Positions 1 through 64,000 of a stretch of DNA of 64,000 nucleotides are shown piece by piece; within the stretch, counting starts at the first letter, position 1, and every line of letters starts with the position of its first letter. The stretch comes from Octopus sinensis. Its lineage: Eukaryota. The stretch spans positions 45,446,001-45,510,000 of the forward strand of contig NC_043005.1 in assembly GCF_006345805.1 (NCBI RefSeq), read 5' to 3'. The notes below the pieces were generated by a model that worked only from the letters and a program-made list of their open reading frames with translations, ran no database searches and was not told the DNA's origin. Made by a program: the position numbers and the translations under genes.

Positions 1-40
1 GTAGATCTGTCAGCATCGCTGCTCTCAAGAAACTCAAAAT

Positions 41-267
41 GAGTGATTCTCAACCATCTTTTGCCTATGAACTTTTTTGATTCCTATTTTATTCTGATGT
101 GCCACCACCACCACCGTGTTAAAAAAAAATTATACTTTTATAGTTAGATATTATTAGGGATTGTATAAATATTGTTAAAATAATTTTTGCATTGTAGAAG
201 TATAACTAATTTATTGCTCATAAACTTTAATGATGAAATCTTAAATGGACCCCGGTTGAGAACTTAA
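41..267 (+). mobile_element. hAT (Charlie-like) MITE, right end eroded
   Basis: agtgattctcaacc...ggttgagaac; the interior matches the copy at 23627. Confidence 0.6.
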
Positions 268-1570
268 AAATGATAGCTCCCGACAGAGTCCCTAGAGCCC
301 TCTAGGCTCATCTTCAATTCCTGCTTTCAGTGTCCACTCAGAACGTAACTAACAGAAACAACTTCATTGGCATTATTCTTATTTAGAATCAAGTAAGTCA
401 TCACATTTGGATGTAGCATTACTGAATCATTTTTTTTTAGCGTTTATCATTTACTAGTTTCAGTCATTAGACTGTGGCCATGCTGGGACACCACCTTGAA
501 ATGTTTTTAGTCAATCGAATCAACTAAAAAATTATTTAGCTCACCATGAAAAGTTGAATAACTTATTACAATAGTGGACATGACAAATAAGAACAAGAAC
601 TAAGAATAACATAAACCATAAAGATCAAGTAATACATACAACAGCAACACACACGCACAACACTTGAAGTAGCACCTTGCAGATACTCTGACAGTCATAT
701 CACTTGCAAGTGACCTCTCATAATATTGTCTAGACTAAAAGAGATACCAAACTATCAATTCTGGGTACAATAATACAATATATAACTCATCAGTTCTATA
801 TTATTTCTGTTGGTGAAGTGTGGCTAGAATTGAAAGTTTCAAATATCACCTAACAAGACTGCTCATAATGAGAATAGTTTCTGTATGTAGAGTTAATTAC
901 TGTAAGCTATGTTAAATTGATTGACATCAAATGCTGTTGCTAGCTTGGCATTATTAAAACTGTAGCAGAGAGAATGGAAACAATATTTGAAATGTCTTGC
1001 TTGAAGAAACCTGACAGAATTCTTTACTCTAACAAGTGTAGTAACTTATTGTTAATTTAAGATTGATGGCTATTGTATATAATGTTTACTATCTCTTCTT
1101 ATGAATTTATTTACGATAATGTATTGGAGGAAAAACAATTTAGCATTAGACAGCTTGAAATAATCATTCTAATTCCTTGTTGATCACATGACAGGAAGAA
1201 GATACATCTAGACATAGAGATGTCCTCAAGAATGTAGGTGAAAGAGATGAAGTATGATAAGAAAATACTAGTAAAACTGAGCCAACTAATTTTATTTGAC
1301 TGTTTGCTCAATGTGCATTTGCTTTTCCATGCTGGCTGGGTTGGATGAAGACTCAGCAAGGCAGTATTTTATGGATGGACATGCTTACCATCACCAACTT
1401 CTGCCTGTATTTCAAGTAAGGAAGTTTTCATTCCACTGGTTGACATAAATCAAAAACAAAGAGTCACGCAATGTTTTGTTTACAGGGGATGTAAGCATGG
1501 CATTGCTGTTTTTCCTACAAAAACTTTTGGAATGTAAATACTCTTATACACGCATATAAATACATGTGAA

Positions 1571-1862
1571 GGCACATGACCTAATGGCTAGGATATTGCA
1601 CTCACAATCATTAGATCATGGGTTCAATTCCTGGGCTGGGCAGTGCATTGTGTTCTTGAGCAAAACACTTCATTTTACATTGTCCCAGTTCATTCAGCTG
1701 TAAGTGGGTAACCCTGGGATGGAATAGCCTTCCATTCAGGCAAACATGTTGGCCTGCTTGCCTAGTCAGCAGGTTGGTATCATTTGGAAGCTAAAACAAT
1801 GCGAAGTGCATTGTAACCAGCAATGTATAACAATATCTGATAGTTTGGTTGATGCCATGATA
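1571..1862 (+). mobile_element. SINE-D, body type 1
   Basis: Same head and central domain as 44886, different 3' body. Confidence 0.65.
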
Positions 1863-4800
1863 CTGTGATAAACAAACTCACACATACACTTGGCAAGGGA
1901 TGTTTTACACAGTTTCTGTCAATCAGTTTCACTAACAAGGCATTGTCAACCCAAGTCTATGTAGTGGAATAGAACTCAAAACTATGTGGCTATGAAACAA
2001 AACTCCTTATCAACACAGCCACATCTATGTCTCAATAAAAGATGATAATTACTTAGAGACATAAGTTTTATCAAGCTGAGAGGCAGAAGAATACTGCTAC
2101 ATGAAAAATGATAAACAGCAAATAAAACCACCAACAACAACAACAATAAAAGCATGACTATCGGGATAACATTTCTTATGAAGAGTGATGCTGTTTTAGC
2201 TTGCATTTTTTAGCTAGAACTGCTTTAAATTCATGCTTTCTGACTAATTAAAGTGGTTTTGTAAAATGATATCCTATTAGATATTTCCATTAAGTCTGCC
2301 AGTGCATCTCGCATAAATGTTTTCTGAGAGAGCAAATTAACTTTGGATGAGTTTAAAGCATGGCCAGCCTGCTACAAGTGAACACAGGTGTAGTCAGTTA
2401 ATAAATCTGATGCAATCTATCTAAAGATCCAGCAATCAGCTTTCCCAAGGAACAACTTTGTAACAATGCTTAGTGTGTCATTCACTTCTCAGCATTAAAC
2501 AATTCTTGAAGAACTATTGCTACACACATAGAAACACAGATATATATATATATGGCATATCAGGCTATTAAAGTTTACACACCACGCTATCTGCACGCCA
2601 TGACCTAGAATAATTAGGCTACTTCAAGTCTTGCTTTAAATTTAGAGAGAGAACACTAGTTTCTTTATTTGGCATAGGAACGAATTTGGTATGTTTCTGT
2701 GAGTCAGAAAGGTTACTAATTAGTAATGGACAGCTGAGCAGGAGTCATAAAATAACCCAGTAGTTGACAAAGAGGGTAAACATTTATGGGGAAGAAATTG
2801 AAAACAAATTCAAACAATTGTTGATACAATACTGACTGTGGGGGGTCATAATGGAAACAATCTAGGAAAATATAGACAACCATATTATTTCAGTAGTAGA
2901 GCTGCTAGAAATAGCAACTAAATTTCCCTCAGATTTCATCCTACTTTCTTATAAAAATGAAGGCAACATTTGAAAATGTTGAATAATAAGATTGACAAAC
3001 ATGACTGAAACAACTTTGAGCAAAGGCCAGCTTGACCTGGGGTTAAACAATAACAATATAAATTTTTGCAGATCTTTGGAGAATCCATATAAATTAGTAT
3101 TCATATATTTGGGCCCATGATGTGATGAGAGAGAGAGAGAGAGAGGGCGGAGAATCATTTATTACAGAGAATGTAGGCTGAAACTGAACATACAGAGATT
3201 TAATATAAAGATGGTACAACCTACGGCTTAGCAGACTGGTGACTATGGTATTTCACTAATGTTGAAAAGACTCCATTCAAAAGTTGATCACTTTAGTACA
3301 AATTAAACTTGTCATGACTTTAAGCAGCCTGACAAGGTGTTATATAAATCTTTGTATTAACAGGTAAATGTCCATATTCTACAGCATTAAAAAAAATATA
3401 GCACTAACTTCAGGAAAATCTAATTTTCCTGGCCAAAGCTGAGAAGTTTAAGGCTAGCTGTTGGGAAACTTTTGTATGCAACTTACTTCGTTCCAGTAAC
3501 TTTGTAAGGTTTTATTTACTCAGAACAAAAGCAGGATTTGTAAGATTTTTTACTTGGAACAAAAACAACCCTTACAAAATATATTCAGTGTAAGACATTC
3601 TTCCATCTAAACTCAGTGAACCACTCAAAGACTCTGTAGTGGTTATATATAGTCAGTAAAAGGTGTTGCTGTGGCTGCATGTATGTTATTACAATAGTTC
3701 ATAAAGAGATGAAGAATAAATTCAAGACCTGTGTATTTACTACATAAAAATATATTTTATTTACTGATCGATGATGATACACAGAATCAAAATGTAGAAT
3801 CTAGTTGAATGAAGTAATCTATGCAAAGTTCAGAGACAGAAAATGTAGCAATAACAGGTAAGTGGTGGTTTTCAATCATGTGGTGTAGAGAAATAGATGG
3901 ACATATCAATGACGTGAATGGCTCTCTAATCTAATCAACTAAGAAACAAAGAGCAGGGTTAGCAAGCTGTTTTTACTAATGGAACACTAGAGATTCTAGA
4001 AACTTCCAAGAGAAATTCCAAGCTTCTTGAATAATTAAGCATCACGTCTCATGACACAGATGCTTCAAGAAACTTAGAAAAGGGAGGTTATGCTATAATC
4101 TTTCTTGCGAGGGAGATCATTCAACTATTTAGCTACGTAGACCACTACAACTCACACATTTGTAAACATTTGAATTATTATAATGATTTTGCATTCATTT
4201 TTCTATTCTTGCATGGCTTAGATGTGTCTTTGTTAGCACATCTTGCTACTTGTAATAGTCCTTTATTGTTTCCTTCATGGGGCTCAGCATTTCTTTCCAA
4301 GTCTTTCACTTTCATAAGTCCATTCCATATGGATTGCTTAGTCCTTCTTAAAGCACCTGTTTTCTCTTTCCCCCACTACCCATTACATATCCATACCAGC
4401 ACACCACTCCTCCTTACACAAAACACCTAATTCCTTTTATACCCAGTTTTTCTCTCAGCTCGTTATTAATGCTCAATTGTTCTTGTACACTAGCATTACT
4501 CATCCAGGGTAGCATGCTTCCCCTATTTCTTTTTCAACTTTGCACATTCTCCATATTCAGCAACCATGTTTCACTACTAAACAGTATTATATTAATACTA
4601 AAACACTGTACAATCTGGCCATCGATCAAGGAGAGAATACCTATGTTGCCAAAAGAGTTAGTAGCTCCCTACTATACTTACAGATACACACCTCCATAGC
4701 TAATTATATCAACAAGAGAACTTAAGCTGTGAAATACTTCTAGGGACCATGAAATATTGAAAGGAATTCATTTAATGAGTACTCTTACTGCTAACTACTA

Positions 4801-5262
4801 AAGGCACTAATGTGGTTATATCATCCATCTCTAACTTACTCATGCAATCACAGCTTTCATTGGGTAGATGTACTGTAGGTAATTTCTATTAATTTTTTTT
4901 CTGTATACTAAAAGCAACCATTTCCTAGATGGCAGGAGGATCCAGACTTCTTACTTTCTACCTAAAACTTTCGTCTGAGCTGAATTTACTTTTTGACCTC
5001 TTATTTCTAGGTTTCACTTCCATGTTTGGAAATTTTCCTTCAGGTCTTCAAATAGAATAAGCTATTGGAACAAAATAAGTTGCATACAGACGTTTCCCAA
5101 CAGCTTGCCTTACACTTCTCAGCTATGGCCAGGAAACTGAATAAAAGAGGGTGGAGGACTGAACCCTGACGGCAGCCTTTCAGCAAGTTAGTTTCTCACT
5201 AAACTCATTAATGATACTCAACTTATTGAAGATATTTCTGCATATATATTGCATTTCATTAA

Positions 5263-5480
5263 CCCTTTCGTTACCAACCTGGCTGAAACCGGCTCTGGAT
5301 CTGAGTACAAATGTCTTGTTTTCATAAGTTTTGAATTAAAATCTTCCACCAAACCTTAGTCACAATTTATGTTCCTAACAGTAGCTAAATGATAACTGTT
5401 ATTTTACTAAATTCTTTGTTATATTTAAAGTAATTGAAAGAAACACAGAGCATCTCAAAATAAATACAGTAACAAAAGGG
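5263..5480. mobile_element. piggyBac-type MITE
   Basis: TTAA|ccctttcgttac...gtaacaaaaggg|TTAA; 11/12 TIR match; TTAA target duplication. Confidence 0.8.
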
Positions 5481-6755
5481 TTAATAAGATTTTAAGTACA
5501 AACTTCTGTAGTTGTCTCACAAGGAAGAGTGTCAATGACATCCCATTCTGCTACAAACTTAAACAGTATCATATGTAAGGTAATACTCTATATGATCAAT
5601 TGTGCTATAACTCCTTCTGTTACTTTCATCCCTTGGTCAATCAATCTAATGTCTCAGTAGCTGTTTCTTTCAAGAGCATTTCATTTGCCCTAGTAGTAAT
5701 TGATGATACTGCTTCTAAGCTAGTCACGGAGTATGGCATCTGCATGTACTAGTTGATTGATGTAATATCAAAATAAGTACCATGAGTACCAGTTTGTACA
5801 CATGTCCTTCATCAGTAATGTGTATGTATGCATGTGTGTGTGTGTGTGTGTAAATACAAACTTATATTCTACTCCTCTAAATTCTCTTTATAAGGTATCG
5901 GTCAATTTAAAGTTATAGGGTGTATGTGCCCAAAGTACTGTGCAATGAAACTGAACTCAGAACCACACGATTGTGAAGCAAACTTCTTAACCACACACCC
6001 ATGCCTATGCATGTGTGTATAATCATTAATAATCCATATATCATTACATCAGTAGCTACTAAGCTAGGTAGAAAGTACAGCAGTAAGTCAATGAACTAAG
6101 TCTGTGGCCCACTTAATTCCTATTGGGCACTGTTTTACATATATCACTCACTCCTGGGAAATACACAAACACTATGACCTTGCAAAGCCTTGCTTTATAT
6201 ACATGCATAATTCAATGACTATGTGAGACATATTATATCAATTAGTCAGATATATTATAAGACATTAAGAGAGGAGGATGGGTTGCAAACCCAATATTCA
6301 GTAAAAATTTGCAAAGGGTCTCTCTTTTTAATATACCAGCACCCCAAGAAAAGACTATTTAATTTGAGTTTCTCACTTATATAATTTGATATTATATAAT
6401 TGACACTACCTTTTATCTTTTACATGCTTCAGTCATTAAACTGTGGCCATGCTGGGGCACCACCCTTCAATTTTTAGTCAAATGGTTGTTAATTATTCAA
6501 AATTTATTTAAAAAATACTAATTTTAAGCATAAATAACCTACAAGGAAGTCTATGTAGCCATTTAATTTGTAAGAAACAGCACCTAAATCTTCCTCTAAT
6601 CACACCCTACAGTCCTTTTAACAAGGATACTATGGATAATGTAGTCTCCACAGTTTGAAAAGAGAAAACAGATGAAAACTGGAACACTGTCGATCCTACG
6701 CCTGTTGGTTCAAGGCTGATCTGGTGTTAAGCAACAACATAATAATAATAACCCT

Positions 6756-7289
6756 GATGCAATACCAGACATTGGCTCTCATGGCTTCTTATCTTAACTG
6801 ACTGGAAGTATTATCATGTACATATTTTGCCTTGGTGTTAAAGAAGGGTTACAGCAAGTATCCTACTCAATACCATGTATTTGCTTGTCAGTTGATTGAT
6901 CTTAACCAGTTGAGGCTAACAATATGTGCATCTCTGATCATGAGCAGAAATAGTTGGGGAGGATCATAGCCATATGTTGAGAAGAATTTTTGGGGGTTTG
7001 AATTATTTAACTCAGGAAACATGGGTGTTTCATTCAACATCCTTAAACAATCCTTATTTTGACCAGGATGGGCTACTCGACCTGAAGAAAATTCTAACTG
7101 GGCTCCACCTGCAAGGTCATGTGCTGTTTAGCTTGATACGAAATCACCATGTTGTACACATATGGTTGTGATGTATGTGTCTGATGTACCCTTATCAGAC
7201 AGGTAGTCATGATGGGTATACCAGGCTTCATATATTTGTACCCCAGTTTCACTTTGATGGCATGTGGTATTATTATTAGTAATAATAAT
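6756..7289 (+). mobile_element. Unclassified ~530-bp interspersed element in an (AAT)n context
   Basis: End-to-end homologous to 48755-49278; no A/B boxes, TIRs or recognisable ORF. Confidence 0.7.
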
Positions 7290-7371
7290 GGTTTTAAATT
7301 TTGGCAGAAGGCCAGGAATTTTGGAGAAGGGGTTCAGTTGATTACATTGACCACAATATTCAATATACTGA

Positions 7372-7692
7372 AAAAGAAGGGACATAAGCCAAGCATACAA
7401 AGGTTAAAAAAAGATGGTGGGGAGGATGATAGAGATATCGCCTTCATGATACAAGAAGGCCTCCAGGGATAATCGAGGAACCCTTCTGTCTGAGATTTCC
7501 CTGAAACCCCAAGAGCAAGTGCCCTCTCCAATTCCTTCTCTCTGACTCACAGGTCTATACGTAGAGAGGTACCATCAACCCTTGCCATTTTCGTAAATTT
7601 CATTCACCTTTCAATAAACTCACTAGAAGACAGTACTTCCCTCTCCACTCTCACTTTCCTTTTCAAGTGAAACTTGATGAAGTCAATGGAGG
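7372..7692 (-). mobile_element. L1/Tx1-like LINE 3' fragment
   Basis: IDFIKFHLKRKVRVEREVLSSSEFIER*MKFTKMARVDG..L* resembles the L1/Tx1 ORF2 C-terminus (from memory); a pyrimidine-rich 3' UTR follows. Confidence 0.5.
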
Positions 7693-7886
7693 CAAAATGT
7701 ATTCCTGTAGACAGATGGATAGAGGAAATAAGCATAAAACATAGTTTAGTGTATCTCCAGAAAATAGTGTTGCAATGGACAGCTAGGATACTTAGGAAGG
7801 CTTTTGGCATCTAAGGTTACTTGTTGTTAAGAATTTTTCTTTTCCAATAATTTAATCTGTTGTGCATATGTGAAATAATAATAATA
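7693..7886 (+). mobile_element. R4/Dong-clade extreme 3' end, third family
   Basis: DRWIEEISIKHSLVYLQKIVLQWTARILRKAFGI*, then a short UTR ending in aataataataat. Confidence 0.6.
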
Positions 7887-8135
7887 AAACTGTCATGAAA
7901 ATCATCATTTGGTTGTAACTTTTGTTCTGCTGCTTCACAAAGTGATTTTGATTTTATTTAAGAGATTAATAGAGAAAATGATTTAGTCTAGTTATCTTGC
8001 TATTTATGGGCGTAGGTAGAATCTTTAATTACCACAAAAGATTGATCTCATTTATTCACCCAGTTTCATATATATATATATATAGATAAGTATGTAGATG
8101 TATAGACATGTATCTCTTTCTCTCTCTCCCTGTGT

Positions 8136-8170
<35 letters not shown>

Positions 8171-11100
8171 AATGCATGTGTGTGTTGATGTTTTCAATAT
8201 TTCTGATAGACAATATTTATGGTGAGAAAAGTTCCGTGTTAAGTTGCAGATGAAGGCAAATAAAAGTAGCAATTTCCACAGTAGACCTATTTCTGACAGA
8301 CACATCAAGAAAGGTGGTACAATTCAATTTGAATTGGTGGAATATGTTTAGTAAGAAAATGGAACACATGGCTCTAGTTTGATAGAAAGTGAAAGACAAG
8401 AGAGAAAGAGATAGACAAGCAGTTTGTCAGTTTCTTTTAAGAGATAGAAGTCTCTAATCTTAGCAATTGCAGAGGTGCGTGTGTGTGTGTACGTATATGT
8501 GTATATGTTCCTAAACTATTTAGGAACAATGGTTTACGGATTCTAAAGACAGAGCAGAATATAAACATTTCATTTCTTTATTTCATGCATTGCATCCAAA
8601 ACTGTATTATTTGATGTGTATTACCTTTGTTTTTATATATTATCTTTAGATAAGTTGTAATTTGAGAGAGATTTGGCTGTTGCTCCTAGCAGAGAGTAAC
8701 CATGTGGTGGCTGAGATTCCATTATTGGCTTATTCAAAGTAAAATAGCATCTGTGGTTGGTAATTTCAGGAAGGTTAAATGCAAAGTAGTACACGTACTG
8801 CCACAAATAATCAGAATAGACTTTTCAGTGTTTCTGGATAATTTGTTGACTTAAATAATAAGAGAATACATAGCGTATTGTGTGTGGTGGAGAATATCAT
8901 GGTGTGGATAGTAATAATGAAAGCAATCATCAGAAGGTCTAATGGGAACATCATTGTGGTTATTAGGTGTCAGAGTAATTGATCAGAGCTGCAAGTTGTT
9001 AAAGGACAGGTTAAATAGATTTCGAAAAGTTGGAAAGAAGATCATGGATCTAAAGTTGAAATTATCAAGATCAAATTGTAGAGAGTGGTAAATGGTTTAA
9101 CCTCCATACTAGTTAAGTTGGGAGTAGAGTGAGCAAAGCCAACAGGAGTGTTACATGCTTTGAAGAATAGCTGTGCAAATAATGCAACAACGCCTTCTTG
9201 TTATTGAATTTGTACAGAACAGATCAATTTCTATAAGACAAAACAGCAAACTATACAAAGTATAATTAATATTTCCTGTAATTACTGAAGGCTATAAACC
9301 AGTTATAAATCAAACAAAGAATTCCAGTGTGATATACTTTTGAGATGAATTACACATCTTATAGGATTTTAAGTATTAAGAGAAAAACATATTAATAAAA
9401 GTATGCAGTGTGAAATTTCAATTACAAAATAAAACTGTTCGATATCAATTGAAAAAGATAACATGGATGCCATTTGTAAACTAAGTTAAAAACTAAGATA
9501 AATTCCTAATTATAGCTAGATTACATACTTGTCTTAGATATTTAATGTTAATATATTTTACTCTCCCAACATTTATTTAGCTCTCTCGAAGCAGTGGAAA
9601 ATGGTTTCTATCAAGATCAATGTGAACATGTCTCTTGTTCTATATATATTCTGCTACAAGAAGATAATATATATTTAAAAAAAAAAAGTTATTTTTCCCA
9701 TTATATAGAGTTAACCTTCAAGAGTTTGTATGTAAATGTGAGGTAGTACCAAAATGAAGCTAGTAAAACTATAAAACCATGTCCAATATAAAAAATAGTT
9801 AAACTTTCAGAGAAACAGAGACAGATAAACAGACCAACAGATGGAGAGAGACATAAGAGGTAAACAGATAGACAAACACATAAACAGACGGATAGGCAGG
9901 CCAATGGAGAATTAAGAAGGATGGACAGAGAGAGAGGATGTGTAAAAATTGAAAATTAGTAAAGATTCAAAATGTGTATAAAGTTAATAGAATAATTTAG
10001 TGACAACAAATTAACATGTATTAGTGAATTTACACAAAACTAACATTATTAAAGACTGCTCTCTTAACACTAAAGATGTTGCAAACATAGCTATTTAACT
10101 AGGTTATCACCAACATTTCTTTCGGCAATTATTATTATCAAAATAATCAGTTTCTTGTGAGAAAGAAAGAAAGAAAGGAAGAACTAACAAGAAAGAAAGA
10201 AGGAAATAACTTGTCCACAACTCATTAAGATTGCTGTTAAATGAAGGAAAACTGTATCAGAGCATCTAATAATGTTTTGGTTTTACATTAACATCCAGCC
10301 TCTCATTACAAATTTATATTGCTAGAAGCATAGGCAGTTTTACACTTTTAATTTTATAATCAATTAAACAGTGATTTAAAAGTTTCATGATAAACTAACA
10401 TTTTTGTTTTTGGATGATGAAGAATGAAAAAGAAAAAAAAAGAAAAAACACAAAAAGAAAATGTTGCCCCTTGACAGATTTTGATTAAAACCCAAACTGA
10501 CAAAGATGGATATCTGATTGCACATACACTAGTAAACAAACTAATCAAAGAAGCAATTTCAAAGTATATTTTTAACTTAGATAAAGAGGTTGATGAAAAA
10601 GAAAAGGAGAGAGAGAAGGAAACTAATAAAATAGCAGTGTTGTCTATTTTATGTATATATGTGCATGCATGCATGTGTGGTGTGTATGCATGATTGTGCT
10701 TTATTTAACTGTTTACAGGAAATATTTATATAAAAAAAAACCTACGAAATTAAAATGGATATTTTACAGTATCTTGTAAATAAATGAAGCTTAAAGATAT
10801 CTTTCTTTTTACACGCACACAATATACACACAAACACCGTATACACACAAAAAAGGATACACACAAACAATCCATAAACACAAAATACAAAACACACACA
10901 TATACACAAATACAAAATACTCATACACACACATACATACCCACCACAACACTATCTAACTGATACTTCATTGCACCACACCAAAATATTTTCTCCAGTC
11001 TAACAATACTTATTAATAGTCAGTCTATAGGTGCTGATACACCTAAATCTATCTCTCTTTACTAAGATTTCACTCTTGATTTCTACAACATACAGCTTCA

Positions 11101-11237
11101 TTAACTTTCTTATCATACTGCAATTATTAAGTAAAAATAAGCTATCATACTCTAATCTCTTGGTTCCACTCACCCTCTCAGCTGACAAGTCCTTTTCTTG
11201 TCTTGCAAGGTCACAGGTGTTGGGGGCCATGTAAAAG

Positions 11238-11861
11238 AAAAGCATCTGTGCTGGTGCCACATGAAAAGCACCTGTGCTGGTGTTACGTATAAAGGACCTG
11301 TGCTGGTGCCACGCATAAAGCACCTGTGCTGGTGCCACATATTAAGCACCTGTGCTGGTGCCACATATTAAGCACCTGTACTGGTGCCACATATTAGCAC
11401 CTGTACTGGTACTGCATATTAAGCACCTGTGCTGGTTCCACATATAAAGCACCTGAGCTGGTATCACATATAAAGCACCTGTGCTGGTGCCACATATAAA
11501 ACACCAGTGCTGGTACCACATATAAAGCACCTGTGCTGGCACCACATATAAAGCACCTGTGCTGGTGCCATACATAATGCACCTGTGCTGGTGCCGTACA
11601 TAAAGCACCTGTGCTGGTGCCACATATAAAGCACCAGCGCTGGCACCACATACAAAGCACCAGCATTGGTGCCACATTAAAAAGCACCAGTGCTCGTACT
11701 ATGCAAAAAGCACCTATGCTAGTACCATGTATAGAGCACCTGTGCTGGTGCCACATAAAAAAGTACTAGTGATAGTACTATGCAAAAAGCACTGGTGCTG
11801 CTGCCACACATAAAACACCCATGCTGGTGCCATGTATAAAGCACCTGTACTGGTGGACAAT
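11238..11861 (+). repeat. Minisatellite of ~24 x 26-bp units (aaagcacctgtgctggtgccacatat)
   Basis: Counted by eye; each unit has a GCACC..GGTGC dyad; runs directly into a C-type tail. Confidence 0.9.
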
Positions 11862-12047
11862 AAAAAGCGCCCAGTATATTCTGTAAAGTGGTTGATGTTA
11901 GGAAGGGCATCCAACCATAGAAACCATGTCAAAACAGACAACTAGAGCCTGGTGCAGCTCTCTGGCTTGCCAACTCCTGTCAAACTGTCCAACCCATACC
12001 AGCATGGAAATAGACATTAAATGACGATGATGATGATGATAATGATG
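11862..12047 (+). mobile_element. C-type (GAT)n-tailed retroposon 3' module; other copies at 15346-15575(-), 17051-17225(-), 17320-17530(+), 21353-21540(+), 50598-50747(-)
   Basis: Shared ggttggcgttaggaagggcatccagc..ccatgctagcatggaaa..(gat)n; always 5'-truncated. Probably an RTE-type LINE 3' UTR (inference). Confidence 0.75.
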
Positions 12048-12234
12048 AACTAGTAAAATGACGTGTATGTTTGGTAAACATTTTGAGAGATGACACAATC
12101 TGTATTCACAGTCACTGCCTCATGATGGCTAAACATTAACACAAAATGAGTTAATCATCATCAGTTAATTAATACACATGACTCTCACAGAATGGAGTCA
12201 CAATTGATTCAGTCACTGAGATATGAAAATGATT

Positions 12235-12419
12235 CTTTTACCTTTTTCTTTTAATAGTTTTAATCAGACTGTGGCCATGCTGGAGCATCACCTTGAAAAG
12301 TTTTTAGTCGAGTGAACTGACACCAGTATTTCTTTTTTTTTAAGCCTGGTACTTATTCTATCAGTCTCTTTTGCTGAACTGTTAAATTACTGGGACATCA
12401 CAGTCACAAAGACACACAC

Positions 12420-12460
<41 letters not shown>

Positions 12461-12632
12461 CATATATATAATGGGTTTCTGTCAGTTTTCATCTACCAAA
12501 CCCACTCACAAGGCTTTGGTCAGTTTGAGGCTATAATACAAGATGCTTGTCCAAGGCACCATGCAGTGGGAGTGAACTCAGAACCATGTGGTTAAGAATC
12601 AAGCTTCTTACCAAACAGCCATGCCTGTACCT
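12235..12632 (-). mobile_element. SINE-A (tRNA-headed, internal TA/TG microsatellite, TAAAAG tail)
   Basis: Homologous end to end to the intact copy at 43040. Confidence 0.8.
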
Positions 12633-12649
12633 ATTGGCTACGATTCACA

Positions 12650-13140
12650 GACATTCACTTCCATCTCCCTTCCTCTTTCAATAATCTTCATTCTCCTGAA
12701 CCTCTTCATTACATACTGTGCTGTCCTGAGAAATGTGCACAATGAGCAGTTGACCGGGGTCCTCAGGGCCAATTCTAATCTATGTATTGCTGTCAATAAA
12801 TACTACAACATCCAAGGCACTCTTTTGCCCAGGGGCCTATATACTATTGCAAAGGCAATCTTGGTTACATACATTTTCCATCAAAGCCCACAAGACCCAT
12901 TTGACTTCTTTTGTCATAATTACTGTATTCCCACCCTCTAGGCTCTCATACTAGACACATCACCCAGAATTCTCTCTCCACACAAGATGTGCATCCTTCA
13001 GAAATCCTACCCCCACCCGTCCGCCTGCCACCACTACTGCTGCTTACGTTTCTTCCGTGCAGACAAGAGCCTCAATGATTTCATGCTCAGTATCAATCTC
13101 GTTCAATACAGAACAGTAAGGACTGCAAAAAATAACATTA
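12650..13140 (-). mobile_element. Possible highly degraded LINE AP-endonuclease fragment
   Basis: Scattered motifs ALVCTEET..GGRVGVG, IAFAIVYRP and VVFIDSN..IG in the expected order, with many stops. Confidence 0.3.
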
Positions 13141-13569
13141 GACACTTCAATACTGAAGGTGATAGTGGAGAAGAAGGAGGAAGAGATGAAGCAGAAGAAG
13201 AAAGAAGCAAGAGAAGAAGAAGAAGATCATCATTATCATTATTATTAAAATGTCCACTTTTCCATGATTGCAAAGGTCCTAAGAATTTTTTGGGGTAAGG
13301 TAGATTTTCTAAAGCCTGATGGTCTTCCTGTCACTAAACCTCAGCTGTTTCCATGCAAGCTAATATTTCCCCAAGTTCTTCAAATGGCTAGAAATGTTGT
13401 CACAAAAGGTTACAAATGACACCACTTGTATGATGGTGATATTTGTTTACAACTAGCATCAATGTTGAGATGCACACATACACACACATGCATGTGTGTG
13501 TTTATACATATATGTTTGGGTGTGTCTGTATATGTGTGTGTATGTGTATATGTATATGCGAGTGTATGA

Positions 13570-13599
<30 letters not shown>

Positions 13600-13600
<1 letters not shown>

Positions 13601-14073
13601 GGCACAGACATTGCTATGTGGTAAGAAGTTTTAAGCACATGCCTGGCAGTGTGGTAAGAAGCTTACTTCTCAACCACATAGTTCTAGGGTCAGTCCCACT
13701 GCAAAGCAGTTTGCGCAAGTGTCTTCTACTATAACCTTGGGCTGACCTAAGCCTTGTGAGTGGATTTTATAGCTGGAAACTGAAAGAAGCCCATTGTATA
13801 TATATATATATATATATATTATGTATATGCGTGTGCATGTGTATCTATGTGTGTGAGTCTTGGTGTCTGTATTTTTTCACTCATCACCACTTGACAGCCA
13901 GCGTTGGTGTGCTTATATCTTGTAACTTTGCAGCTTGGCAAAAGAAGTCAATAGAATAAGTACCAGGCTTAAAAATTAAGTTCTGTGGTCAATTTGTTCA
14001 ACTAAAACCCTTCACAACAGTGCTCCAGCATGGTAGCAGTTAATTCACTGCAACAAGTTGAAGAATGAAAGAA
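13600..14073 (+). mobile_element. SINE-A with a duplicated head
   Basis: Two tgtggtaagaag heads (13617, 13650), then the full body. Confidence 0.75.
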
Positions 14074-14087
14074 TGTATCTCTCTCTC

Positions 14088-14434
14088 TAAATATATATAT
14101 ATATATTATATACATACATATATATATTATATATATAATATACACACATACATACAAACATACATGCATATATATACATACATATATATATAATATACAT
14201 ACATATATATATATATATATACATACACACATACATATATACATACAAACATACATGCATATATATACATACACACATATACTATATATACATACAAACA
14301 TACATGCATATATATATACATACACACATACATATATACATACAAACATACATGCATATATATACATACATTATATATATATATACATACATATATATAT
14401 TATATATACATACATACATATATATATAATATAT

Positions 14435-14467
<33 letters not shown>

Positions 14468-14590
14468 ATACATATATATATTATATATATATACACATAC
14501 ATATATATATATATATATACATACATATATATATATATTACATACATACATATATATATATATATACACATACATTATATATATATATAT

Positions 14591-14622
<32 letters not shown>

Positions 14623-14692
14623 ATACATATATATATACATACATATATATATATATATACATACATATATATATAACATACATATATATATA

Positions 14693-14741
<49 letters not shown>

Positions 14742-15135
14742 ATACACATACATATATATATATATATACATACATATATATATATATATACATACATATA
14801 TATATTATATATATACATACTATATATATATATACACATATATATATATATATACATACATATATATAGATATACATACATATATATATATAATACATAC
14901 ATATATAATATATATATACATACATAATATATATAATACATATATATATATATTATATATATACATATATGCATACATATATACTTACATACACATATAT
15001 ACATATATATATATATACACATATATATACATGCATATAAACATTATACACAAATATATATATATATATATATATAACATATATACACAAATATATATAT
15101 ATACATAACATATATACACAAATATATATACATAC
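14088..15135. repeat. ~1-kb compound (TA)n/(CATA)n microsatellite
   Basis: Direct reading; a higher-order unit catacaaacatacatgcatatata occurs x4 at 14150-14370. Confidence 0.95.
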
Positions 15136-15301
15136 ATATTTCTTACATTCTTTTACTCTTTTACTTGTTTCAGTCATTTGATAACACTGGTGGTGTGGAG
15201 AGGGGAGGCCAGTATGCATGGGCGACTGCTGGTCTTCCATAAACAACCTTGCCTGGACTTGTACCTGGGAGGGTAACTTTCCAGGTGCAATCCCATGGTC
15301 A

Positions 15302-15347
<46 letters not shown>

Positions 15348-15575
15348 TCATCATCATCATCATTTAACGTCCGCTTTCCATGCTAGCATGGGTTGGACGG
15401 TTCAACTGGGGTCTGGGGAGCCCGAAGGCTGCACCAGGTCAGTCAGATCTGGCAGTGTTTCTACAGCTGGATGCCTTTCCTAATGCCAACCACTCCGAGA
15501 GTGTAGTGGGTGATTTTATGTGCCACCGACACAGGTGCCAGACGAGGCTGGCGAACGGCCACGCTCAGATGGTGT

Positions 15576-15606
<31 letters not shown>

Positions 15607-15761
15607 ACATATATACATATACACATTTATACATATACACATTTATATATACATATACACATATACATATATACATATACACATTTATATATACATATAC
15701 ACATATACATATATATACACATACATATATATATATATATGCATATATATGTATATACATA

Positions 15762-15864
15762 GTGAGAATTTACAAAAAAAACAAAGACGAAAATGGGTGT
15801 GTAAACAACAAACAGATGTATTAGTTTAATGCTCGGGAAGTGAGAAACTCTTTTACATTTTGAG
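15762..15864 (-). mobile_element. 3' pseudo-LTR tail of the Penelope element
   Basis: Directly abuts the PLE body and ends in (TA)n-rich microsatellite. Contains ctcaaaatgtaaaag, which reads as a CpG-decayed ctcGAAACGTAaaag half-hammerhead. Confidence 0.55.
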
Positions 15865-17037
15865 ATGATGGTGTAGGTGCTGGGAAGTGGTCAGTGCTAG
15901 TATGTGCAGGGTGGTGTGATGTGGTGTCGTATGGTGGTGTTGGAGTGTGGGGGAGGTGAGTGGGGGAAGAAGGGTATGGTCTAAGGGATGAGGTAGGGTG
16001 GGATTTTCAGAGATGTTGAGGTTGGAATGTGTAGGGGTGGGGTAACGAGGGAGGGGTGATGATGAAGGGAGAAGTAGATGCCAGAGCAAGAGGAGAGGTG
16101 GGTGGGAGGACGTAGGAGTGAGAGGGGGAGGGTTAGCTGAAGAGGGGAGGCGAGTTGAGCCCATATGGTGCAAAGGGATGAAGAGAGAAGATTAATCTCT
16201 GCTCATGGTGAAGACAGGTGTCCAGATGGCCCCTGTGCAAGGACAATCTGAACACAGAAAGGTGTTGTAAAGAGTGACCAGTAGAGCGGAATTGACGCGA
16301 GACCAGGGTGTCGTCACCGAGATGGATGTCTCGGAGGTGTTCTGCGAACTGGTCAGCCAAGTGGCAACCCATTTGACCAATGTATAGAAAACGACAAAGA
16401 GAGCAGGAGATGCAGTAGATGATGTTGCTAGACGTGCAGGTGAAGGAGTCAGTGATATGATAGGGTTGATGATGGGTGCCAGTGAGGAGGGTGGTGTTGG
16501 AGAGGTAAGGGAAAGTGCAGCAGCGTGGGTGGGAGCAGGGGAATGAGCCGGGTTGGGAGGTTGGGTTAGGGAAGCAACTGTGGACCAAGAGGTCTTGTAG
16601 GTTGTGGGCTTGTTTGAAGGAATGGAGAAGTCAGTTAAGGAAGATGTGTAAAGTGGAGGGGTCGGACTGGAGTCGCCAGAAGGCTCGGAGAATGGTGCAT
16701 TAGAGAGGTATGGTGGTGGGGTGGTAGGTGAGGGGAAACGGAAGATGGGTGATGGCAGGGCGGGTGCAGGAAGAGAGCAGATGCACGGTCCACAGAATGT
16801 GCTCTGGCAAGGGCGGTGTGGATAGCGGTGAGGGGATATCCACATAAGATGAAGTGGCAAGCCACGAGTTGAGACTAAGCCTGAAAGTTATGGTTGTCAC
16901 TGCAGAGCCTCTGTAGATGGAGGAATTGGGAATAGGGGATGGAGAGCTTGGTGTGTTTAGGGTGGGAGGAGAAGTTGAGGTATGAGTGTGAGTCTGTATG
17001 TTTGAAGTAGATGGAGGTGGTGAGAGTGGAGTGATGA
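15865..17037 (-). mobile_element. 5'-truncated, frameshifted Penelope-like element (RT C-terminus plus GIY-YIG endonuclease)
   Basis: RT-end peptides TSIYFKHTDSHSYLNFSSHPKHTKLSIPYSQFLHLQRLCSD and CGYPLTAIHTALARAHSVDRASAL. GIY-YIG peptide FTCTSSNIIYCISCSLCRFLYIGQ..FAEHLRDI..HEQRLIFSLHPFAPYGLN (16133-16588). Confidence 0.9.
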
Positions 17038-18721
17038 ATATATAGATATATCATCATCATCATCCTCGTTCAATGTCCGCTTTCCATGCTGGCATGGTTG
17101 GACAGTTTAACTGAGGACAAGCAAGCCAGGAGGCTGCACCAGGCTCCAATCTGATTTGGCAAAGTTTCTACTACTGGATACCCTTCCTAACGTCAACCAC
17201 TCCGCGAGTGTAGTGGGTGCTTTTTATAAATATATATATACACACCAAAATAGGAGATGGGCTTCTTTCAAGTTTCCATCAACCAAAACTATTCACAAGG
17301 CCTGCCACATAAAAGGCTCCCAAGCACTCTGCTGGCACCATGTAAAAGGCACCCAGTACACTTTGTAAAGTGGTTGACATTAGGAAGGGCATTAGGGCAT
17401 TCTGCTGTAAAAAAACAAATCCAAGACAGATGACTGGAACCTGGTGCACCCTTCCAACTTACCAGCTCCTGTCAAGTTGTCCAACTCATGCCAACATGGA
17501 AAAATGGATGTTAAATAATGATGATAATGATGGGGTAATTGGATGTTCCCCAAACTCTAGTTTTGCAGGGAAAGAAAAAGCAATCACAGTTCATTGCTAT
17601 ACTGTTGTCAAAGAAGATGTCGCTATATTAAAAATTTACAAAATTTATATACTTTAGCTAAATCAATGACCCCATCGTATGTCAGTGGTATACTGCAAGG
17701 ACAGTAGATATTCAGCTTTAACACTCCTGTTCTGATAAGAAAGAAAAAGAAAAACCAACAAAATTAAACTGTTACGTGTTATTATAATAACTGCTTCAAG
17801 AAAACACTTTAGCAAAAATAAAATGTGAAATCAGACTTGTCTGTCAGATTTTCTTATGAGTAAAAATGTTATGTCAAAACATCAGAATATTTTTTATTAT
17901 TAGCAGTCATCTCATCGCCAAATACTGTCTTCAGAGTTACTTGTCAAATTCCTGGCAATAACATTTGTTAATTTCTTTCTAAGCTTTCCTTAAAACTGGT
18001 GTTACTCCTCATAGAGTTTAAAAAAAGATTCGATACGAAAATACCAAGATATTTGCAAGTGAGGTGTTAACCATTTCAACTGTCATGGGAACCTGTACAC
18101 TGTTGTTCAACCTGCTAGAAATAGCTACCAAATTTTCTGCAAAACACACACTATCTTCAAAATTAAAAAAAAAGAAAGGAAGGAAGGACACATTGGATAA
18201 TGTCCTTGTGTTCTTGATACAGTACTATGTTTAAATAAAAGACAGAATGTTCATGCAAGAACTCTATCATGTTTGTTGCATTCTGGGCTGGCCAAAAGTT
18301 AAAAATGACAACAAAAAAAGATTCATAAAATGGTGGCCATAATTCTTTTAAACAATTAAATTTGTTCTTACTCCTTTGGTGCAAACAAAAGTAATAATAA
18401 TTAACTGTAGTATATTTAACTTTAGTAATATCGATGTCTTACAAATGTGTATATAACACTTTAAGCAGGTGTCTGCTACCACAGAACACATTCTATGGAA
18501 GGAGACACCTATTATGCAGAATGTATCCTTTAACACTAAGCAGCAGTGACAGGTTGGAGATAGTGATGAAAAATTTCTGTTCCAGAGTGAAGTGGAGTAA
18601 TGCTTATTGCTTGCATGTTAGTAGCAGATAGTAAGGTTAAGTTTTACACTAAAATTCATATATGTTGGTTTACAAGGGAATTGTTCAGCAGACATGTTCA
18701 TTCTTCTTTGAAGACTTCATC

Positions 18722-19417
18722 CAAAGGTTCCCAATTGGGGTACATATAATCCTTGGGAGGTGGGGTGTCCATACAAGATTTTATTGTTAAAATTTATGTG
18801 CAATAAACTGGTTATATTCCTAGAATACACAAAATATTTTAACAATTTTTAAAAATACAATTTCTGATATTTAATTATAAAAATATTCCTTTATTCTTTT
18901 ACTTGTTTCAGTCATTTGACTGCGGACACACTGGAGCACCACCTGACAGGGTTTTTTAGTTGAAGAAATCAACCCCAGGACTTATTCTTTGTAAGCCTGG
19001 TACTTATTCTCTTGGTCCCTTTTGTCAAACTGCTAAGTTATGGAGATGTAAACACACCAACATTCCAACATCGGTTGTCAAGCAATGGTGGTGGAGGGGC
19101 ACAAACATAACAACAAAGACACACATAAATACATACATAAATATAAATGATAGGCTTCTTTCAGTTTCCACCTACCAAATCCACTCACAAGGCTTTGGTT
19201 GGTCTGAGGCTACAGTAGAAAACACTTGCCCAAGGTGCCATGCATTGGGACTGAACCTGAAACCATGAGATTGGAAAGCAAGATTCTTATCCTACAGCCA
19301 TGCCAGTGCCTATGAGATATATCACAATTTTTTAAACACTGAATGGCTGTGAGGGTCCAACAGAATAAAATAGGAATCAAAGGGGGTCCATAGGTGAAAA
19401 ATGGCAGACAACCACTG
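18722..19417 (-). mobile_element. hAT MITE interrupted by a SINE-A insertion (18891-19313)
   Basis: Degenerate TIRs caaaggttcccaa / gacaaccactg; 8-bp TSD acttcatc/acttaatc; both halves match the reverse complement of the other copies. Confidence 0.7.
18891..19313 (-). mobile_element. SINE-A nested in a hAT MITE
   Basis: Full-length homology. Confidence 0.8.
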
Positions 19418-19639
19418 ACTTAATCATATATGTGAGTTCATGCACACATATGGATACATACATATGTATGCATGCAAATTGTATGACACATGCATTATAA
19501 CTATGATGCTGTATGTTAGTGAAGCAGGGGCAGTGAATGACGAGGGCTTGAGAAGACAGGAAGGAAAAAAAATGAAGCCAGCATACTCTGTTGTATATGC
19601 TGTGTAAATGTGCATGAAAAACATAGTGCAAATATGCTA

Positions 19640-19870
19640 ATAGAATAAATAACAGGGTATAACGAAGAATTAGACATAGTGTGTGAGAACGGCTGTGTGA
19701 AGAGGTGCTTATTGCTTAATGTGGCTGGAGCTTGTAGAAGAAGGAGACCCAGGAAGAAATGGGATGATGTGGTGAAGACTAATCTCAGGACCTTGAACTT
19801 CACAGAGAAGATGACTGGTGACATGCAGTTTTCAAGAAGATCTGCCCACCTCAGTGAGACTAAGTTCTGG
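19640..19870 (+). mobile_element. RTE-clade LINE ORF 3' fragment
   Basis: CVKRCLLLNVAGACRRRRPRKKWDDVVKTNLRTLNFTEKMTGD matches the RTE G.R.RGRPRK.W...V..DL motif. Confidence 0.75.
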
Positions 19871-19979
19871 TAGTACTCTGTGTGTATGTGTGTGTGTGTG
19901 TACACACACACAATTGGGCCCTTTGCACAATTTCCTTCTTAACAACACACCCTACCATCCAAATGCATACATAAATGTA

Positions 19980-20025
<46 letters not shown>

Positions 20026-20034
20026 TGTTTATGA

Positions 20035-20458
20035 TCTCTTTTACTTGTTTCATTGGACTGTGGACATGTTAGGGCACTGCCTCGAAGGGTTTAGTCAGAC
20101 ATATGGAAGTCTGGTACTTATTTATTCAGCTTCTGTTGCTGAACTGCCCAGTTATTGGGATTATGGGGGCATAAACAAACCAATACCAGCTGTCAAGTGG
20201 TGGTGGGGAACAAATACATGTGCAGACACATCTATACCAGCATGGCACATGTACTTTAAATGATGATATATATATATATATATATATATATGTGTATATA
20301 TATGACGGGCTTCTACACAGTTCTCATCAATAAAATTCACTCACAAGGCATTGGTAAGCATGGGGCAACAAAAAAAGACATTTATCCAAGGTTCCATGCA
20401 GTGAGACTGAGCCCAAACCATGTCATTGCAAAGTGTGCCTCTTAACCACACAACCATA
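20035..20458 (-). mobile_element. SINE-A, diverged
   Basis: Tail and head recognisable. Confidence 0.7.
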
Positions 20459-20659
20459 TATTATTTGTAATAGATAACGAACCATACTTGAACCGCATTA
20501 AGTATATGCTAATTTGTCTAATGAAGGCCTTTCTTCTTTGAGAATCCCCTATATCCAATCAGAAATTGGTTGAGAGCTATGAGCAATGTTTATGTGAAAT
20601 AGAGAAGTTGAAAGAACAGAACATGCTCATATAAGGAACATGTGTATATTAACCTCACA

Positions 20660-20691
<32 letters not shown>

Positions 20692-20997
20692 ACAATGTAG
20701 TGGCCAGATTACTGAATGTTGTTATACATCACTAGTCACAATGCACTTTCTCACATTGTTGCAGCTTTTGAATGCTCCCACCATGCTGGCTAGGCAAGAA
20801 CTGAAAGCCAGTCTGGGGCAAGGTTACCCATTTACATCATAGTGGACTTGAGCAATGTGAAATGAAGTGCTTTGCTATAGAACACAATGCACAGCCAGTC
20901 TGAGAATCGAAACCATGACCTAGCTATCTTGTGTGCAACACCCTAGCCACTTGGCAACAAGCCCCCCCCCCCACCTCTTTCTCTCTCTCTCTCTCTC

Positions 20998-20998
<1 letters not shown>

Positions 20999-21047
<49 letters not shown>

Positions 21048-21122
21048 ATATGTATGTGTATGTGTGTATATATATATATATATATGTAGACATATGTATG
21101 TGTATGTATATATATATATGTA

Positions 21123-21166
<44 letters not shown>

Positions 21167-21314
21167 GACATATGTATGTATATATATGTATGTGCATATA
21201 TATATATATATGTAGACATATGTATGTGTATGTATATATATATATGTATGTGCATATATATATATATATATATATATGTAGACATATGTATGTGTATGTA
21301 TATATATATATGTA

Positions 21315-21351
<37 letters not shown>
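20999..21351. repeat. Compound (TA)n/(TG)n microsatellite with a higher-order unit
   Basis: gtagacatatgtatgt recurs four times. Confidence 0.9.
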
Positions 21352-22327
21352 CTGGTGTCATATATAAGGCACTGGTGGTAATACCACATAAAAAGCACCC
21401 AGTAAAGTGGATGGTGTTACAAAGGGCATCCAGCTGTAGAAACCATGCAAAAACAGACAAGTGGAGCCTGTGCAGCTCTCTGGCTTGCCAGTTCCATCCG
21501 ATGCCAGCATGGAAAATGGATGTTACATGATGATGATGATATATATACACACACACACACATACATATACACAGACATACATATAAGACAGAGAGAGAGA
21601 GCGAGAAAGAAAAGGGAGAAGAAGTGAGAGATAGAGATGTAAGCTGATTCACATCATGTACAAACAACACACATTTCATAAACCACTGATGTCTTTAAAA
21701 GGCAAAACTTATCTCTTTTATTATGAGTTAGGGAGACATCCATGACAATGAAAAATCTTCTTATTTTCTGTCCTTATTTTCATAAGAACAGAAATCTAAG
21801 GAAAATATTGTAGGGCTTACATTTTCAGCAATAGTTCTGATAATTAATCTATAGATTGGGAAATCAACTTGTTTTGAGCAGAAAAAACGAAGACACACCT
21901 TGACTAAATAATGAACACACACCTTATCAGCTGTTAGTCTAATTCATTTCTAACTAAACTAACTCAAGTACTACTATTTATAATTATATAATAGCCTCTT
22001 GTGTATATCTACGTGAGTATGTGTATGTCTTTGTGCATGTGTGAGAGTGAGAGATAGAGAGAGAGAGAGCTGAAAAAAATAGATAGATGAGAGAGAGAGA
22101 GACAGACAGACAGACAGAGAGAGAACAAGCAGAAAAGTTGTTACTCCACATTATCTACAATATCTGTAATCTAACTATATATGCTAGCAAAATAATATAA
22201 CTTAAAAAAATTGAATAAATTATGTCAAGTATATACATGTATGTATGCGTACTTCTATGTAGATGTATGTATTATGTATTCATGCATGTAAAAACATTTT
22301 TTAACTGTGTGTGTGCGTGTGCATATA

Positions 22328-22399
<72 letters not shown>

Positions 22400-23144
22400 C
22401 ACACACACACATACACGTATGTGTGTGTATGAATGCATATCTGTATATATAAGTGAGTGTAAGTGTGAATGTATATATATATATGTGTGTATGTATTTAA
22501 GACATAAAAACATTTATTTTTAACTACACACGCACACACACACACACAAGCACATTCATAAACACACACACACACACACATATACACAGATATTGATTTT
22601 TAGAATTCTTACACTCGGATTTATGATTACGTGTAAGCCAGAAAATGAGATTTAATGTTATGGTAAATGACATAACAAAATACAGCAAGGCGATTATGAA
22701 GTTTGAGAGAGAAAGTTTCTGTTCAGTGGTAGAATCAGAAAACTGTAAGAGCTATTTTGTCTTCAACATGTACCCTGCATTACAGGAACGTAACTTAACA
22801 TTATCTCCAAATAACATTTACTTAGAAAGCAAAGATCTCCAAATATTTTTTCTGTCGTTTTCTTTTCTTTTTCTTTTTTTTTTGTTCTTTTTTGCTGGTT
22901 TTCATAACTTGATCCATAAAATTGAGATTCCTAGTAATTTTACCTCTTAAACGTATTTCACCTTTGTAACAAACTGACAATGGTAGCTAACTAGAGCTGT
23001 CATCAAGCAGAACACCTTCCCCCCACTGCACTGTCTAATTAGCCAAGTAAACATTTACAATGAGTGAGAGAGAGAGGGAAAGAGAGAGAGAGAGAAATGT
23101 TCTCATGTTTTGAACATTCAAACAACTGTTTGTAGGGGAGACCT

Positions 23145-23440
23145 GAAGGTTCATGGCTTAGTGGTAAGGGTATTTGGACCATGATCATAAGGTCCTGAGT
23201 TCAAATCCTGGCGGTGTGCTGTGACCTTGAGGAAAACACTTTACTACATATTGCTCCAGTCCACTCTGTTGGCAAAAGTACATTTTACGTGTAATTCAAC
23301 AGGTCAGCCTTGTTGCATTGTGTCATACTGAATCTCCTTCAGAACTGTGTTAAGAGTACGCATGTCTGTGGAGTGTGTTAATTTCACGAGCAAGTTGTTC
23401 CATTGATCGGATCAACTGTAAACCTCATCATCATAACCAT
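23145..23440 (+). mobile_element. SINE-D, body type 2; matching 3' half at 32868-33062
   Basis: A box tggcttagtgg, B box gagttcaaatcc; body shared with 32868. Confidence 0.7.
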
Positions 23441-23626
23441 TTGATTGTTGTTTAAACTCACATCAGTCCTGGTTGGGTGAACTTAAGCTCCTCTAGTCAT
23501 GACTTACTTCATCTTTTTATAGACCAGAGACTACAATTTCTAATACACCCTTCATATTACACAGTAGAGTGTGATTATGAGGGTGATATGGCTGCTATTT
23601 TTAGTAAATCATACAACCATGTAGAG

Positions 23627-23904
23627 CAATGGTTCTCAACCATTTTTTTGCTTAATTTAACTCTGCTGGAACCCCCTACCCACCCACCCATCCATCCATC
23701 CAACCATTTGATGTTTTAAAAAATCCTATTGTATTTTTATAATTAAATATTATATGCTATTAAGAATTCTATAAAAAAACCAAAGTTAAAATATTTTGTG
23801 CATTGTAGAAGTATAACCAGGTTATTTTCACACAATAAAATTTAACAACAAAATTTTATATGGACCCTCAATGGTCATATATGGGCTCCTGTTGAGAATC
23901 ACTG
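23627..23904 (+). mobile_element. hAT (Charlie-like) MITE
   Basis: TIRs caatggttctcaac / gttgagaatcactg; 8-bp TSD atgtagag/aagtagag. Confidence 0.8.
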
Positions 23905-23943
23905 AAGTAGAGACTCCTTTACTGACTCCAGAGATTTTTATTT

Positions 23944-24322
23944 TGGCTGTGTGGTAGGTAGCTTGCTTACCAACCACAGGATTCCGGGTTCAGGCCTAAT
24001 GCGTGGCACCTTGGGCAAGTGTCTTCTACTATAGCCTCGGGCTGACCAAAGCCTTGTGAGTGGATTTAGTAGACAGAAACTGAAAGACGCCCGTCGTATA
24101 TATGTATGTGGTGTGTGTGTGTGTGTTTGTTCCCCCAACATCGCTTGACAACTGATGCTGGTATGTTTATGTACCCCGTAACTTAGCGGTTCGGCTAAAG
24201 AGACCGACAGAATAAGTACTAGGCTTACAAAGAATAAGTCCTGGGGTCGATTTGCTTGACTAAAGATGGTGCTCCAGCATGGCTGCAGTCAAATGACTGA
24301 AACAAGTAAAAGAGTAAAAGAG
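23944..24322 (+). mobile_element. SINE-A, young
   Basis: A box tggctgtgtgg, B box ggttcaggcc, CpGs retained, tail gtaaaagagtaaaagag. Confidence 0.9.
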
Positions 24323-24892
24323 TTCCTCATTTATGTTCTATATTTAGTAGCCTGTCTTAGTGATACTTAATAGGCCACAAAAAGTATGCACCATGAGTGG
24401 GCTGTATGATGGTTTCAGATGTTAAAAACTGGACTAGTGAGCTGACAAAAACGGCAGGTTTGTTATCATGACAAACGTAATCAGTATTTCCAATCATTAA
24501 AAGTACGATGATTAGTGACTTGCAATACTGCAGTATGTCTATCAAATAGAAATATCACCATTGTAACCACTAACCCGAAGGTTGCCATAATCGAACCTTG
24601 ATTTTTTTCCCCCCACCCGTCTCTGACTTCTGGTGAATGTGACACTTTCTCTCAGTGGTGTCCAAGTGTCATTTGCAAACTGATCACTTTTTATGTCTTT
24701 GTATGACAACCAATGCTAGTTTGACCATATTGAAGTCTCCAAAGTGATAATACACTAAGAAAAGAGCAGCATTTTGGGCAAGTTTCTCTGGTTGACCAAT
24801 AACTTCTGAGTGTAACTTAGTAAAAACAAATAAGCAGGAGTAATGTGTGTGGTGTGTGTGTGTGTGTGTGAGTGTGCGCACGCATGTGTGTG

Positions 24893-25500
24893 TGCTGGCA
24901 TGGTTGTGTTGTAAGAAGTTTACTTCCCACCCAAATGGTTCCCAGTTCAGTCCCACTGCATGACACTTTGGACAAGTGTGTTCCACTACAGCCTCAGGCC
25001 GACCAAAGCCTTGTGAGTGGATTTGGTAAATAGAGACTGAAAGAAACCGGTCATGTGTGTGTGTGTATGTGTGTGTGTGTGTGTATGTGTGTGTGTGTGT
25101 GTTTGTCCCCTATCAGCGCTTGACAACTGGCGTTGGTATGTTTATGCCCCTGTAACTTAGTGGTTTGACAAATGAGAATGATAAAATAAGTACCACTCTT
25201 CAAAAGACAAATACTGGGATCGATTCATTCAACTAAAATTCTTCAAAGCAGGGCCTCAGCATGGCTGCAGTCTAATGACTGAAACAGGTAAAAGGTAAAA
25301 GATTATATATATATATGTATTAGGTGCAGGTATGGCTGTGTAAAGAAGTTTGCTTCTCAACTACATGGCTTTGGGCTCAGTTCCACTGAGTATTACCTTG
25401 GGTAAGTATTTTCTGTTACATGCTCTCAGGTTGATGACAGCCTAGTGAATGAATTTATTGGATGAAAACTGAAACAATCCCACAGTATGTATATACATGT
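24893..25500 (+). mobile_element. SINE-A (24893-25302) followed by a second SINE-A 5' half (25322-25500)
   Basis: Homology to the 43040 copy. Confidence 0.75.
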
Positions 25501-26069
25501 GTTAAAGGATTTAGCAGTATGACAAACGGAAATCAATAAAAAACAAGTACTGCTGAGGCTATTTTGAGGTGAAAAGCTGTGATGGTAGTACCTCTACATT
25601 GCTACAGTTCAATGGTTAAAACCAATAAGAGGAAAATTTACTCCATAATAATATGTGTATTCTCTGGTCATGTAACAAGTAGCAAATGTTAAGCAAAGTG
25701 TCTCAAATCAGACATACAGCCATCACAAATAAATAAATAATATGGCTACATATATTTGATTGACTGTACTTGAGAAGGTGATGCCCTTACATGACTACAG
25801 TCTGAAACCAATAAAACTATTTTGGTTTCCATCTATCAAATCTACTCACAATGCTTTGGTTAGCTATAGTGGAAAGCCTTGTGAATGGATTGTTTTTGGA
25901 TGAAAACTGAAAACAAGCCCACAGTATGTGGGATTGATAGAATAAGTGTTAGGCTTAAAAAAACCTCAAACTTTTGGGGTCAGTTCATTCAACTAAAATT
26001 CTTCAAGGTGGTGTCCCAGCATGGCCACAGTCTAATGACTGAAACAATTGGACGGTAAAGGAGATATAT

Positions 26070-26664
26070 ATATCTAGTATATATAAATCACAGTATGTGT
26101 GTGTATATTGACTAACACATACATTTCCACAATTCTCAACTGATTTTCACCAAACTTTACACACATATTACTTATGTGTGAAGGATGGTCATGCACTATA
26201 ACATTTTACCCAGAGTTCCCATGTAAATGGACAAACCAAGAAAAGTGGTGGTTTACACAGGTTTTTCTCTAATTCATTGTATGTACATAGTTTTTTTTTT
26301 GTATTTAAGGTCTTCCAAACTTTTTTAATCTATATGGTCGTATATTGGCATTAGAGAATATTTTTTAGTGGTTTTCATATTGTTTTAATTTATTATTTAT
26401 TTATATGTTGTAAGTGTGTATTATTACTTTCTAAAAACTTTTTTTTTATGTGTATTAGTGTATATTGTATGAAGTTTTGGTTAGAGAATATTATAAAAGT
26501 GAAAGGATCTTGTCTAATTATTTACTTTGACTTTTTTCCATACTTTTAAAATCTATATGGTCATATATTTGCATTACAGAATATTTTTAAGTAGTTTTCA
26601 CATTTTTTTTATTTATTATTTATGCATATGTTAAACCGTCCAAAGGATGGATGCATTTGCTAGT
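26070..26664 (+). mobile_element. Helentron/DINE-1-like non-autonomous element (HINE)
   Basis: Starts atctagtatatataaa plus a (TG)n stretch; core tcaactgattttcaccaaacttt; internal ~97-bp direct repeat; subterminal hairpin CCGTCC-aaa-GGATGG (26636-26650); ends gctagt. Confidence 0.6.
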
Positions 26665-27629
26665 ATATATATACATATATATATATATCAACAATTGAGG
26701 GTAAAATTAATTAATCAATTTCACCAAGTGTTCAGTATGTAAAAAGACCATTTAAGGCGAATTCAAAATATTACATTATATAATTAGGGCTTAGTAAAAT
26801 AAATTACTTTGCCACATACTGAACTTATTAGAAATAGCAGCCAAAAAAAATTTTTTTAGCCATTTCTACTACTTAAAGAAAATTTCTTTCAGATAATGTT
26901 TACTCCAGACAGCTCACGAATATATATACAAGAGGAGACACTATCACAAGAAAGACACATTCAATGATGATGGATGTGTAAGCATAGAAAAAGCAACATA
27001 AAGATGCCATGTAGGGGGACTGAACTCAAAACCACATGGATGGGAAGCAAGCTTCTGAACTAACATGGCTATGCTTGCCCATGTGTATGTGTGTGTACAA
27101 GCTGCTTAGGCATTGTGATGCTAATAACCTACTGCAAAACCCATGAAGCTAATGAAGATCCTAAGATTATTGTTTATTCCTTTATCATCTCATTTTCTTA
27201 TATCTATATATTGTTGTATTTTGGTATGGTCGTTTTTTTGTTTTTTTTTTGCCTGATAAACACACGCACTATATATTTTTTCTTCACTTGTCCAGAAATC
27301 TTTTGTCACACATCTATGACCTGCTTAGCAACACTTTCTGTCTTTGTGAGTGCTCTTGATCTGCTTATTCCATCCACACTTTTGATCTTCATGTGTGCTC
27401 TTGCTAGGCTTATTCCATTCCAGAGAATGGAATAAGTAGAGCAAGAACACACACGAATATGACAAGTGCTACTCATAACTTGCCTGAAGACCTTATGTAT
27501 TGAACTCAGCATTATACTCCTCTGTATTGGATTACTACATGGTCTGTTAGCCGAGTCTGCTAGAGGAGCTTTCTGAGACACACGATTCTATGAATCCATA
27601 TATCACGCTACAAATTTATATATATATCA

Positions 27630-27840
27630 ACACTGGTCATCAAGTGGTGGTGGGGGACAAGTGCAGACACAAAGACAGATACCCACATAGGTTTCTTTTA
27701 GTTTCTGTCCACCAAATCATACGCAAGGCTTTGGCCAACCCAAGGCTACAGTAGAAAGACACTTACCTGAAGTGCCACACAGTGGAATTGAACCCAGAAA
27801 CATTTGGGTTGGAAGCAAGCTTCTTACCACACAGCCACGC

Positions 27841-27924
<84 letters not shown>

Positions 27925-28462
27925 AAGATAGAACAGTGGTGTAAGCGCTGGGCATTACTGCCTCAGTGAGAGTGACATCACAACATTCCTCCTGAATGGA
28001 CTAGAGCAGCATGAAATGAAAGTGTTTTGCTGAAGAATGCACAATGCACAACCAGTCTGGGAATGGAAACCACAATCTAGCATTTGTAAGTGCACCACTC
28101 TTACCACTAGACTATGTAGCTTCACCATAACATACATAGATATAATATATATATAATCTGTATAATCTTTATCTTTTATCTTTTACTTGTTTCAGACGTT
28201 GGACTGCAGGCATGCAGGGCACCAACTTGAAGGATTTTAGTTGAACGAATTGAAGCCTGGTACTTATTTTATCAGGCTCTTTTGCCAAACTGCTAAGTTA
28301 CAGAAATATAAACAAACACAGGTTGTCAAGTGTTGGCATAAGACAAGCACACACACACTCAACAGCCTACTTTCAATTTCCATTAACCAAATCCGCTCAT
28401 AAGGCTTTGGTCAGCCAGGGATTAGAGCAGAAGACACTCGCTCAAGGTGTCATGCAGTGGGA
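27630..28462 (-). mobile_element. Cluster: SINE-A 5' half (27630-27842), SINE-D head (27945-28125), SINE-A (28170-28462)
   Basis: Homology to the intact copies. Confidence 0.65.
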
Positions 28463-28598
28463 CGGAACCATTATATTATATATATATATATATATATTAT
28501 ATATACACACATATATGCACACACACACAAATATATAATATATATACATATATATGTACACATAATATATATAACAATATACATATGTATTAATATAC

Positions 28599-28647
<49 letters not shown>

Positions 28648-29842
28648 AAACAATTACACATACATCACATACATGCATATACACACATGCTTACACAAAC
28701 ACACGTGTAAGCACAAGCATGCATACACACATACCTGCAGACATACATACATACATACAAAACTTGAATCTTGTGACATGAATAGAAAAAAAAAAAATTA
28801 ACCTTTTCACTCACATATTGCACTTAGATGCTGGTGAAATACAATAGTCATAAAACTATGCCAGTATGATGTGAAAATAAGCCTCAACACCATGTGTCAC
28901 TATAAGCATTTTAAAACACATACACACACACACAAAAGAAAGAAAGAGAAATAAAAGAAAAAATCAAAATACGTAATCAAATGTGGAAGGGAAGGGGTGG
29001 TGTGTGTGGGGAGCGGTTATAAAGCCTATCCATTTATATTGATAATGGCATTTTTTTTTTCATTTATTTATTAAGCAAACAATGAAATATTCAATCAATA
29101 TACAACACTCTTTAAAACATACAGGAGACACTCAGTGAATAGCATCAAAGAGGGTCTAATTTATGTTTTGAAGCGCTCGGCATAAAACGATTATCTGCAT
29201 TTTTAATAATATAAATTCATAGTTTGAGTGGGTGGGGTGTGTGTGTGTGTGTAAAGGTGGAGTGGGGGTGTTAGCGGGGGGTTGAGAGAGAGAGAGAGAG
29301 ACGGAGAGAGAAATGTGTGATGTCATATTTATGGCAACTTTTTAAAAGGTTTTTCTGTATATAAATTAGGACACCAGACAGAGAAAAGCAGACAAACAGA
29401 CATGAGAGAAAGAGAGAGAGAGAGGAGACAGACAGCCTGACAGATAGACAGACAGACACACACACAGAGAAGTGGGGGGAGAGCAGAGCTGCCACCACTG
29501 GCACATATGCATACACATACCTTGCAACCAAATCTTGAACGATCGTGGGATAAAATAATGTTTCACCAGGTGAAAATGTATGAAAAAAAGATCTCACAGC
29601 AAGTGCAAAGAGGAATTAGAATCAAGCATAAAGCTAGTATACATATATATATATATATATATATATGTGTGGGAACAAGAGTTCTACATATGACATATTC
29701 ATATTTGTGCAACCAGTAGAGTAACTGGTAGCCATGAAGGCTTTTTGCTAATGAGAGGTATCCATATGGTTGCGAGACTGTCAGGAAAGTGCAACCAAAT
29801 CACTGTTAAATCACACTCTACTACCTTCAAATTAATATAGCA

Positions 29843-30252
29843 GCAGGCACAGTTGTGGATACATGGTAAGAATCTTTTTCCCCCAACTACATGGTTCCAG
29901 GTTCAGTCCCACTGCACAGCACCTTCAGCAGATATCTTCTACTATAGTTCCAGGTTGACCAAACTCTTGTGCATGGATTTGCAGGGAAACTGAAAGAAGC
30001 CTGTTAAATATATATATTATGTGTGTGTGTGCATGCATGCGTGTTTGCATCTAAGTTTGTCTCTCAGCATCGCTTGGCAACTAGTGCTGGTGCGTTTATG
30101 TCCTCATAACTTAGCAGTTCAGCAAATGAGACCAATAGAATAAGAATCAGGCTTACAAAAATATAAGTCATGGGGGTAAATTTGTTCAACTAAAACCCTT
30201 CGAGACAATGCCCCAGCATGGCCGCAGTCAAATGACTGAAACAAGTAAATGA
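29843..30252 (+). mobile_element. SINE-A
   Basis: Full-length homology. Confidence 0.75.
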
Positions 30253-30295
30253 TAAGATGTGTGTGTATGTGCATGCATGCCTCTGTGCGTGCGTC

Positions 30296-30530
30296 TTGGC
30301 TTGACATTATGATAGTTGTAAAGGAGTATCACTGTCATACAAGCAGTGTCATTCATTTCCAATATTCTCTAAGAACATGTTTGGCCATGGTAAAACATTA
30401 CCTTGCTTGGAAACAGGTGAAGTTTAGTAACAGGAGGGGCTTTTGACTGTAGAAAATCTATCTCAAATGAGCTCAGTCTGATCCATGCTAACGCAGAAAA
30501 GTTCGATATCAAATGAAGATGAGGATGATG
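30296..30530 (+). mobile_element. E-type (GAT)n-tailed repeat; other copies at 1320-1500(-), 13245-13470(-), 33970-34130(-)
   Basis: Distinct body (ccttgcttggaaacaggtga) joined to a terminus similar to the C module. Confidence 0.65.
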
Positions 30531-31378
30531 TGATAATGTGTTCCTATATATATATAGTGTGTGTGTGTGGGGGGGGGGGGACTGGCAGAGAATGAACCTT
30601 GCTAGAACATCTTTGATCCTAGATCTATTTGGTTAGGACTTGTCTGGAACTAAAGAACAAAAACATAAGCATTGTACAGAAGAGAAAAAAAATAATGAGA
30701 ATATGATGCTGTTTAGTTAGGATGTGTACAAGTGCACTAGAGAAATTTACCAGAAGCTAATCACAAGACAATGGAGCATCAGTATTGCAGAAGACAAAAA
30801 CATTGTTAGCAGGCTGTTTGTATAGCTGCAAGTTGCAAGTTTGACACTTCTGGTATAGAACAACAAACCGACAATATTCAAATAGCTTAAGTTGTATTTA
30901 AAAAAAGAAAGACAGCCTCAGAAGATTTCTTTGGCTTTTTTTTTTTGGTTTTTTTTTTGGCTTTTTTTTTTTTTATATTTTTCACTATATTTTATATTTT
31001 TATACTTTTCTCACAAGATTTCTGATGAAAATTATGAGGTGGAAAAAAAAAAAAAAAAAAAATAACAAGGTGAAAAATGGAAATAGATGATGCGTTAGAG
31101 AGGGAAAGTGTGTAAAGTTAGGAAGTGTATGGGAAAGAAAATGTAAAAGAGAGGTTCCGTTGTGGTTCAGAGGAAGAATAGCTAACAAGATGTGAAAGAC
31201 ACAAAAACTAGAAAACACAGATACATAGAAACATAGAACTCATCATAGAATATGCATAATTACCTAGATACATATATATACACACTTATATGCATACATA
31301 CATATATGTGTGTGTCTACACATGCACACATACATTCATTTATATATGGTGAATATATATATATATATATATATACTA

Positions 31379-31614
31379 CAGTATGGCCCAAAAGTAGGTT
31401 TACAGTTATTCAACTATCTCTTTTGCATTCATATATTAGCAGTTTAGATCTTAATTATTAAAAAAATATGAAACCATTATTCTAAGGTAATTTAGTTAAT
31501 TTTGTCAAGCTCCCTTTTCAGTTTGTAAGATAGAGATTTGAATGTAATAAAATGTTTTAAAAGAAATTTAAATTGCCTACGTGATAACTGTAAACCTACT
31601 TTTGGGCCACCCTA
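31379..31614. mobile_element. Tc1/mariner-type MITE, 236 bp
   Basis: ~31-bp TIRs ca(gt)atggcccaaaagtaggtttacagttat / ataactgtaaacctacttttgggccaccct; TA context on both sides. A related solo end lies at 33809-33838. Confidence 0.75.
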
Positions 31615-31677
31615 TATATATAAATACATACATGTGCACATATATAAATGTATATACATATACACACACATACACAA

Positions 31678-31716
<39 letters not shown>

Positions 31717-32325
31717 TATATATATGTACATAAACATACATATATACATACACATACATGCGTGCACGCACACACTCACACACATGTGGTGGTGCTGAGA
31801 AGTCTCTGGCTTTGGGTAAAAGAAAATACAGGAGGATCAGTTAATTATTATATTCAGCATATTCTCCTCTCTTTCGTACACTTATTGCAGTGGTCTTCCA
31901 GTTTTCCTAAGCCTTGTAAAAAAAACTTGGAAGGTCAGGCCTTAAACCAGGCCTTTCATGATATCCTTAAAGCAAGGAACTTTCCAGTACCGCCTTGCAT
32001 ATGTGTATGCATATATGTGTGTGTGTGAGGGTGCATGTCCTAATGGTTGCACTCAGGATTGTGAGATCGTGGCTTCAGTTCCTAGATTGGGTGATGCATT
32101 GTGTTCTTGATTACTTTGAAACCTGACACATGGTACACAATACACCTGTTTGGACAATGTCAATATGATGGACAGAGTGAACTAATGTGCGGCATGAACA
32201 TTTGATCACTATAAACAAATCATTTGTGAGGTTGTTCAACAACAACTGAATGCTTGTATATTATCTTCGACAGGTGTGTCCATCATATATATATAAATAT
32301 ATATATATATATAAATATATATATA

Positions 32326-32490
32326 TCTTCTTGGATCTTTCCTTTTTCAATGTTTCTGACAAAGAGCTCCGCTCGAAACATAAAACCCTCCTTCTTTCTT
32401 TCCTTTCCTGAGCGTCCAATAACACTATACTTGTTCCACATCCTCGCGTTTTTGTGTTTTCTCTTTGTGTTTTCATGTTTGGATTAACTG
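32326..32490 (+). mobile_element. Solo Penelope-type pseudo-LTR fragment (second family) with a degenerate hammerhead motif
   Basis: CTGAC-AAA-GAGC-tcc-GCTC-GAAAC-ATA at 32356-32382; flanked by (TA)n on both sides. Confidence 0.55.
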
Positions 32491-32727
32491 TATATATATA
32501 TATATATTATATATATATATACACACGTAGTACACACACACACACACACGCATGCACACACACACACATCTATAGAAAGAGATTAGTTAGTGGGTTCATT
32601 AGAATCTAGGCTCATCAACATGTATGCCACTAGGACTGGCTAGGTACCATAGCATTTGAGTTCACAGTGGGCTGAAAACAACCACGAGGTGTCACGTGGG
32701 TAGTGTACTGCAGGTTGTATGCAGATA

Positions 32728-32758
<31 letters not shown>

Positions 32759-33096
32759 AAAGATACCAAATCCAGTATAAACCATAGGTTCAACACAAAG
32801 TTGGTTCCAGGTCTGGTTATAGGTATAAAAAGAAGAAAATATATGTATATATATGTATATACAGCTGGCAAAAATGAGTTGTACCTGTATTTCAAAGGGC
32901 CAGCCTGTTACATCTTGTGTCATGCTGAATCACTCCAAGAACTATGTTAAGGGTGTGCATGTCAGTGGAGAGCTCAGCCACTTGCACATAAATTTCATGT
33001 GCAGGCTGTTCCGTTGGTTGGATGAACTGGAACACTCATCATCATAACCAACAGAATGCCTCCATATAATATATATATATATATATATGTGTATAT

Positions 33097-33128
<32 letters not shown>

Positions 33129-33603
33129 GATAGATAGATAGATATATATATATATATAGATAGATAGATATAGATATATATATACATATACACACACACA
33201 CACACACTTATAGGCATATATACATATATATAAATATATACTTATATACACACAACTATATATACTGTACTATTACTACTACGTAAGTAACCCAGAATTA
33301 AGGATGATTGAGTTGGTAAATCCATGCATGTGCTAATATTTTTAGGTGCCTATGTAGTTACAGGCCCTCATATCCTTCCCAATCTAGATCCAGGAAACAT
33401 CCAAAATGCATCAGCTGGAAGGAGAAAGAGCTAGACCACTATTCAATTGCTACTTATTTGAACTGAGTGTAATAAAGCAACATAAGATGAAGTGCTTTGC
33501 TCAAGGACACAATGCACAGGGTGTTTCAAGAACCAAACCCACAGTCTTATGATCATGTGTGCTATGCTCTTAAAACATGACATGCATTTTCACACATTAT
33601 GTA

Positions 33604-33797
33604 TCAGTTTCAAATTTCGGCCTAAGGCCAGCACTTTCAGGGAGGAGGTAAGTTGATTACATCAGCCCTAGCACTTGACTGGTACTTATTTTACTGACCC
33701 CAAAACGATGAAAGGCAAAGTCGATCTCCGCAGAATTTGAATTCAGAACGTAAAGATGGACAAAATGCCTCTAACGCTTCCACTAGCTCATTGCCTT
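33604..33797 (-). mobile_element. SINE-B; further solo copies at 35418-35630(-), 37499-37718(+), 39495-39703(-), 46310-46497(-), 50997-51225(+), 56463-56655(+), 63947-64000(-, cut by window edge)
   Basis: Shared gagttcaaattc..ctttcatcc..aagtaccag..ggggtcga core. Confidence 0.75.
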
Positions 33798-34380
33798 TTA
33801 CTCACATGCAGGGCTGGACAAAAGTAGGTATACACTTGCTTAATATGAGTGGAATGATCTTTTCATTTCTCTATTTCTTTTGGGGGAGAAGAACTAAAAG
33901 AACATTCCAGTCATATTAAGCAAATCTATACTTCCTTTCATCTATGCCTCTATATCACCATTTTTTAATACCCACTTTTCTGTGCTTGCATGGGTGGTGA
34001 GATTGAAGGTGAGTTTTCTATGACTGGATGTCCTTTCTGTTGCCAACCTTCACCTGTTTCAGGGTAAGGTAATATTTCCCATGACCAGACATGTTTTCAT
34101 GGAAGATTGGAAACAAAGGGCACTGGTTGCATCCTGTTGAGGCAACCACCAAAAGCACCAGTAGGTCTGTCTACCCTCTAGTTTCTTTAAGCAATACTAT
34201 GACATATTCTTCTATTTCCCAAGGAAATGAATAAATATCATGCGTGAATATCTCTGGCCCAGTTTGTAATCAAAGTTGATTAGAATCAAAACAGAATTAG
34301 CTCTGTAAAACTAATTACTTCCTGAACTAATGAGTACCTTGTTTTGTATCAGTAAGCTTTGTTCTCATGGACAAACACAT

Positions 34381-34593
34381 ATCTTTTATCTTTTACTTGC
34401 TTCAGTCATTAGAATTCAGCCATACTTGGACACACCACCTTGAAGGCTTTAGCTGAACAAATTTTCCACAGTACTTACATTTCTTTTTTAAAGTCTGGAA
34501 CTTATTCTATCAGTCTTCTTTGTCAGACTGTTAAGTTATGGGGATGTAAACAAATCAACACTGAATACCAAACAGTGATGGTGGTAGGACAAC

Positions 34594-34647
<54 letters not shown>

Positions 34648-34812
34648 CACACACATACACACACAACAAGGGCTTCCATAAAGTTTCCATCAATGAAATT
34701 CATTCACAAGGCATTGGTCAGCTTAGGGCTAAAGTAGAAGATACTTGACCAAGGTGTTGCACAGAGTGACTGAACCACATGGTTTAAAATTGAGCTTCTT
34801 AACCACACACAC
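34381..34812 (-). mobile_element. SINE-A, diverged
   Basis: Full-length homology. Confidence 0.7.
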
Positions 34813-35687
34813 ACACACACACATATCATTAAATCCAACCTGAAATGTCAGTTTAACTATCTTTTGATGATCAAATTCTCATGGCTGCACAAAATTCAAG
34901 AAGCATACAATGCAGACATGTCTAAATATGTATTACTCTAGATAAGATTCCTTGGAGTTTATTTCACTTCCAACCATGTCTGTCAAATTTTCAGCATCAT
35001 TCAGTATAGCTTCTTTGTCAGTATTTGCCAACTTACTCATCCATGATAGGAGATTCTTTTATTCTTCTAACACTAAAGACCTACCGGCCATGAAATTTTC
35101 ACTTTCAGCACCAAATCCTGATTCTTTTTTAGGTCACATAACAGGTATAATAAGTTTGTGACTTGTAATAAACTTTGGGAGTTATGCTGGTGCATAACCT
35201 GCAGTCATAAATTTAATAGCTTTTTTCCTTATTTTTTTTACTATGATGACTCTATTTCTAGTTAATTTTTGTGCTAACAGTACAAGCCTCAGACCATTTA
35301 TCCAGCTCCCCAAAACCTAGAATTACCACAAAATTGTTTATTTTAAAAGTGAATAATTTTCAGTCTTCTGGCCTTTAAATAATTCCCCCTCAGCTTTACT
35401 TTTTGTGTCACACATATTGGCTTCAAATTTTGGCACAAGGCCAGCAACTTCAGGGGAGGGGTAGGTCAATTAAATTGCTCCTAGTGCTCAACTGGTACTT
35501 ATTTTGACCCTGGAAGGATGAAAGGTAAAGTTGACCTTGGTAGAATTTGAACTCAGAACATAAAAACAGACAAAACGCCACTAATCATTTCACCTGGTAT
35601 GCTAATGATTCTGCCAGCTTGCTGCCTTATTTTGAGTCATACATATTGCATGTCAATTTCAGTATGACACCTACTATGTAGACTTAC

Positions 35688-35749
35688 CCTTCTCTACATT
35701 TCAGTAATTAGTTATCCCAATTTATGACAATTGTTCTTCAATACCGAGT
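35688..35749 (-). other. Candidate 62-nt non-coding exon
   Basis: Branch point cactaac about 27 nt upstream, pyrimidine tract cacctttctgctgtccttttAG and donor AGG|GTAAGT. Stops occur in all three frames. Confidence 0.45.
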
Positions 35750-35901
35750 CTAAAAGGACAGCAGAAAGGTGACTTGTTAGTGAAAAAAGGAAACACATAT
35801 AGTGCACAGAACAAAGTAGAATTACTTGAGAGAATTTTTAGTGGATTAATAAATATCAAACAGGCTCTGCTTTAGAATTAATTTATATCGGTTAAATATA
35901 A

Positions 35902-36320
35902 CTCTCTCTCTTTTACTCTTTTACTTGTTTCAGTCAGTTGACTGCGGCTATGCTGGAGCACCGCCTTTAGTTGAGCAACTCGACCCCAGGACTTATTTTT
36001 TTGTAAGCCCAATACTTATTCTATCGGTCTCTTTTGCCGAACCGCTAAGTGACGGGGACATAAACACACCAGCATCGGTTGTCAAGCAATGCTAGAGGGA
36101 CAAACACAGACACACAAACATATACACACACATACATATATATATATACATATATACGACAGGCTTCTTTCAGTCTCCGTCTACCAAATCCACTCACAAG
36201 GCTTTGGTCGGCCCGAGGCTATAGTAGAAGACACTTGCCCCAGATGCCACGCAGTGGGACTGAACCCGGAACCATGTGGTTGGTAAGCAAGCTACTTACC
36301 ACACAGCCACTCCTGTGCCT
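35902..36320 (-). mobile_element. SINE-A, young
   Basis: Near-identical to the copies at 39042 and 43040. Confidence 0.9.
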
Positions 36321-37767
36321 GTTCTTAACTTTCCATTGTTTATTTTTATATTTTGAGTATTGTCATATCTTAAAGTTGTTCTATCTCCAGGAGACAGACA
36401 CTAGACACATAAAAATTGTATTGTAGATGATGATCAGAAAGAAGTAGGACGATAAGTATCTTTATTAATCATTGTTTATATGCATTTAAAATGATAAAAG
36501 ATCATTTTAATACATAATTACTGTATCTAGTATGTATGAGGCCTTGGTCCAGAAAACCGGAATATCCAGAAATCCAGGTCGCTTCCAGTTCCAAGCTTGC
36601 CAAATAAATGGTCTTGAACTTGTAGCATGCATTGAATGCCTTTCTACCATATTGTTTACTGTCGTGCATTTACATAATCATTGTATAGTAGATGAATTTT
36701 TATTAAACAACATATGGTTTTTATATTCTTTTTCTCTCAAGTTTAGAACAAAAAGACTAAGTGAGGACCTACAGTACATATATGTGCACATATTCATAAT
36801 CCTCCTCCCTCTGCCACTCCTGCTTGCATGATAATTGTGTTTCCCCCACCTTACCTACTCACTAACACAGATATATGGCCGGTACTTGCTTTTATTTCCT
36901 ATACTGTTTACCTCTCTTTTCTTTGCCTCCTCTTTAAAGAGATTTCCTTTTCTTTCTCCCTCCTACCCACCATTTTCCTCTATTGTATAATTCAACCATA
37001 CTCCTCTATGCCGTAATTTTCAAACTCAATTCTCTTCAATTGATATTTACTGAGTTTTCTTTCTTGTAAGATTTACCACTTCTTTACCATCTTTGAATTC
37101 TCAAAACTTTCTACCAGCCGTGTAATTGTCAAAAAAAAAAAAAAAAGAAAGCTTTTTTCTTTTCCTTCCCTTCTATTATAAGTGCCTTAACTTCTTCCAC
37201 ACATCTATCACATTCCTCTTGACTCTCTATGCATCTCACTTTAATTTTCTTTCATCAGTTACTCTCCATATTATGGACATTCCTATCTTCCCAAGACTTT
37301 ACACCAGATGAGTAACCTCCTTGGACTTTTGTATCATGTGGTTCTTAAATATCTTTTTTTCTTGCACAGGACTCGCATTTTTTTTTATCAGTGTTGTATT
37401 TTAATTAATTATTCTCCAATTTTCCTTTTCTTATCTTTCTCTCTGATCTTGCACCTTTCCTCCCTTTTTAACTTCTCTTATTCATTATGCTTATACACTA
37501 AGACAGCGAGCTGGCAGAAATGTTAGCACGCGGGCCAAATGCTTAGCGGTATTTTGTCTGTCTTTATGCTCTGAGTTCCAATTCCGCAGAGCTTGACTTT
37601 ACTTTTCATCCTTTTGGGGTCAATAAATTAAGTACCAGTTGTATACTGGTGTCAATCTAATCAACTGGCCCCCCCTCCCCAATAATTTCAGGCCTTGTGC
37701 CTAGAGTAGAAAAGATTATGTTTATACACTTTACACATGCACACACCTTTATCATGTTCCTCTAAAG

Positions 37768-38001
37768 TAGGTGTTCTCAAGAGCTATCTTATCATGTAGA
37801 CCCCATATATGCACATGTAAATTTTGAAATAAAATATTTGCTTGTAGATTAGTAAAAAACTAACAATGAAACAATTTTGTTATATTCGTAAAATACAGGT
37901 ACCTCTCCTAGTAAACAAAATTTATATATGGACCCACAAATTACAATTTTTTACTCGTGGACCCCCTTAAAGCTTCTGTGGACCCCAGTTGGGAAACCCT
38001 G
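37768..38001. mobile_element. hAT (Charlie-like) MITE, related subfamily
   Basis: TIRs taggtgttctcaa / gttgggaaaccctg; 8-bp TSD ctctaaag/ctctaaac (fits NTCTARAN). Confidence 0.7.
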
Positions 38002-39041
38002 CTCTAAACCTTCCATGCAGCTCACTAATTTTCTCTCACAAAAAATCTTTTACTAGTGCTGTAATTTTTCTTTCTCCAACTTTACTTAATACAGAGCGTG
38101 GCAGGTCACGATCATGGCTGTCAGGCACAGGTCGACAGGCCATGATTATAGCCCAGATAGATGCATTTAATTTATGGGCGTTTGTTAGGGTTTAATGTCA
38201 CTCAAACACTCCGATACCCACCAGAATGCAAGAGGACTAATAATTCAACTAATGACTTTTCAGATGATGTAAAACTTTCCACTATTATATACTAAGATAT
38301 TTTAACTATTTGTTGCTTTTCTTATGTGTACATGGTAGTCTAATTTTCATAAAATGTGCTCAACAGTCCGTGCTATGTAAGTGCAAATCCCAATGCGTTG
38401 TGGGTCAATCATCTCTCAATTTTCTTCTCCCCCTAAACTCCCCCCCCTTCATTTCTCTTGTTCACACTTTCCTTTCATGTTACACAAGCATATACTTATA
38501 ACTTTTATCACACTCGCACATGCTTCCACCTCCCCATTTCCAGTTTCCTTACGCACGCACGCACACACACACACACACACATGTGATCACACACACACGT
38601 GATCACACACATGCACGTCACTACCTTACAGCTCTACTAAACCACACCTTACACACACCTCAAAACATAGCATACACATCACTTTCCTTTACGCCTATCT
38701 CAAAACATGGATATAATTCTACAGATGCACACACATACCCCCCCTCTACCCTTCTTAACTGCCCAATCTCACAGAACCACGTTCCCATCAGGCCCCTCAC
38801 CCTTCATCCATTTTTTCTGTTTTTTTTTAAATTTATTTTTTATCTTTTCTTCCCTACCACTTCTTACTCAATCCTCCAACATTTTTCTCCTGATAAAGGC
38901 TTAACATCTAAAGCATTAAGGTGCTTTCCCTTTTTTTTCTTTTAAGCATTACACTTAATACAATATTCATTAATACTTGTCCCGCCTGTATTGCCATTCC
39001 CTTTCTGTTCATTTCATTTACAATATACGTGTGCAGGTATA

Positions 39042-39456
39042 CTCTCTCTTTTACTCTTTTACTTGTTTCAGTCATTTGACTGCAGCCATGCTGGAGCACC
39101 GCCTTTAATCGAGCAACTCGACCCCAGGACTTATTCTTTTGTAAGCCCAGTACTTATTCTATCGGTCTCTTTTGCCGAACCGCTAAGTAACGGGGACATA
39201 AACACACAAGCATCGGTTGTCAAGCAATGCTAGGGGGACAAACACAGATACACAAACACACACACACACATATATATATATATACAAATATACGACGGGC
39301 TTCTTTCAGTTTCCGTCTACCAAATCCACTCACAAGGCTTTGGTCGGCCCGAGGCTATAGTAGAAGATACTTGCCCAAGGTGCCACGCAGTGGGACTGAA
39401 CCTGGAACCATGTGGTTGGTAAACAAGCTACTTACCACACAGCTACTCCTGCACCT
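39042..39456 (-). mobile_element. SINE-A, young
   Basis: Near-identical to the copies at 35902 and 43040. Confidence 0.9.
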
Positions 39457-51779: not shown

Positions 51780-53120
51780 TAGCAGAGGTTTGCAGAATTG
51801 ATAAAACATTGGACAAAATGCCTAGCAGAATTCATTCCAGTTATTTACATTTTGAGCTCAAATTTCACCAAAGTCATCTTTGCTTTTGCATCATTCCAGG
51901 ATCAATAACATAAAGTACCTGTGTATCACTGGGGCTGATGATATCAACTAACACTTTTTTTTTACATCAAAATTTCTGGTTCTGTGTCTAAATTAGAAAT
52001 GCTATTATTAATGGGGTAAACTGGCAAAACCGTTAGCATGCCAGGCAAAATGCATAGTGGCATTTTGTCTATCCTTACATTTTGAGTTCAAATTCCGCCA
52101 AGGTTGACTTTGCCTTTCATCCCTTTGGGGGTCTATGAAATAAGTACCAGTTACACACTGGGGTCAATGTAATTGAGTAGCCCCCTTTCCCCACAGTTTC
52201 AGGCTTTGTGCCTATAGCAGGAAGGACTATAAAGGAAGTAAGCTGGCAATCATTACTGCACTGGACAAAATACTTTGCAGCATTTATTCCAGCTTTACAT
52301 TCTAAGTTCAAATTCCACCAAAATCAACTTCGCTTTCCATCCTTTCATGGTTGATAAAATAGGTAGGAGTCCATGTAATCAACTTCCTTCCCCTCAAAAT
52401 TGCTGACTTTGTGCCAAAATTAGGAAGGATTATCATCATCATCATCATTATTAAGGCGGCGAGCTGGCAGAATTGTTGGCCTGCCAGGCAAAATGCTTAG
52501 CGGCATTTCATCTGTCTTTACATTCTTGGTTCAAATTCTGCTGAATTTGGATAAAATTGCTTTTATCCTTTTGGGGTCGATAAAATAAGTACCAGCTGTC
52601 ATCAACTTACCCCATCCTTCAAACTTACTGGCCTTGTGCCAAAATTTGAAACAATTATTATTATAATTATTATTATTGTTGTTGTTAAGGTGGTGAAGGT
52701 GGAAAGGTGGCTGAATTATTAGCATGTTGGACAAAATGCTTAGTGGTGTTTTGTCCATTTTTTATGTTCCAAGTTTGAATTCTGCCAAGATTGACTTCAC
52801 ATTTCATTCTTGTGGGGTCAATAAAATAAGTACCAGTTAAGAGCTGGGGTTGATATAAATGATAGCCTCCTCTCCACTAAATTTCAAGCCTTGTGGTTTT
52901 AGTAGAAGGGATTATTTATTAAGGTGGTGAGCTGGCAGAATTGTTAGCACGTTAGACCAAAATACTTAGTGTCGTTTCTTCAGAGTCAAATTCTACCAGG
53001 TTGACTTTTCAGGGTTGATAATATAAGTACCAGTCAAGTACTGGGGTTGAAGTAATTTACTTGCCCATTCCTGTTAAACAAGCTGGCCCCATACCAAAAT
53101 TTGAAACCCTCATTATCATT
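51780..53120 (+). mobile_element. Train of six head-to-tail SINE-B copies
   Basis: Heads at about 51780, 52013, 52232, 52453, 52687 and 52921, mostly separated by (ATT)n/(ATC)n tails. Confidence 0.8.
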
Positions 53121-53124
53121 TATT

Positions 53125-53600
53125 ACTATTTTTTTTTTACTTCTCAGAGTTCTTGATTTTACTTGCTTCAGTTAATAGTGAGAACAGACAACAAAATGTC
53201 AAAGGTCTCACAGGGCCTCTTTCCATAATACTTAACATCCAAGTATCAATCTCAAAAGCCTAGCTGTAGCAAATAGAACAGTTTTCTGAGCATGTCCAAA
53301 CTGCATATCAATTCTAATTTCTCAAACTTGGTTGTTAGTGCTCCCATTGCCCCTACAACTATTGAGATGACAGTTACTCTCTTCATTGCCTACATTCTTA
53401 CAATTTCTTATTCATTATTATCATTAGTACTAATACAGTTGAGAAGCATAACCCCTAGATCAGTCATGAGCAATTTACAGGACTTTCTGAATGTCACATC
53501 TAGTGAAAAATTACCTTCAATATTTTTTAGTAGTGTGACCTGGTTGATGATGAGCCTTGTCTCATTTGGCCCACCTCTCATTAAAGATAGCTAATGCCTG
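53125..53600 (-). mobile_element. R4/Dong-clade 3' end, second family, degenerate
   Basis: EIVRM*AMKRVTVISIVVGAMGALTTKFEK, a frameshift, then HAQKTVLFATARLLRLILGC*, followed by a 3' UTR ending in a TAA-like tail. Confidence 0.75.
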
Positions 53601-53923
53601 CTCTAAATCATCAGGATAGATATTGTAGAGCATTTCATAATTTGTATTGCCACAATGAAACAACATGTTGATACAAAATGGGTGTAACTGATTGCAATTA
53701 AGGGATGTAGTTGATTGCAAGTAGAGATTACATCTAAACAAGGATGTAGGCGATTGTATGAAGGGGCTATATAATTGTATGCAAGTATGTTTTCTTACAA
53801 GCTGAACCAAACTTAGTAGTGTAAACCAACAAATCGCTTATTACTTTTAGTTTCATTTATTTACATTAATTTCATATCATGTGAACAATTATCAGTTTTT
53901 ACACTGCACAAATATATACTTAA

Positions 53924-54130
53924 CCTTTCAGCATTCAAATTACTCTGTCAAATGTAATATCTGTATATTCACATTGTTTCAAATTGATCATACATAACCT
54001 TATTCCTTCGAGATTTTGGTGCGATTGTTTATTTCTAGAATAACACTGTTGAGAGGACAGATCTTGCTGATTTGAATATAGAACAGGTAGAATATTTTAG
54101 CTGGATTTGGCCAGTTTAAATGCTATAGGG
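53924..54130 (-). mobile_element. piggyBac-type MITE (second family)
   Basis: TTAA|cctttcagcatt...aatgctataggg|TTAA. Confidence 0.7.
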
Positions 54131-54787
54131 TTAAAAACAATTTAAAATTAAAAGATTACCCAAGAAAAATGTTACCCTTATTTATATCTTTTATCTTTTA
54201 CTCGTTTCAGTATTTGTACTGCAGCCATGCTGGAGCACAACCTTAGTCAAAAAAAAATCAATCCTAGTACTTATTTTCATTCTATTGGTCCCCTTTTTTC
54301 ATGAGCCACTAAGTTACACCACTAAGGTATGTAAACAAGCTAACACACACACACACATTATGGTCCTGATCAGTTAGGAAATCAGAATATTTCCAATGCA
54401 GCACTCAACCTCAGCTTGCGGCTATCTAGAATCCTACAATCTTGAACTGTAGTTTCAAATATTACATAATTTTTCACATGAAATATGTAATGGTTTTAAA
54501 AACAAAGTGTTATCAAAACAATTGCAACTGGAAATTAAATATATGCTAAACTCTTTCTTTGCCCTCTTATTTGAATTAAATATACAAAAATTTATCGAAA
54601 TTGCAAGGATAATCCGGTTCTTGACTGAGGATAGAAAGCTTCAAATGACCCGTCCTTGTTTTTTTTGTATCGTCTATCTGGATGTTTTGTTGTCCCTTTT
54701 TGTATCACCTAGATGTCTGGATATTTTGCGTTCTTGTCCCATTTTGTATTTTATATATATATATATATATATATTATTCATGCTTTC

Positions 54788-55085
54788 CAGCTACATAGTC
54801 CCAGGTTCAGTCCTACTGCATGGCACCTTGGGCAAGTGTCTTTAGTCTTAGGCTGACCAAATCCTTGTGAGCGGATTTGGTAGATGGGAACTGAAAGAAG
54901 CCCATCATGTATATAAATATCTGAGTGTGTGTGTGTCCCACCAGCGCTTGACAATCAGTGCAGGCTCAAAAAAAAAATAAAATAAAATAAAATTACTGGG
55001 GTCAATTCATTCAACTAAAAATTCTTCAGGGCAGTGTCCCAACATGGCCGCTGACTAATGACTGAAACAGATAAAAGAGAAAAGA
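54788..55085 (+). mobile_element. SINE-A, partly deleted
   Basis: Homology to the 43040 copy. Confidence 0.65.
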
Positions 55086-55999
55086 TACAATGGGCTTCTT
55101 TCACTAGGCTTTTGTCTGCGTAGGGCTATAGTAGAAGACACTTGCTCAAGCCATGTTGCAATAAGACTGAACTCAAGACTTCATGGTTGGGAAGCAAGCA
55201 TCTAACAGTGATAATTCTCACTACTGGTTTGGGATTTCCAAAGGCCCTATTGTTATTTCACAGTATTTCCTACAGTAAGCGTTACAGGTGATTAGCTAAG
55301 CAACTCAGGTGAAGGTAAGGCTCAAAGCATTAGTTTGCCAAGCTTTATTACTGATGAGTATTTCTTTTACGCTTGTACATAACAGGCTTCAGTACAGTTT
55401 CCATCTACCAAATTTTACTCACAAGGTTATTAGGTCAACTCAAGGATATATATATATATATATATAATAGAAGACATCTGCCCAAGATGCTGTCACATGA
55501 AATCAAACGCAGACACTCAAACATACCATGCCTACTTCACAAGTAAGCAATATTATGAATTATATTATCTTGTGATACATATTTTATAGCTAGGTGAATT
55601 CGACAGGTTAACTGAGAGTTAAGAATTTTGCCTGTACAAGACAATAAAGTTAACAAAAGAATAGGAACTGGGGTTCCTTGACCAATTGTGCAACATTCTC
55701 TCTACTTGACCAACCATGTGTCAAGCAGAGGAGACTCTGAAGGCAACAGAACATTTTCATAATTCACTGAATTCTATGGCCAAAAGTCATTTACAACTTG
55801 CAGCTATACTATTATTATCATATAGACTTCTCTCTCTCTCTCTTGCTCTCTCTCTCTCTCTCACACACACACATACACTTCTGTGTGTGTGTGTGAAAGC
55901 AATGCTTCCTAAGTCTGCTCCTATAACAACAGCAAATTAGATTTCTTTTATTAGATTTTCTAGAATAAATGAATGACAGTACTGTTGAATCATGCTTAC

Positions 56000-56111
56000 A
56001 TAGATTCTACAATAATGAATCCTTCCTTGTTCATCGTATCACCATCACAGTCAGTTCTATGCCTGTTTATCAATGCTGACATGGATTGGATGAAGCAGCG
56101 TGCAGTATCAT
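56000..56111 (-). other. Candidate 112-nt internal exon of an unidentified minus-strand transcript
   Basis: Acceptor ttccccctcttctgctaattctgctttgtaAG and donor AT|GTAAGC. One frame is open: DTARCFIQSMSALINRHRTDCDGDTMNKEGFIIVES. I do not recognise the peptide. Confidence 0.45.
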
Positions 56112-56652
56112 CTTACAAAGCAGAATTAGCAGAAGAGGGGGAAAAAAATAGTTTGACCAGGAGCTATTAATAAGATTTGTTTCTAGTAAATGTAGAAAGG
56201 CAAGGAAATTTGAATTATCAAACAACCCTCACAATAAAAGAATGTTCAAAGAAAGGAAGTTTATGATATACCACTAATGTTATTATGTATGGTAATGAAA
56301 GATGAGCTAAGTTGGGAGGAATTCTGCATTAAAAATACAACGTAAAACCTGATATATGTAGATTAGCAAAAGACTAGGGACCAAAAGAAACTAATACCTA
56401 TCAAGACAATTTTAAATTTTAAAAGATACCTATAGTAAGATCATATTCATAATTATCATTATTATGAAGTGGTAGAATCATTAGAAAATCAATATTTCAT
56501 CCAGCCTTTAAATTCTGATCTCAAACTCTGCACAAGTCAACTTAGCTTTCATCCTTCTAGAGTTCATAAAATAAACAACCAGTAAGTACTGAAGTCAATT
56601 TACATGACTAAACCCCCTCCCTTTTATTATCTGGTCTTGTGCCTATGTTAGA

Positions 56653-56684
<32 letters not shown>

Positions 56685-57056
56685 GAGGAGGAGGAGGAGA
56701 CCCCCTTCGGTCATGAATGACCATGGGATTGCACCTAGAAAGTTGCCCTCCGAAGCACAAGTCAGGACAAGATTGTTTGTGGAAGGCCAGCAGTCGCCCA
56801 TGCATACCAGCCTCCCCTCTCCACACCACTGATGTTATCCAAGGGAAAGGAAAAGGCCAATGAAGCTTGGTACCAGTGATGTTGCAACTCATTTCTACAG
56901 CTGGGTGAGCTGGAGCAACATGAAATAAAGTGTCTTGCTCAAGAACACAACACACAGCCCAGTGAGGGAATCAAACTCACAACCTCATGATTGTAAACTC
57001 TACGCTCTAACCACTGAGCCATGTGCCTTCACAATAATAATAATAATAATAATAAT

Positions 57057-57565
57057 GCGGGGGCAAGATAGAGGTAAGACATGATATGAGCACATCCCGC
57101 AGAGAATGGTGGGGTCGGAGACTTGCAAAAAACAGATCAGGTGCTAGAGCTTAACAGACCGGAACTAGTGGTGATGGACAAGATGCACCACGTGCTATAT
57201 AGTTGATGTTGTGTGTCCCTTAGACTCACAAATAGTCTAGAAGGAAGTCAAAAAATAGATATATACAATCTACTTAAGTATGAAATAGCCTGGCTATGGA
57301 AAATGAAGAAGGTGAAGAAAGTGCTAATAATTGTTGGTTCCTTGGGGGACAGTATCAGAAGGCATCAAGAGGAATATAAAGGAAATTGGAATAGAGAGCC
57401 CGGTAGAACTGTTACAAAAGATTTGCCTCCTTGGCATAGCCAGAATAATCAGGAAAGTATTAGTTGAAAAGAACAGATACCATGATACAGTAGGCTGCAG
57501 GCAGCAAGCCTGCTATGCATGCAAGACTCCAGGAGTTCCAACAAAACCTGAGATGAAAAGAGTAG
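57057..57565 (+). mobile_element. R4/Dong-clade non-LTR retrotransposon 3' end (restriction-like endonuclease), frameshifted
   Basis: Peptides NRPELVVMDK / YIVDVVCPLD / KIDIYNLLKYEIAWLWKMKKV..IIVGSLG / TVSEG..LLQKICLLGIARIIRKVL. (AAT)n lies on both flanks, matching known Dong TAA-repeat targeting. Confidence 0.85.
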
Positions 57566-57616
57566 ATAATAACAATAATGACAATAATAATAATAATTAT
57601 TATTATTATTATTTAG

Positions 57617-58750
57617 AAGGCAGCAAGCTGGCAGAATTGTTAATATGCTGGACAAAATGCTTAATGGTATTTCACCCGTCGCTCCGATCTGAGTTCAAAT
57701 TCTGCCAAGAACGACTTTACCTTTCATCCTTACAGGGTTGATATAATAAGTACCAGTTGAAGATTGGGGGTCAATGCAATCAACTCATCCTCTCCGAAAA
57801 AATGGCTGCCCTTGTGACAAAATTTGAAACCATTATTATTATTATTATTTAGGGCAGTGCGTGAGGGAATCATTAGAGCTTTGGAAAGAATACCTTGTGA
57901 TATTTAGTTATGCTTCATTCTCAGTTCAAATCCTTGAAGTTAACTGTATCTTTTGTACTTTCAGAGGTCAATAAAAGAAAGTACCAGTCAAATACCGGAG
58001 TCAAGGGTATCAATTAAACCCCAACCTTCAAAACTGCTTGCAAAATCAGAACCAATTAGTATTATTATTATTACTTAGCACGCTGGGCAAAATGCTTAGC
58101 AAAATTTTGCCAGTTTTTACACTCTGAGTTCAAATACTGGTGAGGTCAACTTTATATTATATCCTTTCAAAGCCGATAAGATAAGTAACAGTTCAGCCCT
58201 GGAGTTGATTTGACTTGGCCCCTTCCACAAAACTGCTGGCATTGGGCTAAAATTTGAAACTATTATTATTATTATTATTATTATTATTAAGATGGTGAGC
58301 TGGCAGATTTGTTAGCATGCCGGATAAAATGCTTAGTGGCATTTCTTCCAACTTTACGTTCTGAGTTCAAATGCTGCCGAGATCAACTTTGATCTTACAT
58401 CCTTTCAGGGTTGACCGAATACGTACCAGGTGAGCACTGGGTTCAATGTAATTGACTTACACTATCCCTCAAACTTGATAGCCCTGTACTAAAATTTGAA
58501 ATCATCATCATCATCATCAGGTGGTGACCTGGCAGACTGATTAACATGACAGATAAAATGCTTAGTGGTATTTCTCCTGGTTTCATGTTCTGAGTTCAAA
58601 TTCTGCCATGGTTTACTTTACCTTTCATCCTTTTGGAGTTGATAAAATAAGTCTCAGGTGAGCACTGGGGTTAGTGTAATCAACTAGCACCTTCTTCACA
58701 AATTTCAGACCTTGTGCTTATACTTGAAAGAATTATCATCATCATCATCA
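57617..58750 (+). mobile_element. Train of five head-to-tail SINE-B copies
   Basis: Heads at about 57617, 57851, 58074, 58288 and 58519, separated by (ATT)n/(ATC)n. Confidence 0.8.
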
Positions 58751-59832
58751 TTCATTTTTTTATAATCTGAAGTTCTATACTAAGGCTATGCTAGTGAAAT
58801 CCACAACTCCAGGTTACCGTAGTAAGTTAAGGACAGTTGGACCCAATGTGTAAGTTTGGTAACACCAAACAAACATCCATTCTCATATTTCAAAATAGCA
58901 AGAATATTTGCTAAAGTTCTGCCAACAGTGTAAAAGTCTAACAATCCAGTCTTTTATCTCACTGGCAGAGCAAGGAATTTGGCACATTCTGGCAATAGGC
59001 CCTTTGCAAATAACAAACTATTTCTAAAAGTATTCACAAAATCATTTCAAAAATTACATTGAAACAACATTTTAAAAAATATTTTGTACAAAAAAGTGAG
59101 AGAGAGAGAGACAGAGTGACTGAGTGAGTGAGTGAAAGTGGGAGAGAGAAAATATAAAACAAAAACAAGAAATATAAATAAAAAAAACAGCAACAGTCAC
59201 AAAGTCTGTATTAAAAATACAAACATTTAAAGGCAAATATGAAATTCAATATTTTAATTTTTTTTTTCTTTTTCTTTTAACAAGGGGTTTTGAAATTTTC
59301 GCCCAGTCATTCACACATTCTTGTCTACCAATTTCAATGTTTTTTTTGCATATTTAACATTTAACTGTCATATACTTTTTACTTAAGAATGAGTGTCATC
59401 TTTTTAAATTAGAATTTTAATAATCAACATAAAGAGCCTAAAAGAACTATTAATAAAAGAAACTGAGCTTTCAACATTTCTAAATCTTTTAAAAGTAATT
59501 ATTCTTCTCTTTTTTACACACATACAGCCACATTTCATTTTGTACAAATTTAAGCATATTTCAATGTTTTCCTTTTTTTTTCTTTAGAAGAAAAACAAAA
59601 TTAAAACATACATATATACTTCAAAAGATTTTAGCATTTTTTTTACTACTTTTTGCCCTTTTATGTTGCTTTAGAGAAAATTAATTAGATACTAAACAGG
59701 AAAAAAAAAAAACCCAGAAATCCCCACCAAAATTTGAAGATCTTTGAATCTGAATAAGTAATTTTAAAAAAAAACAACAATTTCAAAAAACATTAAAATA
59801 AATACTCACTTATTCGAAGAAATCCTCTTAAA

Positions 59833-61335
59833 TTAAATATGGAGCTCTGGATCCAAGTGCCAAACAAGGTGAGCCATGAATTCTAATCGGTTTCCAAGCT
59901 TTTTTAGACATTTTCTGCAAGTGAAAGGATCTGTTTCATCAGCTGAGTGTAAGCTACTATGGAGCATGTATATTCCAAAATCCTCAAACCACATTCCACA
60001 ATGGTCACATTTACTGAGCCTTTTACCATTTACAGATGCTGGGCTAGAAATATTTCTCTGTCGAATTTGTGTTTGTTGGGAAAGATCTTCTGGATATTTC
60101 ATGAATGGTGGACATTGGGACATAGCTACAGAGTTTCTTGCAAGTAAACTCACTGGATATTGAGAATCTTGTTCTTTTGCACAGCCAGGTTCTCGTTTAA
60201 TCACAGCCCTAAGTGCACTCAATGTTTCATGAGAAACCTCTGGTGATGGTAATCTTTGTTGAGAAATTTCTGGCGATGACAGTGTTTGTCGAGAAATTTC
60301 AGGTGAAGACAGAGAATTTCGCAACATTTCTGGACAAGATGACGGCTCTGTTGGTACGACAGCACCACCAAACTGGTTGTTTACAGATTCAGACTTTCGT
60401 AACGATATTCCCTGATTTGCCTCTGTACTACTTGGAAGAATAACCATTTTCTCTGACTCAGCAGAAAACCTTCTAAATTGATTGTCTACTAAAGATTTGG
60501 CCAAGGTGTAGCTGGTAGAAATAGACATCTGATAGTTACTTCTTTCAGATGATAAAAACTGTTGTTCTTCAGATTCCATACTAGGATACTGTACTTCCTG
60601 CTTAATGAACTCTATCTCGTTTTTGTTTGAAGCCTCATCGCCATCGTGATCTTCGTTTTCTGATGCTGACATTCGGATAATCTTACTATTGCTGGTAGAT
60701 ACCTGAGCTACACAGAATCTAGCACAGCCTACCCATTTCCCTTCAGATGGTATTTTCGGGTTGATATCATCAGGTGGTCCGCTCGTTAATGCAGACATAT
60801 CTACAGGAGCTCCACGGCTACGTCGTCGTCCATTCGGCCGTAAGTTACTTTTTATTTTATGCAGTTTTCTATGAAGATCCAGCTCTTCAGCTTCCTGGAA
60901 ACCCTCACCACAACGTCGACAAACATGAATTAGAAGAATGCTGTGTCGACGAAGGTGACTACCAAGAAGAGAAGAACGGGCAAAGCGCACTCCACAGATA
61001 CGGCACATATTCTTCTGTCTGTGTGGCTGGTGTACCTTCATGTGCTGTTTGACATGGTCAGAACGTGTGAAACGCCGCCCACACAAATTGCACATGTAGG
61101 GTCTCTCACCACTGTGTACACGAACGTGACGTTGAAGTTTCGAAGGAGTTGTGTAAGACCTTCCACACACAGTGCAACTATGCAGTGTTTTGCCGTGAGT
61201 ATGTGACAGTACATGCAGTTGCATATCCCGCAACGAAGCAAATTGCATGGCACAATATTTACATGTGAACTTGGTCACCAGCTGCACTGTATATTTCTTG
61301 TCTTCAGAGATGGCAGACGTTTCCCCCAGTTCCAT
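59833..61335 (-). CDS. C2H2 zinc-finger transcription factor, 500 aa, single coding exon; 5 N-terminal fingers plus a C-terminal Ikaros/Hunchback-like finger pair
   Basis: Uninterrupted ORF from ATG (61335) to TAA (59833-59835). Fingers: CKYC..HVLSH, CTVC..HVRVH (canonical SGERP linker follows), CNLC..HMKVH, CRIC..HLRRH and CRRC..HRKLH (60859-61269); CDHC..HSSLH and CRKC..HLVWH (59857-60009). The track's first 11 residues start at a TTG inside the polypyrimidine tract and are intronic/UTR. Confidence 0.93.
   Translation of the reverse strand: MELGETSAISEDKKYTVQLVTKFTCKYCAMQFASLRDMQLHVLSHTHGKTLHSCTVCGRSYTTPSKLQRHVRVHSGERPYMCNLCGRRFTRSDHVKQHMKVHQPHRQKNMCRICGVRFARSSLLGSHLRRHSILLIHVCRRCGEGFQEAEELDLHRKLHKIKSNLRPNGRRRSRGAPVDMSALTSGPPDDINPKIPSEGKWVGCARFCVAQVSTSNSKIIRMSASENEDHDGDEASNKNEIEFIKQEVQYPSMESEEQQFLSSERSNYQMSISTSYTLAKSLVDNQFRRFSAESEKMVILPSSTEANQGISLRKSESVNNQFGGAVVPTEPSSCPEMLRNSLSSPEISRQTLSSPEISQQRLPSPEVSHETLSALRAVIKREPGCAKEQDSQYPVSLLARNSVAMSQCPPFMKYPEDLSQQTQIRQRNISSPASVNGKRLSKCDHCGMWFEDFGIYMLHSSLHSADETDPFTCRKCLKKLGNRLEFMAHLVWHLDPELHI
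60221..60340 (-). repeat. 30-nt coding tandem repeat x4 (SCPEMLRNSL/SSPEISRQTL/SSPEISQQRL/PSPEVSHETL)
   Basis: Four in-frame 30-nt units at 60221, 60251, 60281 and 60311; the first three share gagaaa(t/c)(t/c)tc and the fourth is degenerate. Confidence 0.8.
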
Positions 61336-61336
61336 T

Positions 61337-61375
61337 CTGCTGAAGCTACAAATATAGAAACAAAACAAAACAAAC
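61337..61375 (-). promoter_or_regulatory. 3' splice acceptor of the ZNF coding exon (polypyrimidine tract plus three tandem AGs)
   Basis: Minus strand reads ttttgttttgtttctatatttgTAG|cttCAG|CAG|aATG. The AGs lie at 61347-46, 61341-40 and 61338-37, all upstream of the ATG, implying at least one upstream non-coding exon. Confidence 0.75.
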
Positions 61376-62453
61376 TATTAAAATGCCTTCTAATACGGCG
61401 TCAAGAAACAAATCTTCACCAATTTACTCAATTCAATTAACAGCTAATGATTATTTTAAAATATATATATATTTATTTCAGTTATATAAAATATAGTAAC
61501 AATAAAAGTAGCGACTTGGACATTCTTTAAAATTACAGTAATTAAGATTACTAAATGAATGCAAAAGACAAGATAGATCTCAATGTTTCCCTTCTCTTTG
61601 TAAATCAGGTAATATAATAATACATTAGGAAGTTTCTAGATGTGTTAACTAGTCCAAACATTATTCAGGTGAAGGTATTTATTAACCAGTAATAATGAAA
61701 AGTATCCCGTCGGAGACGGACAGTATTTATATATATATATTGTATGAAAAATGGTTTGAGAAAACTAAAATAATTAAGACGCTTAAAAAGAATTGTTCTT
61801 TCATTCTATTGACACATGAAAATAAAGCGTGAAAAAGGTGTAATTTTTAAAGTCATTATCATCATGATTATTGTTGAAAGGTAGAAAGGCAAAGATTCAC
61901 CCATACACACAATACATATCAGTCAACGAGAAATAAAGGCAACAAACAGACATTAAATCAGTTGTAGGCTCCAATTTCAGATCAAAAGGGGAGTCATTAT
62001 ACTTATTAATATCAGAACATTTGCTAAGGAACAAACACGCAGTCAGTCTTACACGGCAATAAGAAGTGAACCCAAACTTTTGTGCATTCTGAAACATATT
62101 TTACCGGTAAGCAAAGGATGAAGGGTTCGATCCTTACAAAGGGTTGTGTGCGTGTGTGTTTCTAAGTTAAAATATATTTCAGTGGTTGGAAATATTACCT
62201 GTAAACCTAAAAGTTATTAGATTTTTCCGTCGTCACAGCCAGTCCTCAAAATGTTTTCATATATACAAAAACGAGTATATTCAAAGAGTTGCAAGAATTG
62301 TCAGTGATATTTTAGGAGAGAAGAAGAAGGAAAAAACAAAACAAAACAAAACAAGACAAGAAAACAATCTGCTACATTCTTTAGCTGTGACAAAATCAAA
62401 ACTAGAACTTGAAAGGTATCGCTGAACACTTTACACTTCTGAATTATATTTTA

Positions 62454-62523
<70 letters not shown>

Positions 62524-62973
62524 CACACACATATGCATGTGCACCTGGTTTATGTATGCACGTGTAAAAAATTAAAGGAACACGCGCGCGTGGGGATCAC
62601 ACAAACACATACACACTAATGCGTGCGCGCGTTCTTCCTCAGAAGTGAGAACTGATACTTGAAAATTGTCTCTAAGACAACGGACAAAACAAGAGAAAAT
62701 AGTGTTTTATTGTGAACATTAAATCCTTTTCATTGAAATCATATTATATTTCAATAATACTTCAAATTGAATAATAATATTTACTTAGAAAGCTTATTAG
62801 ACTACACGATAAATGTATAAAAAATGCTATGAACTTATCAACACAACTTCCTTTCTAAATACTTCCTAATATAATTATGATTTTATATTAAAGCTTTTTA
62901 AAATAAAAATGTTATACAAAAACATACGCGCATATTAGAGTACATACTCCCCCGTACATATATATATATATAT

Positions 62974-63026
<53 letters not shown>

Positions 63027-63044
63027 ACAAATATATAAACGTAT

Positions 63045-63079
<35 letters not shown>

Positions 63080-63256
63080 ATATATATATATACACACACA
63101 TATATATATACACACACACATATATATATATAGTTTATACACATTAAATACATTATACACACAAATTGCGCGCGCGCACACACATACGCACACTCATGCA
63201 TGCATGCATGTATGTATGTATGTATGTATGTGTGTGTGTGTATGTATGTATGCATG

Positions 63257-63294
<38 letters not shown>

Positions 63295-64000
63295 CTATGT
63301 ATTCGTTTTATACATAAGCACATACATATATTTATATATACAAATTCTGCAAAACAAAAACTAGCTCATAAAGGGTTAAATAAAAAAAAATAATAAATTA
63401 CCGGAGTTTGAAAAAACTTATAAGTAAAGGAAAATAAGTCAATTCTTTAAAGTTATTTCAGGTAATTGAGTTGATTGGAGTTCTCAAAAGATACTTCTGG
63501 AGAAAACTATAAAAATACAACTGCATTTAAAATGGGGGAAAAACCCGAGAGGGGCGTTCCCGTTTCTCTCAATGAAGAAAATATTTATAAATTTGGATTG
63601 CTGTTTAACCTCAGGTCAGCCACGATCGAGAAAGTATGCAGATAGATTGATAGTTTGGCCCCAGGCCAGCCACGATCGAACAAATCTGTGATCAAAAGCA
63701 CTCCAGTGTGACCCATCCTATCTTTTTTTAGACATTATGTAAACCGGATTATTTTTTCCAATGTGTGTCTGTTTAAACACAACAAAGAAGATTTGACTGC
63801 TATCTCAAGGATGTTAAGTAGTTGAGAAACTAGATGCAACTCTCAGATCCAGTTTTCCAGATATACGAAACTTTCACCTAATAGGGGACTGTATTCACAG
63901 GCATACAATGATTTAGAGTATGGTGTGAAGTATGACTGTTTAGACCCATTTCTTTACTACCCACAAGGGGCTAAACACAGAGAGGACAAACAAGGACAGA

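What the first reader, a model, noticed from the sequence alone, without database searches (positions are those of the whole stretch)
59857..60009. Ikaros/Hunchback-type dimerisation finger pair on a protein whose DNA-binding array is neither Ikaros nor Hunchback
Seen: the C-terminus reads CDHCGMWFEDFGIYMLHSSLH-SADETDPFT-CRKCLKKLGNRLEFMAHLVWH, about 280 aa away from a 5-finger cluster. Established: the Ikaros C-terminal pair is approximately [40 protein letters not shown] and mediates dimerisation rather than DNA binding; Hunchback and TRPS1 carry related pairs. The F.D...Y..H...H, DPF.C and R.EF..H signatures match. The N-terminal fingers (PSKLQRH, RSDHVKQH, RSSLLGSH) do not resemble Ikaros, Pegasus or Hunchback fingers, and the last finger is Hx3H where Ikaros has Hx5H. 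Inference: a 5+2 architecture that may be a separate lophotrochozoan branch of dimerising ZNF repressors, possibly able to heterodimerise with Hunchback/Ikaros-like proteins.
Basis: partly seen in the sequence, partly recalled or inferred. Interest (0 to 1): 0.75.

Follow-up and report, generated by a model that had tools for sequence, protein, structure and literature searches.

The report
Octopus zinc-finger gene with Ikaros-type tail
The flagged stretch is the tail of an annotated Octopus sinensis transcription-factor gene that carries an Ikaros-type "dimerisation" zinc-finger pair behind an unrelated five-finger DNA-binding array; this modular design is already known from worms and vertebrates, here in an unstudied family seen only in molluscs.

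Summary
Window 59857-60009 (- strand) encodes two C2H2 fingers at the end of a 500-aa reading frame (59836-61335). They lie 283 aa after five N-terminal fingers. The frame is 100% identical to RefSeq "zinc finger protein ztf-16-like" of Octopus sinensis.

The pair is specifically of the Ikaros type:
- The joint signature (F.D in finger 1, [DN][RK].[ED]F..H in finger 2) occurs in 0 of about 2,025 ordinary adjacent finger pairs.
- Three of four vertebrate IKZF C-terminal pairs outscore every ordinary pair under the family profile.
- For the octopus sequence itself the link is weak. It rests partly on intermediates (a chiton member and other mollusc families).

The N-terminal array is generic, not Ikaros-like. 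All named relatives are molluscs, and cephalopods have at least five paralogues. No non-mollusc orthologue was found. A Hunchback-type finger scores no better than ordinary fingers.

Dimerisation, repressor activity and pairing with Hunchback are untested. Pairing with its own paralogues is more plausible.

Verdict: a new, uncharacterised member of the known Hunchback/Ikaros-like (HIL) architectural class, of modest interest.

The parts
59836..61335 (-). Coding sequence of 500 aa from ATG to the last codon. The stop TAA is at 59833-59835. RefSeq isoform X2 adds two residues (MD) plus two bases of the next codon from an upstream exon that was not found in the window.
   Evidence: the Argonauta orthologue is called as a single-exon 507-aa gene
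61346..61370 (-). Polypyrimidine tract plus AG splice acceptor just upstream of the ATG. The exon starts at about 61345.
   Evidence: ttttgttttgtttctatatttgtag|cttcagcagaATG; P0001 begins MDSFSRMELGE
61201..61263 (-). Finger 1 (residues 25-45). Residues at the usual DNA-contact positions are S,R,D,L.
   Evidence: Pfam zf-C2H2
61114..61176 (-). Finger 2 (residues 54-74, helix TPSKLQRH). Nearly invariant across Mollusca, and followed by a canonical HSGERPY linker.
61030..61092 (-). Finger 3 (residues 82-102, helix RSDHVKQH). Invariant core; contact residues R,D,H,Q.
60943..61005 (-). Finger 4 (residues 111-131, helix RSSLLGSH).
60859..60921 (-). Finger 5 (residues 139-159). Contact positions are E,E,E,L, so it is unlikely to read bases.
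60010..60858 (-). Linker of 283 aa rich in Ser, Glu and Pro, presumed disordered. It holds conserved short motifs: GKWVGCARFCV (60709-60741), MSISTSYTLA (60499-60528), SSPEIS repeats (60232-60309), IKREP (60187-60201) and PEDLS (60079-60093).
59947..60009 (-). First finger of the C-terminal pair (residues 443-463). Contact positions are D,G,I,L.
59857..59919 (-). Second finger of the C-terminal pair (residues 473-493, GNRLEFMAHLVWH). Contact positions are N,L,E,A. Only 7 residues follow before the stop.

Best explanation
The stretch is the last 51 codons of a real Octopus sinensis gene with a single main coding exon. The gene encodes a sequence-specific C2H2 transcription factor built from three parts.

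1. An N-terminal block of five fingers. Fingers 2-4 most likely bind DNA. This is inferred from their near-invariance, the canonical linker between fingers 2 and 3, and basic or polar contact residues.
2. A roughly 280-aa disordered Ser/Pro/acid-rich linker with short conserved motifs.
3. A C-terminal finger pair of the Ikaros-type 'dimerisation zinc finger' class. It most likely does not read DNA. Instead it probably joins two molecules, either two copies of this protein or this protein and one of its four or more cephalopod paralogues, whose second fingers are almost identical.

What is shown: the gene, its architecture, the conservation, and the specific sequence kinship of the pair to IKZF-type pairs. 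What is inferred: DNA binding by fingers 2-4, self-association through the pair, and the choice of partners.
For: - Gene and architecture.
- Conservation: the pair has 73% mean column identity and 24 invariant columns across cephalopods, bivalves and gastropods, with a chiton member more divergent at 96.6 bits.
- Contact residues: the positions that normally touch bases are D/G/I/L and N/L/E/A, and there is no TGEKP-type linker.
- Specificity under the family profile: ordinary pairs have a median of 15.5, a 99th percentile of 29.2 and a maximum of 32.2 bits. IKZF pairs score 37.5, 34.0, 37.6 and 24.6. Mollusc families B, C and D score 48-78.
- Reverse test with an IKZF-only profile: the window pair scores 29.3 against an ordinary 99th percentile of 26.3. 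The chiton member scores 44.7 and families C and D score 35-51.
- Profile-profile comparison: probability 98.7%, 43% identity at consensus level.
- Joint signature: absent from about 2,025 ordinary pairs.
- Structure: AlphaFold2 predicts two beta-beta-alpha fingers at pLDDT 84.
- Literature: C-terminal pairs of this class mediate homo- and heterodimerisation in Ikaros and Hunchback (PMC5393059; 10.1101/2025.09.04.674178).
Against: - No interaction was measured or modelled, because no multimer prediction was available.
- The octopus sequence's own score under the IKZF-only profile (29.3) lies below the best ordinary pairs (32.5), so the link is partly transitive.
- The last finger is H-x3-H, not H-x5-H as in IKZF.
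- At least one family member, C. elegans HBL-1, does not homodimerise through its pair and instead binds another protein, LIN-46.
- No solved structure of an IKZF C-terminal pair exists in the PDB copy, so a fold comparison could not discriminate.
Confidence: 0.6

Rival explanations
1. The C-terminal pair is a protein-recognition module for a different partner, such as a cofactor or a regulator like LIN-46 for HBL-1, rather than a self-association domain.
For: HBL-1's C-terminal finger binds LIN-46, and HBL-1 showed no interaction with itself or with other HIL members. The invariant surface residues of the pair would equally fit a conserved heterologous partner.
Against: For Ikaros, Hunchback and TRPS1 the published role is dimerisation. 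The parallel retention of near-identical pairs in five cephalopod paralogues fits a shared self-recognising interface.
Confidence: 0.2
2. The pair is an ordinary second DNA- or RNA-binding finger cluster, giving a bipartite DNA-binding protein like EVI1 or PRDM proteins. The Ikaros resemblance would then be superficial.
For: Whole-sequence PDB searches rank ordinary fingers first. The pair ends in the canonical H-x3-H. The window pair's score under the IKZF-only profile overlaps the top 0.5% of ordinary pairs.
Against: A genuine Ikaros pair also ranks ordinary fingers first in the PDB, so that test is uninformative. Contact positions are acidic or hydrophobic. The joint signature is absent from about 2,025 ordinary pairs. 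IKZF pairs exceed all ordinary pairs in two scoring schemes.
Confidence: 0.12
3. The gene is the mollusc orthologue of Hunchback, Ikaros or C. elegans ZTF-16, and is simply divergent.
For: RefSeq names it ztf-16-like and names a paralogue Eos-like. It shares the overall architecture.
Against: RefSeq names for family members are inconsistent (PRDM10-like, EVI1-A, ZNF148, myosin-G-like, sal-like), which indicates weak best hits. The N-terminal array matches only generic fingers. The Hb-type finger scores in the ordinary range. An exhaustive profile search returned no nematode, arthropod or vertebrate protein with a family A-like pair.
Confidence: 0.05

Closest known systems
Hunchback/Ikaros-like (HIL) class as defined in C. 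elegans (HBL-1, EHN-3, ZTF-16, plus SDZ-12, C46E10.8 and F26F4.8)
   Same: It has an N-terminal or central cluster of C2H2 fingers for DNA binding, plus a separate pair of C2H2 fingers at the extreme C-terminus for protein-protein interaction (10.1101/2022.06.20.496913). The DNA-binding arrays need not resemble Ikaros or Hunchback. RefSeq already labels this gene ztf-16-like.
   Different: Five N-terminal fingers with their own conserved helices. The family is seen only in molluscs. No orthology to any worm member was shown. No function is known.
Vertebrate Ikaros family (IKZF1-5) C-terminal dimerisation fingers
   Same: C-x2-C-x3-F-x-D...H-x3-H, then a short non-canonical linker ending (D)PF-x-C, then C-x2-C-x5-(D/N)(R/K)-x-E-F-x2-H. 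The pair sits at the very end of the protein after a long linker. BLASTP gives 33% identity over 52 aa and hhalign gives 98.7% probability.
   Different: The last finger ends H-x3-H (HLVWH) instead of H-x5-H (HIVRGEH). The linker is 9 residues rather than 7. The N-terminal array is unrelated. The Ikaros family proper is described as deuterostome in origin (Kastner et al. 2024, title seen).
Hunchback (Drosophila, C. elegans HBL-1) C-terminal fingers
   Same: The same two-domain layout, with a C-terminal pair used for dimerisation in Drosophila Hb (PMC5393059).
   Different: A pair carrying an Hb-type second finger (GEKCDGPVGLFVHMARNAH) scores only 26.5 bits, or 50.7 in hhalign, which is within the ordinary range. 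The Hunchback middle fingers do not resemble the octopus array. That comparison is from my memory of the Hb sequence and was not tested here.
Other mollusc families with the same kind of C-terminal pair (here called B, C and D; examples are Haliotis/Physella P0143/P0182, Pomacea/Sinanodonta P0218/P0226, and Sinanodonta P0244)
   Same: A C-terminal pair with the same signature, scoring 47-78 bits under the family A profile and 32-51 bits under an IKZF-only profile. One Physella isoform is named 'ikaros family zinc finger protein-like'.
   Different: Entirely different N-terminal finger arrays, and different pair consensus sequences (for example ...CQDRIEFMFHTVWHVKYPHTIPNY).

Membership tests
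HIL (Hunchback/Ikaros-like) architectural class | A cluster of C2H2 fingers in the N-terminal or central part of the protein | tested here: met
   Five fingers at residues 25-159; Pfam zf-C2H2 E=4e-19
HIL (Hunchback/Ikaros-like) architectural class | A separate pair of C2H2 fingers at the extreme C-terminus, set apart by a long linker | tested here: met
   Residues 443-493 of 500, lying 283 aa after finger 5
HIL (Hunchback/Ikaros-like) architectural class | The C-terminal pair mediates protein-protein interaction (dimerisation) | not testable with these tools
   No multimer modelling or assay was available. The only indirect support is non-DNA-like contact residues and strong surface conservation.
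Ikaros-type dimerisation finger pair (DZF subfamily of McCarty et al. 2003) | Sequence closer to IKZF/TRPS1-type C-terminal pairs than to ordinary adjacent C2H2 pairs | tested here: met
   Family profile: IKZF pairs 34-37.6 bits (one at 24.6) against an ordinary maximum of 32.2 over about 2,025 pairs. hhalign: 60.7-69.5 against an ordinary maximum of 54.3. The joint signature is in 0 ordinary pairs. Caveat: under an IKZF-only profile the octopus pair itself scores 29.3, above the 99th percentile but below the ordinary maximum.
Ikaros-type dimerisation finger pair (DZF subfamily of McCarty et al. 2003) | Last finger with H-x5-H spacing (HIxRGEH) | tested here: not met
   HLVWH is H-x3-H. IKZF fragments P0262-P0265 have HIVRGEH.
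Ikaros family proper (IKZF1-5) | Four (three in Pegasus) N-terminal fingers homologous to IKZF fingers 1-4 | tested here: not met
   The N-terminal array's best PDB matches are ZFP568, Aart, CTCF, ZBTB24, PRDM9 and ZBTB7A. The IKZF1/2/3 finger chains present in the PDB are not among the 60 matches listed.
Hunchback | C-terminal pair of the Hb type, plus the four conserved Hb middle fingers | tested here: inconclusive
   Only an engineered Pegasus/Hb chimera (P0221) was available, and it scores in the ordinary range (26.5 bits). The middle fingers were compared only from my memory of the Hb sequence. No authentic mollusc Hb was retrieved.
C. elegans ZTF-16 orthologue | Reciprocal best similarity or phylogenetic sister relationship to ZTF-16 | not tested
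   The ZTF-16 sequence could not be fetched. No nematode protein appeared among the hits to the pair profile or the full-length profile. The RefSeq name alone is not evidence.

The most novel reading that the evidence does not exclude
Molluscs have moved an Ikaros-type dimerisation finger pair onto at least four unrelated DNA-binding finger arrays (families A-D). One of these, family A, expanded to five or more paralogues before octopods and other cephalopods split. This would give cephalopods a combinatorial network of homo- and heterodimerising transcription factors that arose independently of, and in parallel to, the vertebrate IKZF1-5 network.
Probability: 0.3. Interest if true: 0.5.

Novelty: new member of a known kind. 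Interest (0 to 1): 0.3.

Why it matters
If the pair does dimerise, this family would be a protostome example of the modular 'DNA-binding array plus dimerisation finger pair' design outside Hunchback. It would also be a compact, single-exon system with five natural paralogue variants. These differ mainly in the first-finger helix, which could be used to study how such finger pairs choose partners. No structure of such a pair was found in the PDB copy searched. For octopus biology it adds a small, conserved, cephalopod-expanded transcription-factor family that is distinct from the large tandem C2H2 expansions. As it stands, this is an uncharacterised member of a known class, already labelled as such by automatic annotation.

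Tried and rejected
1. PDB sequence searches with the pair and with its family profile ranked ordinary fingers first. The PDB therefore holds no such structure, and the test cannot discriminate. I first guessed that 2ma7 (Eos) was the C-terminal pair; the control shows it is not.

2. AlphaFold2 of the pair followed by Foldseek against the PDB returned only ordinary tandem fingers, with TM-scores of 0.43 or less and E-values of 0.066 or more. This was uninformative.

3. A search with a short IKZF/TRPS1 pair alignment returned only five short fragments.

4. P0221, first taken for TRPS1, is an engineered construct (nuclear localisation signal plus chimeric fingers).

5. Hits P0089-P0095 and P0101 share the array but seemed to lack the pair, and I considered them as possible non-mollusc or pair-less relatives. 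For P0090, the one locus examined (L003), the pair lies on a downstream exon and is of the caenogastropod type. This is a gene-calling truncation, not a new lineage. The same is assumed for the others because their sequences are so similar.

6. PEDLS as a conserved CtBP-binding motif was rejected as a family feature. It is present only in the Octopus and Argonauta orthologues.

7. The exact-sequence look-up of P0001 found no contig, and the upstream exon was not found in the window.

8. Literature searches for Ikaros-like proteins in molluscs or protostomes found nothing relevant.

Full report
**What is there**

Window 59857-60009 on the - strand translates to CDHCGMWFEDFGIYMLHSSLHSADETDPFTCRKCLKKLGNRLEFMAHLVWH.
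- It forms residues 443-493 of a 500-aa reading frame. The ATG is at 61335 and the TAA stop is at 59835-59833.
- This is by far the longest ORF in a 35% GC, repeat-rich window.
- A polypyrimidine tract and an AG lie just upstream of the ATG.
- The frame is 100% identical to RefSeq [quoted passage not shown] (P0001, 506 aa). That protein starts MDSFSRMELGE, so only two residues plus two bases of the next codon come from an upstream exon, which I did not find in the window.
- The Argonauta hians orthologue (91% identical) is called as a single-exon gene with no neighbouring genes within 10 kb.
- Five C-x2-C-x12-H-x3-H fingers occupy residues 25-159. The C-terminal pair follows after 283 aa of Ser/Glu/Pro-rich sequence.

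**The family**

Full-length and profile searches recover about 70 clusters with the same layout and a strongly conserved tail. The tail consensus is C.HC.IWFED.AMSMLHNSLHSAD..DPFTCRKCLKKLGNRLEF.AHLVWHLEP.
- Every member that carries an organism name is a mollusc. The named groups are cephalopods (Octopus, Argonauta, Acanthosepion), bivalves (Mytilus, Argopecten, Pecten, Sinanodonta, Saccostrea, Dreissena, Mya and others), gastropods (Haliotis, Gigantopelta, Patella, Babylonia, Nucella) and a chiton (Liolophura).
- Fingers 2 and 3 with their linker (TPSKLQRHVRVHSGERPY.C..CGRRFTRSDHVKQH) are almost invariant.
- Octopods have at least five paralogues (P0001, P0010, P0012, P0035, P0042/P0017) spread over several chromosome-scale contigs.
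- In a neighbour-joining tree without bootstrap support, each of the four paralogue clades that could be placed holds octopod sequences plus an unnamed sequence that I presume is another cephalopod. P0010 lacks finger 1 and was left out. This suggests the duplications predate the split within coleoids.
- RefSeq names within the family are inconsistent: ztf-16-like, PRDM10-like, EVI1-A, Eos-like, ZNF148, myosin-G-like, sal-like, su(Hw)-like. They reflect weak best hits rather than orthology.
- Sequences that seemed to lack the tail (P0089-P0095, P0101) looked like possible pair-less relatives. In the one locus examined (P0090, L003) the tail lies on a downstream exon missed by the gene caller, and it is of the caenogastropod type. 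The others are near-identical in sequence and are assumed to be the same.

**Is the tail an Ikaros-type pair or an ordinary finger pair?**

Whole-sequence PDB searches put ordinary fingers first. A genuine Ikaros tail does the same, and no IKZF tail structure is in the PDB copy. That test says nothing, and neither does a fold search with an AlphaFold2 model (pLDDT 84, two beta-beta-alpha fingers).

I therefore scored finger pairs one at a time. An exhaustive search of 1.84 billion representative proteins with the family tail profile was rescored per domain. The null set was about 2,025 ordinary adjacent pairs cut from the retrieved proteins. Most of those proteins had been retrieved as top matches to the tail profile or the full-length protein, so the null set is if anything biased upward.

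| Set | Family A profile (bits) | IKZF-only profile (bits) |
|---|---|---|
| Family A | 117-139 | median 29.5 |
| Chiton member | 96.6 | 44.7 |
| Window pair | 123.7 | 29.3 |
| Mollusc family B | 54-78 | 32-38 |
| Mollusc family C | 48-55 | 41-44 |
| Mollusc family D | 47-60 | 35-51 |
| Four vertebrate IKZF-type tails | 37.5, 34.0, 37.6, 24.6 | (profile built from these) |
| Engineered TRPS1/IKZF chimera | 40.5-41.3 | not relevant |
| Ordinary pairs | median 15.5; 99th percentile 29.2; maximum 32.2 | 99th percentile 26.3; maximum 32.5 |

One higher "ordinary" score under the IKZF-only profile turned out to be a tail-type pair of a Ptychodera flava protein, so I excluded it from the maximum.

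Further tests agree:
- hhalign of the family profile against single sequences gives ordinary pairs a median of 37.5 and a maximum of 54.3 (n=300). IKZF tails score 69.5, 68.6, 60.7 and 48.1.
- Profile against profile gives 98.7% probability with 43% identity at consensus level.
It occurs in all tail-type pairs and in none of the ordinary pairs.

I conclude that the kinship to IKZF-type tails is real. It is weak for the octopus sequence on its own and is reinforced by intermediates.

A pair carrying a Hunchback-type second finger scores 26.5 bits, or 50.7 in hhalign, which is inside the ordinary range. Kinship to Hunchback specifically is therefore not shown.

**The N-terminal array**

Its best PDB matches are ZFP568, the designed Aart protein, CTCF, ZBTB24, PRDM9 and ZBTB7A.
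- The IKZF1/2/3 finger chains that are in the PDB do not appear among the 60 matches listed.
- Outside molluscs, only generic multi-finger proteins match, at 27-37% coverage and 30-38% identity.

**How it probably works**

Fingers 2-4 have basic or polar residues at the base-contact positions (T,S,K,R / R,D,H,Q / R,S,L,S). Fingers 2 and 3 are joined by a canonical linker. Finger 5 has E,E,E,L at those positions. I infer that fingers 2-4 bind DNA.

The tail fingers have D,G,I,L and N,L,E,A at the same positions. They have no TGEKP-type linker, and their surface residues are invariant. This fits a protein interface.

In Ikaros, and in Hunchback, such pairs mediate dimerisation (PMC5393059; 10.1101/2025.09.04.674178). 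By analogy the octopus protein most likely self-associates.

Its paralogues have almost identical second fingers and differ mainly in the first-finger helix: FGIY, YAMC, SAMF, FAIY, LAMS. Pairing among paralogues, with some selectivity, is therefore the most plausible form of heterodimerisation.

Pairing with Hunchback is unlikely:
- From my memory of McCarty et al. 2003, the Ikaros, TRPS1 and Hunchback domains homodimerise but do not cross-pair with Ikaros.
- C. elegans HBL-1 showed no interaction with itself or with five other family members, and instead binds LIN-46 (10.1101/2024.11.11.623063).

That last result also keeps alive the rival idea that the tail recognises a different protein.

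Nothing here tests repressor activity. An I-K-x-E-P motif, which resembles a SUMO-acceptor site, is widespread in the family. A PEDLS string, identical to the CtBP-binding motif of Ikaros, is present only in the Octopus and Argonauta orthologues.

**Comparison with what is known, and novelty**

[quoted passage not shown] In C. elegans it includes members whose arrays are neither Ikaros nor Hunchback: EHN-3, ZTF-16, SDZ-12 and others (10.1101/2022.06.20.496913). RefSeq already labels this gene accordingly.

What appears undescribed is the following. Literature searches found nothing on it.
- Molluscs carry several such families on unrelated arrays (A-D).
- Family A is conserved from chitons to cephalopods and is expanded in cephalopods.

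I file the finding as a new, uncharacterised member of a known kind, of modest interest.

Noticed in passing
window 60079-60093 (-), residues 415-419: PEDLS, identical to the CtBP-binding motif of Ikaros, sits 24 residues before the tail pair. It is present in the Octopus and Argonauta orthologues but reads SEDLQ in the other cephalopod orthologues, so it may be a chance or lineage-specific feature.
   Followed up: partly
window 60187-60309 (-), residues 343-383: A stretch conserved across the cephalopod orthologues: SSPEISRQTLSSPEISQQRLPSPEVS (Ser-Pro repeats) followed by AVIKREP. An I-K-x-E-P motif, resembling a SUMO-acceptor site, recurs in most family members at varying positions.
   Followed up: partly
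window 60709-60741 (-), residues 199-209: The motif GKWVGCARFCV lies just after finger 5. It is conserved in four of the five octopod paralogues (absent from the Eos-like P0035 group) and appears as GLAKFSL in many, though not all, bivalves and gastropods. A second block (MSISTSYTLA, 60499-60528) is shared with gastropods. The function of both is unknown.
   Followed up: no
P0297, P0301, P0302 (Logan contigs, taxon unknown): Family A members of 950-1,060 aa carry an N-terminal THAP-type domain (Pfam PF05485 for P0301 and P0302; MVKxCCVxGC... in all three) fused ahead of the same five fingers and tail pair. They also have a Glu/Lys-rich stretch that looks coiled-coil (not tested).
   Followed up: no
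P0143/P0182/P0194/P0277 (family B), P0218/P0226 (C), P0244/P0200/P0229 (D), P0246; P0157 (Ptychodera flava): At least three more mollusc protein families end in an Ikaros-type finger pair placed behind unrelated finger arrays. A 1,049-aa hemichordate protein ends in a similar pair.
   Followed up: partly
L003 1..4695 (ENA contig k141_404036): In this caenogastropod-type family member the tail pair lies on a separate exon about 0.7 kb downstream of a GT donor. The called protein (P0090) therefore runs into the intron and lacks the pair. In cephalopods everything except the first two residues (in RefSeq isoform X2) is on one exon.
   Followed up: yes
P0042 (Octopus vulgaris paralogue): The second tail finger is cut short (…CLKKLDYSILNEFF), whereas the Argonauta counterpart P0017 is intact. 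This is either a gene-model error or an isoform without a complete pair, comparable to ztf-16a in C. elegans.
   Followed up: no
P0221 (MetaClust UPI00085F1CE2): The representative protein library contains an engineered construct. It has an SV40-type nuclear localisation signal followed by two chimeric dimerisation finger pairs (Pegasus/Hunchback and TRPS1/IKZF types). It can be mistaken for a natural protein.
   Followed up: yes
L001 and L002 (Argonauta hians BAAFZT010000028.1 and BAAFZT010000007.1): An identical 507-aa orthologue is called on two different large contigs. This is either a recent duplication or an uncollapsed haplotype.
   Followed up: no
window 11239-11855; 14091-15139; 21002-21350; 16133-16860 (-): The window contains a 26-bp tandem repeat (about 24 copies), long AT/TA microsatellites, and a GC-richer patch at 16-18 kb. 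That patch holds overlapping ORFs, one of which contains a string (…CSLCRFLYIGQ…EH…) reminiscent of a GIY-YIG nuclease of a Penelope-like element. Pfam gave no hit, and Rfam found nothing in the window.
   Followed up: partly
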